Source: Candidatus Geocrenenecus dongiae | GTDB taxonomy: Archaea > Thermoproteota > Nitrososphaeria_A > Caldarchaeales > Wolframiiraptoraceae | DNA: 64,000 nt | NCBI GenBank assembly: GCA_023267855.1 | Contig: JALNLN010000001.1 | Span: forward strand, 23,620 to 87,619 | Direction: 5' to 3' | Shown: positions 1 through 64,000 of the stretch, piece by piece | Layout of the letters: the number at the start of each line of letters is the position of its first letter | Numbering within the stretch: position 1 is the first letter of the stretch | Notes under the pieces: model-generated | Database searches by the model: none | What the model saw: the letters and a program-made list of their open reading frames with translations, nothing else | Told to the model about the DNA's origin: nothing | Made by a program: the position numbers and the translations under genes

Positions 1-1
1 A

Positions 2-1078
2 GTTCTAAAAAAACTAAATGGTAAGATAGTTTTAGATAGAGAAGCCATAAAGATAGTTAAAAAACTTGGAGGAAGCATCATGGACAGCAAGATAATTAAT
101 GGCGTAGTTATTAGTAGTGAGTTTGCTCACCCCTCTATGCCACGTATTCTGAAGAATGCTAGAATAGCTGTTCTTAACATGGCTTTAAAGATAGATGAAT
201 TTAGACATCTCCAGCCATATAAGTACTACATAGACATAAAAAAACCACATCATATTAATAGATTCTTAGAAGAGGAAAGAAATATTGTTAAGACAATGAT
301 TGACAAGATAATATCCGTGGGTGCAAATGTTGTTATCTGTAGAAAGAAGATAGGTAAAATCGCTAAACAGTTATTAGCGGAAGCAGGTATAATAGGGATA
401 AGCAGATTGCTTAATGAAGAAGAGTTCATGAGTGTTGCCAGGATCACTGGAGCTAATGTTGTTTCAGACATCGACGATCTTAGAGAAGAAGATCTCGGAA
501 GAGCTATGACAGTTAGAGAAGAGAAAATTGGAGAAGAAAGGGTAACGATTATCGAAGGCTGTAGTGGTCATAGTGGGATCACATTACTGCTGAGAGGAGG
601 CTCTGAAAAGGTACTAGATGAAGTTGAACATACGTTAAAAGATTCTATAAGATATGTTTCCTCACTACTAGAAGAACCTGCTTATCTTCCAGGTGGGGGA
701 GCCGTAGAAGAAGCTCTAGCCGTCACTATAAGACACGAGTCCTTAACATATAGAGGTAAAGAACAGGTTGCCATGCATGCTTTTGCAAACTCTCTTGAAA
801 CTATACCAATATTACTTGTACGAAATTCTGGTTGTAATGCTCTAGATATAATTTCAGAGTTGAGATCTTGGCACGTCAACGGGCAACACAAATATGGCTT
901 CGACGCATTCTCTGGAAAAGTAGTAGATGTGCTCGATTCAGGAATAATTGAATCTTACAAAATGAAAGAACAAGTTTTAAAGACTGCTTTCGAAGTAACT
1001 ACAATGTTGCTGAGAATTGATGAAGTAGTAGATAGGAGATATGCTAAGAGGCATGAAGGAGAACTCGGTGGGCAATAG
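2..1078 (+). CDS. ths: Thermosome (group II chaperonin) subunit, C-terminal about 2/3; the 5' end is cut by the window edge
   Basis: The reading frame is open from nt 2 to 1078 (VLKKLNGKIVLDREAIKIVKKLGGSIMDSK...), so the ATG at 80 is internal. It carries the GGGAVEEALA motif and the apical/intermediate-domain pattern (HPSMP..NA.IA) typical of thermosome/CCT. It ends with a GG-rich tail. Confidence 0.85.
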   Translation, partial: VLKKLNGKIVLDREAIKIVKKLGGSIMDSKIINGVVISSEFAHPSMPRILKNARIAVLNMALKIDEFRHLQPYKYYIDIKKPHHINRFLEEERNIVKTMIDKIISVGANVVICRKKIGKIAKQLLAEAGIIGISRLLNEEEFMSVARITGANVVSDIDDLREEDLGRAMTVREEKIGEERVTIIEGCSGHSGITLLLRGGSEKVLDEVEHTLKDSIRYVSSLLEEPAYLPGGGAVEEALAVTIRHESLTYRGKEQVAMHAFANSLETIPILLVRNSGCNALDIISELRSWHVNGQHKYGFDAFSGKVVDVLDSGIIESYKMKEQVLKTAFEVTTMLLRIDEVVDRRYAKRHEGELGGQ

Positions 1079-1153
1079 AAGGACTCTACGTATTTTTCAA
1101 AATAGTAAAAGATATAATTTCTGTGTTAAACTATAATTATTTAAGGTGATATC

Positions 1154-2701
1154 ATGTATTCTCAGTATTTTATAGGTGTTGATATAGGGACTGCGGGAAC
1201 GAAAGCATCTATATTTGATGTTGAAGGAAGACAGTTAGCTGTAGCTTACGAAGAGTCTAAGCTTTACTATCCTAGAGTTGGCTGGGTTGAGCAAAATCCA
1301 GAAGATTTCTATTTGTCTACTCTAAATACTGTTAGAGAAGTTGTTAAGAAATCTGGTATAGATCCTCGTGAAGTTGCTTCAATAGCTTTTAGCGGACAGA
1401 TGGCTGGGATACTAGCAATAGATAAAGACTGGAAGCCCGTCATGCCGTATGATTCATGGCTAGATATAAGATGCAAAGAATATATCGACTACCTGAAGAT
1501 GAACTATGAAGAATTTCTTATTGAGAAAACCGGTGCTCCTCCCACTGTTGATCATCTTCCAAAGATGATGTGGTGGAAGAATGAGAGACCAGAAGTTTTT
1601 GAAAGAGTATGTAAGTTCACTGTTCCAGCTGTTTATGTAGCCGGTAGGTTAGCTAAGTTAAAGGGTGAAGATGCATTCTATGATTATACGTACGTAACAT
1701 TTACAGGACTTTTCGACATACATAAGATGGATTGGTCTGAAGAACTTGCAGAAACATTTAAACTTCCATTAGATAAAATGCCAAGAATAGTTAAACCATG
1801 GGAGGTTATTGGAGAATTATCTTCAGAAGAAGCTGAGAAGATGGGTTTGGTGAAAGGCATACCAATAGTTGCTGGAGCTGGAGATGGAATGGCATGTACC
1901 TTCGGTGCAGGATTAACAAAAACAGGTTTATGCTTAGATATAGCTGGAACAGCTTCAGCTTTCTATGTTTCGATAGATAGGGTAGTTCCAGACACAAAAT
2001 ATAGGACTCTACTATACTTAAAGTCAGTTGTACCCGAACTTTGGTGTGTTGGTGCTTACATAAATGGTGGTGGATTATGTTTAAGATGGTTTAGAGATGA
2101 AATTGCAAAAGAAGAGAAGAATAGAGCAAGAGAACTAGGTAAAGATCCGTATGAGATTTTAGATGAAGAAGCTTCTAAGATCCCTCCTGGAAGTGAGGGT
2201 CTAATGTTTATACCGCATCTAGGAGGTAGAGCGTATCCATATAATCCAAGAATTAGAGGTATGTGGATTGGGTTCACATGGAGACATACGGTAGGACATT
2301 TCTTCAAATCTATACTTGAAGCAATAGCATTTGAGTATAATCACTATCTCAAGATACTGAGAGAATTATTGAGAGAGGTAACAATAGGTGAGGTGAGGGG
2401 AATCGGTGGTGGGAGTAAGAGTAAGATATGGAATCAAATTAAAGCAGATGTACTCGGTATACCGTACGTTCTACTAAACAGAGAAGAATATGCTGTAACG
2501 GCATTAGCTGTTATAGGTGGGTATGGTGTTAAGATTTTAAAAGATTACATAAAGACTATTAACGAGTGGGTTAGAGAATCTAAAAGAATACAGCCCAATC
2601 TAGAGATACATGAGAAATACAAGAGATATTCAGAATTTTACGAAAAATTAATTAGCAATATAGACCATCTCATGGAAGGACATGAAACCTTACTCCAGTG
2701 A
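1154..2701 (+). CDS. FGGY-family carbohydrate kinase (xylulokinase/glycerol kinase-like)
   Basis: The N-terminus FIGVDIGTAGTKASIFD matches the FGGY N-terminal motif and the length (515 aa) fits. The sugar substrate is not determinable from sequence. Confidence 0.85.
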   Translation: MYSQYFIGVDIGTAGTKASIFDVEGRQLAVAYEESKLYYPRVGWVEQNPEDFYLSTLNTVREVVKKSGIDPREVASIAFSGQMAGILAIDKDWKPVMPYDSWLDIRCKEYIDYLKMNYEEFLIEKTGAPPTVDHLPKMMWWKNERPEVFERVCKFTVPAVYVAGRLAKLKGEDAFYDYTYVTFTGLFDIHKMDWSEELAETFKLPLDKMPRIVKPWEVIGELSSEEAEKMGLVKGIPIVAGAGDGMACTFGAGLTKTGLCLDIAGTASAFYVSIDRVVPDTKYRTLLYLKSVVPELWCVGAYINGGGLCLRWFRDEIAKEEKNRARELGKDPYEILDEEASKIPPGSEGLMFIPHLGGRAYPYNPRIRGMWIGFTWRHTVGHFFKSILEAIAFEYNHYLKILRELLREVTIGEVRGIGGGSKSKIWNQIKADVLGIPYVLLNREEYAVTALAVIGGYGVKILKDYIKTINEWVRESKRIQPNLEIHEKYKRYSEFYEKLISNIDHLMEGHETLLQ

Positions 2702-2784
2702 TGAAAATCGTTAAAAGCCTGAAATTCATAGTTACAAGTTAATTCGTAATCCTAATATAGAGTACGGTACTTCAAAAGTTTGAA

Positions 2785-4638
2785 ATGGATTCGCAGAAGA
2801 AGTTGTACGGATATAATGGTAAGATAGCCCGCATCAACCTCTCAAAGAAAAAGATCTCTATTGAAGAAATTCCAAAGGAATGGTTAAAGAAATATCTTGG
2901 GGGAAGAGGGTTGGCTGCAAGATATTACTATGAAGAACTAGACCCCTCAGTGCAACCATTTTCACCAGAGAATGAGTTAATTATCATGACGGGGCCATTA
3001 ACGGGTACAGGTGTTTGGGGTTCTTCTAAAGCCCACATCGTTACTAAATCACCATTAACAAACATTTACACTGTATCTAACGCTGGTGGAGATTTTGGAG
3101 CAAATATTAAAAGAGCTGGTTACGATGGGTTGATAATAGAAGGCAGAGCAGATAAACCAAGCTATATATCGATAATCGATGGTGAAATAGAAATAAAGAA
3201 TGCTGAGAAATTCTGGGGATTAAAGACTAGTGAAGCTCAGAAAGCACTCTTAGAAGAAATTGGTGAAAAGAAGGCTACAGTTGCATGCATAGGTCCTGCT
3301 GGAGAAAAACTCTCGAGGATAGCAAGTGTCCAAGTAGATTTCCCCGGAGTGAAGAGAGGTGGAAGTTTCGGAAGAGGTGGTGTTGGAGCAGTTATGGGGT
3401 CAAAGAATCTTAAAGGTATTCTTGTCTATGGATCTAAAGAAGTTGAGATAGCTGAACCAGATAAGCTCATAGAATACCTAAGAGCTAACATTAGTCTACT
3501 CAAAGAAACAACCGGATTTCATACAAAGTATGGAACCGCACAGTATATAGATCCACTTTACGAGCTAGGCGCCTATCCATTAATGAATTTTACTAGGACA
3601 CGTGTAGAGGGGGATGAGATCTCTAAACTTTCATCAAAAGTTTTTAGGGAAGAATTTGTTGCAAAAGATGTAGCATGTTTTAGATGTCCTGTCGCATGCG
3701 GTAAGTATGCAAGACCCCGTAAAGATGTCTACACAAATTTTGTAAGTAAGCCTGAATACGAGACGATCTGGTCCTTCGGCCCACACTGTGGTGTCTTTGA
3801 TTATGATATAATAATTGCAGCAAACCATCTAGCAGATGATGAAGGCTTAGACGGTATATCAGCAGGCTATGTAATCGGATTCAGTATGGAACTTTATGAA
3901 AGAGGTATTATTGATAAAGATGATGTAGGTGGATTAGATCTAAAGTTCGGTAATGGTGAAGCAGTGGTAGAGTTAACAGAGATGATTGGGGAAAGAAGAA
4001 ACTTTGGAAACATCTTAGCTGAAGGAGCTGCTAGAGCCGCTAAAGCTATTGGTAAAGGAGCTGAATACTATGCAATGCATGTAAAAGGTATGGAGCTTAC
4101 AGCATATGAGCCTAGAGCATTTTATGGTATGGGTTTAGCGTTTGCGACATCTTCTCGTGGAGCTTGCCATAATGTTGGTGGATGGACTATTAGAGATGAA
4201 CTACTAAAACCTAAAATAGATAGATATGCAGTGAAGGGGAAAGGCGTACTGGTAAAAACCATACAAGACGTTAGAGGTTATGTTGATTCCATAGGTCTTT
4301 GCACCATACCGAGAAGATCTTTAAACTTTACAGATACTCCGAAGCCCGATGTATTAAAGTATGTAACAGGAATAGAATTAGATGAAGACTTGGTAACAAT
4401 AGGTGAGAGAGTATACTGTCTTGAACGATTAATCTTAAATAGAGAAGGAGTAACACGTAAAGATGATCAGCTTCCACAGAGACTTATGAAAGAACCTATT
4501 CCAGACGGTCCAGCTAAAGGTCACGTTCTTTCACCGGAAATATTCAACAGCATGTTAGACGAATACTATGATGCTAGAAGATGGACTAGAGACGGTATAG
4601 TGACTCAAGATATAAAACTTACCTTAAACATACCTTAA
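2785..4638 (+). CDS. aor: Tungsten-containing aldehyde:ferredoxin oxidoreductase family protein (AOR/FOR/GAPOR family)
   Basis: The N-terminus YGYNGKIARINLS...LGGRGLAARYYYEELDP...PENELIIMTGPLTGT closely follows the AOR family N-terminal domain. At 617 aa it is AOR/FOR-sized. Which family member it is cannot be told from sequence. Confidence 0.85.
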   Translation: MDSQKKLYGYNGKIARINLSKKKISIEEIPKEWLKKYLGGRGLAARYYYEELDPSVQPFSPENELIIMTGPLTGTGVWGSSKAHIVTKSPLTNIYTVSNAGGDFGANIKRAGYDGLIIEGRADKPSYISIIDGEIEIKNAEKFWGLKTSEAQKALLEEIGEKKATVACIGPAGEKLSRIASVQVDFPGVKRGGSFGRGGVGAVMGSKNLKGILVYGSKEVEIAEPDKLIEYLRANISLLKETTGFHTKYGTAQYIDPLYELGAYPLMNFTRTRVEGDEISKLSSKVFREEFVAKDVACFRCPVACGKYARPRKDVYTNFVSKPEYETIWSFGPHCGVFDYDIIIAANHLADDEGLDGISAGYVIGFSMELYERGIIDKDDVGGLDLKFGNGEAVVELTEMIGERRNFGNILAEGAARAAKAIGKGAEYYAMHVKGMELTAYEPRAFYGMGLAFATSSRGACHNVGGWTIRDELLKPKIDRYAVKGKGVLVKTIQDVRGYVDSIGLCTIPRRSLNFTDTPKPDVLKYVTGIELDEDLVTIGERVYCLERLILNREGVTRKDDQLPQRLMKEPIPDGPAKGHVLSPEIFNSMLDEYYDARRWTRDGIVTQDIKLTLNIP

Positions 4639-4653
4639 GAGGTGGATTAAAGT

Positions 4654-5241
4654 ATGTCAGAAACGATAGAACCAAGAAAAATAGTAATAGATCTAAAGAA
4701 GCTTATTGTAGAACCATATACACGGAAGAAAGAAGTTAAGTTAAGTGAGTTAAAAGATTATTGTGCGTATCCTGAAGATGCTGAGAAGATATTGGCTAAG
4801 GGCGAAGACCCGGTCATCTACGAATACTATGAATATACACCTACAGAAAAACCAGGCAACATCAATTTTGGATTAACGATAATATATCCGGGAAAGATTG
4901 GAAAAGAATACTACATGACTAAAGGTCATTTCCATGAGAAAGATGCAGCCGAGTTCTATTTCTGTCTCAAAGGTAAAGGTTTATTGTTGATGCAGAATAA
5001 GTTGGGAGAAGTAGCTACAATAGAACTTGAACCTGGTTCTCTAGGATATGTTCCACCAGGTTGGGGTCATAGAACAATAAATACAGGAAGAGGTAAGTTT
5101 GTATTCTTCTTTGCTTATCCATCAGATGCTGGACATGATTACATGCTCGTAAAAGAGAAAGGATTTGCAAAAATTGTTATTGAAGAAGCAAAAACCGTAA
5201 AAATAATAGATAATCCAAGATATCAAAAGCTTTCTCAATAA
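4654..5241 (+). CDS. pgiA: Cupin-type glucose-6-phosphate isomerase (cPGI)
   Basis: Strong similarity to the Pyrococcus-type cupin PGI: DPVIYEYYEY, TKGHFHEKDAAEFYF, KGKG.LLMQ, YVPPGWGHRTINTG, YPSDAGHDY, KIVIEE...IDNPRY. These include the metal-binding His/Glu cupin motifs. Confidence 0.8.
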   Translation: MSETIEPRKIVIDLKKLIVEPYTRKKEVKLSELKDYCAYPEDAEKILAKGEDPVIYEYYEYTPTEKPGNINFGLTIIYPGKIGKEYYMTKGHFHEKDAAEFYFCLKGKGLLLMQNKLGEVATIELEPGSLGYVPPGWGHRTINTGRGKFVFFFAYPSDAGHDYMLVKEKGFAKIVIEEAKTVKIIDNPRYQKLSQ

Positions 5242-5294
5242 AAACCACTATTCTTAATTTAACTACTTTTTTCATTTTACCGTTTTATAAGTTT

Positions 5295-6326
5295 TCATGG
5301 AGTAATCACTATTTTTAATCCTTCAGCTTTCAAAGTTTTTGTAAATGCTTCTATCCCATTCTCTAAACTATATCTATGTGTTAAAAGTGGTTTAACATTA
5401 ATTAGCCCAGAGGCCACTAGTTCTAAAGTCTTCTTAAATTCAAGTGGTGTCTGCATAGAAGTTCCAAGTACAGTTATTTGCTTATAGTGAATAAAATTTG
5501 TGTTTATTGGGACTTCTTCTAATCCAGCTGGAAGTCCTGCAAAGAAGTTTACTCTACCTCCTCTACCTACAATCTTTAAAGCATCTTTTTGTGCATGCGG
5601 AGAACCCACAGCCACCACTACGACATCACTACCACGTCCATTCGTTAAATTTAATATAAACTTCTCAATATCTTCTTCCAGCGGATTAACTATATATTCT
5701 ACACCTAACCTTTTAGCTATCTCTATTCTTTTTCCATCAACTTCACTCATGATGATCTTTGATGCTCCAAACGATTTCGCAAGCATAAAATGCATTAATC
5801 CTATAGGACCAGCACCTATTATCGTTACTACATCGCCTGGACGAATATTCAATTTTAACTGTCCTCGAAAACATGCGGCTAGAGGTTCAATTAAAGATGC
5901 TTCTTCATAACTTAAATGATCTGGAATTTCAAGTACCCCACCTAGATGAAAAGCTTGAGCCGGTATCTTAACGTATTCTGCAAAAGATCCATCAACATCA
6001 ATTCCTATGGCATATCTATTTGGACAGAGAACATGTTCTCCGGAGAGACAGTACTCACACCTACCGCAAAATATGTTAGGATTTACAACAACCCTTCTAC
6101 CAATATAATTCTTAAATTCTTCACTTGCTTCTACAACGTCTCCAGAAAATTCGTGACCTAATGTTATGGGAATCTTGGTTCTAGCACCAGTTACGTAAGC
6201 TTTAACATCTGTTGCACAGATAGACGTAGCCCTAACTTTCACTATCGCTCCAGATTCATCCAGCTTCGGCTCTGGGACATCTTCTAATCTCAAAGATTCT
6301 TTACCATGTAATCTTAAAGCCATCAT
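5295..6326 (-). CDS. Zn-dependent alcohol dehydrogenase, MDR superfamily (threonine/sorbitol dehydrogenase-like)
   Basis: It has the catalytic-Zn motif region (ICATDVKAY...GHEFSG), a structural-Zn Cys cluster (CGRCEYCLSGEHVLC) and a Rossmann GAGPIGL. Confidence 0.85.
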   Translation of the reverse strand: MMALRLHGKESLRLEDVPEPKLDESGAIVKVRATSICATDVKAYVTGARTKIPITLGHEFSGDVVEASEEFKNYIGRRVVVNPNIFCGRCEYCLSGEHVLCPNRYAIGIDVDGSFAEYVKIPAQAFHLGGVLEIPDHLSYEEASLIEPLAACFRGQLKLNIRPGDVVTIIGAGPIGLMHFMLAKSFGASKIIMSEVDGKRIEIAKRLGVEYIVNPLEEDIEKFILNLTNGRGSDVVVVAVGSPHAQKDALKIVGRGGRVNFFAGLPAGLEEVPINTNFIHYKQITVLGTSMQTPLEFKKTLELVASGLINVKPLLTHRYSLENGIEAFTKTLKAEGLKIVITP

Positions 6327-6384
6327 ATTTTCTGATTAAACATAATTCAAGATTAAGTTATTAAATATTTATTATCGTAAGAAG

Positions 6385-7410
6385 TTACTTTAATGGAAGT
6401 GTAACAGGTTTATTAGTTCTTATTGATTCTATGGCAGCTAATACCATTTCTAAAGCTTTCCTTCCATCTTCTCCAGTTACTTCCGGTTCTTTATCTTCAA
6501 TTATTGCTTTTAAGAAGCTTTCAGCTTCATTAATGTATCCTTCACGGAATCTATCTCTCCAACTTGGGAATGTTTCTGTAATTGCTTTCTTATCACTTTT
6601 ACATACTAGGAGGCTGCCTCCTCTTATATCTCCAACTGTTATAAGACCTTCTGTTCCAAGTACTTCTATTCTTGCATCATAACCATAACCTACTGGGCAT
6701 CCTCCATCTACTACACCTATTCCATTATTCTCAAATCTGATTACACTAACGTATACGTCATGATATGTAGGATACTCTTTCTTGAAATCGGGGTTTATCA
6801 ATGCATCTGCTTCAGCATACACCATTTTAGCTTCACTACCCATAAACCATCTAATAGTATCAAAATCATGACTACTTACTTCTGCTATCATACCTATGCC
6901 AGTCTTAGGATCTAAAGCCCATTTAGGTGGTAAGCCAGGCCCTCTCGTAAGACTCTTCACCAACACAATTCTTCCCACAAGCCCTTCCATTATCAATGTT
7001 TTAACTTTCCTTATTTCTGGATCAAATCTTCTCATAAAACCAATCTGCAACTTTACGTTATTCTTCTTGGTTACTGAGATCATTTTATCTGCTTCCTCTA
7101 AACTTAAAGCCATAGGTTTTTCACAAAAAACATGCGCGCCTGCTTCTGCTGCTTCTATAGTTAATGGACAATGGGTAAATGTTGGAGTAGTTATGAATAC
7201 AGCTTCTATTTCTTCATTCTTTAAAGCTTCACTTAAAGTCTGATAACAGTGAACTCCTCCAATCTTTTCTGAAAGCTGTTTAGCGAGACCTAAATCCATA
7301 TCTACTATCGCTACAAGCTCAGCTATAGGAATCCTTCTAGAAAGATTTAATACGTGAACTTCTCCTGCACGTCCAGCTCCAACAACACAAACTTTAACAC
7401 GTCTAACCAT
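6385..7410 (-). CDS. Gfo/Idh/MocA-family NAD(P)-dependent oxidoreductase
   Basis: An N-terminal Rossmann fold (KVCVVGAGRAGEVH) and the EKP motif (CEKPMALS) are typical of the Gfo/Idh/MocA family. Confidence 0.8.
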   Translation of the reverse strand: MVRRVKVCVVGAGRAGEVHVLNLSRRIPIAELVAIVDMDLGLAKQLSEKIGGVHCYQTLSEALKNEEIEAVFITTPTFTHCPLTIEAAEAGAHVFCEKPMALSLEEADKMISVTKKNNVKLQIGFMRRFDPEIRKVKTLIMEGLVGRIVLVKSLTRGPGLPPKWALDPKTGIGMIAEVSSHDFDTIRWFMGSEAKMVYAEADALINPDFKKEYPTYHDVYVSVIRFENNGIGVVDGGCPVGYGYDARIEVLGTEGLITVGDIRGGSLLVCKSDKKAITETFPSWRDRFREGYINEAESFLKAIIEDKEPEVTGEDGRKALEMVLAAIESIRTNKPVTLPLK

Positions 7411-7535
7411 GACTATTCTCTCTTATTATACACAATCCTCTATAAAAGATTCTCGAAATAAAATATAATCCAAGAAACCCTCTCTAAGAGATAAATTGGA
7501 GAAAATAAAAAATGTTAATTTATTTGTAGATTATG

Positions 7536-7609
7536 CGGGCCCGGGGGGATTTGAACCCCCGACCAATGGGTTAAGAGCCCACCGCTCTACCTGACTGAGC
7601 TACGGGCCC
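7536..7609 (-). tRNA. tRNA-Lys (anticodon CUU)
   Basis: The reverse complement folds as a canonical cloverleaf: acceptor GGGCCCG/CGGGCCC, D-arm GCUC-AGUCAGGUA-GAGC, anticodon stem GUGGG/CCCAU with loop CUCUUAA, and T-arm GGGGG-UUCAAAU-CCCCC. No CCA is encoded. The high GC contrasts with the AT-rich surroundings. Confidence 0.85.
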
Positions 7610-7740
7610 CACTCTTAAGAAAAATACCTTTAATATTAAACCTATCCATCTCTAGATTAAGTCTTCCTACTAATAATCTTAGTGATGTAAAGGGCTCCTC
7701 ATAAAAATACGAAATTATGATAATTCTTAAATAATGGAAA

Positions 7741-8757
7741 ATGAAAAAATTAATGATGTCGAAGTATAGGATTCTAATAACGTCGAGATCTTATGGAAGA
7801 TATTTTCCTAACCATTTAGAGGCTTTGAAGAAGGTTGGAGAACCCGTATATGCTGAGAAGGTTCCCATGAAGGAGGATCAACTTCTCAATGTTATTGGAG
7901 AGTATGATGCTTTCATCGCTGGAGTTGATGAGATAACTTCTAAAGTGATTGAAAAAGCGAGGAATCTAAAGATAATTGCTAGGCATGGTGTTGGCGTTGA
8001 TAATGTGGATATTAGAGCTGCTACTGAAAATGGAGTAATTGTTACATATACTCCAGGCGCTAATACGAATGCTGTAGCAGAACATACCTTAGCGTTAATG
8101 ATGTCTATCATAAGAGATATACCGAATGCTCATACACGTGTTAGAGAAGGTAAATGGGGCGGTGGAAGAATGGGAATAGAACTTTATGGAAAAACCTTGG
8201 GGATAATTGGTTTAGGAAAAATCGGTCAAAGAGTAGCAACAATTTGTAAATGTTTAGGTATGGAGGTTATATCTTATAGTCCAAAAGCTAGACCAGAAGA
8301 TGCTGCGAGAATAGGTGTTAAGATGGTATCACTAGAAGAACTTCTAACTAACTCTGACGTAGTAGTTATTACGACATCTTACAGTCCTGAAAAGTATCAT
8401 ATGATAAATGAGGAAAGATTGAGAATGATGAAGAAAACAGCGTACTTAGTAAACACTGCTAGAGGAGAGCTTATTGATGAGAAAGCTTTAGCAAAAGCCT
8501 TAAAGGAAGGTTGGATTGCTGGTGCAGCATTAGATGTTATGGAGAAGGAGCCGCCGTCACCTGATAACGAGTTATTACAACTCGATAACATTATTATTAC
8601 GCATCACATAGCAGCACATACGTTAGAAGCTGTGAAGAACATGGGTGACATGGTTACGGAAGATATATTACTAGCTTTACAAGGAAAATCGCCAAAGAAT
8701 ATAGTCAATCCAGAAGTCCTAGAAAAACCTAATCTAAGAATAAAATCACTGAGCTAG
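7741..8757 (+). CDS. D-isomer-specific 2-hydroxyacid dehydrogenase (glyoxylate/hydroxypyruvate reductase or phosphoglycerate dehydrogenase-like)
   Basis: It carries [10 protein letters not shown], an NAD-binding [13 protein letters not shown] motif and the catalytic His region (ITHHIAAHT). Confidence 0.85.
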
Positions 8758-8869
8758 ATAGATTCAACCTAATCTTATTTCTTTCTTCTGAAATAATGTT
8801 TATTGGAACTCTTTTCATGAATAATCTCTTAAATATAGATATAGATAATGGATAATGATAATTGTTGTT

Positions 8870-9532
8870 CTATTCTTTGGGATTTCGTTTAGGATGTGGT
8901 AGCATTGTTTTTAAAACTCCTTTCATACCACTTGTTTTATAGATGCTGAATAGTTTCTCCCAATCCACCTTAAATAATAATACGCTTATCCCAATCATTA
9001 GAATAACTGAAGATATTATTGTGTAAATGTTTATTTCTGCTCCAAGGTAGTCTCTCAGTATGTAGAAGTATGTTTTACCTAGAACTGCGACTAGTATAGA
9101 AAGTAAGATTTTTCCTAAAGCGTTTGCAAACATAAATTTTATGAAATTCATTTTGGCGAAACCTAGAGGTACGTATATTACATCGTCAGGAAGAGGAGTT
9201 AAGGCGAATAGGAATACTGCTATGGTACCATATTTATTTACATATCTTGCGATTAGAGTGAGGCTACCATCTTTCTTTTTCAAGATCTTTCTTCCAGCAA
9301 GACCTAGAAGGTAGGAGGTTATTTTCCCAATTGCTGCACCTAAACCAGAAAAGATTCCTAGAAGTATTGGGTTGAATCTATCCGCTAATAATACGATCGG
9401 TATTAGGTAGGGGAGAGGGAGGAAAGGGATCAAACTTCCAGCGAGAGATATTATGAATGCTCCTAGATAGGCATGTTTTAAGACAATTGCTATAAACTCT
9501 GATAACCATTGAAGATCCATCTTTTCTGGCAT
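8870..9532 (-). CDS. DedA/VTT-domain (SNARE-associated) integral membrane protein
   Basis: It is a multi-TM protein whose PFLP...LLGIFSGLGAAIGKITSYLLG pattern resembles DedA family proteins. Confidence 0.55.
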   Translation of the reverse strand: MPEKMDLQWLSEFIAIVLKHAYLGAFIISLAGSLIPFLPLPYLIPIVLLADRFNPILLGIFSGLGAAIGKITSYLLGLAGRKILKKKDGSLTLIARYVNKYGTIAVFLFALTPLPDDVIYVPLGFAKMNFIKFMFANALGKILLSILVAVLGKTYFYILRDYLGAEINIYTIISSVILMIGISVLLFKVDWEKLFSIYKTSGMKGVLKTMLPHPKRNPKE

Positions 9533-9690
9533 CTATACTGAAGCTCTATAATTAAAGGATGACGTTAATCATTAGAGCCCTCATGGCCAACCATACTCTT
9601 AAAATCCTAGTCGATCTCTACAAGATTGTTAGATATCTCAAATAGTTATATTCATCTTTGAGTAGTTATCTGCTGATAGGTTAGGGTGGA

Positions 9691-11688
9691 ATGGGGGAGA
9701 GCCCCTCAGATAATGGATTAATTAAACGGCAGCAGGAAAGGTCTAGGGAACAGAAGAATAAACATCGTTTAGGTAAAACTCTTGGACCACTGCAGGACCT
9801 AGAAGAATTTGTATCTCCAGATTGGTGGAAGCAGATATTCAATTCTCTATATCTTAAAACTGATGGAGATGTTGTAAATGATCCAGAGATAACTAAAAAA
9901 GAAGTAGACTTCTTTGTAGATATTCTTGGATTAAAACATGAAGATAGGATACTTGATTTATGTTGTGGTCATGGAAGGCATTCTCTAGAACTAGCTAGGA
10001 GAGGGTTTAAGAATGTTGAAGGATTAGACATCTCCCACTATCTAATTAGAAAAGCTAGAATGGCTGCTGAGAAAGAAGGATTGAAAGTAAAGTTTAGAGA
10101 AGGAGATGCTAGAAAACTTCCATATCCTCCAGATTCTTTTGATGTTGTATTAATTCTTGGAAATAGTTTTGGCTACTTCGAGTCTATTAGAGATGATCTA
10201 CAGGTGTTGAAAGAAGTTAGAAGAGTCTTGAGACCTTGGGGTAAAATATTGATAGATGTTGCAGATGGAAGCTATCTTAGAGAGAACTTCCAGAAAAGGT
10301 CTTGGGAGTGGATAGATAAGAGCATGCTTGTATGTCGTGAGAGAAGTCTCTCATCAGATAAACAGAAACTCATATCACGTGAAGTCATAATAAATGTTAA
10401 GAAAGGAGTCGTAGCAGATCAAATATACGCTATAAGACTTTATGATAAAGAGATGCTTAGAGAACTTTTAGAGAAAGCTGGTTTCGTGAATATTACTTTC
10501 CATGGAGAGGTTACGCCAAATTCTAAGAGGATGCAAGACCTCGGGATGATGGAGAAGAGAATCATAGTTACAGCTGTAGCGAAGAAGGATTGGACTGTAG
10601 TTAGGAAGAAAGTTGATCAGAGAAAAACGGTTGTAGCAGTAATACTTGGGGATCCTATGAAAAACGATTACACAAAACCAGGTGGAGTATTTGATGAAGA
10701 TGATTTCTACACTATAAACAGGTTGATGCAAGCTTTAAGCGAATTGAAGGAATACGAATTCATATACTTAATGAACCATGATACGCTACTCCAAGACTTG
10801 CTTAAACTAAGAAATAAAATAGATCTAGTATTCAATTTATGCGATGAAGGATACTTCAACGATCCTACGAAAGAATCACATGTACCTGCACTTCTCGATA
10901 TACTTGGAATTCCATATACAGGTGCTGGACCAAGATGTCTAGCGTATTGTTATGATAAGAGTCTAGTTAGAGGTATCGCTAGAGAGATGGGGATACCTGT
11001 AGCTAAAGCAGTATTCGTAATGCCTGAAGAAGTAACTGTAAAGATACCTTTCGGGTTTCCAGTAATAGTGAAACCAAACTTTGGAGATAGCAGTTTCGGC
11101 ATCACCTACAAGAATGTAGTTCATAATGAAGAAGAATTACTGAATACTATCTCAGAGCTTAGAGAAAAGTTTAACTATAATAAACCTATCCTGATTGAAG
11201 AGTTCCTTCCTGGAAAAGATCTAACGGTTGGGATAATCGGCAACCCGCCTGAAGACTATCTTGTCTTACCTATCACCGAAGAAGATTATAGTGTTCTACC
11301 AGAAGGTTTACCACATATATGTAGTTATGAAGCTAAGTGGATTCCAAGTTCACCGTACTGGAATATAAGATCTATTCCAGCGAATCTACCACAAGATGTT
11401 AGAGACTACATTATCGAGTGTTGTGTAAAGCTCTTCATTAGACTTGAATGCAGAGATTATGCTAGATTTGATTGGAGACTGGATAGTGAAGGCAATCCTA
11501 GATTGCTTGAAGTAAACCCAAATCCAGGATGGTGCTGGGATGGGCATCTAGCGAAAATGGCCGCTTATGCTGGTATGAGCTACTCGGAGATGCTTAGAGC
11601 TATTTTGAAAGCTGCTGAGAAGAGATTAAAGTTGCAGAAGACACAAATAGAAAGTGTTGAAACAACTGTAAAGCTAACTAACCTCTAA
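9691..11688 (+). CDS. Fusion protein with an N-terminal class I SAM-dependent methyltransferase domain and a C-terminal D-Ala-D-Ala ligase-like ATP-grasp domain
   Basis: Residues about 90-220 carry MTase motif I (ILDLCCGHGRHS) and post-I/II motifs (DVVLILGNSFGY, RVLRPWGKILIDV). Residues about 300-640 carry the Ddl N-terminal/central domain pattern (VAVILGD..KND......DFYTINRLMQAL; IPYTGAGPRCLAYCYDKSLVRGIAREMGIPVAKAV; VIVKPNFGDSSFGIT) and C-terminal ATP-grasp residues (EVNPNPGW). Confidence 0.7.
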   Translation: MGESPSDNGLIKRQQERSREQKNKHRLGKTLGPLQDLEEFVSPDWWKQIFNSLYLKTDGDVVNDPEITKKEVDFFVDILGLKHEDRILDLCCGHGRHSLELARRGFKNVEGLDISHYLIRKARMAAEKEGLKVKFREGDARKLPYPPDSFDVVLILGNSFGYFESIRDDLQVLKEVRRVLRPWGKILIDVADGSYLRENFQKRSWEWIDKSMLVCRERSLSSDKQKLISREVIINVKKGVVADQIYAIRLYDKEMLRELLEKAGFVNITFHGEVTPNSKRMQDLGMMEKRIIVTAVAKKDWTVVRKKVDQRKTVVAVILGDPMKNDYTKPGGVFDEDDFYTINRLMQALSELKEYEFIYLMNHDTLLQDLLKLRNKIDLVFNLCDEGYFNDPTKESHVPALLDILGIPYTGAGPRCLAYCYDKSLVRGIAREMGIPVAKAVFVMPEEVTVKIPFGFPVIVKPNFGDSSFGITYKNVVHNEEELLNTISELREKFNYNKPILIEEFLPGKDLTVGIIGNPPEDYLVLPITEEDYSVLPEGLPHICSYEAKWIPSSPYWNIRSIPANLPQDVRDYIIECCVKLFIRLECRDYARFDWRLDSEGNPRLLEVNPNPGWCWDGHLAKMAAYAGMSYSEMLRAILKAAEKRLKLQKTQIESVETTVKLTNL

Positions 11689-12139
11689 TCATCTTCTTCA
11701 CCTTCTCAATTATTTCCTCACCATATCCTAGCTGCCTCAACCCTTTAATCAACACACTTACATACTGTTCAGAAGGTTTAACAAACCTACCTCTACTACT
11801 TGTCGAAACATATGTTACCGCTTCAACAACACCGATACTCTCAACATCCACTAAAACCTTTCTTCTAGCAAATTGTGAAGGAACACCAACAGCATTATCT
11901 AGCTTAGACATTTGTTCAATACTTAGTTTATAGACAGCTCCATAAACAATAGATTCAGGATCTTCGACTATACTTGCTACACCACCTCTCCAACTTGGAG
12001 AATAAGTATCGAATGAAAGTCTATACCCTCTAAGTAAAGCTTTCATAGGTTCTCCACAATCACCTACAACTTTTTTCAACAAACTTTTATCCATGGCCCA
12101 ACCATAAGCAAAAAACCATACATTATCAACCGTAGACAT
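11678..12139 (-). CDS. Gamma-glutamyl cyclotransferase-like (GGCT/AIG2 family) protein
   Basis: It has the N-terminal VWFFAYGWAM motif (a variant of the YFAYGSNM GGCT signature) and a GGCT-sized 153 aa. Its 3' end overlaps the convergent fusion gene by 11 nt. Confidence 0.6.
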   Translation of the reverse strand: MSTVDNVWFFAYGWAMDKSLLKKVVGDCGEPMKALLRGYRLSFDTYSPSWRGGVASIVEDPESIVYGAVYKLSIEQMSKLDNAVGVPSQFARRKVLVDVESIGVVEAVTYVSTSSRGRFVKPSEQYVSVLIKGLRQLGYGEEIIEKVKKMIRG

Positions 12140-12364
12140 AACCCAGATTTAATACAGTTATTGGAGCCTAAAAGAATTATCCGTAAATGAAGATGAGACC
12201 TTATTGGCCATAAGATATGGACAAAAAACTCTTACTCAGTTTGAATATTCTTCAAAATTCTTTGAAACATTGTCTTGGTATTTATGTGTTGGTTTAGATA
12301 TTCTTTAAAAGTTTAATTAAATATGTAAAGAAAATATATCAAATGCCTTGAAGTTTACATATGT

Positions 12365-13735
12365 ATGAAGAAGAAAATTACATCTAAAGAGGGTCTGCAG
12401 GATAAGATTTCTCGGAGAGAATTTCTCGGTCTGAGTAAAACTGTTGCTATAGGTGGAGTAATTGTTGCAGGTGTTGTAGGAGGTGTAGCAGGATACTTAG
12501 CTGGATCAGCAGCTGCGCCGGCAGTTACTACAGCACCAGCATCTACTATTACAACAACACGTGTAGAAACCCGTGAAGTCACTAAAACTGTCACAGCGCC
12601 TGTTGCTAGGAAGCTGAAAGTTGGTTACGTGTATGTTGGACCGATAGGTGATTATGGATGGACTCATGGGCATGATCGTGGTAGAAGATGGGCTGATGAG
12701 AAATTCGGATTAAATAATGTTGAAAGCATATATATTGAAAGTGTACCAGAAGCTGAAGCAGCTGGAGCTATAAAGAGCTTGATAGAGAAAGGATGTGAAC
12801 TAATAATTACTACAAGTTTTGGATACATGGATACGACAGCAGAGGCAGCTGAAAAGTATCCAGATAAATATTTTGTACATATTAGTGGTTATAGAAGTGG
12901 AGCAGCTGGAAACGCTCCTCAAAATATGAGTGCAGCTTTTGCAGAATTCTACCAGCTATACTATCTTAATGGTCTGGCTGCAGGAGCAGTTACTCAAACA
13001 GGTGTAGTAGGATACGTGGGAGCTTACCCGATACCAGAAGTTGTTAGACATATAAACGCTTTTGTTCTTGGAGCAAATTACGCCTACAAGAAGAGGACTG
13101 GAAAGAACATTAAAGCACATGTAAGCTGGATATTCGAGTGGGTAGCTCCGGAAAAAGCGAGAGCAGCAGCGATAGCTTTAGTAGAAGAAAAGAATTGTGA
13201 TGTTCTAGCATTTACAGAAGACACTCCTGCAGTACTACAAGTTGCAGAAGAGTACCAGAGGAAGGGGAAGAAAGTGTGGAGCTTCAGCCACTATAGTGAT
13301 ATGAGAGAATATGGACCTACAGCCCACTTAACTGGCCAAATAGCTAACTGGGGACCAATATACCTCGATTTCTATAAAATGGTTGCAACCAATACTTGGC
13401 AGAGTGTAGATATCTGGACTAGGATAGGAGATTACATGTCTTGGAGATGGAGGCTTCCGGTAGAGAAGAGTACTGCAGGTTTACCTGAAGGCACAGTCTA
13501 TCTAGCACCTCTAAATCCAGTAATACCCAGCGAATGGCAGCTTGAGATAAAGAAGAGGTATGAAGAAATGAAAGAACTATTATTTGAACCATTTAGTGTT
13601 GAAGGTAATCTCGGTGAACCTATAAGAGATCAAAATGGAGAAGTTAGGATTAAGGCTGGTGAAAGAGCAGATCACGATATGCTCTGGAACATGGATTGGC
13701 ATGTAGAGTATATAGAAGAACCTTTACCAAGATAA
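12365..13735 (+). CDS. BMP-family (PnrA-like) ABC transporter substrate-binding protein, probably for nucleosides, with a Tat-like signal and a Thr-rich linker
   Basis: An RREFLGL twin-arginine motif and TM anchor are followed by a Thr/Ala-rich segment (APAVTTAPASTITTTRVETREVTKTVTAP), then the BMP family core (VGYVYVGPIGDYGWTHGHD). The dual-NBD ABC ATPase and two permeases that follow are typical of the BMP operon layout. Confidence 0.8.
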   Translation: MKKKITSKEGLQDKISRREFLGLSKTVAIGGVIVAGVVGGVAGYLAGSAAAPAVTTAPASTITTTRVETREVTKTVTAPVARKLKVGYVYVGPIGDYGWTHGHDRGRRWADEKFGLNNVESIYIESVPEAEAAGAIKSLIEKGCELIITTSFGYMDTTAEAAEKYPDKYFVHISGYRSGAAGNAPQNMSAAFAEFYQLYYLNGLAAGAVTQTGVVGYVGAYPIPEVVRHINAFVLGANYAYKKRTGKNIKAHVSWIFEWVAPEKARAAAIALVEEKNCDVLAFTEDTPAVLQVAEEYQRKGKKVWSFSHYSDMREYGPTAHLTGQIANWGPIYLDFYKMVATNTWQSVDIWTRIGDYMSWRWRLPVEKSTAGLPEGTVYLAPLNPVIPSEWQLEIKKRYEEMKELLFEPFSVEGNLGEPIRDQNGEVRIKAGERADHDMLWNMDWHVEYIEEPLPR

Positions 13736-13789
13736 AAACCTCCACAAACCTCTCTCCATACATTTTTATTTTTAGTTTTACATAGTATA

Positions 13790-15334
13790 ATGGTGGAGGA
13801 GTTGGAGGAACTCTTACATCTTAAAGGTATAGTGAAAAAGTTCCCAGGAGTAGTTGCTAATGATAATGTTGATTTTACTTTAAGGAAGGGGGAGATACAT
13901 GCTCTACTCGGTGAGAATGGTGCAGGCAAGACAACACTCATGAACATAGTTTACGGACTCTACAAACCAGATGCAGGAGAAATATATGTTGAGGGTAAAC
14001 GTGTAGAGATAAGGTCTCCTAGAGATGCAATTAAACTCGGCATAGGCATGGTTCATCAAAACTTTAAACTCATACCTTCACACACGGTCATGGAAAACAT
14101 TATTCTTGGATTAAAAGATGTAGGGTTTGTGATAAACCGTAAGAAGGTTGGAGAAGAGATAAGGAAACTTTCAGAACAGTATGGCTGGAGGATAGATCCA
14201 TATGTTTATGTCTGGCAGCTCTCAGCTGGAGAGAAACAACAAGTTGAATTACTAAAGATACTTTACAGAAAAGCTAAGATACTGATACTGGACGAACCTA
14301 CATCTGTTCTCACACCACAAGAATGCCGAAACCTATTCCACGCTCTTAGAAAGATGGCGGAGGAAGGTATAGGCATAATCTTCATTACACATAAATTAGA
14401 AGAAGCTTTAAGCATAAGTGATAGAATAACTGTTATGAGAAAAGGGAAAATTGTTGCAACGAAGAATGCTTGGGAGACCAGCATAGAGGAACTTACAAAC
14501 TACATGATCGGAAGACCAGTACTCTTCAAACTAGACAAGAATAAGACAGATTCAAGTGAAGACTTTATCTTAATTAGAAATCTGAAAGCTTATGGAGATA
14601 CTGGAGCTCTCGCATTAAAGAATGTAAACTTAACGATAAGAAAGAATGAGATACTTGGCATAATCGGTGTAACGGGAAATGGGCAACAAGAATTAGCAGA
14701 AGTTCTAGCAGGATTAAGGAAAGCTATTGATGGTCAAGTATTAATAGATGGTATGAATATTTTAAACTATAGTCCTCTAAAATTGATAGAACTTGGAGTT
14801 GCCTACATTCCGCCTGAACCAATAAAGTATGGTATAGCTCCAAATCTTACCATAAGAGATAACCTATTTCTCAAAGCCTACAGATATAAGCCCTACTCCA
14901 GTAGGATATTTATTAACTTAAGAGAAGTAGAGAAGAAAGCGGAAGAAATAATAAGAAGATTTAATGTGGTTTGTCCAAATACTTCTATTAAGGCTAGATC
15001 GCTATCAGGTGGAAATATACAGAGATTAATACTTGCTAGAGAACTTTCAGAATTGATTAATGGCTGGAAGCCTAGATTCATTATAGCAGCTTATCCAACT
15101 AAGGGTTTAGATATATCTGCAGCAGAATTTGTAAATAGAACACTTATAGATTATAGTAAGACTGGCTCAAGTATACTCTACATTACAGAAGATATAGAAG
15201 AAGCTATGATGGTTTGTGACAGGATTGCGGTAATGTATGATGGTAGGATAATGGGTGTCTTCAAACCAGGTGAGGTAAGTATAGAAAAGATAGGGTTAAT
15301 GATGGCTGGCGCAGAAACTCTAACAACATCTTAA
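13790..15334 (+). CDS. ABC transporter ATP-binding protein with two nucleotide-binding domains (BMP/sugar-type)
   Basis: Walker A motifs GENGAGKTT and a second NBD (GVTGNGQQEL) are present, with LSAGEKQQVE and LSGGNIQR signature motifs. The 514 aa length fits a duplicated NBD. Confidence 0.85.
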   Translation: MVEELEELLHLKGIVKKFPGVVANDNVDFTLRKGEIHALLGENGAGKTTLMNIVYGLYKPDAGEIYVEGKRVEIRSPRDAIKLGIGMVHQNFKLIPSHTVMENIILGLKDVGFVINRKKVGEEIRKLSEQYGWRIDPYVYVWQLSAGEKQQVELLKILYRKAKILILDEPTSVLTPQECRNLFHALRKMAEEGIGIIFITHKLEEALSISDRITVMRKGKIVATKNAWETSIEELTNYMIGRPVLFKLDKNKTDSSEDFILIRNLKAYGDTGALALKNVNLTIRKNEILGIIGVTGNGQQELAEVLAGLRKAIDGQVLIDGMNILNYSPLKLIELGVAYIPPEPIKYGIAPNLTIRDNLFLKAYRYKPYSSRIFINLREVEKKAEEIIRRFNVVCPNTSIKARSLSGGNIQRLILARELSELINGWKPRFIIAAYPTKGLDISAAEFVNRTLIDYSKTGSSILYITEDIEEAMMVCDRIAVMYDGRIMGVFKPGEVSIEKIGLMMAGAETLTTS

Positions 15335-16452
15335 TGGTGATTAAATTGTCAAGTCGATTCTTCAAGCAGTACACGGTTAAGATTGAGAAGAGATTAGAAT
15401 ATTCACGTAAATTCGCTATACTGACAACGATTACAAGTATTTTGATAGCTTTCGGCGTGGCCGGGATAGCTCTCTCAATACTAGGTGTAGATGTTGTAGT
15501 AGCTTATACACAGGTACTCACAGTCTTCACAAAGCTACCGCTTCTAATAGAAGCAATCAAGTACGCTATTCCAATAGGATTAGCAGCTCTAGGATTAAAC
15601 ATAGCTTTCAGAATGAATTTCTGGAATATAGGTGCAGAAGGACAGATATACATGGGGATGTTCGCTTCCACAGGTATAGTGTTGCTTCACGTATACTACG
15701 GGCTAATACCAGAATACCTAGTACTCATAACCATGATTGTAGCTTCATTTATAGCTGGAGGAGCTTGGTGTACTCTACCAGCAATCCTTAAAGCTAAAAT
15801 GAAAGTAAACGAGATACTTACCACATTAATGATGAACTACGTGGCAATATATTTCATAGATTTCTTGATATATGGACCTTGGAGAGATCCGAAGGGTTAC
15901 GGGTTTCCGCTTTCAGTGCCTTTCCCAAGTTACGCTAAATTAACAATACTCTTCGGAGACTCCGTATACTTGGGCTCCATACTTCTCTTAACTATGGCTA
16001 TGGTTGTTTTCTTGATATTAAAGTATAGTAAGCTTGGATTTGAGCTAAGAGTTATTGGGGAAAGTCTTGAAACAGCTAGATATGCTGGTATAAACTTTGT
16101 GAAAGCGATTACGCTAGGTGGATTCATATCTGGTGGAATTGCAGGTTTAGGTGGTTTAGCTATAGTTAGTGGTATAATTGGAAGGCTTAGACCTAGAGCG
16201 TCAGCTGGATACGGTTACACAGCAATAATTGTAACACTATTGTCAGCGTTAAACCCATGGTTAATAATACCTACAAGCATATTCTTCGGAGGATTATTCG
16301 TAGCCGGCAACATGCTACAAGCAACGTTAAACATACCTGGAGCTACGATAGACATGCTTCAAGCATTAATATTCTTGTTCCTATTATTCGGAGAATTGAT
16401 TAAACGTTATAAGTTGAGGATAGTTGTAAGGGGGGTTAGCGTTGAGCATTGA
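15334..16452 (+). CDS. ABC transporter permease (BMP-system, first permease)
   Basis: It is a polytopic membrane protein in operon position, and its start overlaps the ATPase stop. Confidence 0.8.
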   Translation: MVIKLSSRFFKQYTVKIEKRLEYSRKFAILTTITSILIAFGVAGIALSILGVDVVVAYTQVLTVFTKLPLLIEAIKYAIPIGLAALGLNIAFRMNFWNIGAEGQIYMGMFASTGIVLLHVYYGLIPEYLVLITMIVASFIAGGAWCTLPAILKAKMKVNEILTTLMMNYVAIYFIDFLIYGPWRDPKGYGFPLSVPFPSYAKLTILFGDSVYLGSILLLTMAMVVFLILKYSKLGFELRVIGESLETARYAGINFVKAITLGGFISGGIAGLGGLAIVSGIIGRLRPRASAGYGYTAIIVTLLSALNPWLIIPTSIFFGGLFVAGNMLQATLNIPGATIDMLQALIFLFLLFGELIKRYKLRIVVRGVSVEH

Positions 16453-17422
16453 ATGGATTGAACAAGTACTCCAGCTAACAGTACAGATGGGGACCGTGTA
16501 TCTTATAGCATCTCTAGGCGAGATATATGCAGAACGTTCAGGAGTATTGAATCTAGGTCTAGAAGGAATTATGATTATGGGTGCAGCGATATCATTTATA
16601 TTCACAGTAGCCTATAACCATCTAATCGCAATACTGGTGGCCGCAGTAGTAGGCATATTGATGAGCTTAATTCTAGCTGTAATGACCGTACACTTAAGAC
16701 TAAATCAAGTTATAGTAGGCTTAGCATTAACACTTCTAGGAATAGGGTTAAGCGGAGTAATAACATCTCCAGGTATAAGAGAGAAGATACTATTAACTCT
16801 AAACCCAAATCTTCCAGAAAAAATGTTAACTATACAACAGGCTGAGAAGCTTCTAGAAATACCTATACCACTACTTTCACAGATACCGATACTTGGAAGA
16901 GCCTTGTTTAATCACAACGTACTCGTATACTTTTCACTCATAACAGCTTTCTCTATGTGGTTTATACTTTTCAAGACTAGGGCAGGTTTAGTGATAAGAT
17001 CTGTAGGTGAAAACCCTTCTATGGCGGATACACTTGGCGTAAATGTATTCCTAGTAAGATACATAACAGTAATCATAAGTGGATTATTCGCAAGTCTAGC
17101 TGGAGCTTACTTCTTCATAGGCTTCCACCCCTTCTGGCGTGAAGGAGTAACTGCTGGAAGAGGGTTCATAGCGATAGCATTAGTAATACTTGCAACTTGG
17201 AACCCTCTTAGAGCTATACTTGGAGCATACCTATTCGGAGGAATAGAAACACTTCAATATAGACTCCAACTCCTAGGTTTGGGAGCGCAAAGTCCATACT
17301 TCCTCGCAATGCTACCTTACATCATAACAATCATAGCACTAATACTAATATCTACTGAAAGTCTTAGAAAGAAGATAGGAGCACCTGCCTCTCTAGGAAT
17401 ACCATACTCAAGAGAAGAATAA
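16442..17422 (+). CDS. ABC transporter permease (BMP-system, second permease)
   Basis: It is a polytopic membrane protein that overlaps the upstream permease by 11 nt. Confidence 0.8.
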   Translation: MSIEWIEQVLQLTVQMGTVYLIASLGEIYAERSGVLNLGLEGIMIMGAAISFIFTVAYNHLIAILVAAVVGILMSLILAVMTVHLRLNQVIVGLALTLLGIGLSGVITSPGIREKILLTLNPNLPEKMLTIQQAEKLLEIPIPLLSQIPILGRALFNHNVLVYFSLITAFSMWFILFKTRAGLVIRSVGENPSMADTLGVNVFLVRYITVIISGLFASLAGAYFFIGFHPFWREGVTAGRGFIAIALVILATWNPLRAILGAYLFGGIETLQYRLQLLGLGAQSPYFLAMLPYIITIIALILISTESLRKKIGAPASLGIPYSREE

Positions 17423-17499
17423 AGAAACACTAATCCTTCAAAGTAACATTTACAACAAAATCTTTATCATAGTTATCAACATGGAGGTGGAGGAGAGAA

Positions 17500-18162
17500 G
17501 TGACGATAAAAGTGGTGATCTTCGATCTAGATGGAACACTAATAGTTTACAAACTTAAAGTTTACGAAGCAAAAGAAGTATTCATCAAGAGATTATCAGA
17601 GATAGGCATAGACTTAAACCACATATCTATACACACACCTATAATCGAGATAATAGAAGGAATAAACGACTTAGAAAGAGAAGAAATATTCAAGATACTT
17701 GATGAAGTATTTTCTAATTTCGAGGAAGAAGCTGCAGAAGAAGCAGAATTGAGAGAACATGTAAAAGAAGTACTCTTAGAATTAAAGAAGACTGGAGTTA
17801 AATTAGCAATAGCCTCTAACAATAGTATGAAGAGTGTTGAAAAATCTTTAGAGAAGACTTCTATTAAAGAATTCTTCGACATCATCATTACACGTAACGA
17901 TGTGATGGATCTAAAACCTAGTGAGAAAATGATAACCGAGATATTGAAGATGATGAAAGTAACCAATAAAGAAGCAGTATATATTGGAGATACAATTTAC
18001 GATATACTAGCGGCACGTAGAGCTGGTGTAAAATGTATAGCAGTAACAGGTGGAGCTAATAGTAAAGACCTTCTCTTCTCACATAATCCAGATTATCTAG
18101 TAGAAGACTTAAGAGAGATACCTAGAATAATCTCTAAATTAAGAGACAATAATGTAAACTAG
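17500..18162 (+). CDS. HAD-superfamily hydrolase (phosphatase, subfamily IA-like)
   Basis: Motif I VIFDLDGTL is at the N-terminus. Motif III/IV follow (K...GDTIYD). Confidence 0.75.
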   Translation: MTIKVVIFDLDGTLIVYKLKVYEAKEVFIKRLSEIGIDLNHISIHTPIIEIIEGINDLEREEIFKILDEVFSNFEEEAAEEAELREHVKEVLLELKKTGVKLAIASNNSMKSVEKSLEKTSIKEFFDIIITRNDVMDLKPSEKMITEILKMMKVTNKEAVYIGDTIYDILAARRAGVKCIAVTGGANSKDLLFSHNPDYLVEDLREIPRIISKLRDNNVN

Positions 18163-18263
18163 ATATATAACCCTATCTTTCAACATTCAATTCTCAAAAT
18201 TCTTCACACTTTCTTGATAATTAAAAATGCTTAAGATCTATTATATTCAAATTTATCTGAAGG

Positions 18264-19157
18264 TTGAAGATGAAGGTATTCATACTTGGAGGAACTGGAT
18301 TTATAGGAAAATATCTAGTTGATTTCTTCTATCAGAGAGGAGTAGAAGTTTTCCTCCTAGTTAGGAATATCCAGAAGATAAAAGAAGTTAAGCCAGGCAT
18401 AAAAATAATTCAAGGTGATGCTTTAGTGAAAGGATACTGGCAAGAGAAAATCTCTGAAATGGACCTCATAATTAATCTTGTAGGTGAGACTATCTTTAAA
18501 CGTTGGACTCCCGAATACAAGAAAAAGATCTGGGACTCAAGAATTCTATCTACTCAAAGAGTAGTAGAAGCTTTAACATCCCGTAATACTCTCTTCAACG
18601 CTAGTGCTATAGGATATTATGGTGATCGTGGAGAAACAATTTTAACAGAAGATAACCCTTCTGGAGATCTCTACATATCCCATCTCTGTAAGACATGGGA
18701 AGAAATAGCTTTGAAAGGAGAAGATAGAGGAGCCAGAATCATAGTAGGCCGTCTCGGAATCGTTATCGGGAAGGGAGGAGGTTTTCTTTCAACAATTCTA
18801 CCTCTCTTTAAGCTAGGTTTAGGAGGACGTCTCGGATCTGGAAAACAATGGATTTCATGGATCCATATAGAAGATTTAGCACGTGTAGTAGAATTCCTAT
18901 ATGAGAAAGATGTGGAGGGAATATTCAACATCACTTCACCTCAACCTATCAGAAACCTAGAGATGACCAAGATCATAGCTAATGTCTTAAGAAAACCTGC
19001 TATACTCCCGACCCCCAAAACCCTACTAAAATTCTTCTACGGAGAACTTTCAGAAGTAATTCTATCTAGTACAAGAGCAATACCTAAGAAACTCATGGAT
19101 CTAGACTTCACATTCAAATATCCAACTTTTAGAGAAGCTCTAACAGCATCGCTCTAA
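18264..19157 (+). CDS. NAD-dependent epimerase/dehydratase family protein (YfcH/TIGR01777-like atypical SDR)
   Basis: It has an N-terminal Rossmann fold (ILGGTGFIGKYL), and its length and C-terminal region resemble the YfcH family. Confidence 0.7.
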   Translation: MKMKVFILGGTGFIGKYLVDFFYQRGVEVFLLVRNIQKIKEVKPGIKIIQGDALVKGYWQEKISEMDLIINLVGETIFKRWTPEYKKKIWDSRILSTQRVVEALTSRNTLFNASAIGYYGDRGETILTEDNPSGDLYISHLCKTWEEIALKGEDRGARIIVGRLGIVIGKGGGFLSTILPLFKLGLGGRLGSGKQWISWIHIEDLARVVEFLYEKDVEGIFNITSPQPIRNLEMTKIIANVLRKPAILPTPKTLLKFFYGELSEVILSSTRAIPKKLMDLDFTFKYPTFREALTASL

Positions 19158-19432
19158 AAATAACCTAGCTATATACTACGTGAAAGATCGTATTCAAAAC
19201 TAAACATAATTACTTCTAGCACTTTCAATATTTCTAGAAAGTCAGGAAAATTTCTCTGTTAGCTCTGTGGATGGTTTTAAGATTAAGCTTAAGTATAGGT
19301 TAATAGCACTTAATAATCTAATAAACCAATATGCATATCGATTTAATAGGTATAGTTAAAGTTTTATTTCGCTAAAACACTCTTTATTAAATGTAATCTA
19401 TATATACATGGATTAGTTCTTAATATATTGGT

Positions 19433-20464
19433 ATGATCCGTATCGGTGTTTTAACAGGTGGTGGTGATTGTCCAGGTCTTAATGCTGTAATTTACGGTGT
19501 TGTCGTGAGAGCTTGCCAATATGGTTTTGAGGTTTGGGGTATTGAAGATGGTTATAAAGGTCTTCTCTCAGGGAAGGTTAGACGATTAAGGAAGGAAGAC
19601 GTCAAAGATATTTACTGGCTTGGAGGTACAGTTTTAGGTACTTCTAGAAAGAATCCTGCTAAGTCTGAAGATGAGCTTAGGACTGCTGTAGAGAATGTTA
19701 AGAAGCTTGGTTTAGATGTTTTGATAACTATTGGTGGTGATGACACTCTCGGTGCCGCCAGGAAACTTTATGAGAGAGGTGTTCCTGTAATCGGTGTACC
19801 GAAGACTATAGATAATGATCTACCTGGTACAGATTACTCTATAGGTTTCTGGACATCTGTCCAGACTATTACAGATGCCTTAGATAAACTTCACACTACT
19901 GCTAGATCCCATAAGAGAGTTATGATAGTCGAGATTATGGGTAGGTATGCTGGGTGGCTTACTCTCATGGGCGGTCTTGCGGGTGGAGCACACATAATTC
20001 TAATACCTGAGAAACCTGTAGATATAGACGAGGTTTGCAGAATAGTTAAAGAACGTAAAGAGAGAGGTGAGCCATACTCTCTGATAGCTGTTGCTGAAGG
20101 TGTTACCATACCTACAACAGGAGATCTTGTAGCAGTATCTGCAGAGAAAGATGAATTTGGACATGTTAGGCTAGGTGGTGTTTCGAAGATATTAGAAGAA
20201 GAGATCAGTAAAAAGACAGGTATGGAAGTTAGATCCGTCATACTTGGACACTTACAGAGAGGTGGAATACCTTCAGCATATGATAGAGTTCTAGGCATAC
20301 GACTTGGATGTAAGGCGGTAGATCTTGTAAAAGAAGGAAAATTCGGTTATGCAGTAGTTGTAAAAGGGATTGAGATAGAGTCTGTCAAGATAGATGAAAT
20401 AGTGAGTGGATTAAGAAGAGTTCCCGAAGAACTTCATGAATATACAAATATTTTCACACTATAA
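19433..20464 (+). CDS. pfk: 6-phosphofructokinase, PFK-A family (ATP- or PPi-dependent)
   Basis: It has IGVLTGGGDCPGLNAVI, TIGGDDTL and a PKTIDNDL-like region, with MGR.AGWL. Confidence 0.85.
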   Translation: MIRIGVLTGGGDCPGLNAVIYGVVVRACQYGFEVWGIEDGYKGLLSGKVRRLRKEDVKDIYWLGGTVLGTSRKNPAKSEDELRTAVENVKKLGLDVLITIGGDDTLGAARKLYERGVPVIGVPKTIDNDLPGTDYSIGFWTSVQTITDALDKLHTTARSHKRVMIVEIMGRYAGWLTLMGGLAGGAHIILIPEKPVDIDEVCRIVKERKERGEPYSLIAVAEGVTIPTTGDLVAVSAEKDEFGHVRLGGVSKILEEEISKKTGMEVRSVILGHLQRGGIPSAYDRVLGIRLGCKAVDLVKEGKFGYAVVVKGIEIESVKIDEIVSGLRRVPEELHEYTNIFTL

Positions 20465-20521
20465 TCAAGATTAAAGCTGAAAGAAGTTTTCTCATTAAGA
20501 ATAATTGTGATGGTGTTCTAC

Positions 20522-21697
20522 TCAGTAGTACTTTATATTCCTCTTCTTTATATAATCATATACTTTCTTAGCAGTCTTCTCCATGCCAAATGCTTTAATG
20601 TGTAGCAGTGTATCAGCATATGCTTTAGCTCTTATCGCTTCTCTCGTTTCATCACTTATCTTCTCAAGATCTTGGAAGAATTCTTTTATAGCATACTTAC
20701 AATTCTCTACAAATATCTCAGCTTCTGACACTCCTTCTCTACCATACTTTTCTAACGTCCATCTATATATTCTTCTGAAGAGTTCTGGTTCATATATTCT
20801 CAATATTTCAAATACCGTTAACATGTAGTATGTTGCAACGTTCCCTTTATTTATCATGCCTTTTGGAAATACTTCAGCTATTAGGTATAATGGTGTTCCA
20901 CTTACACCATGTTGAACTATTCTTGTTGGATAACCCTGACTCCATAATGCTTCAACTATTTCTACTGTTCTCTTCAAGTTTATTCCTAGTTGTGGAATTA
21001 TATTTCCCTGTGGGTCTACTGATACTCCATGTTTTGAACCGTTGTTTATTGCAAGCCAATGTATATCTATCCCGTTTTCCTTCATCGTTTTAATATAGTA
21101 TAATGCTTCTTCAACTTCTGTTAATTCACTTTTACCGATTTCACCTACTTCTCCTTCTCTTCCATAATTTCTACTGCCTATCTTTTCATCTATGTATCTA
21201 AATAACTCTACACCAACTTCTACAATTTTACTCAACTGTTCAGGTACAGTATCCTTACTCAAATCGAAAAGGTATGATGTATCAATTGCATAACTTGTAA
21301 ACCCTGCTTCAATTCTCGCATCTAGTTCTCTCTTCACATTTTCTATCTCTTCACTGGTTCCCTTCTTAACGACCACGTGATCCGCATGTAGAGTGTAGCC
21401 AAACCAATCTACATTCTCAGCTGCTTTCCTAACTCTTTCCGCAAAAGTTTTAGGAGTAAGACCTGTATACCCACCTTTAAGATTCATCTCGGATAACGCT
21501 AACTCTAAGATTACAACGTTCTCTGTATCTTTCGCTGCTTTAAGAACTCCTTCTACAACCTCGATAGTTAGTCTAGGATTAACTGCTAAAATAATCTCTC
21601 TAGGAGGAGTTAACGCTTCAAATAATATATTCCCAGGTATCGGATCTCTAAATTCTTCAAAGAAAGAAATATATTCAGGTTTCATACTATGCTCCAT
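20522..21697 (-). CDS. Class II (metal-dependent) ketose-bisphosphate aldolase-like protein (FbaA/GatY/GatZ-like); the assignment is tentative
   Basis: VVILELALSEMNLKGGYTG and a TLHADHV region resemble the class II FBA PF01116 pattern (..ILQ.S...., ..LHLDHG). Its 391 aa is longer than canonical FbaA. It sits convergent to pfk. Confidence 0.4.
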   Translation of the reverse strand: MEHSMKPEYISFFEEFRDPIPGNILFEALTPPREIILAVNPRLTIEVVEGVLKAAKDTENVVILELALSEMNLKGGYTGLTPKTFAERVRKAAENVDWFGYTLHADHVVVKKGTSEEIENVKRELDARIEAGFTSYAIDTSYLFDLSKDTVPEQLSKIVEVGVELFRYIDEKIGSRNYGREGEVGEIGKSELTEVEEALYYIKTMKENGIDIHWLAINNGSKHGVSVDPQGNIIPQLGINLKRTVEIVEALWSQGYPTRIVQHGVSGTPLYLIAEVFPKGMINKGNVATYYMLTVFEILRIYEPELFRRIYRWTLEKYGREGVSEAEIFVENCKYAIKEFFQDLEKISDETREAIRAKAYADTLLHIKAFGMEKTAKKVYDYIKKRNIKYY

Positions 21698-21987
21698 ACT
21701 TTATACATTTATGCATAAGAAAAATATAAATATTCATTTCTCTCAAAAACATAAGTTAAACTGTTTTTCAAAAAGATGAGAATACTCTTAGTTACATTGA
21801 GATAGGAGAAAATATTATCTGAGTAAATCTCAGACCAACCACTTCCAGAACTCTTCTAACAACATGCACCTTCAACCCAGAGAAGGATCGCCAGGAAGTA
21901 AAATCATAATCTAAGAATATGTTATAAATAGAAAACGTAACAATGAAAAGAAACCGTATTTAAGAAAAATAGATTTGAAGAGTTTAT

Positions 21988-22059
21988 TGGACCGGGCGGG
22001 ATTTGAACCCGCGACCTCCCGCGTGCAAGGCGGGCGATCTCCCACTGATCTACCGGCCC
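21988..22059 (-). tRNA. tRNA-Ala (anticodon UGC)
   Basis: The reverse complement GGGCCGGUAGAUCAGUGGGAGAUCGCCCGCCUUGCACGCGGGAGGUCGCGGGUUCAAAUCCCGCCCGGUCCA folds as a cloverleaf with the G3:U70 Ala identity pair and discriminator A73. The anticodon loop is CUUGCAC. Confidence 0.9.
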
Positions 22060-22524
22060 ACGATAATAATTGTTTAATAAGCTGTATTTAGCTATTTGAC
22101 TTATTTCTTCCTGGCTGATTGTTCCCTATAGAGTTGCCGGTAGGGGGAGCTTCTTTCCAGTATCTTGTCGAGTGCTTCATCTAAAGTCTTCTTTAGTTAG
22201 AACTAAGACTTAAACTCGAGAAATTATTTTTAGAACTCGGTCTGTTGTTGCAATTAAATATTCAAATCCGAATCCTTATGTTACTGTCGTAGTAACAGTT
22301 CTCATCGAACTCGAGTAGTTTTATAACTTCTAAACTATTTCTTAGTTGTTTTACAGCTTGTTACAAAAACTTTTCTTCGCTAGTGGTTGTTTTGATAAAG
22401 ATTGTAGGTGGAGTAGATGTTCTAGTAGTTGTCATGGTCTCTGTAGTTGCATTCATTTTAGTTTTTCAGGAAATAAAAAGAAAAGTAGTACATACTGATT
22501 TTATGTGTTCAGAGTATTGTTTAT

Positions 22525-22547
22525 ATATTGGATGGAGGATCCATCCA
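22525..22547. promoter_or_regulatory. Putative operator palindrome ATATTGGATGGA-GGA-TCCATCCA between a TATA-like box (TTTATATA) and the ATG of the ABC ATPase gene
   Basis: Inverted repeat arms TGGATGGA (22529-22536) and TCCATCCA (22540-22547) flank a 3-nt spacer. The left 12 nt are identical to the second copy at 59201-59212. A TTTATATA box lies immediately upstream and the ATG at 22551 is 3 nt downstream. Confidence 0.4.
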
Positions 22548-22550
22548 TAG

Positions 22551-23327
22551 ATGATCAAAGTTCGGGGTTTGAGTTTTAGTTATGGGGATGTTAAGGTTTT
22601 AGAAGATATTTCTTTCGAGGTTGATTATGGTGAGTTTGTGGGTGTTATTGGTCCGAACGGTTCTGGTAAGACTACTTTATTGAAGTGTCTCTGTAGGCTT
22701 CTTAAACCTTTAGGTGTAGTCTACTTGGATGGTGAGAAGATTTCTGAGATGACTCATGATAAGCTTGCTAGACTTCTCTCATATATTTCTTCTGAAAATG
22801 ATTCTTCAGTAAATAGTATGAGTGTCTTCGATATAGTTTCAACTGGTAGAACACCTTACATGAAGAAGTTTTGGTGGGAGAGTGTTGAAGATGAAGAAAT
22901 AATTTTCAAGTCTATTGAAATTGTAGGACTAAAAGATCTATACAAGAAACGTGTGGGAGAGTTGAGTAGTGGAGAAAAACAGATGGTTAAGATAGCTAGA
23001 GCTCTCTCTCAGTCTCCCAAAATATTCCTCGTAGATGAGCCTACCGTACATCTTGATCTAAAACACCAATTAGAAGTAATGAACATCTTAAAGAACTTAA
23101 CTGTTAGAGAAGGTAAGATAGTTATTGCCGTCCTACATGATCTAAACTTAGCATCCATATACGCTGACAAAATACTAGTACTAAATAATGGTAGGATAAT
23201 CGCGCAGGGAAAACCATATGAAGTCTTAAGAGAAGAACTCTTAGGAAGAGTTTATGGAGTTAAGGTAAGAGTAATTGTTGATTCTGAGTTTGAACAGCCC
23301 ATCATAATACCGTATCTGGGAAGATAG
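22551..23327 (+). CDS. ABC transporter ATP-binding protein, iron-complex/cobalamin type (FepC/BtuD/FhuC-like)
   Basis: Walker A GPNGSGKTTLL, signature LSSGEKQMVKIARAL, Walker B IFLVDEP and an H-loop LHDL are present. There is a single NBD (258 aa). No cognate permease or binding protein lies adjacent. Confidence 0.85.
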   Translation: MIKVRGLSFSYGDVKVLEDISFEVDYGEFVGVIGPNGSGKTTLLKCLCRLLKPLGVVYLDGEKISEMTHDKLARLLSYISSENDSSVNSMSVFDIVSTGRTPYMKKFWWESVEDEEIIFKSIEIVGLKDLYKKRVGELSSGEKQMVKIARALSQSPKIFLVDEPTVHLDLKHQLEVMNILKNLTVREGKIVIAVLHDLNLASIYADKILVLNNGRIIAQGKPYEVLREELLGRVYGVKVRVIVDSEFEQPIIIPYLGR

Positions 23328-23345
23328 TTCTCTAGATCTATCATC

Positions 23346-24701
23346 TTACCCACTACTTTCTTTCACATTTTCTACTTCTATTACAGCTAACTGTATTTTC
23401 AGTGGTTTATTGTTTATTGCTTCAGCAATGTTTGGTTTCGTTCTTCCATTATCACCATCTATCAGCTCTTTCACATATAACCCGCCTTGAGCTTTAATCT
23501 TAAATTTTACAATCTTTTCAGATAACCTTTCAACTTCAACATAGTATAGCTTCTTCTTTCTAAGTTTATCAGAACGTCTCTTCAGAACTCTAGTTGGAGT
23601 CCATTGATCTATAATTATGTCTCTAAATTTTTCTCGTATTGATGCTAGATCTTCTTCCTTCACATCTCTCTCAAATTCTACTATGGCCTCATATGTCTTG
23701 GAGGCTATTGGCGATGAACTTTTAAGTATTCTTAGTTCACGCCTACTTGAATATTCTAATCCTGAAACTTCTATCTTACCAGCTGCTTCAAGATTGATCT
23801 TTTCTTCTAGTTTCTTTAAATCTACGTTCCTTTTACGTGGATGTTTTAATTCTAGTACGAATGGTCTACCTGTTCCTAGAACAATAGCATCTACATCTTC
23901 TCTACCAGCTCCGTGAAATTTGTAGCTTAGAGCTTCAAATACTTCTACTGAAATATTTCCTATAAGCTCACTTATAGATTCAGGATATTCTCTACCGGTA
24001 AAGTTGCATTTTTGGCATCCTCTCCCCCAGCAGTTTCTACAGATCCATGGCGTTTGTGGAAGATCTCTTACAAGTTTCCTGTATCTACCTTTAATAAATA
24101 CGGGGTTTACTATTAATTCATAAGAATCTGTATTTAGATCTACGATTACAACTATATCCGGTGTAGAGTATTCTACTTTTTTGCCAGTTTCTTTTACGAG
24201 AAATCTACCAATCACACGGGTTACATCTTCTTTTATATCTTCTCCAGTAGTTAGCATATATTCTGATCGTATTGAGTCTTCTCTCTCTCTAACATCGGTA
24301 GGAACTCTAGCACCAACCAAGAAATTGTTAAATTCATATTCTTCTAGATCTTTAAGTATTTTTACTGAAAGTTCTCTTAACTTGTCTCTATTTAGGATTC
24401 CTCTACAGATATAACATAGTTCTTTCTGGGGGATTTCATATTTTTGCATTTCGAGGAATTGTACGGCTGGCTGGAATCCCGTAGCTGCTAAACATTTCAT
24501 TAATTTTAAGGCTTCTTCTATATACCCTATCTTGAAGATACTGTGAGCATGCATGTAGAGTATGGTTTTCAGTATTCTGCCTTTCTCATCATTCGGTATC
24601 CCGGCACCTATCGATGCAAACTGTCTTCCCAGACAGTAATCGCATAAACAATACTTGCTGAGAATCTTCATACATAACTCTATTATTTCATATATGTTCA
24701 A
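23346..24701 (-). CDS. pus10: tRNA pseudouridine(54/55) synthase Pus10
   Basis: It has the N-terminal Zn motif LCDYCLGRQF and a second CxxC pair (CRNCWGRGCQKC). The catalytic region GREDVDAIVLGTGRPF matches the Pus10 GREDxD..MLG.GRPF motif. Confidence 0.8.
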   Translation of the reverse strand: MNIYEIIELCMKILSKYCLCDYCLGRQFASIGAGIPNDEKGRILKTILYMHAHSIFKIGYIEEALKLMKCLAATGFQPAVQFLEMQKYEIPQKELCYICRGILNRDKLRELSVKILKDLEEYEFNNFLVGARVPTDVREREDSIRSEYMLTTGEDIKEDVTRVIGRFLVKETGKKVEYSTPDIVVIVDLNTDSYELIVNPVFIKGRYRKLVRDLPQTPWICRNCWGRGCQKCNFTGREYPESISELIGNISVEVFEALSYKFHGAGREDVDAIVLGTGRPFVLELKHPRKRNVDLKKLEEKINLEAAGKIEVSGLEYSSRRELRILKSSSPIASKTYEAIVEFERDVKEEDLASIREKFRDIIIDQWTPTRVLKRRSDKLRKKKLYYVEVERLSEKIVKFKIKAQGGLYVKELIDGDNGRTKPNIAEAINNKPLKIQLAVIEVENVKESSG

Positions 24702-24720
24702 ATCACAACACCTCTATAAC

Positions 24721-26034
24721 TCATGTTGGTAGAAACTTTTTCGGAAGCCTCCTAGCCGTCTTCATAAACTTCTTCATCATTCTATACTGGTTAAGAAGAT
24801 TCTTTACGTCACGTTCACTAGTACCGGAACCTCTCGCAATTCTCTTAATTCTAGACGAATTCAATATGTGGGGGTTAGCTCTCTCTTCTGGTGTCATAGA
24901 GTTTAGTATCGCATCCCACTTCTCAATCTGTTTCTCAGCATTTCTTAAAACTTCTTCAGGAACATTTGGTAACCCTGGGATAGGTAGTCTAGATAGGAGT
25001 TTAGAGAAGGGGCCAGTCTTCCTAATTTCTCTTAATTGTTTAACAAATTGTTCTAATGTAAATTCGCCACGCATGAATGCTTCAGCTTGTTTTTCATCTA
25101 TTTCTAGTTCTGCTAACTTAAACTTCTCTATCAATCCCTTGATATCCCCCAAACCTAGAAGTCTGCCCACGTATCCAACTGGATCAAATAATTCTATTTC
25201 ATCTATTTTCTCTCCTGTTCCAATAAATTTTATCCTCGCTCTAGTTACAGCTATGGCTGATAATGCACCTCCACCTTTCGCAGAAGTATCTACTTTTGTT
25301 AAGAATATTGAGCCTATGGGTGCAGCTTTATGGAATGCTTCAGCATGTGCTCCGGCTTGTTGACCTATCCCAGCATCTATTACAAGCATAACTTCATCTG
25401 GCTTAATAGCTTCCTGGAGTTTCTTCATCTCTTCCATAAGAGTTTCCTGACTTTTATGTCTACCAGCTGTATCTATCAAGATAGTCTTAATGCCTTCAGA
25501 TGTAAACTTCTCTACACCTCTTTTCACAATTTCAACAACGTCTTCAATACCATCAGCCTTGAATACAGGTATACCTGTATCTTTCAATAATTGTTCGAGT
25601 TGAATGCTTGCTGCAGGTCTGTATGTGTCTGCACAGATTACACCAACCTTGTACCCATGTTTCTTCAAATAATATGCTAGCTTAGCTGTGCTCGTAGTTT
25701 TACCGAATCCTTGAATCCCAACCATCATTAGCACATATCTTCTATCTTTTGGTAGGTCTAGTCTAGCAGGTTCTTCACCAATAAGCTTAACAAGCTCATC
25801 GTAAAGAATCTTTAAGAGATGTTCTTTTTTCGACAACCCTGTCGGTATCTTCTCCTGGACAGCCCTCTTCCTAATATTTTCAGAAATCTTCTGTACAAGC
25901 TCTACACTTACATCTGAAATTAGTAATGAACGTTGAATATCTCTAATAAACTCATTTAACGTCTTCTCATCAACACTCGTCGAAGACATAAGCTTACTAA
26001 CAGCTTTCCTAAGTAGCTCACTGAGAGAAGTCAT
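24721..26034 (-). CDS. srp54: Signal recognition particle protein SRP54
   Basis: It has an NG domain with GIQGFGKTTSTAKLAYYLKKHGYKVGVICADTYRPAA, DTAGR, TKVD and a Met-rich M domain. The track ORF extends to 26184, but the conserved N-terminus (MTSLSELLRKAVSKL) begins at the Met at 26034. Confidence 0.9.
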   Translation of the reverse strand: MTSLSELLRKAVSKLMSSTSVDEKTLNEFIRDIQRSLLISDVSVELVQKISENIRKRAVQEKIPTGLSKKEHLLKILYDELVKLIGEEPARLDLPKDRRYVLMMVGIQGFGKTTSTAKLAYYLKKHGYKVGVICADTYRPAASIQLEQLLKDTGIPVFKADGIEDVVEIVKRGVEKFTSEGIKTILIDTAGRHKSQETLMEEMKKLQEAIKPDEVMLVIDAGIGQQAGAHAEAFHKAAPIGSIFLTKVDTSAKGGGALSAIAVTRARIKFIGTGEKIDEIELFDPVGYVGRLLGLGDIKGLIEKFKLAELEIDEKQAEAFMRGEFTLEQFVKQLREIRKTGPFSKLLSRLPIPGLPNVPEEVLRNAEKQIEKWDAILNSMTPEERANPHILNSSRIKRIARGSGTSERDVKNLLNQYRMMKKFMKTARRLPKKFLPT

Positions 26035-26272
26035 CCTAAAACATAACATACCTTCCTCTATTAATTCTTGTCGTAGAACACTCCTAAACCAAAGGAAAAC
26101 GCTAGTAACATAGGATAGAATAAAACCATACTCTACAAGTGGATGAAAAAGAACCCCAACCCAGAACACATAAAATAGATTCAATAAAAATTCTTTTGTG
26201 TAAACGGAAAATGAATATACTGGGATCCTGGATTCTAACTTTATATTTCAGCAATTACTAAAATAGAAAATA

Positions 26273-26345
26273 GGGCCGGTAGATCAGCTGGGAGATCGCC
26301 CGCTTGGCGTGCGGGAGGTCGCGGGTTCAAATCCCGCCCGGTCCA
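26273..26345 (+). tRNA. tRNA-Ala (anticodon GGC)
   Basis: GGGCCGGUAGAUCAGCUGGGAGAUCGCCCGCUUGGCGUGCGGGAGGUCGCGGGUUCAAAUCCCGCCCGGUCCA has G3:U70 and A73, with anticodon loop UUGGCGU. It is nearly identical to the tRNA-Ala(UGC) at 21988-22059 and lies in inverted orientation to it. Confidence 0.9.
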
Positions 26346-26586
26346 ATAACCCACTCTTTTCTGCATACCATTAAAGCTTTCTAATGGATAATTCATCAAA
26401 CTTTTTAGATGATGATTAAATTTGAAATGGTATGAGTTGATTCTTAAACCTTGACATCGATCTCCTTTCCAGAACTTAAGATACGTGGATCTCGTTTCTC
26501 TTTTAATCTTATATATGGAGTAGGATTATGAAGAGATGTAAGAGTTTATGTTAAGCTACCTTGCCGTAAGTTTTATTTTACTACAT

Positions 26587-27531
26587 TTATTCTAAGTTCT
26601 TGATTGCTGCGCCTAACGTACTTGGTTTCGTTATTATGCCTCTTGCTTCTACATTATTTTCTTCGAATTTACTGATTATTTCTTTGAGTAGGTTTTCTGC
26701 TTTTTCCGGGTATGTTATTGCGAAGACTGAGGGTCCCGCCCCACTTATACTGAATCCTAGTGCACCTGATTTTAATGCATGTTCTTTTATTTTGTGAAAG
26801 CTTGGTATCATGATGCTTCGAGCAGGTTCAACTACGTAGTCTCTGCTAATTGCTTCTCCCATCATTTCTAGATCTCCTCTCATTATACCTATTATTAGAC
26901 GTGCCAAGCTTGCTTGCTGTTTCGTCATTAATTCTAAGCTCACATTCTTTGGGAGAAGACTTCTAGCATACTCAGTCTTATTCTTTGGAAGATAGACTTT
27001 CGGTGTAACTAAGACTATAGAGAAGTCTACTGAAGGTTTTATGTTAAAGATTACTGGTTTCTCTACATCCAGTATCATCGTGAATCCACCATAAAGAGCC
27101 GGAGCAACATTATCTAGATGAGGTGAACCACATGCAGCTCTCTCTCCTTCTGCTGCAAGTTTAACTAATAGCTCCATCGGAAGTTTTCCTCCTAGAATTG
27201 TGTTCATGGCGTAGGCTGCTGCGGCTGAAGAAGCTCCAGAACTTCCAAGCCCTATGCCTACTGGAACATTCTTGGTTAAATTCATTCTAAACCCTCTTCT
27301 CACACCTAAATACTCCATGACTTTTAATGCTGAAACTACTGCTGAATTCTTCTCTGGTTCTTCTGATATTTCTACGCCTGTATTATTTACTAGCTCGAAT
27401 TCTATCTTATTATCTTCTCTCAGCTCTAATCTAACTATATCTCTAAATCCTTCTATGGCTAGACCAACTATATCAAACCCTGGTCCTAGATTTGCAATTG
27501 TGGCTGGAGCAGATACTTCCACCACTCTCAT
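26587..27531 (-). CDS. thrB: Homoserine kinase (GHMP kinase)
   Basis: The N-terminus SAPATIANLGPGFD and GHMP motif II PVGIGLGSSGASSAAAA are present, and the 314 aa length fits. Confidence 0.8.
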   Translation of the reverse strand: MRVVEVSAPATIANLGPGFDIVGLAIEGFRDIVRLELREDNKIEFELVNNTGVEISEEPEKNSAVVSALKVMEYLGVRRGFRMNLTKNVPVGIGLGSSGASSAAAAYAMNTILGGKLPMELLVKLAAEGERAACGSPHLDNVAPALYGGFTMILDVEKPVIFNIKPSVDFSIVLVTPKVYLPKNKTEYARSLLPKNVSLELMTKQQASLARLIIGIMRGDLEMMGEAISRDYVVEPARSIMIPSFHKIKEHALKSGALGFSISGAGPSVFAITYPEKAENLLKEIISKFEENNVEARGIITKPSTLGAAIKNLE

Positions 27532-27569
27532 ATCTTATAAGATAATTCTTAAATTGGTTTCTGATAAAG

Positions 27570-28598
27570 ATGTTCATCTCTACCGATATAGACGATAAGT
27601 TTAATAGTCTTCCAAGTTTCTTGTTCTCTGTGAGTAACGTTGATTATGATGTAGTGGTTGTAGGAGCTGGGATAGCGGGACTTACAGCAGCAATATATGC
27701 TTCTAGACAGAAGCTTAGAACATTGATAATAGCTAAAGATATTGGTGGACAATTAAATATAACACCAGCTATAGAGAACTATCCAGGATTCAAGGTTGTA
27801 TCGGGTAGTGAATTGATACAGAGAATTTACGATCAAGTTCAAGCTTTAGGAGTTGAGATACTCTTCGATGAAGTAGTAGGTATAGAAGATTCAGAAGGCA
27901 TCTTCCTAGTTAAGACTAAAGATGGATACGAGTTTACTTCAGAAACAGTTATACTAGCATTTGGAAAAACTCCTAGAGAAATGAATGTTCCAGGTGAGAG
28001 AGAGCTTAAAGGTAGAGGTGTAAGCTACTGTGCAATATGTGATGCACCTCTTTTCCAGAATAAACGTGTAGCAGTCGTTGGTTGGGGGCCACAAGCATTT
28101 GAAGCAGTCTCACTCTTATGCAGATACAACAACTATGTATACCTAATTCATAGAGGCAGAAGTAAACTAGAATTAGAGAAAATACCAGAGAAATGTAGAG
28201 AAAGATTTGAAGAATATCCTGAAACAATTGTAAGAGAAGTTAGAGGCGATGCTAAAATTAGATCTATAGTTTTGGAAAGTTTAGAAAATGGGAAGATCTG
28301 GGAGCTTGAGGTCGATGGCGTATTTGTAGAACTTGGGTATGAAATGAAGACAGAGTGGTTGAGAGGTTTTGTAGAGCTGAGTAGAGAGGGAGAGATAATT
28401 GTAGATATGCTTGGAAGAACGAGTAGAGAAGGAGTATTCGCAGCCGGAGATGTAACAAACATACCATACAAACAAGCAGTAATCTCTGCAGGGCAGGGAG
28501 CAATAGCTGCACTCTCAGCATACAACTATATACAGGAAAAGAAAGGAGGCGCAAAGATAAAATCAGATTGGAGGGAAATATTCAGGAAAGATGTATAA
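27570..28598 (+). CDS. trxB: Thioredoxin reductase-like FAD/NAD(P)-dependent disulfide oxidoreductase
   Basis: It has an FAD motif DVVVVGAGIAGLTAA, a redox-active CAICD (CxxC) region and a second Rossmann fold (VAVVGWG). The true start may be an internal TTG/GTG near 27622-27634, because the first 20 residues are atypical. Confidence 0.8.
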   Translation: MFISTDIDDKFNSLPSFLFSVSNVDYDVVVVGAGIAGLTAAIYASRQKLRTLIIAKDIGGQLNITPAIENYPGFKVVSGSELIQRIYDQVQALGVEILFDEVVGIEDSEGIFLVKTKDGYEFTSETVILAFGKTPREMNVPGERELKGRGVSYCAICDAPLFQNKRVAVVGWGPQAFEAVSLLCRYNNYVYLIHRGRSKLELEKIPEKCRERFEEYPETIVREVRGDAKIRSIVLESLENGKIWELEVDGVFVELGYEMKTEWLRGFVELSREGEIIVDMLGRTSREGVFAAGDVTNIPYKQAVISAGQGAIAALSAYNYIQEKKGGAKIKSDWREIFRKDV

Positions 28599-28627
28599 CG
28601 TCTTACAAACTTTTATAGATAGTCTCT

Positions 28628-28816
28628 TTAAGTGATGAGCGCTATGAGACTGAAGATTGCGATAAACCCTAGTAGAAATATTGTGATAATGTTTAGTAAG
28701 GGATAGACCCATTCGATAGTTGAGACTAGATAGAGAAAGTAGACAGATAGACAGAAAACAATACCACACAGTATCTTGAGAATAATATTTACGAAACTCT
28801 GAACTCTAGCACCCAT
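28628..28816 (-). CDS. Small hypothetical membrane protein (2 predicted TM helices)
   Basis: It is a 62-aa hydrophobic ORF tail-to-tail with trxB. The only support is ORF length and hydrophobicity. Confidence 0.25.
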   Translation of the reverse strand: MGARVQSFVNIILKILCGIVFCLSVYFLYLVSTIEWVYPLLNIITIFLLGFIAIFSLIALIT

Positions 28817-28907
28817 CTATATCAACCAAAAAGAAAAGAAAACCACAACCTATTAAACCCAAGCACCACATTTCCTAAAATTTTAAGAAAAAGGTTTAAT
28901 TATAACC

Positions 28908-29030
28908 ATGAACAAAAATATCATCAAGCTCCAGAGGCAGAGAATTATGGATAAAAATACCAAGACATTAAAGAAAGCAACAACATTCTTTTACAGCTTC
29001 TGGAGCTATAGGTATTTTACCCTAGCCTAA
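28908..29030 (+). CDS. Candidate leader peptide (40 aa) with an aromatic-rich C-terminus, upstream of the lysC-asd-aro operon
   Basis: The ATG at 28908 lies about 22-31 nt downstream of an AT-rich TATA-like element (TAAAATTTTA 28877-28886). It translates to MNKNIIKLQRQRIMDKNTKTLKKATTFFYSFWSYRYFTLA, with 8 of the last 14 codons being Phe/Tyr/Trp. Its stop codon lies inside the loop of a GC-rich hairpin. Confidence 0.35.
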   Translation: MNKNIIKLQRQRIMDKNTKTLKKATTFFYSFWSYRYFTLA

Positions 29031-29064
29031 AGGGCTAGGGTGTAAGTCTTTTATATTTTTCTGT
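29019..29064 (+). promoter_or_regulatory. GC-rich hairpin (9-bp stem, ACCCTAGCC/GGCTAGGGT) followed by a T-rich tract, a terminator/attenuator-like element in the lysC-aro leader
   Basis: The stem arms are 29019-29027 and 29033-29041 with loop UAAAG. A T-rich run TCTTTTATATTTTTCTGTT spans 29046-29064. A 12-bp long-range helix AGCUCCAGAGGC (28927-28938) : GCUUCUGGAGCU (28996-29007) lies just upstream. Confidence 0.4.
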
Positions 29065-29080
29065 TGGGGTGTGTTTTTGC

Positions 29081-30307
29081 ATGTCTGGGGTTATAGTTGT
29101 AAAGTTTGGAGGATCTGTTTTGAAAGATCTATCAGCTATTGAGGAAGCTGCTTCGTGGGTAAAGAAGTTGCTTGCTGGCGGCTATAAAATAGTTGTTGTT
29201 GTTTCTGCGATGAAGGGGGTTACTGATGAACTTGTAAATACAGCTAAGATGTTGGCTGGGAATCCTGATCCAGAGTTGATGGATGAAATTCTCTCGATGG
29301 GTGAGAGGATAAGTGCGAGACTCTTTACACTAGCTTTAAGAGAACATGGTGTAAACGCTATGTTTATAGATCCAGCAGACGATTACTGGCCTATAATAAC
29401 AGACTCCAACCATCTAGATGCAGAACCATTATACATTGAAACAAAGAAGAATGTAAAAGAAAAGATAGTTCCATTATTGGAGAGAGGAGTAGTTCCAGTG
29501 GTATGTGGATTCATAGGTGTTACGGTTGATAGGAAGATAACTACGCTTGGAAGAGGGGGAAGCGATACGACCGCCGTCTTGATAGCTAACTGTCTAGAAG
29601 CGGAAGAAGTAGTACTTGTTAAAGATGTTCCAGGAGTTTTCTCAGCAGATCCAGACATAGTTGGAGATTCAGCTAAGATACTGAGTGAACTAGATTTCAG
29701 AGAAGCTCAGGCATTAGTGAAAGGTGGGGCGAAAATAATCCATACGAAAGCTTTGAGATACCTCGATAGAAAGCTCAAACTTAGAATTGCAAGCATGGAA
29801 GAACTTGCAGCCAATGGTGGAACAGTAATTAGAGGATACGATCCAGAGATCGAGGTAAAAACCTCTCCAGTTAGAATAACCATGGTCACGATAATCAGAG
29901 AAGATCTTGACAGTACGGATGTTCTCGAAAAGATCATGAAGCTACTAAAAAAGAGAGATGTAAAAGTACTTGCAGTAACTTGTGAAGAGAAAGCATTGAT
30001 ACTATACTTAGAAGAGAGGGAGGGGATAATTGTAGATGTACATTCATGTTTGGTGAATGAGAGGTTAGGGAAAGCGGTAAGCTTCTACCAAGACCTAGCG
30101 ATGATCACTGTCTCAGGTAGGATGCTTGAGACAAGTCCAGGTATAATACATAAGATTACGAAACCCTTAGCGGAAAACAACATAAACCTCTACGGGCTGA
30201 TAACGATCTCATCGTCTATTAAATTAATTGTATCTAGCTCGGTATTAGAGAAGGCTAGAGAACTACTTGTAAAAATGTTGAGAGAAGAGGTGGAGGTGGT
30301 TACATGA
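29081..30307 (+). CDS. lysC: Aspartate kinase
   Basis: It has VVKFGGSVL and the amino-acid kinase fold, and the C-terminal regulatory region is consistent with ACT domains. A GGGTG Shine-Dalgarno-like sequence lies 10 nt upstream of the ATG at 29081. The track start at 29069 is less likely. Confidence 0.85.
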   Translation: MSGVIVVKFGGSVLKDLSAIEEAASWVKKLLAGGYKIVVVVSAMKGVTDELVNTAKMLAGNPDPELMDEILSMGERISARLFTLALREHGVNAMFIDPADDYWPIITDSNHLDAEPLYIETKKNVKEKIVPLLERGVVPVVCGFIGVTVDRKITTLGRGGSDTTAVLIANCLEAEEVVLVKDVPGVFSADPDIVGDSAKILSELDFREAQALVKGGAKIIHTKALRYLDRKLKLRIASMEELAANGGTVIRGYDPEIEVKTSPVRITMVTIIREDLDSTDVLEKIMKLLKKRDVKVLAVTCEEKALILYLEEREGIIVDVHSCLVNERLGKAVSFYQDLAMITVSGRMLETSPGIIHKITKPLAENNINLYGLITISSSIKLIVSSSVLEKARELLVKMLREEVEVVT

Positions 30308-31356
30308 AGAATTTGAAGATAGCTCTACTTGGAGCAACTGGGATGGTTGGAGTAGAATACATAGAATTTCTACATAGACATCCATGGTTTAAGATATCAA
30401 ATCTATGTGGTAAGAAGAGTGTAGGAAAGAAGTATGGAGAAGCAGTTAAAGCTTTAAAGAATATTCCTAAGGAAGTAGCAGAGATAGAGGTTGTTGAACC
30501 TGATCCGAAGAAGATTGATGCGGATCTCGTGCTCTCAGCTCTACCTTCGGAAGCTGCGAGAGAAATAGAGAAACAATTTGTAGAAAACGGCTACCCAGTT
30601 GTAAGCGAGGCTTCAGCACATAGAATGGAGCCTGACGTACCTTTAATCATACCAGAAGTTAATCCAGATCACCTAGAACTCATAAATATGCAGAAGAAGA
30701 AAAGAAGAGATGGAGGCTTCATAGTAACTACTCCAAACTGTACAGCCGTAGGTCTAATAATGTCACTAAAACCACTACTAGACAATTTCGGTATAAGGAA
30801 GGTGGTAGTCGCAACATACCAAGCAATAACAGGCGCAGGATTTCCTGGAGTCCCATCCTACTCTATCTTAGGAAACATCATACCATATATCAAGAATGAG
30901 GAAGAAAAAGTTTCACAGGAAACTAAGAAGATTTTAGGTAGACTTGAAAATGGAAGGATAAAGTATGCAGAATTCCCGGTTGAAGCATCTTGCGCAAGAG
31001 TCCCAACCATAGATGGACATCTAGAAGCGGTTTATATTGAAACGGAGAAAACTTTTGATCTCGATAGTGTGGTAGAGGGTTTTAGAAACTTTAAAGGTGA
31101 ACCGCAGACTCTAGGTTTACCTTCAGCTCCATCTGAACCTATAATCTTAACAGATCTCGAAGATAGACCTCAACCTAGACTAGATGTTATGGCCGGGTCT
31201 GTGCCTGGTATGAGTATAGTTATTGGAAGAATTAGACGTGGAGAATCTGAGAACTCTCTCAAATACTTCGTCTTAAGTCATAATAGAATTAGAGGTGCAG
31301 CAGGTATAGCTGTACTAACAGCAGAACTCATCTATAAGAAAGGATACATAGGGTGA
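30304..31356 (+). CDS. asd: Aspartate-semialdehyde dehydrogenase
   Basis: It has KIALLGATGMVG, and the catalytic Cys region NCTAVGL is present. It overlaps lysC with ATGA. Confidence 0.85.
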   Translation: MKNLKIALLGATGMVGVEYIEFLHRHPWFKISNLCGKKSVGKKYGEAVKALKNIPKEVAEIEVVEPDPKKIDADLVLSALPSEAAREIEKQFVENGYPVVSEASAHRMEPDVPLIIPEVNPDHLELINMQKKKRRDGGFIVTTPNCTAVGLIMSLKPLLDNFGIRKVVVATYQAITGAGFPGVPSYSILGNIIPYIKNEEEKVSQETKKILGRLENGRIKYAEFPVEASCARVPTIDGHLEAVYIETEKTFDLDSVVEGFRNFKGEPQTLGLPSAPSEPIILTDLEDRPQPRLDVMAGSVPGMSIVIGRIRRGESENSLKYFVLSHNRIRGAAGIAVLTAELIYKKGYIG

Positions 31357-31363
31357 TGTAAAG

Positions 31364-32155
31364 ATGGTTAAAGGTAAACAGGTTAGGATTTCCAGAATAA
31401 CTTGCATGGGGAAGATGGTGTGCGTACCTATGGATCATGGTGTAACTGTAGGTCCAATAAAAGGTCTAGATAATATCTATGAAACAATAAGGAAAGTGGA
31501 GAGAGGTGGAGCAACGGCAATACTAACACATAAAGGTATATTGAAGAATCTGGAATCAGTTCCAAGTCTAGGCTTAATCATACACTTATCTGCATCAACA
31601 AATCTCTCACCCAATCCTAACTGGAAAGTCAAGATAGGCACTCTCAAAGAAGCTATAAGACTTGGAGCAGACGCTGTCTCAGTACACATCAATATAGGTA
31701 ATAAGGATGAGCAGGACATGCTAGTAAAACTTGGGCTACTTGCAGATGAATGTGATGAATGGGGCATACCATTGATAGCTATGATGTATCCTCGTGGAGA
31801 GAACATTAAAGATCCAAACGATCCATACACAATAGCTCACATCGCTAGAATAGCCGCAGAACTCGGAGCAGATATAGTGAAAGTGCCTATGCCTTCATCT
31901 AACCCAGAAGATATAAAGATCATAACAAAGACCTGTCCAATACCGGTAGTTGCAGCAGGAGGACCGAAGATGGAGGATGATAAACAAGTACTACAGCTGG
32001 CTGAGGCTGTTGTTAGAGCTGGAGGAGCAGGAATAACTTTTGGTAGAAATGTCTTCCAACATGAAAGCCCAGAACTAATGGTGAAAGCATTGAGAGCAGT
32101 GGTTATAGAGAGGTTTTCGATAGAGAGAGCTTTAGAGATACTTAAAGGTGGATGA
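31364..32155 (+). CDS. aroA': 2-amino-3,7-dideoxy-D-threo-hept-6-ulosonate synthase (AroA'), a class I aldolase-like enzyme of the DhnA/archaeal FBA family
   Basis: The archaeal class I aldolase fold (MVCVPMDHG Schiff-base region) is present. The 263 aa length fits, and it sits immediately upstream of 3-dehydroquinate synthase II, which distinguishes it from glycolytic FBA. Confidence 0.7.
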   Translation: MVKGKQVRISRITCMGKMVCVPMDHGVTVGPIKGLDNIYETIRKVERGGATAILTHKGILKNLESVPSLGLIIHLSASTNLSPNPNWKVKIGTLKEAIRLGADAVSVHINIGNKDEQDMLVKLGLLADECDEWGIPLIAMMYPRGENIKDPNDPYTIAHIARIAAELGADIVKVPMPSSNPEDIKIITKTCPIPVVAAGGPKMEDDKQVLQLAEAVVRAGGAGITFGRNVFQHESPELMVKALRAVVIERFSIERALEILKGG

Positions 32156-33188
32156 GTTGGACAAGCAGGTGATAATCTACCCTGAAGAGGTTAGTAGAGA
32201 GTTAGTTCAAACAGCAGTCACGTACGGTATCAGAAACATCTATGCAAAGAACCAACTCCCAGAAGAACTAAGTATAGAACAACTCAACCTATACATAGAA
32301 GAACCAACTGGGCAGATAAAGATAGCTAGTAGAGAAGGTGTAGAAGAATCTATAAAGATAATTGTTAAGGAGCCTGAAGATATTGAGAAGATACTTTCGG
32401 CTGTCGAGAAAGGTTACAGAAAGATATTTGTTGATACGTATAGCTGGAAAATAATTCCTTTAGAAAATATTGTCGCTGAGCTTCAGAAAATGGATGTTAA
32501 ACTTTATGCTTACGGTTCAAATGTAGAAGAAGTTGAATCACTTTTAAATGTTTTAGAGAAAGGTGTAGATGGAGTAGTAGTAAAGATCAAGAAGACAGAC
32601 GAGATAGGTAGGCTCGCCGAGATCTTCAAACAGATAAGATTTCTAGATATTCTTGATGGAGAGGTTACTGAAGTAGAGAATATCGGTGTAGGAGACAGAG
32701 CATGTGTCGATACTGTCTCAATACTAGATCCAGGTGAAGGAATGCTTGTAGGCAATTTTAGTAGATTCTTCTTCCTAATCCACAATGAAGGAACTGGATC
32801 ACCATTTACTTCTCCTAGACCTTTTAGAGTAAATGCTGGGGCCGTACACTGTTACGTAATGATGGCCGATGGTACAACCAAGTATCTCTCAGAACTATCA
32901 GCTGGGATGCGTGTACTCGTAACTACTCTCAGAGGTAGAGCGAGACCAGTAACTATAGGTAGAGTTAAGATAGAGAGGAGACCGTTAAAGATTGTTAGAG
33001 CAAGAGTTGGAGAAGCTGAAGGCTCTGTAATACTACAAGATGCTGAAACAATACGTCTTGTATCTAAAGATGGCGAACAAATATCAGTAACAGAATTGAA
33101 TCCAGGAGAGAAGGTAAAAGTACATGTATCAGAACAGAAAGCAAGACACTTTGGGAAAGCTGTAGAAGAATTCATAATAGAACGTTGA
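32148..33188 (+). CDS. aroB': 3-dehydroquinate synthase II (archaeal-type, AroB')
   Basis: Strong family pattern: GDRACVDT.S.L..GEGMLVG..S...FL.H.E.......RPFRVNAG.VH.Y....DGTTKYLSEL.AG..VL......R...IGRVKIERRPL......A.G......ILQ.AETIRLV...GE.ISV..L.PG.KV.V. Confidence 0.85.
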   Translation: MDELDKQVIIYPEEVSRELVQTAVTYGIRNIYAKNQLPEELSIEQLNLYIEEPTGQIKIASREGVEESIKIIVKEPEDIEKILSAVEKGYRKIFVDTYSWKIIPLENIVAELQKMDVKLYAYGSNVEEVESLLNVLEKGVDGVVVKIKKTDEIGRLAEIFKQIRFLDILDGEVTEVENIGVGDRACVDTVSILDPGEGMLVGNFSRFFFLIHNEGTGSPFTSPRPFRVNAGAVHCYVMMADGTTKYLSELSAGMRVLVTTLRGRARPVTIGRVKIERRPLKIVRARVGEAEGSVILQDAETIRLVSKDGEQISVTELNPGEKVKVHVSEQKARHFGKAVEEFIIER

Positions 33189-33191
33189 GAA

Positions 33192-33872
33192 ATGAAGACG
33201 AAGATATGCGTAAGCGTTAAAGCTAGAACAGTAGAAGAGTTGGAAGATAAAGCATCTAAAGCTTTTAAACTTGGAGGAGATTTAGTGGAAGTTAGATTAG
33301 ACTATCTCGAAGACATATCTATACCGAAAATCTCAAATTTGTTTTCCAAGTATGCTGGTAAGATTATCGCAACTCTTAGACCAAGATGGGAAGGAGGAGT
33401 ATATGAAGGTGATGAAGAATCACGTCTCTCAATCCTCAAATCTATAGCTAGACTTAACCCTAAATTCATCGATATAGAGTATAATGTGGCTGAGAATCTG
33501 GATCTATCTTACTCAAATATAGGGAGAATAATTTCATGGCATAATTTTAACGAAACACCGTCTCTTGAAATTCTCTCCACGATTGTAGATAAATGTTTAG
33601 AGTTAGGCGATATAGTAAAGATAGTAACTATGGCGAAATCTCTGAAAGATTCTCTAAACGTTCTAAAATTGTATAATCTGTATCCTAGAGAGAAGCTCGT
33701 AGCTTTCAATATTGGAGAATATGGATTATTTTCAAGAATATTATCTGCTTCAGCAGGCTCACCTATAATCTACACATGTCTACCAGGAGAGGCTCTGGCA
33801 CCTGGACAACCTGTAGTTAGCGATGTGAAAGAAATACTTGAAGTACTAGGTGGTGGAGAAGTATGGAGATAA
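33192..33872 (+). CDS. aroD: 3-dehydroquinate dehydratase, type I
   Basis: Its size (226 aa), operon position and TIM-barrel type I DHQase-like N-terminus (KICVSVKARTVEEL) support the call. Confidence 0.7.
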   Translation: MKTKICVSVKARTVEELEDKASKAFKLGGDLVEVRLDYLEDISIPKISNLFSKYAGKIIATLRPRWEGGVYEGDEESRLSILKSIARLNPKFIDIEYNVAENLDLSYSNIGRIISWHNFNETPSLEILSTIVDKCLELGDIVKIVTMAKSLKDSLNVLKLYNLYPREKLVAFNIGEYGLFSRILSASAGSPIIYTCLPGEALAPGQPVVSDVKEILEVLGGGEVWR

Positions 33873-34726
33873 ATTCTAAGACTCGTCTATGTTGTCTGAT
33901 AGGTCATCCAGTTAAACACTCTATCTCACCTAACATACATAACACACTCTTCCAGAAACTAAACCTAAACTATGTTTACTTAGCATTCGACATAGATCCT
34001 AAAGATCTACGAAGTACTGTAAGAGGATTTAGAGCAATGAACGTTCTAGGATTCAATGTGACAATCCCCCACAAGATCAATGTTATCAAGTATCTAGACA
34101 AAATAGATTCTTCAGCAAAAGAATCAGGCTCAGTAAACACTGTAGTGAATAGAGGAGGAGAGCTGGTAGGATACAATACGGATATAGATGGGATTATCAA
34201 TAGTTTGAAAGACGTCGAGTACGATAATTGTGGAAGAGCATTAGTAATAGGTGCAGGTGGAGTAGCAAGAGCAGCTATAGTTGCTTTAAGAAATCTTGGG
34301 TTAGAAGATATAATAGTTTGTAATAGAAGATTGTGGAGAGCGGCTGCACTTGTTAGAAAATTTAGGAATGATCACTTGAAGATGAAGGCTATAAGTATAT
34401 CTGAAGCATCAAGATACTCTAGAAACGCATCAATAATAATAAACGCTACACCTATAGGAATGTGGCCGAATGTTGATGAAACACCTTTAAACTCACATGA
34501 AATATCTAGAAACGCTGTCGTCTTAGACCTAGTTTACAATCCTCTGAAAACTAAGTTGATAATTGAAGCAGAGAAAGCAGGTGCTAAAACCATTACGGGG
34601 CTTAAGCCTCTGATCGAACAAGCAGCAAAAGCTTTCATGCTCTGGACATCCATAGATCCTCCTAGAGAATTAATGTGGAGTGTTGCTGAAAAAACTCTCA
34701 AGGAGATTTTTAGAAATGAAGGTTGA
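33863..34726 (+). CDS. aroE: Shikimate dehydrogenase
   Basis: It has CCLIGHPVKHSISPNIHN (substrate-binding motif) and an NADP Rossmann fold (VIGAGGVARAA). Confidence 0.85.
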   Translation: MEINSKTRLCCLIGHPVKHSISPNIHNTLFQKLNLNYVYLAFDIDPKDLRSTVRGFRAMNVLGFNVTIPHKINVIKYLDKIDSSAKESGSVNTVVNRGGELVGYNTDIDGIINSLKDVEYDNCGRALVIGAGGVARAAIVALRNLGLEDIIVCNRRLWRAAALVRKFRNDHLKMKAISISEASRYSRNASIIINATPIGMWPNVDETPLNSHEISRNAVVLDLVYNPLKTKLIIEAEKAGAKTITGLKPLIEQAAKAFMLWTSIDPPRELMWSVAEKTLKEIFRNEG

Positions 34727-35588
34727 AGCAGTAGTACATGGGGCAGTGTCTATAGTAAACGCTATACCTCTAGGAATAGGATCTGCTCTAGGAGTAGACT
34801 TAACCACAAAAGCCATCGTAGAAGTAGAAGAATCAAAGATAGAAACAATCAACATAGACATATACGTAGAAGGTGAAGAAGATGTTGATAAAAGTTTAGC
34901 TGAGAATACTATAAGAGAATTGTTGAGGATAGCTAAGGGAACTTACAGAGTTGATGTTAAGATTTACTCAAATATACCTATCGCAAGAGGGTTGAAGAGT
35001 TCGAGTGCAGCTGCAGACGCAATCGTCTTAGCCGCTTCTAAAGCTCTAGATCTAGAGCTCTCTACAGACCAATTAGTAAACATGGCTGTAGATATATCAA
35101 TAAAGTCTGGGGTAACAGTAACGGGAGCTTACGATGATGCTTTAACATGTATGATAGGTGGGGTCAATATAACGGACAATCTGAAGAGGAAGATACTTGC
35201 GCACTGGGATCTGGATGAAGATATCTCAATAATAATAATGATTCCTCCAGAGAAGTTCTACACGAAAGAAGTAGATGTTGGAGCACTTAGATCTTTCTCA
35301 AACCTCTCTATGAGAGCTGTAGAACAAGCGTTAAACGGGAACATATGGGATGCAATGATAATAAACGGCCTAGTAGTTTCATCAGCATTAAACATAGACT
35401 ATACACCTGTTCTAAGAGCTTTAAAGAAGAAAGCTATCGCTGCTGGGATAAGTGGTAAGGGACCGTCCATAGTTGCAGTTACATATCCAGAGCATGAAGA
35501 AGAAGTTAAGAAAGAATTAGAGAGATTCGGTAGAGTCATCAGGGTTAAGCCTAACAATCGTGAAGCATATGTAAGAATATTAGATTAG
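34716..35588 (+). CDS. aroK: Shikimate kinase, archaeal GHMP-kinase type
   Basis: It has GHMP motif PIARGLKSSSAAADA. The likely start is the Met at 34716 (MKVEAVVHGAVSIVNAIPLG), 11 nt into the aroE 3' end. The track ORF begins at 34680. Confidence 0.8.
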   Translation: MKVEAVVHGAVSIVNAIPLGIGSALGVDLTTKAIVEVEESKIETINIDIYVEGEEDVDKSLAENTIRELLRIAKGTYRVDVKIYSNIPIARGLKSSSAAADAIVLAASKALDLELSTDQLVNMAVDISIKSGVTVTGAYDDALTCMIGGVNITDNLKRKILAHWDLDEDISIIIMIPPEKFYTKEVDVGALRSFSNLSMRAVEQALNGNIWDAMIINGLVVSSALNIDYTPVLRALKKKAIAAGISGKGPSIVAVTYPEHEEEVKKELERFGRVIRVKPNNREAYVRILD

Positions 35589-35615
35589 CTTTTAGAAAAG
35601 CTGTCGATAATCCAT

Positions 35616-36485
35616 TTACGATATGCTTAAGAATCTTCTAAAGATTTTATCTAAACCTACGTCGTACCCGTCCATCAACTTCTTCAGTATACTGAAAAAC
35701 TTCAATCCAACCTTCACTAGAATCTCGTCAATCTTTTCTGGATCTTCTTCAACAGTTATGTGTTCTCCTGGAGAGTATTCACTTACAACGTAGAGTATGC
35801 AGCCGACCAGAATCTTTATCTTCTTTCCCCTAGAAGCTTCATAAAAATCTCTTAGCAGACAGTATGTAGAGAACTCCATCTCGCTCGAGATAACACCCAT
35901 CTTTCTATAAGATTCAAGCCTAGCTTCTAGTAGTTTGCATCTAGGGGAGAATTCAGGTCTTTCCTTAAAGTATAGATCATCTTTAGTGTGTACTGGCCCC
36001 AGCCACAGATTCTTATTTAAACTGTATCCAAGTTCTTCTGCTGCGAGTACTAGTATTGGTAGAAGTTCAAAACTTGAGACAGCTGGATATTCTAATCCTA
36101 CTATAGATTCTGTTGAACCCTCATCTCTAACACATGATGTAGGTATATGTAGATGTCCAGCATGAACATGTTCTTGGAGGGATCCTGATGTACCTATCCT
36201 CAAAATTACCATGAAGTCTTCTTTAACAGATTCTATAATTTCTGGAAGTATTACCATACAGCTAGATGGACCCATACCAGTAGATACAGCAGAAATCTTC
36301 AATCCATCATATAATCCTTCTACTATAACATGACCTCTACGACCTACATACACCTTAGGGTTTAAAATAAATTCTGAAACTTTCTTGATTCTTCCAGCTG
36401 AACCTCCAGTCAAGATATAATTACTTAGCTCGCTGATTTCTAAATGATTCATCTTTCCAGAAGAGGTAGAAAACGTAATCTTCAT
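35616..36485 (-). CDS. PNP/UDP family 1 nucleoside phosphorylase (purine nucleoside/MTA/uridine phosphorylase-like)
   Basis: It has STGMGPSS (phosphate-binding) and RIGTSGSL motifs, plus a C-terminal extension of about 60 aa. Confidence 0.65.
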   Translation of the reverse strand: MKITFSTSSGKMNHLEISELSNYILTGGSAGRIKKVSEFILNPKVYVGRRGHVIVEGLYDGLKISAVSTGMGPSSCMVILPEIIESVKEDFMVILRIGTSGSLQEHVHAGHLHIPTSCVRDEGSTESIVGLEYPAVSSFELLPILVLAAEELGYSLNKNLWLGPVHTKDDLYFKERPEFSPRCKLLEARLESYRKMGVISSEMEFSTYCLLRDFYEASRGKKIKILVGCILYVVSEYSPGEHITVEEDPEKIDEILVKVGLKFFSILKKLMDGYDVGLDKIFRRFLSIS

Positions 36486-36520
36486 AGAGTAGAAGATGAT
36501 TTTGATATAGATTAAGATTT

Positions 36521-36790
36521 CTATTCTTTCTTCTCTGTTTCTAGCTCTTTCTCCAGTTCTTTCTCTATTTCTTCAATAGGTTTTGGAGGAGGAGTGGTTG
36601 CGAGTGTGTATCCAATCCATGCGATTAATGCAAGTAAACCAGTTACAGCAACAAAAGCTGTTAGCTTAAGTATTATTAGATCCCAGTTTGTGAAGAATAG
36701 AAGCCAGCTATACACAACTATCCCTACAAGCGAAACCAACAATATTGTAAAACCTAAGACTTGGTCTCTGCCCATTTTAACCACATCCAA
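36521..36790 (-). CDS. Small membrane protein with a K/E-rich C-terminus (hypothetical)
   Basis: It has two predicted TM helices followed by PPPKPIEEIEKELEKELETEKKE. It sits between two PNP paralogs on the same strand. Confidence 0.35.
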   Translation of the reverse strand: MDVVKMGRDQVLGFTILLVSLVGIVVYSWLLFFTNWDLIILKLTAFVAVTGLLALIAWIGYTLATTPPPKPIEEIEKELEKELETEKKE

Positions 36791-36847
36791 AATTAAGTAT
36801 AGAGTTAAATTTATCTCTTTTTTGTTTGCAATGTATACGAAGTTTTC

Positions 36848-37672
36848 CTATTTCTTAGTAAGAAGACTTGGATAAAAGTATTTTTTACCTTTCTTTTCTT
36901 TTAATTCTCTCCATTCTTCAAGAATCTTTACTGCTTCAATAGCTGTTTTTATTGCATCTTCTTCTCCCTTCACTTCAAAGGTGTCTTTAACACGGTTTGC
37001 AAATACAACACATACTGATCCTGCCTTCAAATTATATATCGCTGCTAGTGTAAAGATTGTAGAAGACTCCATATCGAAATTAAGAACTCTCATTTTCTGG
37101 AGATCTTCTAAGAGTTTTTCAGGATAACTCCACATGTATCCACCGTATCCAGGTCTACTCTGACCTAGATAGAAGCTGTCTGTGGTAGCTGTAACACCCA
37201 CATGGTATTTGAGGTTTAATGATTCAGCTGCTTCAATTAGAGCTAGAGTTACTTCGTAATCCGCGTATGCAGGATACCCGTCTATAACGTAGCTTTTACT
37301 AGTACCTTCAAGTCTTACAGCTGCAACCGAGATTACGAGATCTCCTACATCTATTTCAGGTTGTATGGCTCCTGTAGATCCTACTCTGATGAATGTTCTA
37401 GCACCGGCTCTCGCAAGTTCTTCTATTGCTATAGCTGTCGATGGTGACCCTATACCAGTTGAACACGCACATAAAGGTATACCTGAAGTCTTACCAACCC
37501 ATACTCTAAACTCTCGATGATAAGATAATTCTCTTCCCTCCTCTAAGAATCTAGCTATCTTTAAAACTCTATCAGGATCTCCTGGAATCAATGCGTATTC
37601 AGGTATCTCTCCAGGCTTAACTTTAACATGGTAAAACTCTCCTTCAATTGTTCTAGGCTCGGTAGCTTTCAT
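36848..37672 (-). CDS. PNP/UDP family 1 nucleoside phosphorylase (DeoD/Udp/MTAP-like)
   Basis: It has CSTGIGSPSTAIAIEEL, RVGSTGAI and ME motifs (FDMES), characteristic of hexameric PNP/UDP enzymes. Confidence 0.75.
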   Translation of the reverse strand: MKATEPRTIEGEFYHVKVKPGEIPEYALIPGDPDRVLKIARFLEEGRELSYHREFRVWVGKTSGIPLCACSTGIGSPSTAIAIEELARAGARTFIRVGSTGAIQPEIDVGDLVISVAAVRLEGTSKSYVIDGYPAYADYEVTLALIEAAESLNLKYHVGVTATTDSFYLGQSRPGYGGYMWSYPEKLLEDLQKMRVLNFDMESSTIFTLAAIYNLKAGSVCVVFANRVKDTFEVKGEEDAIKTAIEAVKILEEWRELKEKKGKKYFYPSLLTKK

Positions 37673-37754
37673 ACTTCTACATAATACTGTGCACTGTAAT
37701 AAAGTTTAAGAAAATAGTTAAAGTTATGTGATTGAAGTATTGTTTTAGAGGTTT

Positions 37755-39044
37755 ATGGTGAGAGTTTACGTTGAGCCTTCAAGATTTAGTGGTTTTGTAG
37801 AAGCTGTACCTAGTAAGAGCTATACTCATAGAGTTTACTCTACTTCCCTCCTCGTTAATGGTAGGAGTGTAGCTTTGAACCCACTATTCTCAAGTGATAC
37901 TGAAGCTACATTAAATGCTTGTAGAATGTTTGGAGCAGAAACAATTCTGAGTAAGGGAAAGGTGGAGTTGTCATGTAGGAGGTTGAAGCTTCCAGATGAT
38001 GTAGTGAATGCTCAGAATTCTGGAACAACCCTCCGATTCTTTACAGCACTGTCTTCTCTCGCACCTCCTGGCTACGTCGTGTTAACTGGAGATGAAAGTC
38101 TGAGAAAAAGACCTATGCAGCCACTCATAGATGCGTTGAAAATGCTTGGAGTAGAATGTTGGTCAACACGTGGAAATGGTTTAGCACCGATAGTAGTCAA
38201 GTCAGGTGGGCTTAGAGGTGGAGAAGTAGAGATAAGAGGAGACGTGTCTTCTCAATTCATTTCTGCTCTCTTGATATCTTCTGTGAAAGCTGAGAAAGAT
38301 GTAGATATAATAGTTAGAGAAGAACAAGTCTCGAAACAATACATAGATGCAACTATTAAAGTCTTAGAGAATTTTGGTTTTAAGATCTATAGGGAAGGCT
38401 ACAGCTACTATCATGTAAGAGGGGGGCAGGAGGGACGACCCTCAGTATTCAGGGTGCCTGGAGATTTTAGTTCAGCTTCATTTCTAATAGCTGGAGCATA
38501 CCTGACTGGTGGAGAGGTGGAGATAAGCAATCTTGACACAACTTTACCTCAATCTGATTCCAAGATAATAGATATTGCTAAAGATTTCGGATGCCGTGTA
38601 GAGTTTAGAAGTGGGGACACTATTTACGTGAAGTGTTCAGGCATTGGGGAGGGAGGAGAATATGTTCTTACAGATTCTCCAGACCTACTGCCAGTAGTAG
38701 CAGTTATGGCCGTAAAAACTGTTGGAGAAACGATAATCAGAGGTGTAGAACATGCTAAATTTAAGGAAAGTGATAGAATAAATTCTACGGCTATAGAGTT
38801 GAAGAAACTTGGAGTAGATGTTGAAGTTCTTAAAGATGGTTTAAAGATTAAAGGTAGAGAAGAAGTTGAAGGTGGGGTTGAGCTTTCATCTCATAGCGAT
38901 CATAGACTCTTCATGGCGTTCACAGTTCTAGCTTCAGCAACGAAGAAAGGATGTATAGTAGATGGATTAGAATGGGTTAAAGTTTCATACCCAGAATTCA
39001 TAAACCACCTCAAGAAGCTAAATGTATCTATTAGAGAAATCTAG
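37755..39044 (+). CDS. aroA: 3-phosphoshikimate 1-carboxyvinyltransferase (EPSP synthase)
   Basis: PSKSYTHRV matches the (L)PGSKS.T.R motif, and its 429 aa shows the two-domain EPSPS pattern. Confidence 0.85.
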   Translation: MVRVYVEPSRFSGFVEAVPSKSYTHRVYSTSLLVNGRSVALNPLFSSDTEATLNACRMFGAETILSKGKVELSCRRLKLPDDVVNAQNSGTTLRFFTALSSLAPPGYVVLTGDESLRKRPMQPLIDALKMLGVECWSTRGNGLAPIVVKSGGLRGGEVEIRGDVSSQFISALLISSVKAEKDVDIIVREEQVSKQYIDATIKVLENFGFKIYREGYSYYHVRGGQEGRPSVFRVPGDFSSASFLIAGAYLTGGEVEISNLDTTLPQSDSKIIDIAKDFGCRVEFRSGDTIYVKCSGIGEGGEYVLTDSPDLLPVVAVMAVKTVGETIIRGVEHAKFKESDRINSTAIELKKLGVDVEVLKDGLKIKGREEVEGGVELSSHSDHRLFMAFTVLASATKKGCIVDGLEWVKVSYPEFINHLKKLNVSIREI

Positions 39045-39080
39045 ATAAACTTCTCGTAAACATTTATTTGTCAGAGAGCT

Positions 39081-40190
39081 TTGGCTGGAAACATTCTGGG
39101 GAAATCATTCGTCGTAGTCAGTTTTGGAGAAAGCCATGGTAAATGTATAGGAACAGTTATTGATGGATGTCCAGCTGGATTGAAGATATCTGAAGAAGAT
39201 GTTCAAAGAGAACTTGATTTAAGAAAACCTAGATCTCTACAGATACATACTCAGAGAACTGAAGAAGATAAGGTCGAGATACTTTCAGGAATCTTTAATG
39301 GATATACTACGGGTGCACCGATATGTATGATTGTCTGGAATCGTGATGTAAGGAGCATGGATTATGAAGTAGTGCGTTATCTTCCAAGACCAAGCCATGC
39401 AGACTATTTTGCATACATCAAGTACGGGGGATTCAACGATTATAGAGGTGGTGGACGCTTCTCTGGGAGAATAACTGCGGGATTCGTTATGGCTGGAGCT
39501 GTAGCTAAGAAGTTGCTGAGAGAAGTTCTTAACATAGAAGTGGTTGCATATTCTCTAGAGATAGGTGGTGTTAGAGCAGAGAACTTTACCTTAGAAGATG
39601 CAGTGAAGTACAGGTATGAGAATGATGTTAGAGCACCTGACAAGAGTTCTGCGGAAAAGATGATGGAGAAGATTATTGAAGCGAGGTCAAGAGGTGACAG
39701 CGTTGGAGGTATTATTGAATGTGTGGTTACAGGTTTACCGATAGGCTTAGGAGAACCAGTCTTCGATTCACTAGACTCTGATCTAGCTAAAGCATTATTC
39801 TCTATACCGGCGGTTAAAGGTGTTGAGTTTGGAGCAGGATTTAAGATAGCTAGAATGCTGGGATCTCAAAGCAACGACCCATTCACTATAAGAGATAATA
39901 AAATAGTTGTTGAAAAGAATGATTCAGGTGGAATTGTAGGCGGGATCTCGACAAGCGCACCTCTAGTATTTAGGGTAGCTTTCAAGCCACCTGCATCTAT
40001 AAGCATACCGCAGAAGACTGTAGATATAAGAGAGATGAAGGAGAAGGAACTAGTGATAACTGGGAGACATGATCCATGTATCGTTCCCAGAGCTGTACCT
40101 GTAGTTGAAGCTGTTACAGCAATAGTGCTCGTAGACCACGCAATTAGATCTGGACTCATACCGCCAGTCTTGGAGAAACGAGATGTCTAG
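39081..40190 (+). CDS. aroC: Chorismate synthase
   Basis: The N-terminus has FGESHG and is followed by GRSSARETA-like regions (RPSHADY, GGGRFSGR). The start codon is uncertain and may be an upstream or near-cognate start. Confidence 0.85.
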   Translation: MAGNILGKSFVVVSFGESHGKCIGTVIDGCPAGLKISEEDVQRELDLRKPRSLQIHTQRTEEDKVEILSGIFNGYTTGAPICMIVWNRDVRSMDYEVVRYLPRPSHADYFAYIKYGGFNDYRGGGRFSGRITAGFVMAGAVAKKLLREVLNIEVVAYSLEIGGVRAENFTLEDAVKYRYENDVRAPDKSSAEKMMEKIIEARSRGDSVGGIIECVVTGLPIGLGEPVFDSLDSDLAKALFSIPAVKGVEFGAGFKIARMLGSQSNDPFTIRDNKIVVEKNDSGGIVGGISTSAPLVFRVAFKPPASISIPQKTVDIREMKEKELVITGRHDPCIVPRAVPVVEAVTAIVLVDHAIRSGLIPPVLEKRDV

Positions 40191-40845
40191 AAAAGAGAGT
40201 TTAAAAATTAAGGCCGGAGAAAGATCTAGAGATATTGGGGGATGGCTTTCTGTCGGTGTAGATCTAGCTGGCTCTAGGAAAAACTGGACAGGATTATGTA
40301 AAATGAATGCAAACCTGTTTTGTGAAACAAGTAAAGTTAAGATGGAGGAGGAGATAATCCAATACATCTTAGATGCAGATCCAGAGGTAGTTGCAGTAGA
40401 TGCACCACTCTGCATGCCTCCCCCAAACACTCATCTACGTAAATGTGATAGATGCTTAGTAGAGATGGGTATACATGTTTTACCACCAACACTTTTAGGA
40501 ATGAAGATGTTGACAAAGAGGGCCATGAATCTTAAAGAGAAATTATTGGAGGTGGGGTATCGGGTAATAGAAGTCTATCCAACAGGCTCGCTTAAGATTC
40601 TAGGTCTCCCTGAGAGAAAATTCGGTGTAGAAGATTTGAAGAAGAAACTTTTAGAAATTGGTGTTAGAGGTTTGAAGCGAGAGGGATTAGAAAGCGTACA
40701 TGAAATCGATGCTGTACTCTGCGCATTAACGGGTATAGCTTATCTTACAGGCAAATACATAGAGATTGGATCTCCAGAGGAATGTACACTCATACTCCCC
40801 TCTCCAGACTTCCTATCTTACATAACTAGATCCCTCAAAACTTAA
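40183..40845 (+). CDS. DUF429-like protein (predicted RNase H-fold)
   Basis: GVDLAG...W first-strand motif and VVAVDAPL pattern are typical of DUF429. It overlaps the aroC stop by 8 nt. Confidence 0.45.
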   Translation: MSRKESLKIKAGERSRDIGGWLSVGVDLAGSRKNWTGLCKMNANLFCETSKVKMEEEIIQYILDADPEVVAVDAPLCMPPPNTHLRKCDRCLVEMGIHVLPPTLLGMKMLTKRAMNLKEKLLEVGYRVIEVYPTGSLKILGLPERKFGVEDLKKKLLEIGVRGLKREGLESVHEIDAVLCALTGIAYLTGKYIEIGSPEECTLILPSPDFLSYITRSLKT

Positions 40846-40981
40846 AACATAACTCAATAACCAGCCTCAAAAATTTCTAACTCTGAAGAAGATCATCAAA
40901 TTAGAAATTTGTTTAGGAAAACATTCCCCTATTAGAGACTATGTTTTTAAGCGACTGATACTAGTAAATGTTTGAAGATTT

Positions 40982-41719
40982 ATGGTTGAGAGAGTTGTAA
41001 CTGGAATACCTGGACTCGATGAGATACTTGGTGGTGGGATTCCAAAGAGAAATGTTGTTCTACTTTCTGGAGGGCCGGGTACTGGTAAATCTATCTTCGG
41101 TCAACAGTATCTCTATAATGGTTTAATGAGAGGTGAGCCCGGTTTACTTGTAGTATTAGAAGAACATCCAGTCCAGGTAAGGATATCTATGTCTCAGTTC
41201 GGCTGGGATGTTAGACCATATGAAGAAAAAGGATCATTTGCTGTCGTAGATGCATTTACTGCAGGTATAGGTGAAGCGGCAAAGAGAGAGAAGTATGTTG
41301 TACGTGATCCAAGCGATTTCCAACTACTGTTAGATGTTTTAAGAGATGCTATAAGAGATGTAAATGCTGAGAGAGCTGTAATAGACTCGGTCTCTACACT
41401 ATACATAACGAAGCCAGCATTAGCTAGAAGCATGGTACTCCAATTAAAGAAGATACTTTCCGGAATGGGCTGTACATCAATCCTCGTTTCACAAGTAAGT
41501 GTAACGGAACGGGGGTTCGGAGGACCTGGAGTAGAGCATGCTGCAGACGGGATTATACGTCTAGATCTAGATGAAGTTAATGGAGAATTGAAGAGAAGTA
41601 TTATAGTTTGGAAGATGCGTGGAACGGCTCACTCTATGAGGAGACACCCATTCATAATAACGAACAAAGGCATAGAGATAAAAGCATCAGAAGTGGTCAG
41701 ATTAATAGAAAGAGATTAA
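40982..41719 (+). CDS. KaiC-like single-domain RecA-superfamily ATPase
   Basis: It has [32 protein letters not shown] (Walker A) and Walker B VIDSVS, at 245 aa. Confidence 0.75.
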
Positions 41720-41790
41720 ACATGAAAACCGATCTCCAAGATACATACTCCGAGAAATATTTTTAACGTTCTCTCTCTTAAGATATTACT

Positions 41791-42345
41791 ATGAAACTTC
41801 CACCAAACCAGAAGATTGCTAAGAAATGGAATGTTTATGCTGTTCTAGGCTACCCTGAGATCAGTATAGATAAATGGAGAATACATATTTCAGGTTTAGT
41901 TAAGAAGACTCTCGAATTAAGTCTAGATGAACTATACTCTATGAAGATGATGAGAATTGAAGGTGGATTCCACTGTGTTGAAGGTTGGAGTATAGTTGAC
42001 GTTGTATGGGAAGGTGTGAAGATTAGAGATTTAGCGGAAAGAGCAGGATATGATGAGAAGTCTATGTGGGTTCTCTTTAAAGGTTTAGATGGATATTCTG
42101 CACCAGCTCCAGTAGATTATGTTCTAGAAGAAGATTCTATAATAGCTTTAAAGATGAATGGTAAACCAATACCATATGAACATGGTTATCCAGCTAGACC
42201 TATTATCCCGAAATTATATGCTTGGAAGAGTGTTAAGTGGCTTAAAGAGATAGAATTTAGAGAAGACTATGTAGATGGTTACTGGGAGGAACGTGGATAT
42301 CATCAAAGAGGAGATGTATGGTTAGAGGAAAGAAGGAGGAAATAA
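41791..42345 (+). CDS. Molybdopterin-binding oxidoreductase domain protein (sulfite oxidase-like, YedY/MsrP family)
   Basis: FHCVEGWS and the surrounding pattern are typical of the Oxidored_molyb domain. It is a single domain of 184 aa. Confidence 0.7.
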   Translation: MKLPPNQKIAKKWNVYAVLGYPEISIDKWRIHISGLVKKTLELSLDELYSMKMMRIEGGFHCVEGWSIVDVVWEGVKIRDLAERAGYDEKSMWVLFKGLDGYSAPAPVDYVLEEDSIIALKMNGKPIPYEHGYPARPIIPKLYAWKSVKWLKEIEFREDYVDGYWEERGYHQRGDVWLEERRRK

Positions 42346-42386
42346 ACATCCTTAAATCTTATCTATAATTTAGACATAGTATTTAC

Positions 42387-42959
42387 GTGATGTCGAAGAA
42401 TAGGATACGTAAGATTAAACCGAGAGTATGTTTCATGGATTTAGAAGCTACAGCTCTAGATGGAGACGTAGGAATACTGGTTGGAGCAGGATTCATGGAC
42501 GAAGATGGGAAATTCAAGTGGTTTTATGTTGAAAATCCAAGTGAAGAAAAAGAAGTAATTAAAACAATACTAGACTATGTCTCCAGATACCACATAGTCG
42601 TAACATGGAATGGGAGTAGATTCGACATACCGTTCTTAACGGCTAGAGCATTAAAACATAAACTCAAAGTAGAGTTAATCTATAAACCAACACACTTAGA
42701 CTTAGCAGAATTCACTAGAAATAACGTGAAACTATCTTTTACAACACTTTACCACGTAGCCAGATTTCTGGGAATCCAGAAAGACTTATCAACCGAAGGA
42801 ATAGATGTACCATCACTATACTTAAAAGCAGTGAATGGGGATAGACATGCAGCTTCAATCATAAAGAAGCACTGTAGAGATGATTTAGAAGTTTTGAGGA
42901 AGGTGTACTTAAGAATCTTCCCAATACTTAGAGAGCTTAGATCAGATTTAGTGCTTTAA
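42387..42959 (+). CDS. RNase H-like 3'-5' exonuclease domain protein (YprB/DnaQ-like)
   Basis: CFMDLEAT (the Exo I DxE motif) and a later WNGSRFDIPFL motif give a DEDD exonuclease pattern. Confidence 0.5.
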   Translation: MMSKNRIRKIKPRVCFMDLEATALDGDVGILVGAGFMDEDGKFKWFYVENPSEEKEVIKTILDYVSRYHIVVTWNGSRFDIPFLTARALKHKLKVELIYKPTHLDLAEFTRNNVKLSFTTLYHVARFLGIQKDLSTEGIDVPSLYLKAVNGDRHAASIIKKHCRDDLEVLRKVYLRIFPILRELRSDLVL

Positions 42960-42995
42960 CAGGGAAGTGTTCTAATAAACGTTCTAAGATAAACA

Positions 42996-44408
42996 TTATT
43001 TAACTTGGATTATCTTTACTAGGTGTAGTGGTTCATCCTTCAAACCATATGTTAATACGACGACATCACCTATTTTCAGTTCCCCACGATCCTTAAGTTT
43101 ATTGAATGCTTCTTCCAAGCCTTCAAGATAATCTTCTGAATCAACTTTCACAGTGATGACCCCCCAGAGTATAGATATCTTCCGAAGAGTCTTCTCGTAA
43201 CCAGAAGCTACGTAAACTTTTACGTTAGGTCTATTTCTAGAGATTCTTAAAGCTCCTCTCCCACTCTTAGTGTATATTATTATTGAGGCACCTAGAGATT
43301 CTGCGAGCATTGTTATTCCTTCTGCAAACCTATCTCTAATATCTACATTACTCGGCAATTTTATTCTTCTAGGTTTAATAATTGGTTCATATGTTTCTAT
43401 GACTCTTTTCAACCATTCTACAGCTTCTATGGGATGTTTCCCTACTGCTGTTTCTCCAGTCAACATAAGCATGTCGACGCCATCTTTGACAGCTGTTAAG
43501 ATATCTACTATCTCACTTCTAGTTGGAACAGTGTTTTCCATCATTGAGGCTAGGAGTTGAGTTGCAACTATGATGGGTTTACCTTTAGCTAAAGCTATCT
43601 CAGTTATTTGTTCTTGGAGACGTGGAACTTGCTCTAAGCCGAAATGCATTCCAAGATCTCCTCTAGCAACTAGTAGAGCATCAGATGATTCCGATATATC
43701 TGAGAGGTTGTTTATCGCCTGCACGGTCTCTATTTTACTTATAACTCCAATTTCTCTTCCACCGATAGATGCAAGTGTAGATTTCAGTAACTCAACATCA
43801 CCAATATTCCTAACGTAACTTAAGCCGATGTAATCAAAATCGTTTTTCACAGAGAATCTTAATGCTTCAATATCTCTTTTAGAGAATGTTGGAAGACCTA
43901 TATCCTTACCCTTTATCACAACCGCTTTCCTAGAACTTATTTCAGCATTAGTCAAAGCTTTAACAACAATTTCACGATCTCCTACATCTCTAACCATCAT
44001 CTGTATTTTCCCATCATCCATAATCAATACATCGCCTACCTTAACATTCTTAAAAAATAGACTTAGAGGCATGGGGATGATCCTATCTTCAACATCTCCA
44101 ACCTTCTCAGCGTAAATTATTTTTGCTTCTTCATCTCTATTCAATACAATCTTTCCAGGAATCTCCCCAATCCTAATAGATGGACCTGGAAGATCTCCTA
44201 TCAAAGCAACATGACTATCTAGACTAGTTGAAGCATCTTTCACGAGATCAACATACTTCTTCCATTCTTCAGCATCACCATGGCTAAAGTTTATTCTAAA
44301 TGCAAAAACACCGAGTTTTATAAATTCTTTAATTTTTTCTAAATCAGATGATGAGGGGCCGATTGTTACAGCAATCTTTACCCTTAACATATCTTTCAAA
44401 ACTATCAT
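42996..44408 (-). CDS. pyk: Pyruvate kinase
   Basis: It has KIAVTIGPSS, NFSHG and MVARGDLG, and the 470 aa length fits. Confidence 0.85.
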   Translation of the reverse strand: MIVLKDMLRVKIAVTIGPSSSDLEKIKEFIKLGVFAFRINFSHGDAEEWKKYVDLVKDASTSLDSHVALIGDLPGPSIRIGEIPGKIVLNRDEEAKIIYAEKVGDVEDRIIPMPLSLFFKNVKVGDVLIMDDGKIQMMVRDVGDREIVVKALTNAEISSRKAVVIKGKDIGLPTFSKRDIEALRFSVKNDFDYIGLSYVRNIGDVELLKSTLASIGGREIGVISKIETVQAINNLSDISESSDALLVARGDLGMHFGLEQVPRLQEQITEIALAKGKPIIVATQLLASMMENTVPTRSEIVDILTAVKDGVDMLMLTGETAVGKHPIEAVEWLKRVIETYEPIIKPRRIKLPSNVDIRDRFAEGITMLAESLGASIIIYTKSGRGALRISRNRPNVKVYVASGYEKTLRKISILWGVITVKVDSEDYLEGLEEAFNKLKDRGELKIGDVVVLTYGLKDEPLHLVKIIQVK

Positions 44409-44514
44409 GTCACAGTAAATTAAAGATTTTACCTGATAGCGTTAGTTCGCTGATTCTAAAAATTTTGATGAATCGAGGATTATGTTGTGTAGTTGGTTTT
44501 AGGTTTTTGATTGT

Positions 44515-44985
44515 TTACTCTGTTTCAAGTATTTCTTTTAGAGATGCTGGTGTAAATCCGTAGAGTCCGTCTTCCTTCTTTATGACTAGTCCTTGTTTTC
44601 TAAGATCGCTTAACCTAGCTCTAGTTATCTTCTCATCTATGCCTGTGCAGTTTGATATTTCTTTAGGTGTTAGGAAGTCTTTTTCTAGTAAGCCGAGCGT
44701 TTTCCCAATATATGCTCCTGCGAGACATAGGAGTATCTTCTTCTTCGCATCTCCAGAAGATACTATATTTATTCTGCCTTCTCTTATCTCAATCTTTCCA
44801 GCAAGCTTTTCCGCTAATTCTTTAATATCTACTGCTCCTGTTAGTTTCTTAACTATCTTGAATGTTGGATATAGTTCTGAGAAGTATTTGTTTACACTCA
44901 TCCATACTTCTTCATAGCTTCCTTCGAATTCTATTGTTTTTCCATCGTTTATTATCGTTACCTTGATCTTCTCTGAGCTCAACAC
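44515..44985 (-). CDS. Hypothetical protein with a C-terminal winged helix-turn-helix (downstream member of a paralogous pair)
   Basis: The C-terminal segment LTPKEISNCTGIDEKITRARLSDLRKQGLVIKKEDGLYGFT looks like a wHTH. Its start ATG shares one nucleotide with the stop of the upstream paralog. Confidence 0.45.
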   Translation of the reverse strand: MLSSEKIKVTIINDGKTIEFEGSYEEVWMSVNKYFSELYPTFKIVKKLTGAVDIKELAEKLAGKIEIREGRINIVSSGDAKKKILLCLAGAYIGKTLGLLEKDFLTPKEISNCTGIDEKITRARLSDLRKQGLVIKKEDGLYGFTPASLKEILETE

Positions 44986-45458
44986 TACTCCTCCCTGAAT
45001 CCTGACTCTACATACTTTATTCCTTTCTCAAGAATTCTGAACGTCTTCTTACCATTTGTTTTTCCAGATTCTTCTATGTAGCCTTCTTGTATTAAGTCTG
45101 AGACAGCTTGCCTCGGGTTTGCTGATCTAGGCCAACGTCTTTGTTCATAGTATGTTTCAAGATCATCATAAGTAAAGTCTCTACCTTCATACTTATAGAG
45201 ATAGTATGCTATTGTCAGTATTCTCTGAAGATGGGTTTGAGGATTCAAGTTCGATGAAAATTCTGTGAAAGAAACTTCTTTGCTTACTGGAATATACTTG
45301 TGTTGCACAGCTTGTGGTAGGCTACCGATCTTCTGGAGTATAGCGTCTATCCAATCTAAATTCGATAACTTGGATTCAATGAATTCTTTATCTCCTTCTA
45401 GATCTATCTCAACACCTTTCATATTTATCCTAAGCTTGTATGTAGGCTGTGCGTTCAT
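44985..45458 (-). CDS. Hypothetical protein with a C-terminal winged helix-turn-helix (upstream member of a paralogous pair)
   Basis: It has the same architecture as its neighbour, with the C-terminal segment NPRQAVSDLIQEGYIEESGKTNGKKTFRILEKG. Confidence 0.45.
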   Translation of the reverse strand: MNAQPTYKLRINMKGVEIDLEGDKEFIESKLSNLDWIDAILQKIGSLPQAVQHKYIPVSKEVSFTEFSSNLNPQTHLQRILTIAYYLYKYEGRDFTYDDLETYYEQRRWPRSANPRQAVSDLIQEGYIEESGKTNGKKTFRILEKGIKYVESGFREE

Positions 45459-45571
45459 ATCGTCAATAAGATTACTAGATGGAAGTTATAAGCCTTATAG
45501 AGATACGTAAAAGTGGAATTTATGGAAGAGTAATTTTTTAGAGCACTATGATAGCACATTCAGATCTTTCT

Positions 45572-47479
45572 TTAGTTTCTATCTTTTTGGCCATAGATTT
45601 TTTCGGAGACAAGCTTGTATAAAACCGCTCCATCGACTTTACCTCTATAATTTTTCATTAAGTGACCCATTATTATGGAAATAGCTTTACCAGGATTTTT
45701 AGAAACCATCTCCCTATTCTCATTTACGAGTTTTGCAATCTCATTTTCTATTTCAGTGAGACTTGGAGCTAGAAGACCAAGAGCATTAATAGCATCTTCA
45801 ACAGTCTTATCTGGATTTCTGGAGAGCCATCTAAAAACTTCTATCGCAGCTTCTTTCGCAATCTTTCCTGAAGCTACTTGATGGAAGAATTCTACAAAAT
45901 GTTCTTCTCTAAGATTTTCTACTTTCTCTCCCTCCCTCTTTAAACTTTTTAGATGTTCTGTTAGTGCTGAAGCGACTACAGATGGTTGTAGAAATGTTTC
46001 TTTAACGATCTTCTCGAAGAGTTCAACTTTCTCAGAATCTATAAGCTCGTCTACTATCTGTTTACTTAAACCATATTTCTCTGAAAGAATACTGGCTACC
46101 TCATCTAGAGTTTTTGGAAGTTTCTTCTTTAATTCTTCTATATACTCTGATGGTATTGGGTATGGTGGTAGATCTGTTTCAGGATACATTCTAGCAGCAC
46201 CTGGTCTTGGACGCATATACACAGTTGTACCATCAGGTCTAGCTGCACGTGTTTCAGAAGGAACACCACGTAAAGCTTCTACGGCCCTAATCTTCACATA
46301 TTCTAATCCTTCTCTAGCCCTTTCATACTCATCTACGATTAAGACTACGGCATCTTCTTCTACTGCATCTATTTTCTCTCTAAGTTTATAGACTTCTTCA
46401 CTAGTTATCCCATAGTTTGGAAGCTCGTCTGTATGTAGTATTCCTTCTACTTCAGCCCATGCCTTGGCCCATCCAGCTAATTCAGCTCCAAGCCTAATAC
46501 CTGGAGCTGCTTCTAAACCAATTAAACCAGAAAATCTTGGTAGTTTTAAAGCTAAGACTCTGGCACCTTCATCCAGCTTCTTCTTAATAATCTTAGATTT
46601 CGTGTTTGAGAAGACTTCTGTTACATCTACTATTGGTTGAGAAATTATTTCATCTTCCGTTACATTACGTTTCTTTAACTCATCTCTTATCTTAAGTAAA
46701 TGTAGCTGTCTAATGACTTCAAGTTCTATGACCTTCGGTATTAGTTCAAGTTCTTGGACACCTTTAATCTCTATTAATGCTCCTCCCTCAACCGAGATGT
46801 TTAGATCTTGTCTAACTGTTCCTATACCTCTCTTAACCTTCCCAGTCGCTCTTAGAAGTCTACCGATTTTGTATGCGGCTTCGTAAGCTTCTCTCGGAGA
46901 ATCTATTACTGGTGTTGTTGAGATCTCTATCAAGGGTACGCCGAGTCTCCTCAGATCGTAGTGTACCTCACCTCTCCTCTGTTCAAGTATCCTCGCTGCA
47001 TCTTCTTCTAAGCAGATTGTCTGTATACCTATCTTCTTGCCACTTACTTCTATCCAGCCACCTCTAGCGATTATACATGTTCTCTGGAACCCAGTTGTAT
47101 TCGATCCATCTATAACTATCTTCCTCATAACGTGGATCTCATCTACAGGCGTACTATTGAAGAGAAGAGCTGCTGTTAATGCTATTTCCACTGCTTCTCT
47201 ATTAATATCGTGAGGAGGTTCTTCATCCATCTCTACAAGACATGTTGAGTATTTATCAGTATGGTAGACTATCTTTCTCTTCTTCTTTGCTTCAAATTGC
47301 GCTGCCGGATCTACTTCTCCAAGCTCACTTTGAGCTTCTCTCAACCATCTTACGAAAGTAAATTCTTCAGCATCTTCTACAGATTCTGTTGGACAATCAC
47401 AGAATAGCTTGGTCTTTGTATCTAGTTGTCTATGTATTTCTAAGCCTACCTTTAATCCAATTTTCCTATAATCTATCAT
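45572..47479 (-). CDS. gatE: Glutamyl-tRNA(Gln) amidotransferase subunit E (archaeal GatDE)
   Basis: The N-terminus GLKVGLEIHRQL...LFCDCPT matches and the 635 aa length fits. It lies adjacent to gatD. Confidence 0.9.
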   Translation of the reverse strand: MIDYRKIGLKVGLEIHRQLDTKTKLFCDCPTESVEDAEEFTFVRWLREAQSELGEVDPAAQFEAKKKRKIVYHTDKYSTCLVEMDEEPPHDINREAVEIALTAALLFNSTPVDEIHVMRKIVIDGSNTTGFQRTCIIARGGWIEVSGKKIGIQTICLEEDAARILEQRRGEVHYDLRRLGVPLIEISTTPVIDSPREAYEAAYKIGRLLRATGKVKRGIGTVRQDLNISVEGGALIEIKGVQELELIPKVIELEVIRQLHLLKIRDELKKRNVTEDEIISQPIVDVTEVFSNTKSKIIKKKLDEGARVLALKLPRFSGLIGLEAAPGIRLGAELAGWAKAWAEVEGILHTDELPNYGITSEEVYKLREKIDAVEEDAVVLIVDEYERAREGLEYVKIRAVEALRGVPSETRAARPDGTTVYMRPRPGAARMYPETDLPPYPIPSEYIEELKKKLPKTLDEVASILSEKYGLSKQIVDELIDSEKVELFEKIVKETFLQPSVVASALTEHLKSLKREGEKVENLREEHFVEFFHQVASGKIAKEAAIEVFRWLSRNPDKTVEDAINALGLLAPSLTEIENEIAKLVNENREMVSKNPGKAISIIMGHLMKNYRGKVDGAVLYKLVSEKIYGQKDRN

Positions 47480-47481
47480 GT

Positions 47482-48852
47482 TTATTCACCACATCTCCTT
47501 GAAGGAATACTTCTCTCACCTATTTCTCCAGCAATAGGTGTAAGCATGATCTTTCTTACTTCTTCTATATCTGTTGTTTGAGCTAGAGCCCATGAGAGTT
47601 TTACGTAAGCTGTCTCAGAAATCATGTCGTCTAAAGGTGTAACACCTATCCTCAACAACTCTCTACCAGTAGAGTAAACTCTCATATTCACTCTACCATA
47701 GATACATTGAGAAGTCATTCCTATGAAGACTCCGTCTTTAATCATCTTCTCCAACATGGGTATCAATCTTGCTGAGACATGTCCAAGCCCTGTTCCCTCG
47801 ATTATAACCCCTCTATAACCCTTCTTCCATAGATGCTCAAGTATATCTATCTTCATACCTGGAAAGAATTTTAAGAGTACAGCTTTATCTGAAAAGTTGG
47901 GCTGAAATAGGTATTCATGATTTCCACGTTTGTTTAGATCTCTCCTATTCACTATTATCTCTCCATTTTTATAGAAAGCTATAGGTTCAGAGTTTACTGA
48001 TTTGAAAGCATCTCTACTACTAGTATGGAATTTTCTAACACGTGTCCCTCTGTTCACCGCTATAACATCATCTGAATACCAGTAGTGCATAACTACACAT
48101 ACCTCTGCGAATGGAGCATGTCCAGCTACTTTTACAGCTGCCACCAAGTTTGTCGCTGCATCTGTTGAAGGTCTATCAGAAGATCTTTGAGCACCTACGA
48201 ATACGATGGGTATTGGAGGTTTCTGGATAGCGAAGCTTAATGCTGCTGCAGAGTACCCCATAGTATCTGTACCATGAGTTATAACAATGCCATCGCAACC
48301 TTTCTTAATCAATTCATTTACTTTTAATGCTATCTCAGCCCATTCTTTAGGAGTAAATTCTTCGCTAAATAGGGAGAATAATGTGTGGGTGTCTATATCG
48401 GCTATAGTTGAAAGTTCTGGAAAGATTGAAAAAAGATCTTCAGGGCTCATAACAGGTGTTACAGCGCCCGTTCTATAGTCTATCCTACTAGCTATCGTTC
48501 CACCCACCCCAAGTATCACCACCTCTGGTAATCCTTTAACTACAGGTGGTTTAGGTGGAGGTCTAAAAGAAGGTTTAACAGAACTAGCTATCTTTCTTAT
48601 ACTCACATTTCTACCAACAATTCTTATACCTATATTGTATCCATTTGGAAGTTTTAAGACTATGTAGCCTGGGTCTGCGAGTTCGTATCTCCATATCAAT
48701 ACACCTCTAACTATCTCTCCATTCACCGAGACTTCTACTTCATCACCAATATCAACACCAGCATCTTCAAGAATTCTCCTAACATCTCCATAATAACCTT
48801 CAAGCTTACCCAAATCAACTAAACACCAAAACAAAAAATACAAAAACATCAT
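47482..48852 (-). CDS. gatD: Glutamyl-tRNA(Gln) amidotransferase subunit D (asparaginase-like, archaeal GatDE)
   Basis: It has the asparaginase motif GGTIASRIDYRTGAV and a GatD N-terminal domain. The N-terminal 15 residues of the track ORF are atypical, so the start is uncertain. Confidence 0.85.
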   Translation of the reverse strand: MMFLYFLFWCLVDLGKLEGYYGDVRRILEDAGVDIGDEVEVSVNGEIVRGVLIWRYELADPGYIVLKLPNGYNIGIRIVGRNVSIRKIASSVKPSFRPPPKPPVVKGLPEVVILGVGGTIASRIDYRTGAVTPVMSPEDLFSIFPELSTIADIDTHTLFSLFSEEFTPKEWAEIALKVNELIKKGCDGIVITHGTDTMGYSAAALSFAIQKPPIPIVFVGAQRSSDRPSTDAATNLVAAVKVAGHAPFAEVCVVMHYWYSDDVIAVNRGTRVRKFHTSSRDAFKSVNSEPIAFYKNGEIIVNRRDLNKRGNHEYLFQPNFSDKAVLLKFFPGMKIDILEHLWKKGYRGVIIEGTGLGHVSARLIPMLEKMIKDGVFIGMTSQCIYGRVNMRVYSTGRELLRIGVTPLDDMISETAYVKLSWALAQTTDIEEVRKIMLTPIAGEIGERSIPSRRCGE

Positions 48853-48983
48853 ATATCTATTACCATAAAATCTTCAAAGAGATTTTCTCAAAGATTCGAG
48901 AAAAATGGCCTAACACTGAAAATAGAAACATCTACAATCATTATACAATTTATTATAGAGAATAAGAGAAAATGTATTTAGTT

Positions 48984-49186
48984 TGGGGGCGGTGGGATTT
49001 GAACCCACGTTCTCCGGGTTTCCCCTACTAGAAGTAAAAGCTCCAGCACATCTTCATCCCCAATAAAGGGTCTAGATTGTTGAAATCTTGTAAGCGCTGG
49101 AGCCCGGCGCCGTAGACCTTCAGCCTTTTATCTTCCTGTTTGATCCCCCTCCCTACTCTTTATTTAGGAGTCTGGGCCACGCCCCC
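48984..49186 (-). tRNA. tRNA-Trp (anticodon CCA) interrupted by a 77-nt canonical intron and probably a second intron of about 50 nt in the D-loop
   Basis: The acceptor halves GGGGGCG (49186-49180) and CGCCCCC (48991-48985) are perfectly complementary, with discriminator A. The T-arm is GUGGG-UUCAAAU-CCCAC. The anticodon stem CCGGG/CCCGG (49107-49103 and 49018-49014) carries loop CUCCAG|A, with an intron (49020-49096) inserted after position 37. That intron contains GCUGGAG, complementary to the anticodon loop, as expected for a bulge-helix-bulge. About 50 extra nt lie between the D-stem halves. Confidence 0.6.
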
Positions 49187-49389
49187 TCTACACTTCTTAC
49201 CACTTTTACTTATTTAATGAATTATATAAAGACTTAACTATAGTTTTATGCTGAAGATTTATATATGTACATCTTCAATTCAATTTTTATACCCCCTAGA
49301 TCATTCTTCCAGTTTTTAGACGTTTTTAATAACATTTTTCCAATAAGATAGATATATATAAGACGTTTGCCAAAGAATATGCTAAGAAA

Positions 49390-50835
49390 ATGGTTGCAGA
49401 GATAAAAAGTAGTAGAGAATTGATGGAATTTCTAAGTAGGGAGAACATCAGATTTATTGATCTTCAGTTTACAGATATCCTAGGCAGGTTTCACAGTCTA
49501 ACCGTAACTAGAAATATTATTAATGAAAATTTGTTTGAGAAAGGCGTACCGAAGCTTGATGGCTCATCGATCAAGGGATTTACAGATATTTCTGATTCTG
49601 ACTTATTATTAAAACCCGATCTATCTACTTTCGCTCTGCTTCCATGGTGGACTGGTGAGTACAAAGCTGGTAGAGTGATATGTGATATATATCTTGGCTA
49701 TAATAGAGGCAGGCTTACAAAAGATCCGAGATATGTAGCTCAGAAAACAGAAGAATACTTGAGAGAACATGGATTCGATGCATGTTATATTGGTCCTGAA
49801 GTTGAGTTCTTCGTTTTTGAGAAAGTTTGGTGGGATGTATCTATACCGAGCCGAGGTATTGGATACTATATAGATTCTAGTGAAGCACCATGGGATTCCA
49901 AATCCCCAAGTCAAGACTACAAAATAAGAATTAAAGATGGTTATCTACCATCACTTCCACAAGATACTCTCGTAGAATTCCGTAATAATGTTTCAAGAAT
50001 TCTAGAAGATTATTTCAAGATAATTGTTGACGCTCATCATCATGAAGTTGCTACTGCAGGTCAATGTGAAATAGATCTAAGACACGATACATTGAAGAAG
50101 ATCGCGGATAACGTCCAAACCTACAAGTATGTTGTCAAGAATGTAGCTAAGAATATGGGGTTGATAGCAACATTTATGCCCAAACCCATATATGGAGATA
50201 ATGGTTCAGGTATGCATGTACACATAAGCTTGTGGAGAAATGGAGTAAACACATTCTACGATTCAGATGATCAATACGCTGAGCTAAGCCAAACAGCAAG
50301 ATACTTCATAGGAGGAATACTGGAACATGGGAAAGCACTCTCAGCTATAGTTGCTCCTACAACAAATTCTTACAAAAGACTTATAGCAGGATACGAAGCA
50401 CCAGTATACCTTACTTGGAGTAAATCTAATAGATCTGCAGTAATCAGAATCCCAGCATACCATAAGGGTAGAGATACATCAACTCTTAAACGTATAGAAT
50501 TTAGAGCACCAGACCCATCTGCAAACCCATACTTATGTTTTTCAGCAATAATTGCAGCTGGACTAGATGGAATAAAGAAGAAGATAGATCCAGGAGACCC
50601 GGTAGATGAAAATATCTATAAGCTAGCTGTAGAGAAGAAGAGAGAACTCGGTATAGAGAAACTTCCAAGCGATTTAAGAGAAGCATTACAATGTCTTCAA
50701 TCTGATAGAGAGTTCCTGAAACCTGTAATGAGTGATGAACTCATAAATACTTGGATAGAATTGAAGTTAGAAGAATGTGAGCAAGTAAACTCTATTCCAC
50801 ATCCATATGAATTCCACCTCTACTTCGATATCTAG
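49390..50835 (+). CDS. glnA: Glutamine synthetase (type I-like)
   Basis: The N-terminal domain has IRFIDLQFTDILGRFH (GS beta-grasp), and a C-terminal catalytic domain follows. It is 481 aa. Confidence 0.8.
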   Translation: MVAEIKSSRELMEFLSRENIRFIDLQFTDILGRFHSLTVTRNIINENLFEKGVPKLDGSSIKGFTDISDSDLLLKPDLSTFALLPWWTGEYKAGRVICDIYLGYNRGRLTKDPRYVAQKTEEYLREHGFDACYIGPEVEFFVFEKVWWDVSIPSRGIGYYIDSSEAPWDSKSPSQDYKIRIKDGYLPSLPQDTLVEFRNNVSRILEDYFKIIVDAHHHEVATAGQCEIDLRHDTLKKIADNVQTYKYVVKNVAKNMGLIATFMPKPIYGDNGSGMHVHISLWRNGVNTFYDSDDQYAELSQTARYFIGGILEHGKALSAIVAPTTNSYKRLIAGYEAPVYLTWSKSNRSAVIRIPAYHKGRDTSTLKRIEFRAPDPSANPYLCFSAIIAAGLDGIKKKIDPGDPVDENIYKLAVEKKRELGIEKLPSDLREALQCLQSDREFLKPVMSDELINTWIELKLEECEQVNSIPHPYEFHLYFDI

Positions 50836-50893
50836 AAACAGATAACTTAAAAATACAAATCGTTAAACTTTTTAAGACATAGAGTGAGTTTAT

Positions 50894-51481
50894 ATGCCCT
50901 TAACTTTTCTACATGTAGTCTACGTCTGGTATATTCTGAGAAGGATGAATAAATTTAATCTACATGTGGTGGTTGGCTGCATGGTTCCAGATCTAGAGAT
51001 CCTAATACTCTACATACTAGGTTTCGGGATTCCTAGAAGTTTTCTCCATTCACCAATCGGAGCATTCATACTTGCTTCAGCAATCTCAATACTAATAATC
51101 TACATACTATTGAAGACAAAATTCATGGAGAAGGTCTTTAACGTAAATGTTATCCGGAGACCTAAAGAATTAAGAGAATATGTAAACCTGTGGATTGTTA
51201 CTGGATTATCATCACTCACACACGTCTTTATTGACTATCTACATCATTCTTATAATCCTATCTTGTGGCCTATTTATCCAATCTATATTGAAGGGCCGAT
51301 AGCCTATCTCATCGGTTATCTAAATGCTACTTTAGTTGTTCATCTTGCTTCAGTTATAATCCTCGTAATTATACTAGCTTACGCTAGTTGGAAGATGAGA
51401 ACTTCTATCCTAAAGATTATTACATCTCTACAGAAAATGTATAAAGTGTTTGTTGAGCCTGGATCTCTACAATTCTCCTAG
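50894..51481 (+). CDS. Membrane protein, possibly a YdjM/DUF457-like membrane-bound metal-dependent hydrolase
   Basis: It is a multi-TM protein with conserved His residues in loop regions (HVVVGCMVPDLE, LHSPIG). The assignment is weak. Confidence 0.35.
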   Translation: MPLTFLHVVYVWYILRRMNKFNLHVVVGCMVPDLEILILYILGFGIPRSFLHSPIGAFILASAISILIIYILLKTKFMEKVFNVNVIRRPKELREYVNLWIVTGLSSLTHVFIDYLHHSYNPILWPIYPIYIEGPIAYLIGYLNATLVVHLASVIILVIILAYASWKMRTSILKIITSLQKMYKVFVEPGSLQFS

Positions 51482-52642
51482 AAGCCTTTTGAATACTTCT
51501 TCTACGTACGGGTATCTCTCTGTAAGCTCTTTCATAGTTAGCATTTGTCTCTCTATTCTATCTAAGGCTGACTTGGCCGCTAAGCTCGGTGTCCAGGCTT
51601 CTCCTATACTTGTAAAGTTTACTCTATCTGTGGTAAGTTTGGCTCTACAATGTATTAAACGTTCTTCACCATGTTTTTCTTTATGTTCTTTGAAGTGGAG
51701 TAAGAGATACCCGTTACCTATAAACTCTCTAAACTTCTTAACGAAACTCTCTGCAACATTCATTATCTCATTCTTTTCTTGTTCTGAAATATTTGAGATC
51801 TTAAAGCTAACCTGGATGTTTACTGGAACTTTTTCACGTTCTTCAAGTGAAGCAATAACTTCCAGAATATCTGTCCACGTTATTATACCTATAACTCTTC
51901 TATTATGAGTTACTATGAGACATGATATGTCGTTGTCTATCATTTTCTTTACAGCATTCTCTAAAGTATCTTCTGGAGATGCTTCTACAACCTTTCTCGT
52001 CATTATGTTTGAGACAGGATAGCTTAGACTCTTAATTCTCTCTCCGACAACTTCTCCTAGTGTAGCTCTGGTTCTAGGTTGAACAACTTTCTCGAGGATA
52101 TCTCTTATAGTTACGATCCCAACCAGCTTATTATCCTTTATCACAGGTAGTCTCGAGATACCGTTTTCTCTCATCAAGACTAATGCTTTACCTATCGTTG
52201 TATCTGTAGTAATAGTGATAGGATCTCTAGTCATGACATCTTTAACCTTCATGTTCATCTTCAATTTCTCAGCAATAACCCTTCCCACATCTTCAACAGA
52301 TATTGTCCCGATAAGCTTACCTTCTTCATTAGATACAGGTAGACCTTTAACAACATTCTCTAACATATATCTTGCTGCTTTAGAGATTGTATCAGAAGTC
52401 TTCACTATAGGAGCTTTAATAGCGGCGTTCCTTGTTTTTAATGATTCTAAGTTTACTGTGCTTCTAATAACAACTCTATCAACAACGACCCCTAGATAAC
52501 GTCCCCTCTTATCTAAGACAACTACTATTGGTAAACCTGTTTCTCTAAAGATGCCTACACATTTACTTACAGGATCATCTTCATCAACAAAATAGATTTC
52601 ATATCTCATATAATCTCTAATAAGAGGGATCTCGTGAGACAT
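51467..52642 (-). CDS. CBS-domain protein (tandem CBS pairs)
   Basis: It has repeated CBS motifs (..TI...A...M.......LPV........G.V...D..) across 391 aa. Confidence 0.75.
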   Translation of the reverse strand: MSHEIPLIRDYMRYEIYFVDEDDPVSKCVGIFRETGLPIVVVLDKRGRYLGVVVDRVVIRSTVNLESLKTRNAAIKAPIVKTSDTISKAARYMLENVVKGLPVSNEEGKLIGTISVEDVGRVIAEKLKMNMKVKDVMTRDPITITTDTTIGKALVLMRENGISRLPVIKDNKLVGIVTIRDILEKVVQPRTRATLGEVVGERIKSLSYPVSNIMTRKVVEASPEDTLENAVKKMIDNDISCLIVTHNRRVIGIITWTDILEVIASLEEREKVPVNIQVSFKISNISEQEKNEIMNVAESFVKKFREFIGNGYLLLHFKEHKEKHGEERLIHCRAKLTTDRVNFTSIGEAWTPSLAAKSALDRIERQMLTMKELTERYPYVEEVFKRLLGEL

Positions 52643-52728
52643 ATTCTCAGCCTTAACATCTCAATCCAATATTATAATCTTAACTAGCATGTACTCCATT
52701 CAACGATCACGTTAATATATTTCTATAC

Positions 52729-54213
52729 GTGTTATCCCATGTAGAGTTGGCTTATATACACATATATGGTGGTTTCGGAGAGATTGGAGGAAACAAAATA
52801 TTTATCTCTAGTAGAGATGGAGCCATATTTCTAGATTTTGGATTAAACTTGAAAAAGAAGAGAGAGTATAGTTTAGGATACGGTGTGGAAAGAACATCCC
52901 GTATACTGAAGAACTATTTACTCATAAACCTACTCCCAAATATTAGAGGCATCTATAGATCAGATCTATCAGAAGAGATTGAGATTAAACATTCTGAGAA
53001 AGTAGATGTGGACGCATGTATAATATCGCATGCCCATTTAGATCACTATGGTCTAGTAGGATTTCTAGAAAGTAATGTAAAGATAGCTGTCAGTAAGAGT
53101 ATGAAAGCGTTAATTGAGCATTCTATAGAGACTTCTGGTAGAACTGGTGTTGAAGGAGAGGTATTCAACTATAGAGATAAGAAGCTGGAAGAAGAATCTA
53201 GGAAGCATAAGTCTAAGAGACATGCGAAACATGTTGAGAGACCTATAGTCATCTTTGAAGAAAGAAGGAAGATTCCCAATATACCAGTACATATCGAGCC
53301 GCACCCCGTAGACCATTCTATTCCAGCATCATTCGGATTCATAATAGAAGTCGATGGTGTATCAATTGCATATACTGGAGATATTAGATTACATGGAGTA
53401 GTCCATCATTATACAGAATCTTTCATAGAGAAAGCTAGAGATGTAGAATACTTAATAGTGGAAGGAACTAGAATAGAAGACTCGGGTTCATTCTCTGAAG
53501 AAGATGTAAAACAATCCATGATGAAAGAAATTCAAAAGAAGTCTGGGAAATTTGTAGCTGTTTTAACATCATCTCTAGATATAGATCGTGTAAGAACAAC
53601 AATAGAAGTTGCTGAAGAATGTGGTAGAACAGTAATACTGTCTCCTAGAATATTCCATCTAATCTCAACACTCAAATCTGTGGAAAGTAGAGTAAAGATA
53701 CCTGAGATAACTTATGCTAAAGTTTACTTTGAGAAGAGGTCAATTATAGATGGTGGATACTTTCTCGATTCAAGTCACTATAGAAGTTGGTTGAAAAAAC
53801 TATACAAACAATTAGCGGATAAAGATATGTTGGTTAAATCTGAAGAAGTAAAGAGATGTCAGGAGAAGTACTTGATGATCTTTACGGGGCCACAGTATCT
53901 CTACGAGTTCATAGATATCGAGCCTTCGCCTGGATCACTATTAATAATCTCTACTAGCGAGCCTCATGATGAAGAACAAGAAATAGAGTGGGAAAAAGCT
54001 GAGAACTGGATAAATCTACTCAGACTAGATAGTAGATGGATACATTCTTCTGGACACGCTAATAGAGAAGATCTGCTAGAAATCATAAAAAAGATAAATC
54101 CAAAAAATCTAGTACCTGTACATACAGAAAATCCAAGAGAATATGTAAAGCTAGCGGAAAAAGAAAATCTTAAATGTAGAATCCTGCTAACAGAAAGAAT
54201 AAATTTAGAATAA
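52729..54213 (+). CDS. Metallo-beta-lactamase/beta-CASP ribonuclease, RNase J-like
   Basis: The N-terminus YGGFGEIGGNKIFI..DGAIFLDFG matches, followed by the HAHLDHYG motif. The 494 aa length fits. Confidence 0.7.
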   Translation: MLSHVELAYIHIYGGFGEIGGNKIFISSRDGAIFLDFGLNLKKKREYSLGYGVERTSRILKNYLLINLLPNIRGIYRSDLSEEIEIKHSEKVDVDACIISHAHLDHYGLVGFLESNVKIAVSKSMKALIEHSIETSGRTGVEGEVFNYRDKKLEEESRKHKSKRHAKHVERPIVIFEERRKIPNIPVHIEPHPVDHSIPASFGFIIEVDGVSIAYTGDIRLHGVVHHYTESFIEKARDVEYLIVEGTRIEDSGSFSEEDVKQSMMKEIQKKSGKFVAVLTSSLDIDRVRTTIEVAEECGRTVILSPRIFHLISTLKSVESRVKIPEITYAKVYFEKRSIIDGGYFLDSSHYRSWLKKLYKQLADKDMLVKSEEVKRCQEKYLMIFTGPQYLYEFIDIEPSPGSLLIISTSEPHDEEQEIEWEKAENWINLLRLDSRWIHSSGHANREDLLEIIKKINPKNLVPVHTENPREYVKLAEKENLKCRILLTERINLE

Positions 54214-54282
54214 ATGATTTAGGAGAACTAAGTAAATCTACGGATACGTTAGTTAAAATAATAGTTTCAATCTCTACTAAAT

Positions 54283-55479
54283 ATGGATTGGAGAAGTAAG
54301 CTAAATATTGACCGAGTTTTCACATTAAGATATGGTGGGACACAGCTTTTCTTTGGTGTTGGAGCAGTAAGTAAAATCTCTACAATATTTGAAGAATTCA
54401 AGAAAGAAGGTTTAGATAGAGTTCTAGTAGTTACTGGTAAATCTTCTTACAAGATTTCAGGAGCATGGAATTATGTAGAGAAGGCGCTCATAGAATCTGG
54501 GTTAGAATACTATGTTTACGATAAGGTATCTCCAAACCCTACTGTAGATACTGTTGATGAAGCTGTAAAAATTGGTAGAGAATTTAATGCTAGGATAGTT
54601 TTAGGTATAGGTGGTGGGAGCTCTATAGATACGGCTAAGGCTGTTGGATGTCTCTTAGCTGTAGGTGGAGATGCTAGAGAACTGTTTATGAAGAGGGATC
54701 AGCCTAACAGATCTCTACCAGTTGTAGTGGTAAATCTTACACATGGAACCGGCTCAGAAATTAATAGATATGGTGTAGAAACTATACCTGAAAAGAATTA
54801 TAAGATCGGCATGCCTCTAACATACCCAGCATATTCTATAGATGATCCAAAGTTGATGATCAAGCTTGATAGATGGCAGACCATAGCTACCGCTATAGAT
54901 GCTTTAAATCATGCGACAGAAGCTGCAACAAACAAGCTTACCACACCACTCTCAATAAACCTGTCTAGAGAATCTGTACATTTAATCTTTAAGTATCTCC
55001 CAACGGCCATAGTTGAACCAGATAATTTACTAGCTAGATACTATCTTCTCTATGCTTCTATGTTGGCAGGTATAGTAATAGATCATGTAGGAGCACACAT
55101 CACCCATGCTTTAGAACATCCTATAAGTGGTATGAACCCTGAAGTTCCGCACGGCATAGGTCTCGGAATACTCTTACCTTCTGTAATAAGAATAATGTAT
55201 CTAGCTGTACCAGAAATACTTGCAGAACTCTACAAACCTATAGCACCACATCTAAGAGCTGAGCCTGGAGAAGCACATGAACTAGCTACAAGAGTAGAAG
55301 AATGGCTACTCAACATAGGATTGAATAAGAAACTCTCAGACTATGGTTTTACTGAAAAAGATTTATCAGACTTGATAAGATTAGTGAACGAGACACCAGG
55401 ACTGAAAAGTAGATTAGAACTATCACCAGTAACTGTAAATGAAGAAATCATTAAGAAAATATATACAGAATCACTATAA
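54283..55479 (+). CDS. Iron-containing alcohol dehydrogenase family protein (Fe-ADH/glycerol dehydrogenase-like)
   Basis: It has GIGGGSSIDTAKAV and metal-binding His residues (HVGAHITHALEHP). Confidence 0.8.
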   Translation: MDWRSKLNIDRVFTLRYGGTQLFFGVGAVSKISTIFEEFKKEGLDRVLVVTGKSSYKISGAWNYVEKALIESGLEYYVYDKVSPNPTVDTVDEAVKIGREFNARIVLGIGGGSSIDTAKAVGCLLAVGGDARELFMKRDQPNRSLPVVVVNLTHGTGSEINRYGVETIPEKNYKIGMPLTYPAYSIDDPKLMIKLDRWQTIATAIDALNHATEAATNKLTTPLSINLSRESVHLIFKYLPTAIVEPDNLLARYYLLYASMLAGIVIDHVGAHITHALEHPISGMNPEVPHGIGLGILLPSVIRIMYLAVPEILAELYKPIAPHLRAEPGEAHELATRVEEWLLNIGLNKKLSDYGFTEKDLSDLIRLVNETPGLKSRLELSPVTVNEEIIKKIYTESL

Positions 55480-55527
55480 CAAATTATCGAAAACAATTAC
55501 GATCTCCCTAAAGGATGTGGAATGTAG

Positions 55528-55614
55528 TGCCCCGGGCAGGATTTGAACCTGCGACAACCCGGTCTCCACAATTCTTCTTCAGCCGGGCGCTCTCCCAGAC
55601 TGAGCTACCGGGGC
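55528..55614 (-). tRNA. tRNA-Phe (anticodon GAA) with a 13-14-nt canonical-position intron
   Basis: The reverse complement folds as acceptor GCCCCGG/CCGGGGC with discriminator A, D-arm GCUC-AGUCUGGGA-GAGC, anticodon stem CCCGG/CCGGG with loop CUGAAG|A, an intron of about 13-14 nt after position 37 (boundary ambiguous by one A), and T-arm GCAGG-UUCAAAU-CCUGC. Confidence 0.8.
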
Positions 55615-55652
55615 TATCTTAAGATATTCTTAAGTTTCTAAAAAACCTTAAT

Positions 55653-56957
55653 CTAGATCTTTAATTGTTTAGCGAAATCTTCTATTACTTTTAGGAAGTT
55701 CTCTACGTCTTCTAATGTGTGGGAAGCGGAGAGAAATAGATGTAGGCTATCTTCTGTGAGAGCTATTATCTGATTATTTAATAGGTGTTTGAAAAGTTGT
55801 TTAGTTTTTTCTCGATCTTTTTCTAGTTGAGCTGTTTTTACATCTCTAGGCTCGGTTGGTGTGAAATGTATTCCGATTAGTGAGCCTATTCCAGTTGTAT
55901 GGCATGCTATATCTTTTTCTTGGAAGATCTCTCTAACCCCTCTTCTAAACTTTTCTCCTAGTTTTTCTAGATATGTGTAGACCTGCGGATTCTTCTCTAG
56001 TTCTGATAGTAGCGTGTATCCTGCACATGTCATGAGGGGGTTTGCTGAGAATGTTCCACCTTGAAATACTCTCTCAAAGTAATCTGAGTACTTCAATTGA
56101 TCTAATAACTCCATGATTTCTGTTCTTCCACCGAAAGCTCCTACTGCGAATTCCCCTCCACCAACTATCTTTCCAAGAATCGTTATATCTGGTGTAACGT
56201 TATAGATTTTCTGTGCCCCTCCCTCTGAGAGTCTGAAGCCTGTTATAACTTCATCGAAAATCAATACAATATTCTTTTCATTACAGATTTCTCTTAATCC
56301 TTTTAGGAACTCTTTATCTGCAGGTATCATTCCACCTGCTCCAGCTACAGGCTCAACTATGATTCCAGCTATCTCATTATTCTTAACTGCTTTCTCAACA
56401 CTTTCTAGATCATTGTATGGTAGAGTTAATGTATATTTGGTTGATTCTTCAAGGACTCCTGCTGGTAGTTTTCTATATGGTGGTTTCACGGCTATATGTA
56501 AAGCATCATATCCACCATGCCAGCACCCTTCAAACTTGATTATGGTATTCTTCTTCGTATATGCCCTCGCAAGTCTAACAGCATACATATTTGCTTCCGT
56601 GCCACTATTCGTAAACCTAACCATCTCTATACTTGGAACCATACTGCATATCTTCTCCGCCAACTTTACTTCCCACTCATGGGGGAGACCGAAGTGTCCT
56701 CCAAATTCTATCTGCTTTTTTACAGCTTCCACTACAGGTGGATAAGAATGCCCCATCAATTTAGCTCCATGCCCCATCCAGTAATCTGTATACTCATTTC
56801 CATCAATATCCCATATTTTCTGACCTCTTGCCCTAGATACGTAAATAGGGTATGGGTTGAAATATCTTATCGAGTATGAGACACCTCCAGGTAGAACTTT
56901 TCTAGCTCTCTCAAACATTCTACGTGAGGATTCTGTACAAGACACATAGTCAAACAT
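55653..56957 (-). CDS. Class III pyridoxal-phosphate aminotransferase (glutamate-1-semialdehyde 2,1-aminomutase-like)
   Basis: It has the class III aminotransferase fold with the PLP Lys region (DEVITGFR...) and its 434 aa is HemL-like. The function is not proven. Confidence 0.75.
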   Translation of the reverse strand: MFDYVSCTESSRRMFERARKVLPGGVSYSIRYFNPYPIYVSRARGQKIWDIDGNEYTDYWMGHGAKLMGHSYPPVVEAVKKQIEFGGHFGLPHEWEVKLAEKICSMVPSIEMVRFTNSGTEANMYAVRLARAYTKKNTIIKFEGCWHGGYDALHIAVKPPYRKLPAGVLEESTKYTLTLPYNDLESVEKAVKNNEIAGIIVEPVAGAGGMIPADKEFLKGLREICNEKNIVLIFDEVITGFRLSEGGAQKIYNVTPDITILGKIVGGGEFAVGAFGGRTEIMELLDQLKYSDYFERVFQGGTFSANPLMTCAGYTLLSELEKNPQVYTYLEKLGEKFRRGVREIFQEKDIACHTTGIGSLIGIHFTPTEPRDVKTAQLEKDREKTKQLFKHLLNNQIIALTEDSLHLFLSASHTLEDVENFLKVIEDFAKQLKI

Positions 56958-57023
56958 ACGTAGTAGATAACTTAAGACTAGTATTTTAATGGTGAGTTGT
57001 TATGGAGTCTATAGAAGAATTTT

Positions 57024-58082
57024 TTACAATGTTCTTTGAAACCTTCTGTAGTTTTTAATATGTAGTGCGAGGAAGAATGGGGCTCCTATAGCTGATGTTA
57101 TCGCACCTATTGGTAGTTCTGCGGGAGCTATAGCTATTCTAGCTATTATATCTGCTAGTACAAGTATTGTTGCTCCTGTAAACATGCTTGAAGGTATTAG
57201 GAGCCTATGGTCTTCACCTACAATTAAACGGGAGATGTGGGGGGCGAGGAGACCTACAAAACCTATTACACCATTAAAAGCAACTGTCGTAGAAGTAAGG
57301 AGAGCGAGAGAAGTTATTAAGGAGTATTTGACCAGCTTTACGTTTAAACCTAGTTGACTTGCTTCCTCATCTCCAAGTATTAGCACGTTTAGATTTCTAG
57401 CATTTAAGAGAACGTAAACCATCACTACAATTGAAACCGGTATCAATATGCTTAGGAATCTCCATGAAGCTGTTATTAAGCTTCCGAATAACCAGAAGAT
57501 TATTCCGAAACTCCTACCAGCTGTAAGCGTAATAACTATGGTTGTAGCTGAAGAAAAGAGAAAACCTATAGCTAAACCCGAAAGTAGAAAACTTAAACTA
57601 GATCCTCCACTTAAACGTGTAAATAGTAGTGTTAAGATTAGTGAAAACAATGCTCCCAAGAAAGCTGTTACAGGATAAGCAAAGATGGATGAATGTGATG
57701 TAATTGTTATTCCTAGTAGTATAGATGTTGAGACAGCGAAAACAGCTCCAGAAGAAATACCGCCGATAAACGGATCTACTAGAGGATTCTTAAAGATTCC
57801 CTGCATTACAACCCCAGCAGTTGCCAGAGAAGAACCTATAACAATAGCTGTAATTATCCTAGGTATCCTAGTACTCCAGATAACATCAACTCCATACATA
57901 TTACTACAGAGAAAATTAAGACGTGTTAAGATACATGGTAGATCTTCTATCTTCAAATCAATAACACCAGAAAAGAGAGACAATATACTTGAAGCAAATA
58001 ATGCTAGAAATCCCGTGAAGATTATCAAGATTAAAGTCTTCTTCTTATATTTTATGAAAGATTCTTCCACCATCTCCAGCAC
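57024..58082 (-). CDS. ABC transporter permease, FecCD family (iron-siderophore/cobalamin type)
   Basis: It is polytopic with a FecCD-like pattern (about 9-10 TM). It sits immediately downstream of the binding-protein gene with a 1-nt gap. Confidence 0.85.
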   Translation of the reverse strand: MLEMVEESFIKYKKKTLILIIFTGFLALFASSILSLFSGVIDLKIEDLPCILTRLNFLCSNMYGVDVIWSTRIPRIITAIVIGSSLATAGVVMQGIFKNPLVDPFIGGISSGAVFAVSTSILLGITITSHSSIFAYPVTAFLGALFSLILTLLFTRLSGGSSLSFLLSGLAIGFLFSSATTIVITLTAGRSFGIIFWLFGSLITASWRFLSILIPVSIVVMVYVLLNARNLNVLILGDEEASQLGLNVKLVKYSLITSLALLTSTTVAFNGVIGFVGLLAPHISRLIVGEDHRLLIPSSMFTGATILVLADIIARIAIAPAELPIGAITSAIGAPFFLALHIKNYRRFQRTL

Positions 58083-58083
58083 G

Positions 58084-59202
58084 TTAACTTGAACCTATCT
58101 CTGATATAGAGTATTCTAGATATTTCCTATAATCACCGCCTAAAACATTGGGTATCTTTACATTGAATAATTCTGGATAAAGTATCTTAGCTAGTATCTC
58201 TACTGCTTCATGCGCTCTCGGCCCAGGTCTTGCAAATATGTTTTCAGCTTGATCATATAGTATATAGATTCTTTCACTCTTTACTGCTTCGACTTTATCT
58301 ACTCCAGGCAGGTTTCTAAGTTTTGCAATAATTTCTTCTGGACTCATTCCAAGCATTCCCGAGAGTATGATTATGGTTTGCGGGTTTTTCGCAACTATGA
58401 CTTCAGGGCTTGTCATGAAGAAGCCTTCTGCATCACCCATAACATTGTATCCATCTGCGGCTCCTATCAAGTCATCTATGAATGTATTTCTTCCAGCAGT
58501 CCATATAGGTTCAATCCAGCCAATATAGAGAACACTAGTCTTCTCTCTTACAACGTTAAGCTTAGACTGTAAATTACTCAAAGTATTCCTCATACGGTTC
58601 ACGATCTCGAATGCCTTCTCCTTTACACCCATTATCTCCCCAATCAATATCATCCCATTGTAGATGTCTGTGAGTGATGCTGCATGTAAGGCGACGACCT
58701 TCAATCCTTTCTCTTCTAGTATAGCTACATAGTTGCCCTGTAATCCAGCATCTATAAAGACTATATCTGGTGAGAGTGAAACAATCTTCTCTATACTTAA
58801 AGTTACAACACCTCCAACATCTTCTATCACGCCTCTCTGCTTAAGTGTCAGTAACTCTGGAGGATAATCGCTATAACTATCTACTCCAACAATCTTTTCT
58901 AGTAATCCTAAGTATGCGAGCATCTCAGTTATACTTGGAGCGCATGAAACAATCTTCAAAGGCTCCTTCTCGATTACAACCTCCCTACCCATAAAATCGA
59001 TAAACTTCTTTGGATAAACTTCCACACCAACCTGAACTACAGAAGAAGTAGAAGTTACAGTATACGTCACGGTATGGTAAGATGTAAAAGTCGTTGTCGA
59101 AATAATAGTTTGAGAACTCGATAATAAAGCAAACTGAACACCATTAAAAATCAGGCTTAGAATTAACAGAGAAAGAAGTATCACAATTTTCCTTTGAATC
59201 AT
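58084..59202 (-). CDS. ABC transporter substrate-binding protein, class III/type 8 (iron-siderophore/cobalamin-type). Proposed start at the Met at 59202; the track ORF begins at a TTG at 59241
   Basis: After the Met at 59202 comes a signal/anchor peptide (MIQRKIVILLSLLILSLIF), a Thr/Ser-rich linker and a FepB/BtuF-like fold. Upstream codons of the longer ORF coincide with a 27-nt palindrome (see the regulatory feature). Confidence 0.8.
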   Translation of the reverse strand: MIQRKIVILLSLLILSLIFNGVQFALLSSSQTIISTTTFTSYHTVTYTVTSTSSVVQVGVEVYPKKFIDFMGREVVIEKEPLKIVSCAPSITEMLAYLGLLEKIVGVDSYSDYPPELLTLKQRGVIEDVGGVVTLSIEKIVSLSPDIVFIDAGLQGNYVAILEEKGLKVVALHAASLTDIYNGMILIGEIMGVKEKAFEIVNRMRNTLSNLQSKLNVVREKTSVLYIGWIEPIWTAGRNTFIDDLIGAADGYNVMGDAEGFFMTSPEVIVAKNPQTIIILSGMLGMSPEEIIAKLRNLPGVDKVEAVKSERIYILYDQAENIFARPGPRAHEAVEILAKILYPELFNVKIPNVLGGDYRKYLEYSISEIGSS

Positions 59203-59227
59203 ATTGGATGGATGATCCATCCAATAT
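59201..59227. promoter_or_regulatory. Putative operator palindrome ATATTGGATGGA-TGA-TCCATCCAATAT overlapping the proposed start codon of the ABC binding-protein gene
   Basis: It is a perfect 12-bp inverted repeat with a 3-nt spacer. A TATA-like ATAAATAT overlaps the promoter-proximal arm on the minus strand. The 12-nt half-site is identical to the one at 22525-22536. Confidence 0.4.
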
Positions 59228-59458
59228 TTATCCATTACCAAATTGTGGAGAGAGAAGTATTACTAACATGAATCCATAATTTTATTAGGTTAAGTACTGA
59301 ATTTTGGAAAAACCTAATGTATGGATTTACCGTTAGTTTCTATGTTTACTGATTTTTGTTGAAGATTTAACTTTACTTAAGATCGAGGTCTTTCAGATTG
59401 ATACGATCACATGGATGAGGTAAGAATTATTAAGAAGTGGTGGAGAATATTGTACATG

Positions 59459-59779
59459 ATGGAGTTTATCCAGGTAATAACTACAATTGACAGTAAAGAG
59501 AAAGCTGAGGAAATCTGTAGAATACTTCTTGAAGAAAGATTAGCGGCCTGTGTACAGATAATTGGTCCAGTAGATAGTTTCTACTGGTGGAAAGGAGAGA
59601 TTGAGCATAGTAGAGAATGGATATGTTTAATAAAATCTAGTAGAGAAGTTTATGGAGATTTGGAAAAGAAGATCTTGGAGCACCACCCATACGAGGTACC
59701 TGAGATAATAGTACTTCCAGTAATAGAAGGATATCGGAAATATCTAGATTGGTTGAGTAGTGAGTTAAAAAAAGAGTAA
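59459..59779 (+). CDS. cutA: Divalent-cation tolerance protein CutA
   Basis: The CutA1 pattern (IQVITTIDSKEKAEEICRILLEERLAACVQI; W.GEIE...E..LI.K; HPYEVPEI) is present. The likely start is the Met at 59459 (MEFIQV...); the track ORF begins at 59411. Confidence 0.75.
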   Translation: MEFIQVITTIDSKEKAEEICRILLEERLAACVQIIGPVDSFYWWKGEIEHSREWICLIKSSREVYGDLEKKILEHHPYEVPEIIVLPVIEGYRKYLDWLSSELKKE

Positions 59780-59789
59780 GTGGAGATGG

Positions 59790-60251
59790 TTAAACTTTTT
59801 CAAGTTTCTCCATGAGCTGCTTTAAAGATTCCTTAACATCTTTTAGAGTGTTTTCTAGTATCTCTATCTTCTTCTTTTCTTCTTCAAGTTTCCTCTTAAG
59901 TTCTTCCAGCTCCTTCGTGGATGGAATCTCGATCTTTATACCTTCTCTTAAGAATCTTTCATATGTTTGTCGGATTAATTGACCTGCTTTCGTTTTTCCA
60001 GTTAGATGGTTACGAATTGTTGCTTCACTTCTACCGATATCTTCAGCTATCTGTGTTATAGTCATTTTTGCTTTCTCCCGGGCTAATGCTGCAGCTGCAA
60101 CTGCTAGTGAATCTACCCATGTAAGTCTTTCAGCAGGATTCTTTAGTTCCTCAATTACTTCTGGACTGAGGATTGTACTTATCAAGAGAGCTGTCTCAAG
60201 TTTATGTATCTGTTCTCTCCCAATAGGTGTTAAAGAAATTTCCTCACTCAT
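59790..60251 (-). CDS. HTH-domain protein with a C-terminal coiled coil (putative transcription regulator)
   Basis: It has a central HTH-like segment (MTITQIAEDIGRSEATIRNHL) and a C-terminal charged heptad-repeat region (KELEELKRKLEEEKKKIEILENTLKDVKESLKQLMEKLEK). Confidence 0.45.
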   Translation of the reverse strand: MSEEISLTPIGREQIHKLETALLISTILSPEVIEELKNPAERLTWVDSLAVAAAALAREKAKMTITQIAEDIGRSEATIRNHLTGKTKAGQLIRQTYERFLREGIKIEIPSTKELEELKRKLEEEKKKIEILENTLKDVKESLKQLMEKLEKV

Positions 60252-60305
60252 ACCAGACTCCTACAATAAATTTATGGAATAACTAGTTTTTATCTATGAT
60301 GTTGG

Positions 60306-61685
60306 TTAAGATACTGGTGGTTTTGGAAACCTCTTAATAAGCCTCTCTACATGGCTAGCAATCTTCAGCAGCTTTTTATCTTGTCCTGGTTCTGTGACTA
60401 TCTGTAAACCTATTGGGAGATTGTTTTTCGACAATCCACAAGGTATTGAGATTGCTGGAGCGTAGAGAGAATTGAAGACTTCCGTCATACAGAGTAAAGC
60501 ATACCTAACACTAACTTCCTTCTCTTTAACCTGAACTTTCTCTTCATCTATTCTAGGTGCTTCTATTGAAACTGTCGGTAAGAGGATTGCATCATGATCT
60601 TTCATCACCTTCTTGAATTTTTCTATAGTCTTCATTCTAACTCTTTGAGCATGTATGTAGACAGGAGCCGGTATGAAGTATCCCATCAAGATCCTGCCAG
60701 CAACATCTGGATCATACATACTCCAATAATCTCTAATCCATTTTAAATGGTATGTAGCAGATTCAGATAAGACTATGATGTATCTAGAGTTGGATGCATG
60801 CTTAAACCAGTCTAAATCCTCTAGATAATCTACTTTATGTCCAGCAGAAACGATCTTGTCTATAGTTCTCCAGAAAACCCCCTCAACTTCGCTTGAAGCA
60901 AGTTCTTCAATTATCTTTGCAGGTACAAGAAATCTAAGTTCTCTATCTATTTCTTCTTTGAGATTTTCTGCGAAACCATGTCTGCCCCCTGTCATTATGT
61001 CTAAAACTAGAGCGGTGTCTTCTACAGATTTTGTTATTGGTCCAACAGTATCTAAACTCCATGAGAGAGGTACTACCCCTTCTAAACTCAATAATCCATA
61101 GGTTGGCTTAAATCCTACCACACCACATAGAGCAGAAGGTATCCTAATGGAGCCAGCTGTATCTGTTCCCAGACCTAGTACTGAGATTTCAGTTGCTACT
61201 GCTACAGCAGATCCACCACTAGATCCACCACTAATACGTTCTAGATCCCACGGGTTTCTAGATGTACCATAGTGTGGGTTCTTGTTAGTTACTCCGAAAG
61301 CGAATTCATGCATATTGGTTTTACCGATAATTATGGCTCCAGCTTCTCTCAACCTACCTACAACTTCAGCATCGTAAGATGTTTGGAAATTTCTAAGAAT
61401 CTTAGATCCAGCTGTAGTAGGCATATCTCTGGTATAGAATACGTCTTTAACAGCTATGGGGAGACCGTGTATCAAGCTACGTTGTACGCCTTCTTCAAGT
61501 TCTTTCTCAAGTTCTTCAGCCTGCTTATAAGCTAAGTCTTCAGCAACATATATAAACATGTATAGCTTATTGTTAAGTTCTCTTATCTTCTTTAGTGTGT
61601 GCTCGATAAGTTTCGTAGGCTTCAATTTTAAATTCTTCAATTGGGATGCAAGATCCCTCAATGTATATCTCCATAGATCTAGCAT
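60306..61685 (-). CDS. Amidase-signature family protein (GatA-like amidase)
   Basis: It has the amidase signature GGSSGGSAVAVA and the Ser-cisSer-Lys triad region. It is 459 aa. Confidence 0.85.
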   Translation of the reverse strand: MLDLWRYTLRDLASQLKNLKLKPTKLIEHTLKKIRELNNKLYMFIYVAEDLAYKQAEELEKELEEGVQRSLIHGLPIAVKDVFYTRDMPTTAGSKILRNFQTSYDAEVVGRLREAGAIIIGKTNMHEFAFGVTNKNPHYGTSRNPWDLERISGGSSGGSAVAVATEISVLGLGTDTAGSIRIPSALCGVVGFKPTYGLLSLEGVVPLSWSLDTVGPITKSVEDTALVLDIMTGGRHGFAENLKEEIDRELRFLVPAKIIEELASSEVEGVFWRTIDKIVSAGHKVDYLEDLDWFKHASNSRYIIVLSESATYHLKWIRDYWSMYDPDVAGRILMGYFIPAPVYIHAQRVRMKTIEKFKKVMKDHDAILLPTVSIEAPRIDEEKVQVKEKEVSVRYALLCMTEVFNSLYAPAISIPCGLSKNNLPIGLQIVTEPGQDKKLLKIASHVERLIKRFPKPPVS

Positions 61686-61844
61686 TCTAATTACCTCCAG
61701 ATTTTATTTTAATTAATCTCTAGTTCGAGAAGTTGAGAATCTTCTATAAATTTAGATATATTTTCAGAAGCTTTTCTTAATAATTGTTCATCTATAGATT
61801 CCAGTCTAAATATCTTCTTCACAAACTCCACTCTCTATTCACCT

Positions 61845-63239
61845 TTACTGATTCTGCTGTACTTCCTCTTTTATAGGTATCACTTTGATGTACTCATCTG
61901 TACACTCTATCCTAACCTTACCACCCTCCACTATACCAAACTTCTCTACAACATCTTTAGGTAATGTTATCCTTCTTCCAGAAAGAACTTTTTGAATCTT
62001 CCCATTTGTAGAGTTCTTTACTTCCATTTCACTATTTACTTTTTCGGAGACTGGAGGAGGTGGTGGAGGCGATGGAACTATTGGAGGCGGGGGACTTACA
62101 GTTTTCCCTCTTCTTCTTAAGATATTCAAGACTAGTAAGCTTGCAGCTATACCTCCAATAGCTGCTGACTCAGCGTAGAGGATGTATTTAGTCATGGTGT
62201 TCTCGTTTGTGAGAGATGTGTACGCTAAGTTTAACTCTGAGAGTTGATTCTCTTTCTCCGTAACTTCTTCTTTCAAGTTCTGGATAGTTGATTTAAGCTG
62301 ACCTATTAATTCTATGTTTTCCTCATGTCTACTCTTTAAGTCTACATATCGTTCATAAACATTGTTGTAAACGCCCTGTAGCTGATAGTATTCTTTTAGT
62401 AGAGTTTGATAATCTTCTCTAAGAGAATTGTATAGTGATTGTAGTTGTTTATTATCTTCTATCAAATCTTCATAGAGTGTTCGTAGTTTCTCGTAATCTA
62501 TCTGAAGCTTCCGATACTCTTCACTAACATCCTTATATGCTTCTTCAAGCTTACCATATTTCTTCTTCAATTCTTCATAATCGGCTTGAAGTTTATTAAA
62601 ACTATTTACGAGAGAGTTGTAGCTACTTGAAAGCTTACTATAAGATGAAGATAAAGAATCTAAACTATCCTGAAGCTTGCTTATCTCTGATTTCAAGTTA
62701 TCTATCTTCTCTTCTAAAGTCTTTATTCTCTTCTTCGCTGATTCAAGATCTAATAAAACTTCATTGTAAGTGTATCTTCTAACTGTAGACATGTACCATT
62801 TAACGTAAAGTGCGATTGGATCTGGAGTTATAGAAGGATCTATAATAACCGTGTAAGTTACAGCGAGTTCAGCTAGAAGATATGGATCCGGTCTTCTAGG
62901 GCTTGGAATACAAATCTCAATATTCTTACTATATACATCGCTAGGAGATAGAGTTTTTCCGCTAAGAATCGTTTGGCTATAAATGGTTTCAGTTATACCG
63001 TCTCTATACAATTTTATCGTTAGCACTAGTTCATCTACGATGAGCTGTTTAAGAGCTTCTACTTTAAGTGTAAATGTATAACATGATTCAATCTTAACTT
63101 CTGGTGGATAGTAGAGAGAGATCTTAATGTTCTCGTCTTCCATTATGGTAGTGTAAGCTTCAGCAGAGACAGGTGTTACTAAGACAACTAGTAAACTCAA
63201 TATAATCAGTGGTATCAACGATAGATATCTATTCGTCAT
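61845..63239 (-). CDS. Membrane-anchored protein with a signal peptide, extracellular beta-rich domain, long Tyr-rich coiled coil, single TM helix, poly-Pro linker and C-terminal AbrB/SpoVT-like domain
   Basis: It has a signal peptide (MTNRYLSLIPLIILSLLVVLVTPVSAEA), heptad repeats (about residues 170-340, LxxxYxxL periodicity), a TM helix (YILYAESAAIGGIAASLLVLNIL) followed by RRRGK, then PPPPIVPSPPPPPPV and a swapped-hairpin-like segment (RRITLPKDVVEKFGIVEGGKVRIECTDEYIKVIPI). Confidence 0.55.
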   Translation of the reverse strand: MTNRYLSLIPLIILSLLVVLVTPVSAEAYTTIMEDENIKISLYYPPEVKIESCYTFTLKVEALKQLIVDELVLTIKLYRDGITETIYSQTILSGKTLSPSDVYSKNIEICIPSPRRPDPYLLAELAVTYTVIIDPSITPDPIALYVKWYMSTVRRYTYNEVLLDLESAKKRIKTLEEKIDNLKSEISKLQDSLDSLSSSYSKLSSSYNSLVNSFNKLQADYEELKKKYGKLEEAYKDVSEEYRKLQIDYEKLRTLYEDLIEDNKQLQSLYNSLREDYQTLLKEYYQLQGVYNNVYERYVDLKSRHEENIELIGQLKSTIQNLKEEVTEKENQLSELNLAYTSLTNENTMTKYILYAESAAIGGIAASLLVLNILRRRGKTVSPPPPIVPSPPPPPPVSEKVNSEMEVKNSTNGKIQKVLSGRRITLPKDVVEKFGIVEGGKVRIECTDEYIKVIPIKEEVQQNQ

Positions 63240-63313
63240 ACCTTAAGATTACGCATCCACCTTAATATCTTTTAATACATGTATCTTGTAGTTCAACGCT
63301 ACAGCTAGCTACA

Positions 63314-63820
63314 TCATTTAATAAGTATATTCTTAACGTTTTGTAGAAGATTCCATATCTTATCATTTACATAGTGGATATTCTTCGCCACCTTCCCCTT
63401 AACCATTGTTTTAAAAGAATCTACATCTACTAGTGCTGTACATATAGCTATAGGCTTACCATGTCTCTGATCTCTAACAACTACTAAATCTCCTTCTCTA
63501 AAAACTCCGATTACATTTATTACGCCTGGACGCATAACATCTGCTCCATTCACTATATGTGGAACAGCGCCCATATCAACTATCAATGTAGGTAAACTAT
63601 CTAGAATATTCTTAGAAAATTCTTCCAATAATGTTGGAAGGAAGATATTGTTCTTTTCTAAGATGATCGTTTTCCCCAACTTATATATCTTCAAATCATC
63701 TATTTCTATCTTAAAAACGTTCTCTATTTTCTCTTCTAGATTCTTCTTAAACCAATCTAAACTCTTTAGTTTTTCTATAAATCTAGCAGAATCCTTCTTA
63801 CTTAGATAGTTTGCCTTCAA
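63314..63820 (-). CDS. PUA-domain protein (archaeal DUF1947+PUA type), TTG start
   Basis: The C-terminal PUA pattern (GADVMRPGV....F.EGDLVVV.....KPIAIG) is present. Its first codon is TTG at 63820-63818. Confidence 0.65.
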   Translation of the reverse strand: MKANYLSKKDSARFIEKLKSLDWFKKNLEEKIENVFKIEIDDLKIYKLGKTIILEKNNIFLPTLLEEFSKNILDSLPTLIVDMGAVPHIVNGADVMRPGVINVIGVFREGDLVVVRDQRHGKPIAICTALVDVDSFKTMVKGKVAKNIHYVNDKIWNLLQNVKNILIK

Positions 63821-64000
63821 TTAGAAATCCCCCGATCTTCTAAAGAATCTTTCTCACACTCTTTTAGAGATCTAATTATGAGATAAGCTTCATCTAGGTT
63901 TTTCACTCTCTTAACATGATCTCCTTCATTTATATTCCTATTCCATGGTTGATCGTATATCAAGATGAGGCTTCTTCTCGCAGGATCTAAATCGGCTAGT
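63817..64000 (-). CDS. 3' end of an unidentified ORF; its 5' part lies beyond the window
   Basis: The minus-strand frame is open from the window edge to a TGA at 63819-63817 (…LADLDPARRSLILIYDQPWNRNINEGDHVKRVKNLDEAYLIIRSLKECEKDSLEDRGISN). It overlaps the PUA gene start by 4 nt. It is not in the supplied ORF track. Confidence 0.3.
   Translation of the reverse strand, partial: LADLDPARRSLILIYDQPWNRNINEGDHVKRVKNLDEAYLIIRSLKECEKDSLEDRGISN

Follow-up and report, generated by a model that had tools for sequence, protein, structure and literature searches.

The stretch of DNA that was analysed (64,000 nucleotides, the window) carries a single gene in which a class I SAM-dependent methyltransferase is joined to a complete Ddl-fold ATP-grasp ligase. 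The encoded protein was 100% identical to the protein of a Nitrososphaerota archaeon MAG at NCBI, and it belongs to a sharply defined and unusually conserved family without an assigned function. Each half comes from a well-understood enzyme class; the family is defined by their combination. The reading that we favour, with a probability of about 0.45, is that the fusion is a self-contained bifunctional enzyme that makes a small molecule with an amide bond and an N-methyl group, possibly a solute. The gene, its parts and its two closest neighbours are as follows:

8870..9532, minus strand: DedA/VTT-domain membrane protein of 220 aa, divergent upstream neighbour (Pfam VTT_dom).
9691..11688, plus strand: methyltransferase::ATP-grasp fusion gene, complete, 665 aa, ATG start, stop TAA at 11686-11688 (ORF list, Pfam/NCBIfam domains, homologues).
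9691..9780, plus strand: basic (K/R/Q-rich) N-terminal tail of about 30 residues, predicted to be disordered (pLDDT <50 for residues 1-30).
9781..10587, plus strand: class I SAM-dependent methyltransferase domain, aa 31-299, with a Rossmann core and a four-beta-strand cap.
10588..10626, plus strand: poorly conserved inter-domain linker of about 13 aa (pLDDT <50 for residues 301-308; low alignment conservation at about 300-312).
10627..11634, plus strand: three-domain Ddl-fold ATP-grasp ligase, aa 313-648 (Pfam, Foldseek, residue comparison).
11635..11685, plus strand: unconserved C-terminal tail, aa 649-665 (pLDDT <50 for residues 651-665; no conservation past aa ~648).
11678..12139, minus strand: GGCT/AIG2-fold protein of 153 aa, convergent neighbour (Pfam AIG2_2 1e-10, GGACT 5e-9).

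The sequence-only reading had taken the 665-aa ORF for a class I methyltransferase followed by a whole Ddl-type ligase, and Pfam and Foldseek agreed with this layout. Pfam placed Methyltransf_25/11/31 on aa 82-201 (E 1e-20 to 1e-23), with motif I (ILDLCCGHGR) at aa 87-96 (nt 9949-9978), and Dala_Dala_lig_C on aa 432-639 (E 3e-29). The N domain of Ddl, which had also been called recognisable, was recovered by Foldseek, in which complete Ddl structures aligned with the AF2 model's C-terminal half (TM ~0.8, target-normalised); the pTM of the model was 0.56, so that the mutual orientation of the two domains is not reliable. In the family alignment the basic N-termini were rich in gaps and varied in length and sequence up to a conserved LGP..LE..V.PDWW motif. 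The signature of the ATP-grasp family consisted of NLCDEG (aa 382-387), CYDKS (420-424), KPNFGDSSFGIT (461-472), EEDYS (530-534), YEAKW (546-550), RDYARFDWR (588-596) and NPNPGWCWDGH (609-619), and was common to stand-alone members of the subfamily also. The coordinates of the two ORFs bore out the 11-nt 3' overlap noticed between the fusion and its convergent neighbour, and placed it in the fusion's C-terminal tail, which is unconserved and of low confidence.

A frameshift joining two separate genes was ruled out. A comparison of 75 fusion loci was made, comprising the window (WIN) and relatives labelled L001 onwards, and the frame was unbroken in all 74 of the related loci with a complete gene, as it was in thousands of database proteins; the fusion is thus genuine. 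Full-length orthologues with 62-82% identity were found in at least 592 species from more than 20 phyla, bacterial and archaeal members being about 65-70% identical, and orthologues about 40% identical were found in Monosiga, chytrids and Rozella (full length in the first two). The carriers include Asgard archaea, methanogens and many other archaea, as well as eukaryotes; a cultured one is Thermotoga sp. 38H-to. Archaea were polyphyletic in the fusion tree, and the spread of the family, patchy and horizontally transferred, involves transfer between domains. The wide occurrence of a continuous fusion, together with the polyphyly of the archaea, would fit a plug-in trait that works without partners. 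In plasmid and phage collections no full-length fusion was found, the matches being distant Ddl/Van or stand-alone ATP-grasp proteins; the context of a match on a rhizobial plasmid was uninformative. The architecture had been suspected not to be a described enzyme, and it was indeed without a match in curated NCBIfam models, database protein names and full-text literature. None of the orthologues among the database matches carried a functional name, and the main text of a survey of archaeal fusions does not mention this architecture (PMC11237513).

In the ligase half the counterparts of Ddl K97, K144, S150/151, E180, K215, R255, D257, E270, N272 and G276 were all kept, and the ATP, Mg and catalytic residues were invariant in the fusion family. 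In the methyltransferase half motif I, D113, D139-A140 and the GNSFGYF motif were likewise invariant. No catalytic residue had been lost from either half, and both look catalytically competent, as far as sequence comparison allows this to be judged. The residues that bind D-Ala in E. coli DdlB are the E15/S150/Y216 triad, H63, S281 and L282. S150 was kept in the fusion, and Y216, S281, L282 and H63 were replaced by W550, G618, H619 and C384, respectively. A putative pocket of this half would have W550, W557, W595, W614, W616, D385 and E386 as its lining. Because these specificity residues are replaced, the GGxSxE motif of the Ddl N domain is absent, the omega-loop region is longer, and the scores against Ddl and Van models are below cut-off (best NCBIfam Ddl model 135 bits against a cut-off of 243; all Van models far below theirs), the ligase half is not a Ddl. 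Ddl and Van ligases share with it the three-domain ATP-grasp fold, the same ATP-, Mg- and transition-state residues and presumably the acyl-phosphate mechanism; they differ in being only about 25% identical, in their shorter omega-loop, which in the fusion bears the invariant EEDYS, and in hosts, since those of the fusion include archaea and eukaryotes without murein and its ligase is joined to a methyltransferase. Four cysteines (C384, C420, C544, C615) were invariant in the fused clade; in the wider ATP-grasp subfamily C384 was invariant and C420 nearly so. The idea that these four form a metal or Fe-S site was considered and dropped, C544 and C615 being variable in the stand-alone relatives.

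The nearest kin of the methyltransferase half were N-methyltransferases of primary amines (NmbA, CypM, CgnL, GSMT, DesVI). The amine N-methyltransferases with a four-strand cap, namely NmbA, CypM, YunM, CgnL, GSMT, DesVI and CcbJ, were about 16-33% identical to it, and its best PDB sequence match was the bacillithiol N-methyltransferase NmbA (PDB 9RI2; ~33% identity over 225 aa), which matches it in fold and type of cap. NmbA has a narrow basket formed by the four-strand cap, and its authors' network clusters proteins at 35-95% identity (PMC12719100), a range just above the ~33% of the fusion. Unlike the NmbA group, the fusion family carries the cap residues WEW, RER and LISRE and has its methyltransferase covalently joined to a ligase.

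Relatives of the ATP-grasp half were found fused or adjacent to SET domains, which are known protein-lysine methyltransferases. These ATP-grasp::SET proteins are paralleled by TTLL12, in which a methyltransferase-type (SET-like) domain and an ATP-grasp ligase occur in one protein; TTLL12 differs from the fusion in that its ATP-grasp is TTL-type, not Ddl-type, and it is eukaryote-specific, and according to the abstract neither activity was demonstrated for it (PMC3520985). Stand-alone relatives adjoined proteins with FGE-sulfatase domains, whose best NCBIfam matches were EgtB, SenA and OvoA, all far below threshold (90 bits against EgtB/OvoA cut-offs of 360); an EgtB-like role for these neighbours is only a lead. 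A stand-alone homologue, 53-54% identical, lay in a murD-ftsW-murG cluster (L081), and a CitMHS permease directly followed a stand-alone homologue that also had Kef/TrkA antiporters after it.

To survey the neighbourhoods of the 75 loci, 984 neighbouring ORFs were clustered and Pfam was run on the 135 immediate neighbours; neither set contained a neighbour family conserved across phyla. The weak associations that recurred were with membrane or transport genes, each at fewer than 10% of the loci. Among them were a DUF5698-DUF2179 membrane protein within 4.1 kb of the fusion (7 of 75 loci, at least six phyla), a CitMHS permease (five archaeal loci), MscS and CorA; the literature on DUF2179 contained no description of the fusion architecture. 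Two loci (L010 and L028) combined an extra class I methyltransferase with a wHTH regulator, CitMHS and MFS, and the sole recurrent small ORF beside the fusion, of 75 aa, was that same wHTH regulator. In Planctomycetota the fusion directly followed trmD in the ffh-rpsP-trmD cluster, with a stop/start overlap in three loci, a gene order that hints at a translation-linked role. In Atribacterota a canonical ddl adjoined the fusion in two loci; mur genes were absent from the immediate neighbours. In the window itself the divergent DedA gene is separated from the fusion by 158 nt, and downstream lie genes for a Bmp/PnrA-like ABC binding protein, an ABC ATPase and two permeases. The DedA protein and the ABC importer are thus present where the sequence-only reading had put them, but not as conserved neighbours: the DedA cluster (c15) adjoined the fusion only in the window, L001 and L002, with a fourth member about 3.5 kb away in L069.

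Upstream of the bacterial orthologues Rfam revealed no riboswitch or other known RNA at 19 loci, and the RNA search of the window returned tRNAs only. A scan for Sigma-70 promoters and terminators gave counts no higher than the shuffled expectation, under a bacterial-type model that is not applicable to an archaeon. Two further candidates were rejected. A graspetide/RiPP system was set aside with the ligase being Ddl-type, not RimK/microviridin-type, and with no room for a small precursor ORF in the window, where the fusion has the 158-nt divergent spacer on one side and the overlapping gene on the other; for anti-phage defence, PADLOC gave one generic methyltransferase-domain match to mad2 and no defence neighbourhood.

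In the mechanism that we propose, the ATP-grasp half would bind ATP-Mg and phosphorylate the carboxylate of one substrate to an acyl-phosphate, which an amine substrate would attack with formation of an amide bond; this would be Ddl-type chemistry on substrates other than D-Ala and D-Ala. With SAM, the methyltransferase half would then N-methylate a primary amine of the product or of its precursor, in the simplest case a free alpha-amino group. Such an enzyme would form, from common metabolites and without dedicated partner genes, an N-methylated compound of the dipeptide-like or aminoacyl-amine type. Because permeases, channels and small membrane proteins turn up sporadically near the fusion, each at fewer than 10% of the loci, an accumulated or exchanged solute with a role in osmotic or ionic homeostasis may be suggested. 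The small-molecule, as opposed to protein, substrate, the N-methylation, the order of the steps and the physiological role are what we infer from these comparisons. A comparable division of labour is found in Ngg of N-acetylglutaminylglutamine amide synthesis, which combines a GNAT with an ATP-grasp, and in carnosine synthase, which together with carnosine N-methyltransferase leads to anserine. In these systems, as in the proposed fusion, ATP-grasp amide ligation and group-transfer tailoring lead to a small modified dipeptide with the function of a solute or buffer (for anserine, PMC3660329); the ATP-grasp subfamilies and the tailoring domains are different, and the likeness is mechanistic only, no relationship in sequence having been found beyond that of the superfamily.

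The sequence-only reading had instead joined the fusion with its convergent neighbour in one module, in which the fusion would make a methylated gamma-glutamyl or isopeptide compound, the GGCT-like enzyme would turn it over and the antisense overlap would regulate the genes. The neighbour does have the AIG2_2/GGACT fold that had been recognised (human GGCT in the PDB matched it at 9e-8), and the window, L001 and L002 all have the two genes side by side in convergent orientation. These close relatives are, however, the only 3 of 75 loci with this adjacency, jackhmmer having found no GGCT-like gene within +/-8 kb of the fusion in the other ~72, where the fusion mostly stands alone among unrelated neighbours. 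The overlap is replaced by gaps of +38 nt in L001 and +18 nt in L002. In addition, all three archaeal orthologues have Val84 in the place of E98, the catalytic Glu in human GGCT (mutated in PDB 2rbh and 3cry), and the YGSN substrate loop reads YGWA; with this Glu replaced, the neighbour would be expected to have no activity on gamma-glutamyl compounds. Since the adjacency, the overlap, the catalytic Glu, the DedA gene and the ABC importer are all unconserved, the gamma-glutamyl link comes down to local adjacency; the GGCT-like gene is a lineage-specific neighbour, not a partner or part of a conserved unit, and the module, largely refuted by the comparative context, is very improbable. If the fusion were a divergent D-Ala-D-Ala (or D-Ala-D-X) ligase of cell-wall synthesis, with the methyltransferase as an accessory, this would agree with the Ddl fold and the kept catalytic residues, with the stand-alone homologue in the murD-ftsW-murG cluster and with the ddl genes adjoining the fusion in Atribacterota. 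In those very genomes, though, the fusion coexists with a canonical Ddl, its D-Ala-binding residues are replaced, it scores below all Ddl/Van cut-offs, and it is carried by murein-free hosts (many archaea, and eukaryotes), the window host being itself a Nitrososphaerota archaeon, so that this reading is barely credible.

Two other substrates deserve more weight. The fusion may modify a protein or peptide. Its ATP-grasp half would attach an amino acid at a terminus or on a side chain, in the manner of RimK, TTL and LysX, and the methyltransferase would act on an amine (the N-terminus or a lysine) of that target, which may belong to the translation machinery. Docking on a conserved macromolecule would be in keeping with the basic, disordered tail at the N-terminus and with the very high full-length conservation; the trmD linkage and the SET-linked relatives have been described above. 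Yet fold and sequence are nearest to Ddl-type small-molecule ligases and not to RimK, TTL or LysX, the 75 loci have neither a conserved small ORF nor a candidate target gene beside the fusion, the trmD linkage is limited to one phylum, and an enzyme that modifies a universal protein would not usually show a patchy, horizontally transferred distribution; we find this alternative doubtful. The product may also be a low-molecular-weight thiol, or a cysteine compound related to one, made or tailored by a ligase that links a partner to Cys (or gamma-Glu-Cys) and a methyltransferase that N-methylates the cysteinyl amine. The ATP-grasp module of the bifunctional GshF is Ddl-like, and the FGE-sulfatase neighbours of the stand-alone relatives as well as the GGCT/ChaC-fold gene next to the fusion in the window lineage point the same way. 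So does the rank of NmbA, which acts in this manner on bacillithiol, as the best PDB match, but at an identity of only ~33%, and the NmbA study found BshA/B/C, the bacillithiol pathway, in no archaeon (PMC12719100). The FGE proteins fall far short of the EgtB/OvoA cut-offs, and their family is not among the genes that recur near the fusion in the 75 loci. The GGCT-like neighbour is unconserved and without the catalytic Glu, and of the cysteines invariant in the fused clade only C384 is so throughout the subfamily. A thiol product is therefore improbable.

The one-gene small-molecule enzyme is the reading that we favour. Its most specific form, in which a single polypeptide makes an undescribed N-methylated dipeptide-like metabolite (solute, counter-ion or redox buffer), is tentative and on balance unlikely. 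If true, this metabolite would occur widely among subsurface anaerobes, Asgard and thermophilic archaea, Planctomycetota, Atribacterota, zoosporic fungi and choanoflagellates, and its synthesis would constitute a new, horizontally mobile one-gene pathway common to all three domains of life. Many of the carriers belong to uncultured lineages whose small-molecule physiology is essentially unknown (Asgard archaea, Atribacterota, Aminicenantes, Sedimentisphaerales), and the apparent independence of the gene from partners makes it a tractable target. The identity of the product would annotate thousands of entries now named 'methyltransferase domain-containing protein' or, wrongly, 'D-alanine-D-alanine ligase', and would also clear false signals of murein synthesis in archaea.

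The fusion gene and its convergent neighbour occupied the following positions in the window:

9691-11688, plus strand: fusion ORF, 665 aa (ORF list)
11678-12139, minus strand: GGCT-like ORF, 153 aa, convergent (ORF list; Pfam AIG2_2 and GGACT)

Their stop codons were interleaved, 11 nt apart (fusion TAA at 11686-11688; GGCT-like CTA, the minus-strand TAG, at 11678-11680). Class I methyltransferase (MT) models matched aa 82-201 of the fusion (Pfam, E 1e-20 to 1e-23), and Dala_Dala_lig_C matched aa 432-639 (3e-29). The AlphaFold2 model showed a pLDDT of 81, and the entire C-terminal half of the model, together with the N domain, superposed on D-Ala-D-Ala ligase (Ddl) crystal structures with a TM of about 0.8 (relative to the target). 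The ORF list, Pfam and the model were in agreement with the sequence-only reading, which had described an MT joined to a Ddl-type ATP-grasp ligase and an 11-nt convergent overlap. A VTT/DedA protein was encoded upstream of the fusion, and a Bmp/PnrA-type binding protein, an ABC ATPase and two permeases downstream.

Window positions 9691-9780 (columns 1-60 of the family alignment, A1) encoded a K/R/Q-rich, predicted disordered N-terminal tail of variable length; such a tail precedes a conserved LGP..LE..V.PDWW motif in all prokaryotic family members. Elsewhere in the window, ARAGORN called a tRNA-Thr (48983-49062, minus strand, anticodon AGT), not reported by Rfam at gathering score, and a tRNA-Ser (55527-55614, minus strand, anticodon AGA read at position 37). 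Since A34 anticodons are unusual for archaea, both calls may be mis-registered or intron-containing.

The fusion protein was identical to an NCBI protein from a Nitrososphaerota archaeon MAG. The 120 best of 4913 database matches were all full-length fusions (66-81% identity) from Nitrososphaeria, several Asgard lineages, Thermotoga, Synergistetes, WOR-3, Anaerolineae, Actinomycetota and others, named solely "methyltransferase domain-containing protein" or "D-alanine-D-alanine ligase". With one genome per GTDB species, at least 592 stretches among the 600 matches listed encoded a relative, and the 80 best loci (62-82% identity) represented more than 20 phyla. The reading frame was unbroken in every locus with a complete gene; the fusion is therefore genuine and not a frameshift artefact. 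In a 40-sequence alignment the mean column identity was 71%, invariant blocks spanned both domains and their junction, and variability was confined to a linker of about 13 residues. A search with the ligase half alone against 1.8 billion cluster representatives gave fused (600-680 aa) and stand-alone (340-370 aa) proteins at 40-58% identity, as well as eukaryotic fusions from Monosiga brevicollis, the chytrids Synchytrium and Polyrhizophydium, Olpidium, Rozella, and the blastocladiomycetes Blastocladiella, Coelomomyces and Paraphysoderma. These eukaryotic proteins, all annotated as hypothetical, shared about 40% identity with the fusion along its entire length and retained the family motifs. 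The archaeal sequences were split over at least five separate clades of a neighbour-joining tree, with a Thermotogota sequence as sister of the window's clade; the gene has therefore been transferred repeatedly between domains of life. The sequence family already has database entries under generic names, so the gene itself is not new; no description of its function or of the meaning of its architecture was found in the literature, as far as searched.

The ligase half was aligned to E. coli DdlB, with residue roles as described for that enzyme. All ATP, Mg and transition-state residues were kept (K423, K461, S467/S468, E503, K549, R592, D594, E607, N609, G613), which is consistent with a predicted Ddl-like amide ligation via an acyl phosphate. 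The D-Ala-binding residues were replaced (Y216 by W550, S281 by G618, L282 by H619), the N-domain GGxSxE motif was absent and the omega-loop region was longer. In a HMMER alignment to B. anthracis Ddl, C384 (within NLCDEG) lay opposite the His63 equivalent. All NCBIfam Ddl and Van models scored far under their cut-offs (best 135 versus 243 bits). Retained catalytic residues, replaced D-Ala residues and sub-threshold scores together place the ligase half in a distinct ATP-grasp subfamily, with the signature NLCDxG..N, KPN.GD.S.GIT, YEAKW, RDYxRFDWR and NPNPGW also present in stand-alone members. The fusion was not classed as a Ddl: it missed the curated cut-offs, and neither its specificity residues nor the biology of its host fit. 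Two Atribacterota loci carried a canonical ddl (Dala_Dala_lig_N and C, 265 bits) in convergent orientation, some 200 nt beyond the 3′ end of the fusion (L019:3654-4784 and L042:2304-3434, minus strand); both ligases therefore coexist.

Motif I (ILDLCCGHGR), D113, D139-A140 and GNSFGYF were invariant in the MT half (40-sequence alignment). Its top PDB sequence match was 9RI2 (85 bits over aa 44-268, a stretch that takes in the cap domain), the bacillithiol N-methyltransferase NmbA, whose target is the cysteinyl alpha-amine (PMC12719100). The top group comprised 3D2L, 1WZN and 1Y8C, all without assigned function, together with YunM, CgnL, CypM, glycine sarcosine N-methyltransferase, NmbA, DesVI and CcbJ. 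Nearly all of its characterised members N-methylate a primary amine, be it on an amino acid, a peptide N-terminus or an amino sugar, and these members have a four-strand cap in common, as does the predicted model. The MT half thus resembles amine methyltransferases of the NmbA/CypM/GSMT type; the likeness is not enough to file the fusion under NmbA. As read from alignment, not from structural measurements, the arginine-rich cap (R216, R218, R230, R249) would suit carboxylates, and the ligase pocket region, rich in acidic (D385, E386, D391, E395, D466, E531, D532) and aromatic residues (W550, W557, W595, W614, W616), would suit amines.

ORFs were called in 80 loci and the first 22 kb of the window, and the 984 proteins were clustered. 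Neighbour clusters spanned 14 of 76 loci at most; the most frequent (ffh, rpsP, trmD) were all from Planctomycetota, and Pfam on 135 immediate neighbours showed TrmD in eight and every other family in at most three. Flanking genes were often on the opposite strand, and the fusion gene looks monocistronic. The sole neighbour recurring across phyla was a UPF0316-like membrane protein of about 200 aa (DUF5698-DUF2179), itself uncharacterised in the literature searched. In 7 of 75 loci, drawn from at least six phyla, it lay no more than 4.1 kb from the fusion, against well under one case expected by chance at one gene per genome (our estimate). Locus positions (L081 and L083-L086, loci with relatives of the ligase half; the others, related fusion loci) were:

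L027:7084-7689, L049:2019-2600, L068:131-721, L074:5480-6103, L032:12544-13146, L052:3369-3878, L075:3289-3867: DUF5698-DUF2179 copies
L010:2240-4511, L028:4611-7530: same-strand string with a second methyltransferase of 262-264 aa
L021, L030, L033, L041, L053, L055, L060, L066: trmD-linked loci, fusion at about 8000 in 17-kb loci
L083:4177-7032, L084:284-1752, L086:5276-8125; L085:6387-9156: FGE-sulfatase-SET-ATP-grasp operons and ATP-grasp::SET contig, listed jointly
L081:2025-10969: murD-ftsW-murG-[homologue] cluster

Five archaeal loci carried CitMHS/ArsB-type permeases, in some cases flanking the fusion on either side; one such permease also stood immediately 3′ of a stand-alone homologue, with two Kef/TrkA-type antiporters after it. 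In L010 and L028, two related archaeal MAGs labelled Halobacteria, the order was fusion, 75-aa wHTH regulator, second class I MT and CitMHS; L010 stops inside the CitMHS gene, and an MFS fragment follows in L028. An MscS channel lay 3′ of the fusion in L024, and CorA, AstE/AspA and asd each occurred in two to four loci. These cross-locus associations are weak but recurrent. In Planctomycetota (Pirellulales, Phycisphaerae, Sedimentisphaerales) the fusion followed ffh, a 114-aa unknown, rpsP and trmD with a gap of −4 to +39 nt, in the position usually taken by rplS; trmD stop and fusion start overlapped in three loci (e.g., L053, trmD 1272-1964, fusion 1961-3967).

Relatives of the ligase half had other partners. 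A probably eukaryotic contig encoded a separate class I MT, then an ATP-grasp::SET fusion, then a SET fragment, and stand-alone homologues 46-47% identical to the ligase half stood in operons with an FGE-sulfatase-domain protein and a 121-aa SET-domain protein. Pairing of this subfamily with a methyltransferase of some fold is therefore a recurrent theme, and the SET connection may point to methylation of lysine or protein. After the 338-aa homologue in L081 (53-54% identical) came a 458-aa protein, whose MurL-like match was weak, and an 807-aa double ATP-grasp protein, whose Ddl match was sub-threshold; the locus looks like an unusual cell-wall peptide cluster.

The sequence-only reading had proposed a module in which the fusion and the GGCT-like protein would make and turn over a methylated (iso)peptide or aminoacyl compound. 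An iterative profile search of the loci detected the GGCT-like protein only in the window, L001 (Nitrososphaerales; 10040-10495) and L002 (Aigarchaeota; 6556-7032), the latter two with gaps of 38 and 18 nt in place of the overlap, which in the window falls within the C-terminal tail of the fusion, a stretch that is unconserved and modelled with low confidence. The catalytic E98 of human GGCT, the residue altered in mutant entries 2rbh and 3cry, aligned to Val84, invariant in the three archaeal proteins, and the YGSN loop read YGWA. Gamma-glutamyl turnover is therefore left without comparative or catalytic support, and the module as proposed is rejected. The GGCT-like protein of this lineage may lack catalytic activity or act differently from other members of the fold. 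DedA likewise adjoined the fusion in close relatives only (window, L001, L002); in L069 a copy lay farther away.

We favour, with a probability of roughly 0.45, a bifunctional enzyme that is self-contained and acts on small molecules. Its ATP-grasp half would convert a carboxylate to an acyl phosphate and couple it to an amine, and the MT half would N-methylate a primary amine of the product or of a precursor, to give an N-methylated dipeptide-like compound. Ngg, the NAGGN synthase, is a functional analogue that combines tailoring with an ATP-grasp enzyme. The carnosine synthase/carnosine N-methyltransferase pair is another (PMC3660329), and TTLL12 is an architectural analogue (PMC3520985). 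The main alternative is a modifier of proteins or peptides, to which the SET links, the trmD operon, the basic tail and the likeness of the MT half to peptide N-terminal methyltransferases point; we consider it rather unlikely. A thiol-related product, a minor variant, appears improbable. For the N-methylated dipeptide-like compound, the contexts with transporters, channels and regulators tend to favour a solute that takes part in ionic or osmotic balance. The fusion is a clean, tractable and very widely distributed conserved unknown, and it shows no anomaly in mechanism or genetics.

Follow-up and report, generated by a model that had tools for sequence, protein, structure and literature searches.

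An identical palindromic operator at both halves of a split BtuFCD-type importer is a probable marker of a B12 regulon in many archaeal phyla

Two copies of one palindrome were found at the promoters of the two halves of an ABC transporter, the genes of which lie 35 kb apart in the 64-kb stretch of DNA analyzed as a whole in this study (referred to as the window). The motif is pan-archaeal and not restricted to the lineage of the window. Our best explanation, with a probability of approximately 0.7, is that both copies are operators of one dimeric factor that would co-repress the split BtuFCD-type importer, and that they belong to a pan-archaeal B12 regulon with a DUF4443 protein as the likely regulator.

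Table 1. Positions of the transporter genes, their neighbors, and the promoter elements in the window.
Feature	Position	Strand	Basis and remarks
TATA-like box TTTATATA, ATPase promoter	22520..22527	+	predicted, by consensus match only
Operator site 1	22529..22547	.	core TGGATGG-AGGAT-CCATCCA; -22 to -4 relative to ATG 22551
Orphan ABC ATPase, FecE/BtuD/heme type, 258 aa	22551..23327	+	Pfam ABC_tran PF00005, 2e-29
HemL-like class-III aminotransferase	55653..56957	-	NF000818, 426 bits (cut-off, 398)
FecCD-family permease	57024..58082	-	PF01032, 8e-83; top NCBIfam match, BtuC
Substrate-binding protein, BtuF/IsdE-like	58084..59202	-	Peripla_BP_2, PF01497, 4e-24
Operator site 2	59205..59223	.	core TGGATGG-ATGAT-CCATCCA; -21 to -3 relative to ATG 59202 (-)
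TATA-like box ATAAATAT, binding-protein operon promoter	59224..59231	-	predicted; overlaps outer palindrome arm
CutA1 gene	59411..59779	+	divergent from binding-protein operon; start 184 nt from palindrome
153-aa HTH protein, TIGR03879 'near KaiC' domain	59790..60251	-	77.8 bits (cut-off, 65.1)

Matches to ATATTGGATGGA-N3-TCCATCCA were detected in the window only at positions 22525-22547 and 59201-59227 (chance expectation, 0), and the first-pass annotation, which had described an identical palindrome at two distant loci, was borne out in this respect. When up to three mismatches to ATATTGGATGGANNNTCCATCCA were allowed, the same places were recovered with none besides: 22525-22547 on the plus strand and 59201-59223/59205-59227 on both strands (0.00 expected in shuffled sequence). 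A search for the core TGGATGGNNN..TCCATCCA, also with up to three mismatches, added two 3-mismatch matches at 14182 and 59918, both of which were intragenic. Site 1 consisted of ATATTGGATGGAGGATCCATCCA followed by TAG and ATG 22551; its 7-nt core arms were perfect, and the asymmetry was confined to the spacer. Site 2, ATATTGGATGGAT-G-ATCCATCCAATAT, was a perfect palindrome of 27 nt (59201-59227), and on the minus strand it ended 2 nt 5' of ATG 59202. The conserved core was TGGATGG-N5-CCATCCA, and the ideal 19-bp palindrome TGGATGGAT-N-ATCCATCCA. The arm that had been regarded as the element was indeed identical at 12 of 12 positions, but the functional core is shorter: the ATAT prefix was absent from orthologous ATPase promoters (TTTATA followed directly by TGGATGG), and is therefore part of the TATA box rather than of the core.

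In both window promoters, the center of the TATA-like box was located 25.5-27.5 nt 5' of the ATG, and the core lay within -22 to -3. The TTTATATA box, centered ~27 nt before ATG 22551, preceded the left arm of the operator by 1 nt and overlapped the ATAT prefix, while TTAAATAT or ATAAATAT was found at the TATA position of orthologous binding-protein promoters. Public gene calls start the binding protein at ATG 59220, within the operator; the likely start is ATG 59202. The motif accounts for this recurring start-codon error, which yields spurious MDNPS/MDYPS N-termini.

The orphan ATPase and its matching permease and binding-protein genes 35 kb away had been correctly assigned, and the remaining ABC ATPase of the window (13736-15331; no others were found) was a duplicated sugar-type ATPase. 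In the operon at 59202-57024, the binding protein and permease had been recognized, but the third gene (HemL-like, 56957-55653) had been overlooked; it clears the cut-off of the glutamate-1-semialdehyde 2,1-aminomutase subfamily, and is also present as the third gene in all close relatives. In the binding protein, a membrane anchor is present at the N-terminus, along with a linker rich in Ser/Thr. The top NCBIfam models for the ATPase were heme, FecE, and corrinoid ATPases, with every score under the equivalog cut-off, and its identity with the ATPases of motif-controlled btuFCD-like operons was 35-43%. As for cobalamin as the substrate, BtuC and BtuF were among the top NCBIfam models, under their curated cut-offs, and heme, Fe-citrate, and F420 models scored similarly. 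The components were of the same kinds as those of the type II importers BtuFCD and FecBCDE, namely Peripla_BP_2 for binding, FecCD as the permease, and an ATPase resembling FecE/BtuD; in contrast to these systems, the ATPase gene of the window is 35 kb from its partners and carries a separate operator copy. The ATPase at 22551 probably energizes the permease at 57024-58082, as suggested by their shared regulation and by the contiguous operons of other lineages. A CutA gene arranged as in the window was also found at four other loci. An extension of the right end by 10 kb contained no additional site, and an apparent CutA deletion at one locus was rejected, as it consisted of Ns across a gap in the scaffold.

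The motif was present at orthologous promoters of both halves, as expected from the first-pass annotation. In binding-protein orthologues with 52-85% identity, TAAATAT was followed by TGGATGG(A/T)T(C/G)ATCCATCCA, located 2 nt ahead of the start codon, in intergenic DNA that had otherwise diverged; a counterpart of site 2 was found at nine binding-protein promoters. In ATPase orthologues with 59-66% identity, TTTATA and TGGATGG-N5-CCATCC(A/G) were retained, and a counterpart of the site 1 core was found at six ATPase promoters. Relatives kept the split, with one operator for each half (four binding-protein loci and six ATPase loci), together with the ATPase-Pus10-SRP54 synteny; in GCA_026413845.1, the ATPase was ~20 kb from its partner genes. 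On the other hand, other Caldarchaeales and other phyla had the binding protein, permease, and ATPase in a single operon under this motif. The proposal that the two loci encode complementary parts of one split ABC transporter was thus supported by the Pfam and NCBIfam matches, which fit a FecCD/BtuCD-type system, and by the retention of the split and the operators in relatives.

A scan of 185,579 species genomes (596 Gb) for near-perfect sites, using the pattern TGGATGGAKNATCCATCCA, yielded at least 118 loci; the matches listed, which come from species other than the host of the window, comprised 91 archaeal and 27 bacterial loci. By our own calculation, ~35 chance matches are expected over this whole, mostly bacterial collection, and the archaeal enrichment among the matches listed exceeded an order of magnitude. 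Matches to the 14-base core on viral contigs (at least 120) were at chance level. The archaeal matches listed were from Bathyarchaeia, Nitrososphaeria including Caldarchaeales, Korarchaeia, Methanomethylicia, and Methanomassiliicoccales, and almost all had the TATA-operator-ATG layout. In the 88 oriented archaeal sites among them, an A/T-rich TATA element was located at -1 to -12 from one arm, and in most of these the ATG was 0-16 nt past the opposite arm. The placement of the operator between a TATA-like box and the start codon therefore held at both window sites and at most of the 88 archaeal sites, and this geometry, with the ATG at or a few nt past the right arm, agrees with the leaderless transcripts that had been proposed (the transcript start is a prediction). 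At the level of sequence, the two palindromes were confirmed as real promoter operators, with a putative protein ligand. Only eight of the 91 archaeal matches listed lay inside long ORFs, versus 16 of the 27 bacterial (chance) matches, which is in line with the earlier view of the motif as something other than a dispersed repeat.

Gene calls at the 118 listed loci were our own and crude, and multi-member ORF families were annotated, with singletons left out. On this basis, the wide search showed, as anticipated for a regulon-defining site, that archaeal matches listed mostly precede corrinoid-related genes (58 of 91), while 17 sites among the matches listed were without a called neighbor and nine were associated with unrelated genes. 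Regulated transporter genes among the matches listed included BtuF/FecCD/ATPase (BtuFCD-like) sets and ECF-S-like (ECF-type) plus DUF4430 proteins, and regulated salvage operons were of the type ApgM-like-CobD-CbiB-CbiZ. A DUF71 gene downstream of a site bears the ENGEFH signature, which characterizes the B12 subfamily of DUF71 (PMC3541065), and DUF4430 corresponds to the C-terminal domain of transcobalamin (PMC4350170). The B12-independent reductase genes NrdD-NrdG followed the site at five loci, and at two metagenome loci the site was flanked by a cobD/cbiB gene on one side and a btuF-like gene on the other. These associations suggested that the 19-bp site is a probable marker of a B12 regulon in many archaeal phyla. 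In seven Methanomassiliicoccales matches listed, mcrBDGA was preceded by a site located upstream of the TATA box, and these mcr sites do not fit a simple uptake-repressor picture.

In the mechanism that we propose, the operator would occupy the ~20 bp from the TATA box to the start of a leaderless transcript, and, because this gap is filled, a bound dimer should block the recruitment of RNA polymerase and probably also the binding of TBP/TFB. In the host genome, the ATPase at 22551 and the binding protein, permease, and HemL-like genes (59202-55653) would be co-repressed in this manner as the halves of a BtuFCD-type corrinoid importer. Vitamin B12, or some other corrinoid, is most likely the signal sensed by the regulon, and an ample supply of the cofactor would switch off uptake and salvage as well as the ribonucleotide reductase that works independently of B12. 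Such regulatory logic would be that of the bacterial cobalamin riboswitch, executed by a protein.

The operator is most likely read by a family of proteins with a winged-helix and a DUF4443 domain (wHTH-DUF4443; Pfam PF14544 + PF22167/PF21715), a gene for which was found within an 8-kb block at 15 of the 91 archaeal loci listed. This is the PH0730 family, whose structure (PDB 2P8T) was solved in 2007 as that of a hypothetical protein. The DUF4443 gene was divergent from the regulated operon, with one site common to both, at six loci; it was the third gene of the regulated operon at four loci, and was located on the operon strand approximately two genes downstream at two others. No DUF4443 homologue was found in the 64-kb window or in the 10 kb past its right end, and we infer that one is encoded elsewhere in the host genome. 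A HMMER search yielded 725 DUF4443 family clusters with the labels Thaumarchaeota/Nitrososphaerota, Helarchaeota, and Sifarchaeia only, and no Caldarchaeales label was found among these cluster names, while a word-indexed protein search with one DUF4443 query returned three close relatives. Modeling of a DUF4443 protein with AlphaFold2 from an alignment of three sequences gave a pLDDT of 47.7. No B12-binding signature was recognized in DUF4443, including a conserved DxHxxG, and the sole well-conserved histidine is N-terminal. The more specific proposal that DUF4443 is the missing archaeal B12 sensor-regulator acting on TGGATGGAT-N-ATCCATCCA, which would repress uptake, salvage, and NrdDG and may activate mcr, is one for which we consider the chances to be even. 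Such a sensor would be the protein counterpart of the cobalamin riboswitch, with a range from Korarchaeia and Bathyarchaeia to ammonia-oxidizer relatives and Methanomassiliicoccales. Its possible activation of the mcr operon (methyl-coenzyme M reductase) would proceed from a site 5' of the BRE/TATA, in methanogens that are methyl-reducing and rely on corrinoid proteins. In a literature search that covered the protein family, the motif sequence, and B12 regulation in archaea, but not the CBL-box consensus of 2003 (see below), neither the operator nor the regulator was described.

The operator may be real but bound in Caldarchaeales by another protein, namely the product of the KaiC-associated HTH gene at 60251-59790, possibly together with a KaiC-like ATPase. 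Homologues of this 153-aa protein adjoin Caldarchaeales motif loci in two arrangements: in one Wolframiiraptor locus, the HTH gene comes after those for ECF-S, DUF4430, and a KaiC-like protein, all in one orientation, whereas in the window and at two other loci the HTH gene and CutA converge, CutA itself being divergent from the regulated operon. At a further locus, the corresponding position is taken by a KaiC-like gene together with an unannotated ORF of 163 aa, and no DUF4443 gene was found in Caldarchaeales blocks among the loci listed. However, the operator is identical in Caldarchaeales, Bathyarchaeia, Korarchaeia, and ammonia-oxidizer relatives, which points to a single orthologous regulator, while the HTH family is limited to Caldarchaeales loci (three of the 91 listed, plus the window). 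Furthermore, TIGR03879 is defined by adjacency to KaiC rather than to B12 genes, the KaiC-like gene of the window is 18 kb away (about 40976-41716), and the locus L011/L299 has the site and CutA with no such HTH gene nearby. We consider this binder to be unlikely, and favor the DUF4443 family in Caldarchaeales as well.

The first-pass annotation suggested a metal- or cofactor-responsive operator, of which the cofactor part (corrinoid/B12) was supported by the corrinoid-type downstream genes; the iron part was not, since no iron family was recovered among the multi-member ORF families. An iron-, heme-, or metal-responsive repressor of the DtxR/Fur/MDR1 type, with a transporter that imports an iron chelate or heme, would be compatible with the near-equal scores of the transporter parts on heme, ferric-citrate, and corrinoid models (none at the equivalog cut-off), and the HemL-like gene would suit control by heme or another tetrapyrrole. 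In spite of this, the genes at the 91 archaeal sites listed were B12-specific (DUF4430, CbiZ, CbiB, CobD, DUF71-B12, and NrdDG), and the multi-member ORF families flanking these sites contained no iron-uptake or iron-storage family, on which ground an iron box was rejected. Among the loci listed, moreover, it was the DUF4443 family and not a DtxR/Fur family that clustered with the sites. The motif, which we take to be unlike published DtxR/IdeR or Fur boxes, is thus very improbable as an operator of this iron, heme, or metal type.

Still less probable is a hairpin formed by the palindrome in the 5' leader of the RNA, which would affect translation or stability and sequester the start codon. 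The arms could form 7-9 bp, there is overlap with the start codon at site 2, and a promoter further upstream is conceivable; however, the TATA element ~26 nt 5' of the ATG places the palindrome upstream of the transcript start. The arm sequences are also invariant across phyla, and the variants CCATCCG, CCAACCA, CCAGCCA, and AGGTTGG unpair the arms with no compensating change, by which the hairpin was rejected. A scan of the whole window at Rfam gathering thresholds detected four tRNAs only and no cobalamin riboswitch (RF00174); a riboswitch was rejected on the same scan, which gave no Rfam riboswitch match in the window. Coincidence, a dispersed repeat, or a mobile-element remnant without a regulatory role might be suspected from a motif that is built on a simple (TGGA)2 repeat and has just two copies in the window, but is effectively refuted by the chance expectation of 0, the retention of the motif at orthologous promoters with diverged flanks, and, among the matches listed, the archaeal enrichment, constant promoter geometry, and consistent gene association.

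We know of no cobalamin riboswitches in archaea, though these organisms make, salvage, and need corrinoids, and to our knowledge archaeal B12 regulation is essentially undescribed, with the CBL-box of 2003 as the sole lead. The 'CBL-box' is said to have been predicted by Rodionov and colleagues in 2003 as the signal of a hypothetical archaeal B12 regulator, reportedly with no regulator protein assigned. As reported, it resembles the 19-bp site in being a DNA signal, proposed to be read by a protein, upstream of archaeal cobalamin transport and biosynthesis genes; the phyla sequenced after 2003, the NrdDG, ECF-S/DUF4430, and mcr targets, the split transporter, and the candidate regulator family go beyond the CBL-box as so described. 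The bacterial cobalamin riboswitch regulon comprises btuFCD uptake, salvage and biosynthesis, and B12-independent isozymes such as NrdDG. The logic of the RF00174 regulon is the same as that of the motif regulon, in which the cofactor would likewise control uptake, salvage/biosynthesis, and NrdDG, but the riboswitch is an RNA in the 5' leader, whereas in the present case a palindrome in the DNA occupies the interval from the TATA box to the start of transcripts that are apparently leaderless. MDR1, Phr, LrpA, and TrmB are dimeric HTH proteins that bind a palindrome overlapping or just past the TATA box, cover the start, and block polymerase recruitment. Their operator placement is the same as that found here; the families and sequences are different, and the mechanism is suggested here by position only. 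Like the regulator proposed here, RbkR, an archaeal riboflavin regulator identified by comparative genomics (PMC5397151), is reported to be a dedicated protein that, with a palindromic operator, stands in for the bacterial riboswitch of a vitamin pathway; it is spread over the main lineages of archaea, and its gene often adjoins those it controls. The two systems differ in the vitamin, in the operator, and in the protein (wHTH-DUF4443 instead of a kinase fusion), and ours was derived from sequence alone.

These results suggest that, through a copy of the operator at each half, common regulation of an ABC importer can be maintained even though its genes are physically separated. The motif flags genes of unknown function as B12-related, including those for ECF-S-like, DUF4430, alpha/alpha-toroid, and ApgM-like proteins, as well as a 243-aa membrane protein of ammonia oxidizers. 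For archaeal B12 regulation, the finding provides a clearly delimited operator of 19 bp, a proposed regulon that consistently unites transporter, salvage, and B12-independent ribonucleotide reductase genes, and a candidate regulator family with a crystal structure, for which Nitrososphaerales and Methanomassiliicoccales are cultured groups suited to testing.

The ATPase, binding-protein and permease genes assigned in the first-pass annotation agreed with Pfam (see table), and the palindromic element that it had reported at two distant loci was present at both starts, site 2 being a perfect palindrome over 27 nt. When the 23-nt pattern proposed there was searched with ≤3 mismatches, only site 1 and site 2 matched in the window (chance expectation, none); the 19-nt core (≤3 mismatches) gave just two extra poor matches in the window, both intragenic. 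Comparison with relatives revealed the motif before the orthologous binding-protein and ATPase genes. The binding-protein promoters of close relatives consisted of TAAATAT, TGGATGG(A/T)T(C/G)ATCCATCCA, 2 nt and ATG, while alignment of the surrounding intergenic DNA was lost (judged by eye), and orthologous ATPase promoters contained TTTATA directly followed by TGGATGG-N5-CCATCC(A/G), 8-12 nt 5' of ATG. Taken together, the two promoter sets define TGGATGG-N5-CCATCCA as the conserved unit; the palindromic core of the original element was retained, and its ATAT prefix represents the last bases of the TATA box. The palindrome is almost certainly a real operator.

Features of the split transporter, its operators and neighboring genes in the window
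Feature	Position	Strand	Basis or sequence
ABC ATPase	22551-23327	+	Pfam
Peripla_BP_2 binding protein	59202-58084	minus	Pfam
FecCD permease	58082-57024	minus	Pfam
Class-III aminotransferase (HemL-like), directly 3' of permease gene	56957-55653	minus	Pfam
Operator site 1	upstream of ATG 22551	+	GTTTATATATTGGATGGAGGATCCATCCATAG then ATG
Operator site 2	upstream of ATG 59202	minus	GGATAAATATTGGATGGATCATCCATCCAAT then ATG
Duplicated sugar-type ABC ATPase	13736-15331
TIGR03879 'near KaiC' HTH protein	60251-59790	minus
KaiC-like gene	~40976-41716	+
tRNA-Ala(TGC)	21987-22060
tRNA-Ala(GGC), second	26273-26345
55-aa hydrophobic ORF (probably spurious)	22383-22550

In the window, the A of ATG was 27.5 nt from the TATA centre at site 1 and 25.5 nt from it at site 2. 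These values correspond to the usual archaeal spacing between the TATA box and transcription start, so that both transcripts probably lack a leader and the core covers about -22 to -3. An Rfam scan gave tRNAs only, and the window therefore contained no riboswitch. The core itself includes ATG (TGG-ATG-GAT-NAT-CCA-TCC-A), as at 59218-59220 in the window, at 4001 in the retrieved locus L016, and in many of the species-genome loci (L220-L337); when this ATG is in frame, gene callers start there and generate false N-termini, MD(N/Y/H/D)PS. The public record of the window binding protein (P0001) has 378 aa, rather than the MIQRK start at 59202, and ~30/102 flanking genes in our own ORF calls were miscalled at the core ATG. 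Between tRNA-Ala(TGC) and the ATPase promoter, ~460 nt contained no convincing gene; the 55-aa ORF annotated in some assemblies crosses the operator. A tRNA was also located upstream of the ATPase in L014 and L016, and L016 and L018 had a short hydrophobic reading frame in common there.

The separation of the transporter into two loci, as originally described, was kept in relatives, each half lacking its missing partner. The window ATPase sequence was identical on 24 hot-spring assembly contigs, lying in every case between an aldolase gene and the genes for Pus10 and SRP54, and no permease was near it on any of these contigs; orthologues with 59-66% identity kept the ATPase-Pus10-SRP54 order, and no permease was found at their loci. 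The nearest binding-protein homologues carry the labels Aigarchaeota or Caldarchaeales, and DNA identity between the window and a Candidatus Geocrenenecus huangii contig was 64-78%, on which basis the window was assigned to a related genus. Binding-protein loci of relatives (proteins 52-85% identical) had a divergent CutA gene followed by the genes for the binding protein, FecCD and aminotransferase, with no ATPase gene, and GCA_026413845.1 contained both halves on one contig, ~20 kb apart. The window aminotransferase scored above the NCBIfam cut-off for the glutamate-1-semialdehyde aminomutase subfamily, and the only further ABC ATPase in the window was the sugar-type protein. In other lineages, the binding protein, permease and ATPase formed one operon under the motif (L236, L246/L283, L252 and L313, including Caldarchaeum), and in L290 the ATPase gene followed the binding-protein and permease genes, outside the operon by the operon rule used; the window ATPase was 35-43% identical to the ATPases of these loci. 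The window arrangement is therefore the derived state, in which the ATPase gene relocated and either retained or reacquired an operator of its own, and we infer that the distant ATPase partners the permease.

A metagenome search using an alignment of binding proteins as the query detected the core (≤1 mismatch) just 5' of homologues with 34-47% identity (L143, L146, L148, L149, L155 and L156). Reading of N-terminal sequences showed that the site in L148 and L183 (a 2-mismatch copy) had a btuF-like gene on one side and, on the other, a gene for threonine-phosphate decarboxylase (cobD) or a cbiB-like gene; a CbiZ-like gene was nearby in L149. A species-genome scan of a 596-Gb collection with the pattern TGGATGGAKNATCCATCCA yielded at least 118 loci, and the matches listed comprised 91 archaeal and 27 bacterial sites, classified from record titles together with sequence context. 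Approximately 35 chance matches were expected for the full 596-Gb collection (calculated with equal base frequencies); the bacterial matches were at chance level, and the archaeal matches were enriched well over an order of magnitude. In a control comparison, 16/27 bacterial versus 8/91 archaeal sites among the matches listed were deep inside long ORFs. The archaeal groups among these matches were Bathyarchaeia, Korarchaeia, Methanomethylicia, Methanomassiliicoccales, Methanofastidiosia, Hecatellales, Nitrososphaeria (including Nitrososphaerales, Nitrosopumilales and Conexivisphaerales) and Caldarchaeales (Wolframiiraptor, Caldarchaeum, Geocrenenecus, Terraquivivens and Calditenuaceae). In 88 listed archaeal sites, oriented by their A/T-rich side, a TATA-like box was ≤~10 nt from one arm, and most had ATG 0-16 nt from the opposite arm; the TATA-operator-ATG architecture of the window is the general one.

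ORFs were called in this analysis, and flanking proteins were clustered and representatives annotated with Pfam. Among the matches listed, corrinoid-type genes were downstream of 58/91 archaeal sites, 32 loci contained an ECF S-component-like membrane protein of ~190 aa (weak PF07155 match), usually accompanied by a membrane-anchored DUF4430 protein of ~150 aa, and 13 contained BtuF-like binding proteins with FecCD permeases and ATPases. Nitrososphaerales sites in this set were linked to a duplicated ABC ATPase, CbiQ-like T component and 243-aa membrane protein, and Bathyarchaeia sites to secreted alpha/alpha-toroid proteins. Salvage operons (ApgM-like-CobD-CbiB-CbiZ) were under the motif in L269 and L313, and NrdD (class III ribonucleotide reductase) with its activase NrdG was found at five listed loci, including L247 of Geocrenenecus huangii. 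Bacterial B12-riboswitch regulons consist of uptake, salvage and a B12-independent isozyme. The motif-linked genes have these same functions, a set that control by iron or heme would hardly explain; of the 'metal- or cofactor-responsive' role initially proposed, the cofactor part fits, with a corrinoid as the cofactor, and the metal part, as iron, fits poorly. We estimate the probability of a B12-type regulon at about 0.8. In transcobalamins, DUF4430 forms the C-terminal domain (PMC4350170).

Several loci contained further genes. In Candidatus Caldarchaeum sp. (L246 and L283), btuFCD shared its operator with a divergent gene for a 253-aa DUF71 protein, whose ENGEFH motif is the signature of a proposed B12-salvage subfamily of DUF71 (PMC3541065). 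In Methanomassiliicoccales (L232, L237, L243, L250, L267, L272 and L301), the same palindrome was 113-115 nt 5' of mcrB and 6-7 nt upstream of a BRE/TATA-like element, AAGCTTATAT; relative to the methyl-coenzyme M reductase operon, the placement is of the activator type, and these methanogens depend on corrinoid methyltransferases. A gene of the cofactor-independent phosphoglycerate-mutase/metalloenzyme family (400-420 aa; L269 2109-3341, L313 (419 aa), L252 and L148), which was first or close to first in motif-controlled CobD-CbiB-CbiZ salvage operons, may fill a missing step in archaeal nucleotide-loop assembly. In L247 (1945-5147), the operator was followed by a 76-aa remnant (an ECF-S-like N-terminus joined to a DUF4430 piece), nrdD and nrdG; the transporter gene seems to have decayed here, leaving its promoter to drive the reductase. 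The Bathyarchaeia proteins (L228, L254, L261, L278, L287, L311 and L331) were ~500-aa prenyltransferase/squalene-cyclase-like toroids, some with PKD domains and, in four of the seven loci, with DUF4430 proteins alongside, and as a pair these proteins are similar to the two-domain make-up of transcobalamin-type B12 binders. In Nitrososphaerales and relatives (L231, L248, L288, L318, L333 and L336), the site separated an operon with the duplicated ATPase and CbiQ-like component from a divergent gene for a membrane protein without Pfam matches, whose called length was 148-244 aa and in most cases ~243 aa; these units may form an ECF-type corrinoid importer that has not been described before.

The candidate regulator is a ~200-aa protein composed of a winged helix (PH0730-like_N / CggR_N) and DUF4443, which matched PDB 2P8T ('hypothetical protein PH0730') and had no NCBIfam name. 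Six sites among the matches listed were shared between the regulated operon and a divergently transcribed DUF4443 gene, and in Bathyarchaeia and Korarchaeia of this set the gene was often third in the regulated operon, behind ECF-S and DUF4430. Its profile was present in 15/91 listed blocks, versus well under 1% expected for a once-per-genome gene in a given 8-kb block, and had no match in the remaining loci searched (viral-scan loci excluded). Such a frequency, often together with a shared operator, is what classically marks a local repressor that regulates its own gene. The family is small (725 clusters at 50% identity); a literature search found no functional study, with DUF4443 unmentioned and PH0730 only in a table of transcription-factor families. 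The DUF4443 protein is somewhat favored as the regulator in general, and has an even chance of being so in this genome, where no DUF4443 gene was found in the window or 10 kb past its right end. On the other hand, the TIGR03879 HTH protein (153 aa in the window), which adjoins motif loci in Caldarchaeales in two arrangements, might be the regulator there; we rate this lower because an operator that is identical in different phyla implies that a single orthologous protein reads it, and this family was absent from every non-Caldarchaeales locus among the matches listed. The HTH gene, usually with a KaiC-like ATPase, repeatedly adjoined CutA and B12 transporter loci (window, L221, L222, L330 and, with a putative homologue, L008), and the window KaiC-like gene has moved 18 kb from it.

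Some other archaeal repressors bind downstream of the TATA box, excluding RNA polymerase. By analogy, a dimer occupying -22 to -3 would exclude RNA polymerase and probably crowd TBP/TFB, with corrinoid as the co-repressor, and the HemL-like gene would be co-repressed as feedback on tetrapyrrole supply. A 'CBL-box' for a hypothetical archaeal B12 regulator was reportedly proposed by Rodionov et al. 2003 and is the nearest precedent. The system is functionally similar to the cobalamin riboswitch regulon, but is not itself a riboswitch, and to the archaeal vitamin regulator RbkR (PMC5397151). The observation and interpretation in the first-pass annotation were both sound. The sequence, promoter position, conservation and gene associations of the motif were directly observed, and its features suggest the operator of an archaeal repressor that responds to a metabolite. 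The wider archaeal operator and regulon appear undescribed in the searchable literature, and the newest part is the assignment of the DUF4443 protein as the putative regulator.

Follow-up and report, generated by a model that had tools for sequence, protein, structure and literature searches.

The leader of the lysC-asd-aro operon in the window (the whole stretch of 64,000 nucleotides analysed here) probably senses, through the ribosome that reads it, how well aromatic aminoacyl-tRNAs are supplied, and would be the archaeal equivalent of bacterial leader-peptide control. We consider this likely because a translated frame is maintained in the leader, the encoded peptide is conserved in composition and not in sequence, the cognate biosynthetic genes lie downstream and the helices of the leader are such as a ribosome would open; the signal inferred is the dwell time at aromatic codons. 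The candidate element is a concrete one of about 150 nt, with two helices (P1 and P2), one leader ORF (uORF) and clear sequence signatures, and it is composed, together with its promoter and the genes that follow, of these features:

28887..28902, + strand, leader promoter, an A-rich BRE-like stretch and the TATA box TTTAATTA (28895-28902); conserved

28927..28938, + strand, P1 5' strand AGCUCCAGAGGC, which holds the uORF Shine-Dalgarno motif GAGG (28934-28937); invariant in relatives

28947..29030, + strand, conserved uORF MDKNTKTLKKATTFFYSFWSYRYFTLA followed by its stop, 27 codons including 8 aromatic ones (F14 to F24, 28986-29018); defined by frame conservation

28996..29007, + strand, P1 3' strand GCUUCUGGAGCU, uORF codons S17-Y21 (Ser-Phe-Trp-Ser-Tyr); defined by pairing and conservation

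29013..29018, + strand, UAU UUU (Tyr-Phe), last aromatic codons, adjoining P2; nucleotide-level invariance

29019..29041, + strand, P2 hairpin with 9-bp GC-rich arms, the 5' arm encoding Thr-Leu-Ala; supported by covariation

29042..29065, + strand, G-poor spacer with T4 and T5 runs (29049-52, 29056-60) and CTTTTATA at 29048-55; defined by sequence

29066..29071, + strand, lysC Shine-Dalgarno motif GGGGUG, 9 nt ahead of ATG 29081; defined by conservation

29081-30307, + strand, aspartokinase gene lysC, first gene of the operon

29081..35588, + strand, operon proposed to be controlled, assigned with Pfam: lysC, asd, aroA', aroB', aroD, aroE and a GHMP-type shikimate kinase gene

The operon and its host

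According to the Pfam assignments, asd encodes aspartate-semialdehyde (ASA) dehydrogenase, aroA' an ADH synthase of the DeoC family and aroB' DHQ synthase II (3-dehydroquinate synthase II). Gene order within the operon is the same in the syntenic loci compared, and genes for EPSP synthase and chorismate synthase are found further downstream (37755-40190), after two convergent phosphorylase genes. LysC is 100% identical to the aspartokinase of a 'Nitrososphaerota archaeon' MAG, proteins related to LysC carry the label Aigarchaeota/Caldarchaeales, and the length of its homologues (402-411 aa) agrees with a start at 29081. The host is likely to be thermophilic, since its tRNAs have a G+C content of 63-70% in a genome of 37.5% G+C.

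The initial annotation had argued that the GC-rich hairpin was not due to chance, and three observations indicate this for the region: the 206-nt leader stretch has a fold z-score of -4.3 and beats all 200 shuffles, the sequence of the P2 hairpin is unique in the window (0 matches expected), and the aromatic score of the uORF is the highest among the 492 small ORFs in the window. No Rfam family was matched at the gathering threshold in the leader region and, with relaxed thresholds, the top matches had E values of at least 0.07 and scores far under gathering. A match to the 'leu/phe leader' family (16.7 bits, with a gathering score of 70) was rejected as being no evidence.

The leader ORF

A 40-codon ORF (28908-29030) with an aromatic C-terminus had been proposed upstream of lysC. 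This ORF is present and translates to MNKNIIKLQRQRIMDKNTKTLKKATTFFYSFWSYRYFTLA followed by a stop, with Phe, Tyr or Trp in 8 of the residues 26-39, and it is its start that has to be moved, as the conserved frame opens at 28947. In the relative L001 (92% identical) ATG 28908 is changed to ATA, with a 1-nt deletion downstream of it, and the initial 13 codons (28908-28946) lack conservation and lie 5' of the predicted transcript start (TSS). The frame from ATG 28947 is intact in L001 and in six other lineages, whose LysC proteins are 60-68% identical; the uORF is kept in 8 lineages retrieved through LysC, and the loci L089 and L091 keep it despite unrelated upstream genes. That the ORF is an artefact of a non-coding structured RNA, as the loss of ATG 28908 in L001 could suggest, was dropped in view of the conserved frame of ATG 28947.

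The start codon was defined only as the first ATG, GTG or TTG located 3-14 nt past the invariant GAGG. GAGG precedes the start codon by 7-10 nt in the leaders, and, with this definition, a candidate 6-10 nt past GAGG and in frame with the stop codon is present in all distinct leaders (19/19), with an extra, out-of-frame TTG 3 nt past GAGG in L115. At least six start-to-stop distances occur, all of them multiples of three, and the ORF lengths range from 57 to 81 nt. That the frame, the start codon and its Shine-Dalgarno motif are maintained across insertions and deletions counts against a reading of the leader as a structured RNA only.

The peptides of about 20 distinct Caldarchaeales leaders are 24-32 aa long and contain 8-11 Phe, Tyr or Trp residues, all in the C-terminal half, against a background of 7.8% F+Y+W in the long ORFs of the window. 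They have a basic N terminus and a C terminus that is both hydrophobic and aromatic; neither the sequence nor the length of the N-terminal half is conserved, and the C-terminal YF[AT]LA is invariant across the Caldarchaeales peptides, an invariance that, in the metagenome loci, exists by construction, as YF[AT]LA and the hairpin belonged to the search pattern. The aromatic run is still kept in L091/L107 and L113/L118, in which the nucleotide sequence is different and P1 is weak or absent.

The last two aromatic codons, UAU UUU, are unchanged even in GC-rich relatives that use UUC/UAC elsewhere; UAUUUU was part of the metagenome search pattern, and independent evidence for this invariance comes from the LysC-derived loci only. 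Their 3' end is located 11 nt past P1 in nearly all aligned leaders, as judged by eye, a geometry reminiscent of bacterial leader pause hairpins. A -1 frameshift site formed by UAUUUU and the hairpin was also considered, and was rejected for want of an X XXY YYZ heptamer.

The two helices

The long-range helix of the initial annotation (28927-28938 : 28996-29007) was recovered with its 12 pairs, one of them G-U, and its 3' strand is indeed inside the aromatic codon run (codons S17-Y21). This helix, P1, is 94% paired over 17 leaders, compared with 31-52% for slid controls. Compensatory changes in P1 were absent among the 17 leaders, as expected, because each strand is under other constraints, the Shine-Dalgarno motif on one side and the aromatic codons on the other. 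Its interior is variable, with no conserved core resembling a ligand pocket, and P1 and P2 do not overlap. P1 is the pairing of the uORF's own Shine-Dalgarno motif with the aromatic codons, and not an antiterminator. A pairing between the P1 5' strand and the P2 5' arm was discarded, since it is broken by CUAG-type P2 variants (window, L084 and L086), and so were readings of the helices as H/ACA or C/D box sRNAs, since no ANA or C/D box is conserved.

The GC-rich hairpin P2 consists of 9 perfect pairs (29019-29027 / 29033-29041) and, as had been described, carries the leader stop codon, TAA 29028-29030, in its loop. In all leaders P2 is fully paired (100%), and in all Caldarchaeales leaders the stop codon, whether UAA, UAG or UGA, is in its loop. 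Among eight loci that were not chosen by DNA pattern, compensatory exchanges affect two pairs (G-C/A-U and A-U/G-C), one of them offsetting a synonymous change in a Leu codon; RNAalifold gives 7 pairs in P2, 2 of them compensatory and none broken. On this comparative evidence P2 is under structural selection. P1 and P2 are the sole helices predicted to stay folded at 65-85 °C.

Promoter and transcript start

Upstream of P1, GGTTTAATTA is invariant among 7 syntenic relatives, and the end of a TATA-like box is located about 24 nt 5' of the P1 5' strand in 19/19 leaders. From this conserved BRE/TATA element and the usual archaeal spacing between TATA box and TSS, we infer that the leader transcript starts at about 28925-28927. 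With a predicted start at about 28926, ATG 28908 would be placed between the TATA box and the TSS.

The spacer and the lysC Shine-Dalgarno motif

The Shine-Dalgarno-like motif noticed before lysC is present as GGGGTG (29066-71, with the lysC ATG at 29081); it has the consensus GGRGGTG in all leaders, in which it is separated from P2 by a spacer of 22-28 nt. The T-rich tract described in this spacer, 29046-29064, also exists (T runs at 29049-52 and 29056-60), and is conserved in the closest relatives only. About half of the leaders have, as judged by eye, T runs of at least 4, which are at least 6 nt from the stem and never directly adjacent to it, and the U-run is missing in L083, L084, L086, L087, L101 and L113/118. 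In the window, the combination of hairpin and T runs is flagged by a terminator scan, the T5 at 29056-29060 is as long as an archaeal oligo-T terminator would have to be (at least 5 T on the coding strand) and T5-T7 runs are found 3' of several operon ends. The T5 run is not conserved across the family and hence does not define the element.

The same spacer contains CTTTTATA, which fits the TATA consensus of this genome and is at -33 from the lysC ATG. First genes in the window are mostly leaderless, without a Shine-Dalgarno motif, and have the 5' edge of a TATA-like box at -30 to -38. The octamer CTTTTATA occurs again at 28610, and a YCTATAT motif is retained among group-1 relatives. The spacer may serve to stop or pause transcription at oligo-T, to provide an internal TATA box from which a leaderless lysC mRNA is made, or to do both; the internal site would not be the main promoter, since a conserved Shine-Dalgarno motif intervenes and the spacing is too short in relatives.

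We also looked for structures that could control access to the lysC Shine-Dalgarno motif, which, when the full leader is folded at 37 °C, mostly has an unpaired probability of 0.16-0.45. From 65 °C upwards, no structure is predicted for the region 3' of P2 that includes this motif and the lysC RBS. Pairing of the uORF Shine-Dalgarno strand with the spacer gave no signal relative to shuffles, pairing of the spacer with the lysC Shine-Dalgarno motif is on average weaker than in shuffled controls, and pairing of the P1 5' strand with the RBS is marginal by the same comparison. The P2 3' arm pairs significantly with the lysC RBS in the L083/84/86/87 clade only (z -1.6 to -4.6), with no such pairing in the Bathyarchaeia leaders, and a helix that sequesters the Shine-Dalgarno motif is located directly 3' of P2 in some lineages (L091, L089 and group 2). 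In folds with a masked ribosome footprint, the accessibility of the lysC Shine-Dalgarno motif was not consistently raised and was often lowered. None of the pairings tested is a conserved structure mutually exclusive with P2, either as antiterminator or as anti-sequestor.

Distribution of the element

The annotation had proposed to look for an aromatic run and a hairpin in related genomes, and both are conserved, in four operon layouts and two archaeal classes. The loci were gathered in two ways. The metagenome DNA pattern, which was composed of UAUUUU and the P2 hairpin only, retrieved 31 loci, ten of which are chance matches without the leader architecture. The peptide patterns of the genome-contig search, which was made with a LysC alignment, were too general, and most matches were bacterial; the Bathyarchaeia, lysC-asd-only and haloarchaeal loci were obtained from LysC similarity alone and act as unbiased tests or controls. 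Part of the data set is thus ascertainment-biased through the search pattern, and what we propose for these uncultured hosts has a comparative sequence basis.

In all loci that have both the architecture and enough flanking sequence (19/19), lysC or aroA' begins 50-160 nt downstream on the same strand. We identified a second layout, in which lysC-asd is absent and the leader is ahead of the aro genes alone, in about nine loci (L095, L096, L098, L102, L103, L111, L112, L117, L118, L121 and relatives). There, the leader is followed by an ORF of 32-44 codons with a lysC-like start (M-S/P-G-V...) that always runs into the aroA' start. The asd-aro operon of a Caldarchaeum sp. (L126) has no recognisable leader, the aro operons L129/130 have an aromatic-rich open frame only, without a canonical start, and L092/93 and L003 have weaker and different leader candidates.

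Four Bathyarchaeia loci (L004-L007) have the gene order lysC-aroA'-aroB'-aroD-aroE-aroK-aroA-aroC and are preceded by uORFs of 24-29 codons that end in a run of Tyr and Phe (for example SFDYYFYYYHFP, FSFGYYFYYYFR and SFEYCFYYYY, each directly before the stop). A helix joins the region just 5' of the uORF AUG to the first codons of the aromatic run, as an analogue of P1, and a long GC-closed hairpin, the analogue of P2, starts right after the stop codon and is followed by a Shine-Dalgarno motif and lysC; the U-run sits within the loop of this hairpin. The peptides of Bathyarchaeia and Caldarchaeales have composition in common, and not sequence. A similar uORF with an aromatic run is present in L010, the contig of which ends within lysC. 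No comparable leader was found at the lysC-asd-only loci (L008 and L009) or at the haloarchaeal lysC loci (L011 and L013). Across the loci compared, the element is tied exclusively to aro operons.

Proposed mechanism and alternative explanations

We propose that transcription starts from the conserved TATA box at about 28926 and that a ribosome loads at GAGG on the nascent RNA to translate the 27-codon uORF, with its 8 Phe/Tyr/Trp codons in the second half. Once this ribosome has moved past the aromatic codons, P1 would close and shut off further translation of the uORF; as P1 hides the uORF Shine-Dalgarno motif whenever the aromatic codons are free, sensing would be confined to the nascent RNA. 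Pausing on the aromatic codons or completion of the uORF would decide whether P1 or P2 folds, a role of the ribosome position that is suggested by UAU UUU abutting P2 and by the stop codon in the P2 loop. This choice would set the amount of transcription or translation into lysC, with its Shine-Dalgarno motif 22-28 nt behind P2.

For the output step we tentatively favour, as a best guess only, a co-transcriptional decision of the attenuation type over a decision on the mature mRNA, which seems rather unlikely to us. The preference has three reasons: P1 leaves only the nascent RNA open to uORF translation, P1 and P2 alone are stable at the likely growth temperature, and UAU UUU is invariant at synonymous sites, 11 nt after P1. 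Translational coupling is hinted at by the fixed spacing between P2 and the Shine-Dalgarno motif and by the lysC start that is kept as a coupling ORF where lysC is missing. The structures do not seem to reveal in which direction the response goes; the sensor appears well supported, with an output step to which we assign no sign. A wider reading, in which leader-peptide sensing is old and genuine in TACK archaea, is common to the aro operons of Caldarchaeales and Bathyarchaeia and has a non-bacterial output, is in our view quite conceivable, short of being likely; a hairpin-dependent pause or factor-dependent termination, gated by the helix that hides the leader's own Shine-Dalgarno motif, would be a possible output.

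Other explanations of the output have to be weighed against this one. The initial annotation had seen the layout of a classical transcription attenuator, with P2 and the T-tract as an intrinsic terminator and the long-range helix as the alternative structure. The result of the terminator scan, the T5-T7 runs after operon ends, the structural selection on P2 and the restriction of uORF translation to nascent RNA, which suits a co-transcriptional decision, all fit such a terminator, yet the classical layout does not hold: the U-run is not conserved, being absent in several leaders, never adjacent to the stem and inside the P2 loop in Bathyarchaeia, no conserved antiterminator was found, and P1, which is not mutually exclusive with P2, is no alternative to it. 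Its sign would be wrong as well, because a finishing ribosome melts P2 and an early-stalled one lets it form, so that, given a stop codon located within the P2 loop, termination would occur under starvation, the opposite of what a biosynthetic operon needs. Archaeal oligo-T termination, moreover, is not known to need a hairpin, and we regard this attenuator as distinctly improbable. Control of translation at the mRNA level, in which uORF translation is coupled, positively or negatively, to initiation at the lysC RBS, seems less remote, although still unlikely. A finishing ribosome could open P2 and adjacent weak helices or reinitiate 50 nt downstream, or P1 could be a kinetic gate, with slow aromatic decoding keeping the uORF Shine-Dalgarno motif exposed. 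The fixed distance of 22-28 nt, the short ORF of the lysC-less layout, which retains the lysC start and continues into that of aroA', the sequestering helix after P2 in L091, L089 and group 2 and the complementarity of the P2 3' arm to the RBS in L083-L087 all point to it; however, spacer pairing with the lysC Shine-Dalgarno motif is weaker than in shuffles, the region past P2 is unstructured at 65 °C or more in an organism that looks thermophilic, simple positive coupling would mean 'replete = ON', and a closed P1 would block continuous sensing on the mature mRNA. The T-rich tract could also act chiefly as the TATA box for an additional, internal lysC promoter, from which a leaderless mRNA would be made. 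Such a promoter does not contradict the leader, the transcript of which could be a separate short RNA, and the position of CTTTTATA 33 nt before the ATG, as at leaderless first genes, the repetition of the octamer at 28610 and the YCTATAT kept in group-1 relatives speak for it. Nevertheless, the conserved Shine-Dalgarno motif between CTTTTATA and the start codon points to a leadered mRNA, the motif ends only 14-21 nt from the start codon in L083-L087, which is too close for a TSS at the start codon, and it is absent from group-2 and Bathyarchaeia leaders; we consider such a promoter unlikely, a little more so than control of translation.

Two further explanations dispense with sensing by the ribosome. 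The uORF could encode a functional micropeptide, for instance a membrane-associated one, whose function accounts for the aromatic content, with hairpins that are ordinary features of an mRNA. A basic N terminus, a hydrophobic, aromatic C terminus and the invariant YF[AT]LA would suit such a peptide, but its N-terminal half is unconserved, the Bathyarchaeal peptides are alike in composition only, the invariant C-terminal residues are encoded by a P2 arm in which synonymous changes are compensated, the ORF is found only directly upstream of aro operons and its own Shine-Dalgarno motif is hidden by P1, which makes this explanation very unlikely. No more credible is a protein- or metabolite-binding structured RNA, or an sRNA gene, with a pyrimidine-rich strand that reads as aromatic codons by chance: the nucleotide-level invariance of P1 and P2, the presence of a separate promoter and the z-score of the fold (-4.3) agree with it, but there is no Rfam family and no core like a ligand pocket, frame, start codon and Shine-Dalgarno motif are kept across indels, and leaders that have lost P1 still have the aromatic run. 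Sensing of the supply of aromatic aminoacyl-tRNA by the ribosome remains the reading that we prefer for the leader.

Significance and comparison with known systems

Leader-peptide attenuation is a textbook mechanism of bacteria that needs coupled transcription and translation; archaea couple both processes too, and their known amino-acid regulation is by DNA-binding proteins. A full-text literature search retrieved no archaeal amino-acid operon for which leader-peptide control has been demonstrated or predicted, and a tool paper contains a generic statement that uORFs act in archaea. The principle of the leader peptide is thus known, and the domain of life and the RNA architecture appear to be new. 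If true, the TACK-wide reading would be the first documented attenuation in archaea, and the architecture, with a helix that sequesters the leader's own Shine-Dalgarno motif, a stop codon in a hairpin loop and no conserved U-run, could perhaps make the output mechanistically new. The arrangement would also flag aspartokinase and ASA dehydrogenase as co-regulated with the ADH/DKFP-type shikimate pathway by aromatic supply, and the uORF may aid the annotation of aro operons of uncultured archaea.

As in pheL-pheA and trpL-trpEDCBA of E. coli, a short leader ORF with its own Shine-Dalgarno motif lies directly upstream of a biosynthetic operon, the codons of end products are enriched and hairpins overlap the end of the leader ORF; in the E. 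coli trp leader the stop codon is also between the arms of the first hairpin. In contrast to pheL and trpL, the leader is archaeal and mixes codons for all three aromatic amino acids, its peptide has a greater length (24-32 aa) and a hydrophilic spacer, some 10 or more codons, at the N terminus, there is no conserved hairpin plus U-run terminator and no antiterminator, and the 5' helix sequesters its own Shine-Dalgarno motif. The T4 and T5 runs of the window spacer resemble archaeal oligo-T termination, as after operon ends, although the runs are not conserved among leaders; to our knowledge, an upstream hairpin has no established role in archaeal intrinsic termination.

In Corynebacterium glutamicum, a passage of PMC11802643 describes the aroR leader peptide upstream of the aroF (DAHP synthase) operon, with Phe-Tyr-Phe and ribosome stalling, and attributes to Neshat et al. 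(2014) that it is a bacterial terminator-based attenuator that responds to Phe and not to Tyr. The archaeal leader bears no sequence or structural similarity to aroR, and is like it in its mixed aromatic residues and in that the common, pre-chorismate part of the pathway would be controlled. From translational attenuators it differs in having no conserved pair of Shine-Dalgarno sequestor and anti-sequestor, and the likely thermophily would disfavour weak helices. As in the ermC/cat leaders and the mycobacterial polycysteine uORFs, which are among the translational attenuators (bioRxiv 10.1101/834739), a ribosome stalled on the uORF would remodel the leader RNA without an intrinsic terminator, and helices that occlude the Shine-Dalgarno motif are present in some lineages.

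Gene starts and small genes around the leader

Among all gene starts of the window, the first gene of a transcription unit usually has no Shine-Dalgarno (SD) sequence and, in most cases, the 5' edge of a TATA-like box is located 30-38 nt upstream of the start codon; such genes apparently give rise to leaderless mRNAs. GGTG or GAGG motifs are frequent at internal genes, and lysC, leadered and SD-bearing, stands out as an exception to the first-gene pattern. The 470-bp 'intergenic' gap contains a small gene, absent from the window's own assembly annotation, with its promoter element:

28628-28816, - strand: gene coding for a 62-aa protein, MGARVQSFVNIILKILCGIVFCLSVYFLYLVSTIEWVYPLLNIITIFLLGFIAIFSLIALIT
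about 28851-59, - strand: TATA-like box of this gene, GTTTAATAA, divergent from the leader promoter

The protein, apparently a two-helix membrane protein, has no Pfam match and is conserved at the amino acid level in the Caldarchaeales loci L001, L083, L084, L086 and L087. Weak matches to C/D-box sRNAs (sR5, E = 0.07; sR41, E = 0.13) at 28629-28687 (+ strand), which read GUGAUGA ... CUGA, overlap this gene and are probably due to chance, because the boxes are not conserved among the relatives of 65-68% identity. Elsewhere in the window, ARAGORN called an 80-nt tRNA-Thr(AGU) at 48983-49062 (- strand), inside a 537-bp gap, which was not reported by the Rfam tRNA model at its gathering threshold; this call may correspond to a tRNA that is atypical or contains an intron, or it may be a false positive.

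Operons without lysC

The shikimate genes of the window are divided into a lysC...aroK and an aroA-aroC unit by the following genes:

35616-37672, - strand: two convergent PNP_UDP_1 phosphorylase genes

In the group-2 and Bathyarchaeia operons, aroK is directly followed by aroA-aroC.

In the lysC-less operons (L095, L096/L111/L121, L098, L102, L103, L112, L117 and L118), an ORF of 32-44 codons lies between the leader and aroA'. It begins at what used to be the SD and start of lysC (M-[SPL]-G-V-[HN]-[SF]-[IL]...), and its stop codon is always a few codons past the aroA' start; the ORF is apparently a vestige of the 5' end of lysC, retained for translational coupling. Directly 3' of P2, the GC hairpin of the leader, a CCCCN sequence is able to pair with codons 2-4 (N'GGGG) of this ORF, a pairing in which one G-C/U-A swap was noted by eye.

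Leader candidates in other loci

A different candidate leader, at 2860-3000, is present in L092/L093, from a relative that is further removed (LysC identity, 52%). Here a 23-codon GTG-started ORF containing YRWYRY has at its end CGCCUCUCU, which pairs with AGAGAGGCG; 3' of this pairing, a CUCUCCUCU / AGAGGGAGG pair could sequester the lysC SD. In L129/L130, an open frame upstream of lysC-asd-aro (1610-1711) ends in ...LTYEASYFLNFAY*, with 7-8 aromatic residues, and its stop codon overlaps the lysC SD (UAAGGAGG). This frame has no ATG, GTG or TTG start, only ATT codons 3' of an AGAGG motif, and it may be a leader with a non-canonical start, or nothing.

The Bathyarchaeia loci, found by LysC homology, also carry an upstream ORF (uORF):

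about 60-190 nt upstream of lysC: leader with a Tyr/Phe-rich uORF in L004, L005, L006, L007 and L010

Its AUG is enclosed by the helix GGUUCGAAGC:GCUUCGAAC, and its stop codon is immediately followed by the hairpin GCCCAGAAC-N20-GUUCUGGGC, with an A5U5 stretch inside the loop. The Bathyarchaeia and Caldarchaeales leaders may be either homologous or convergent.
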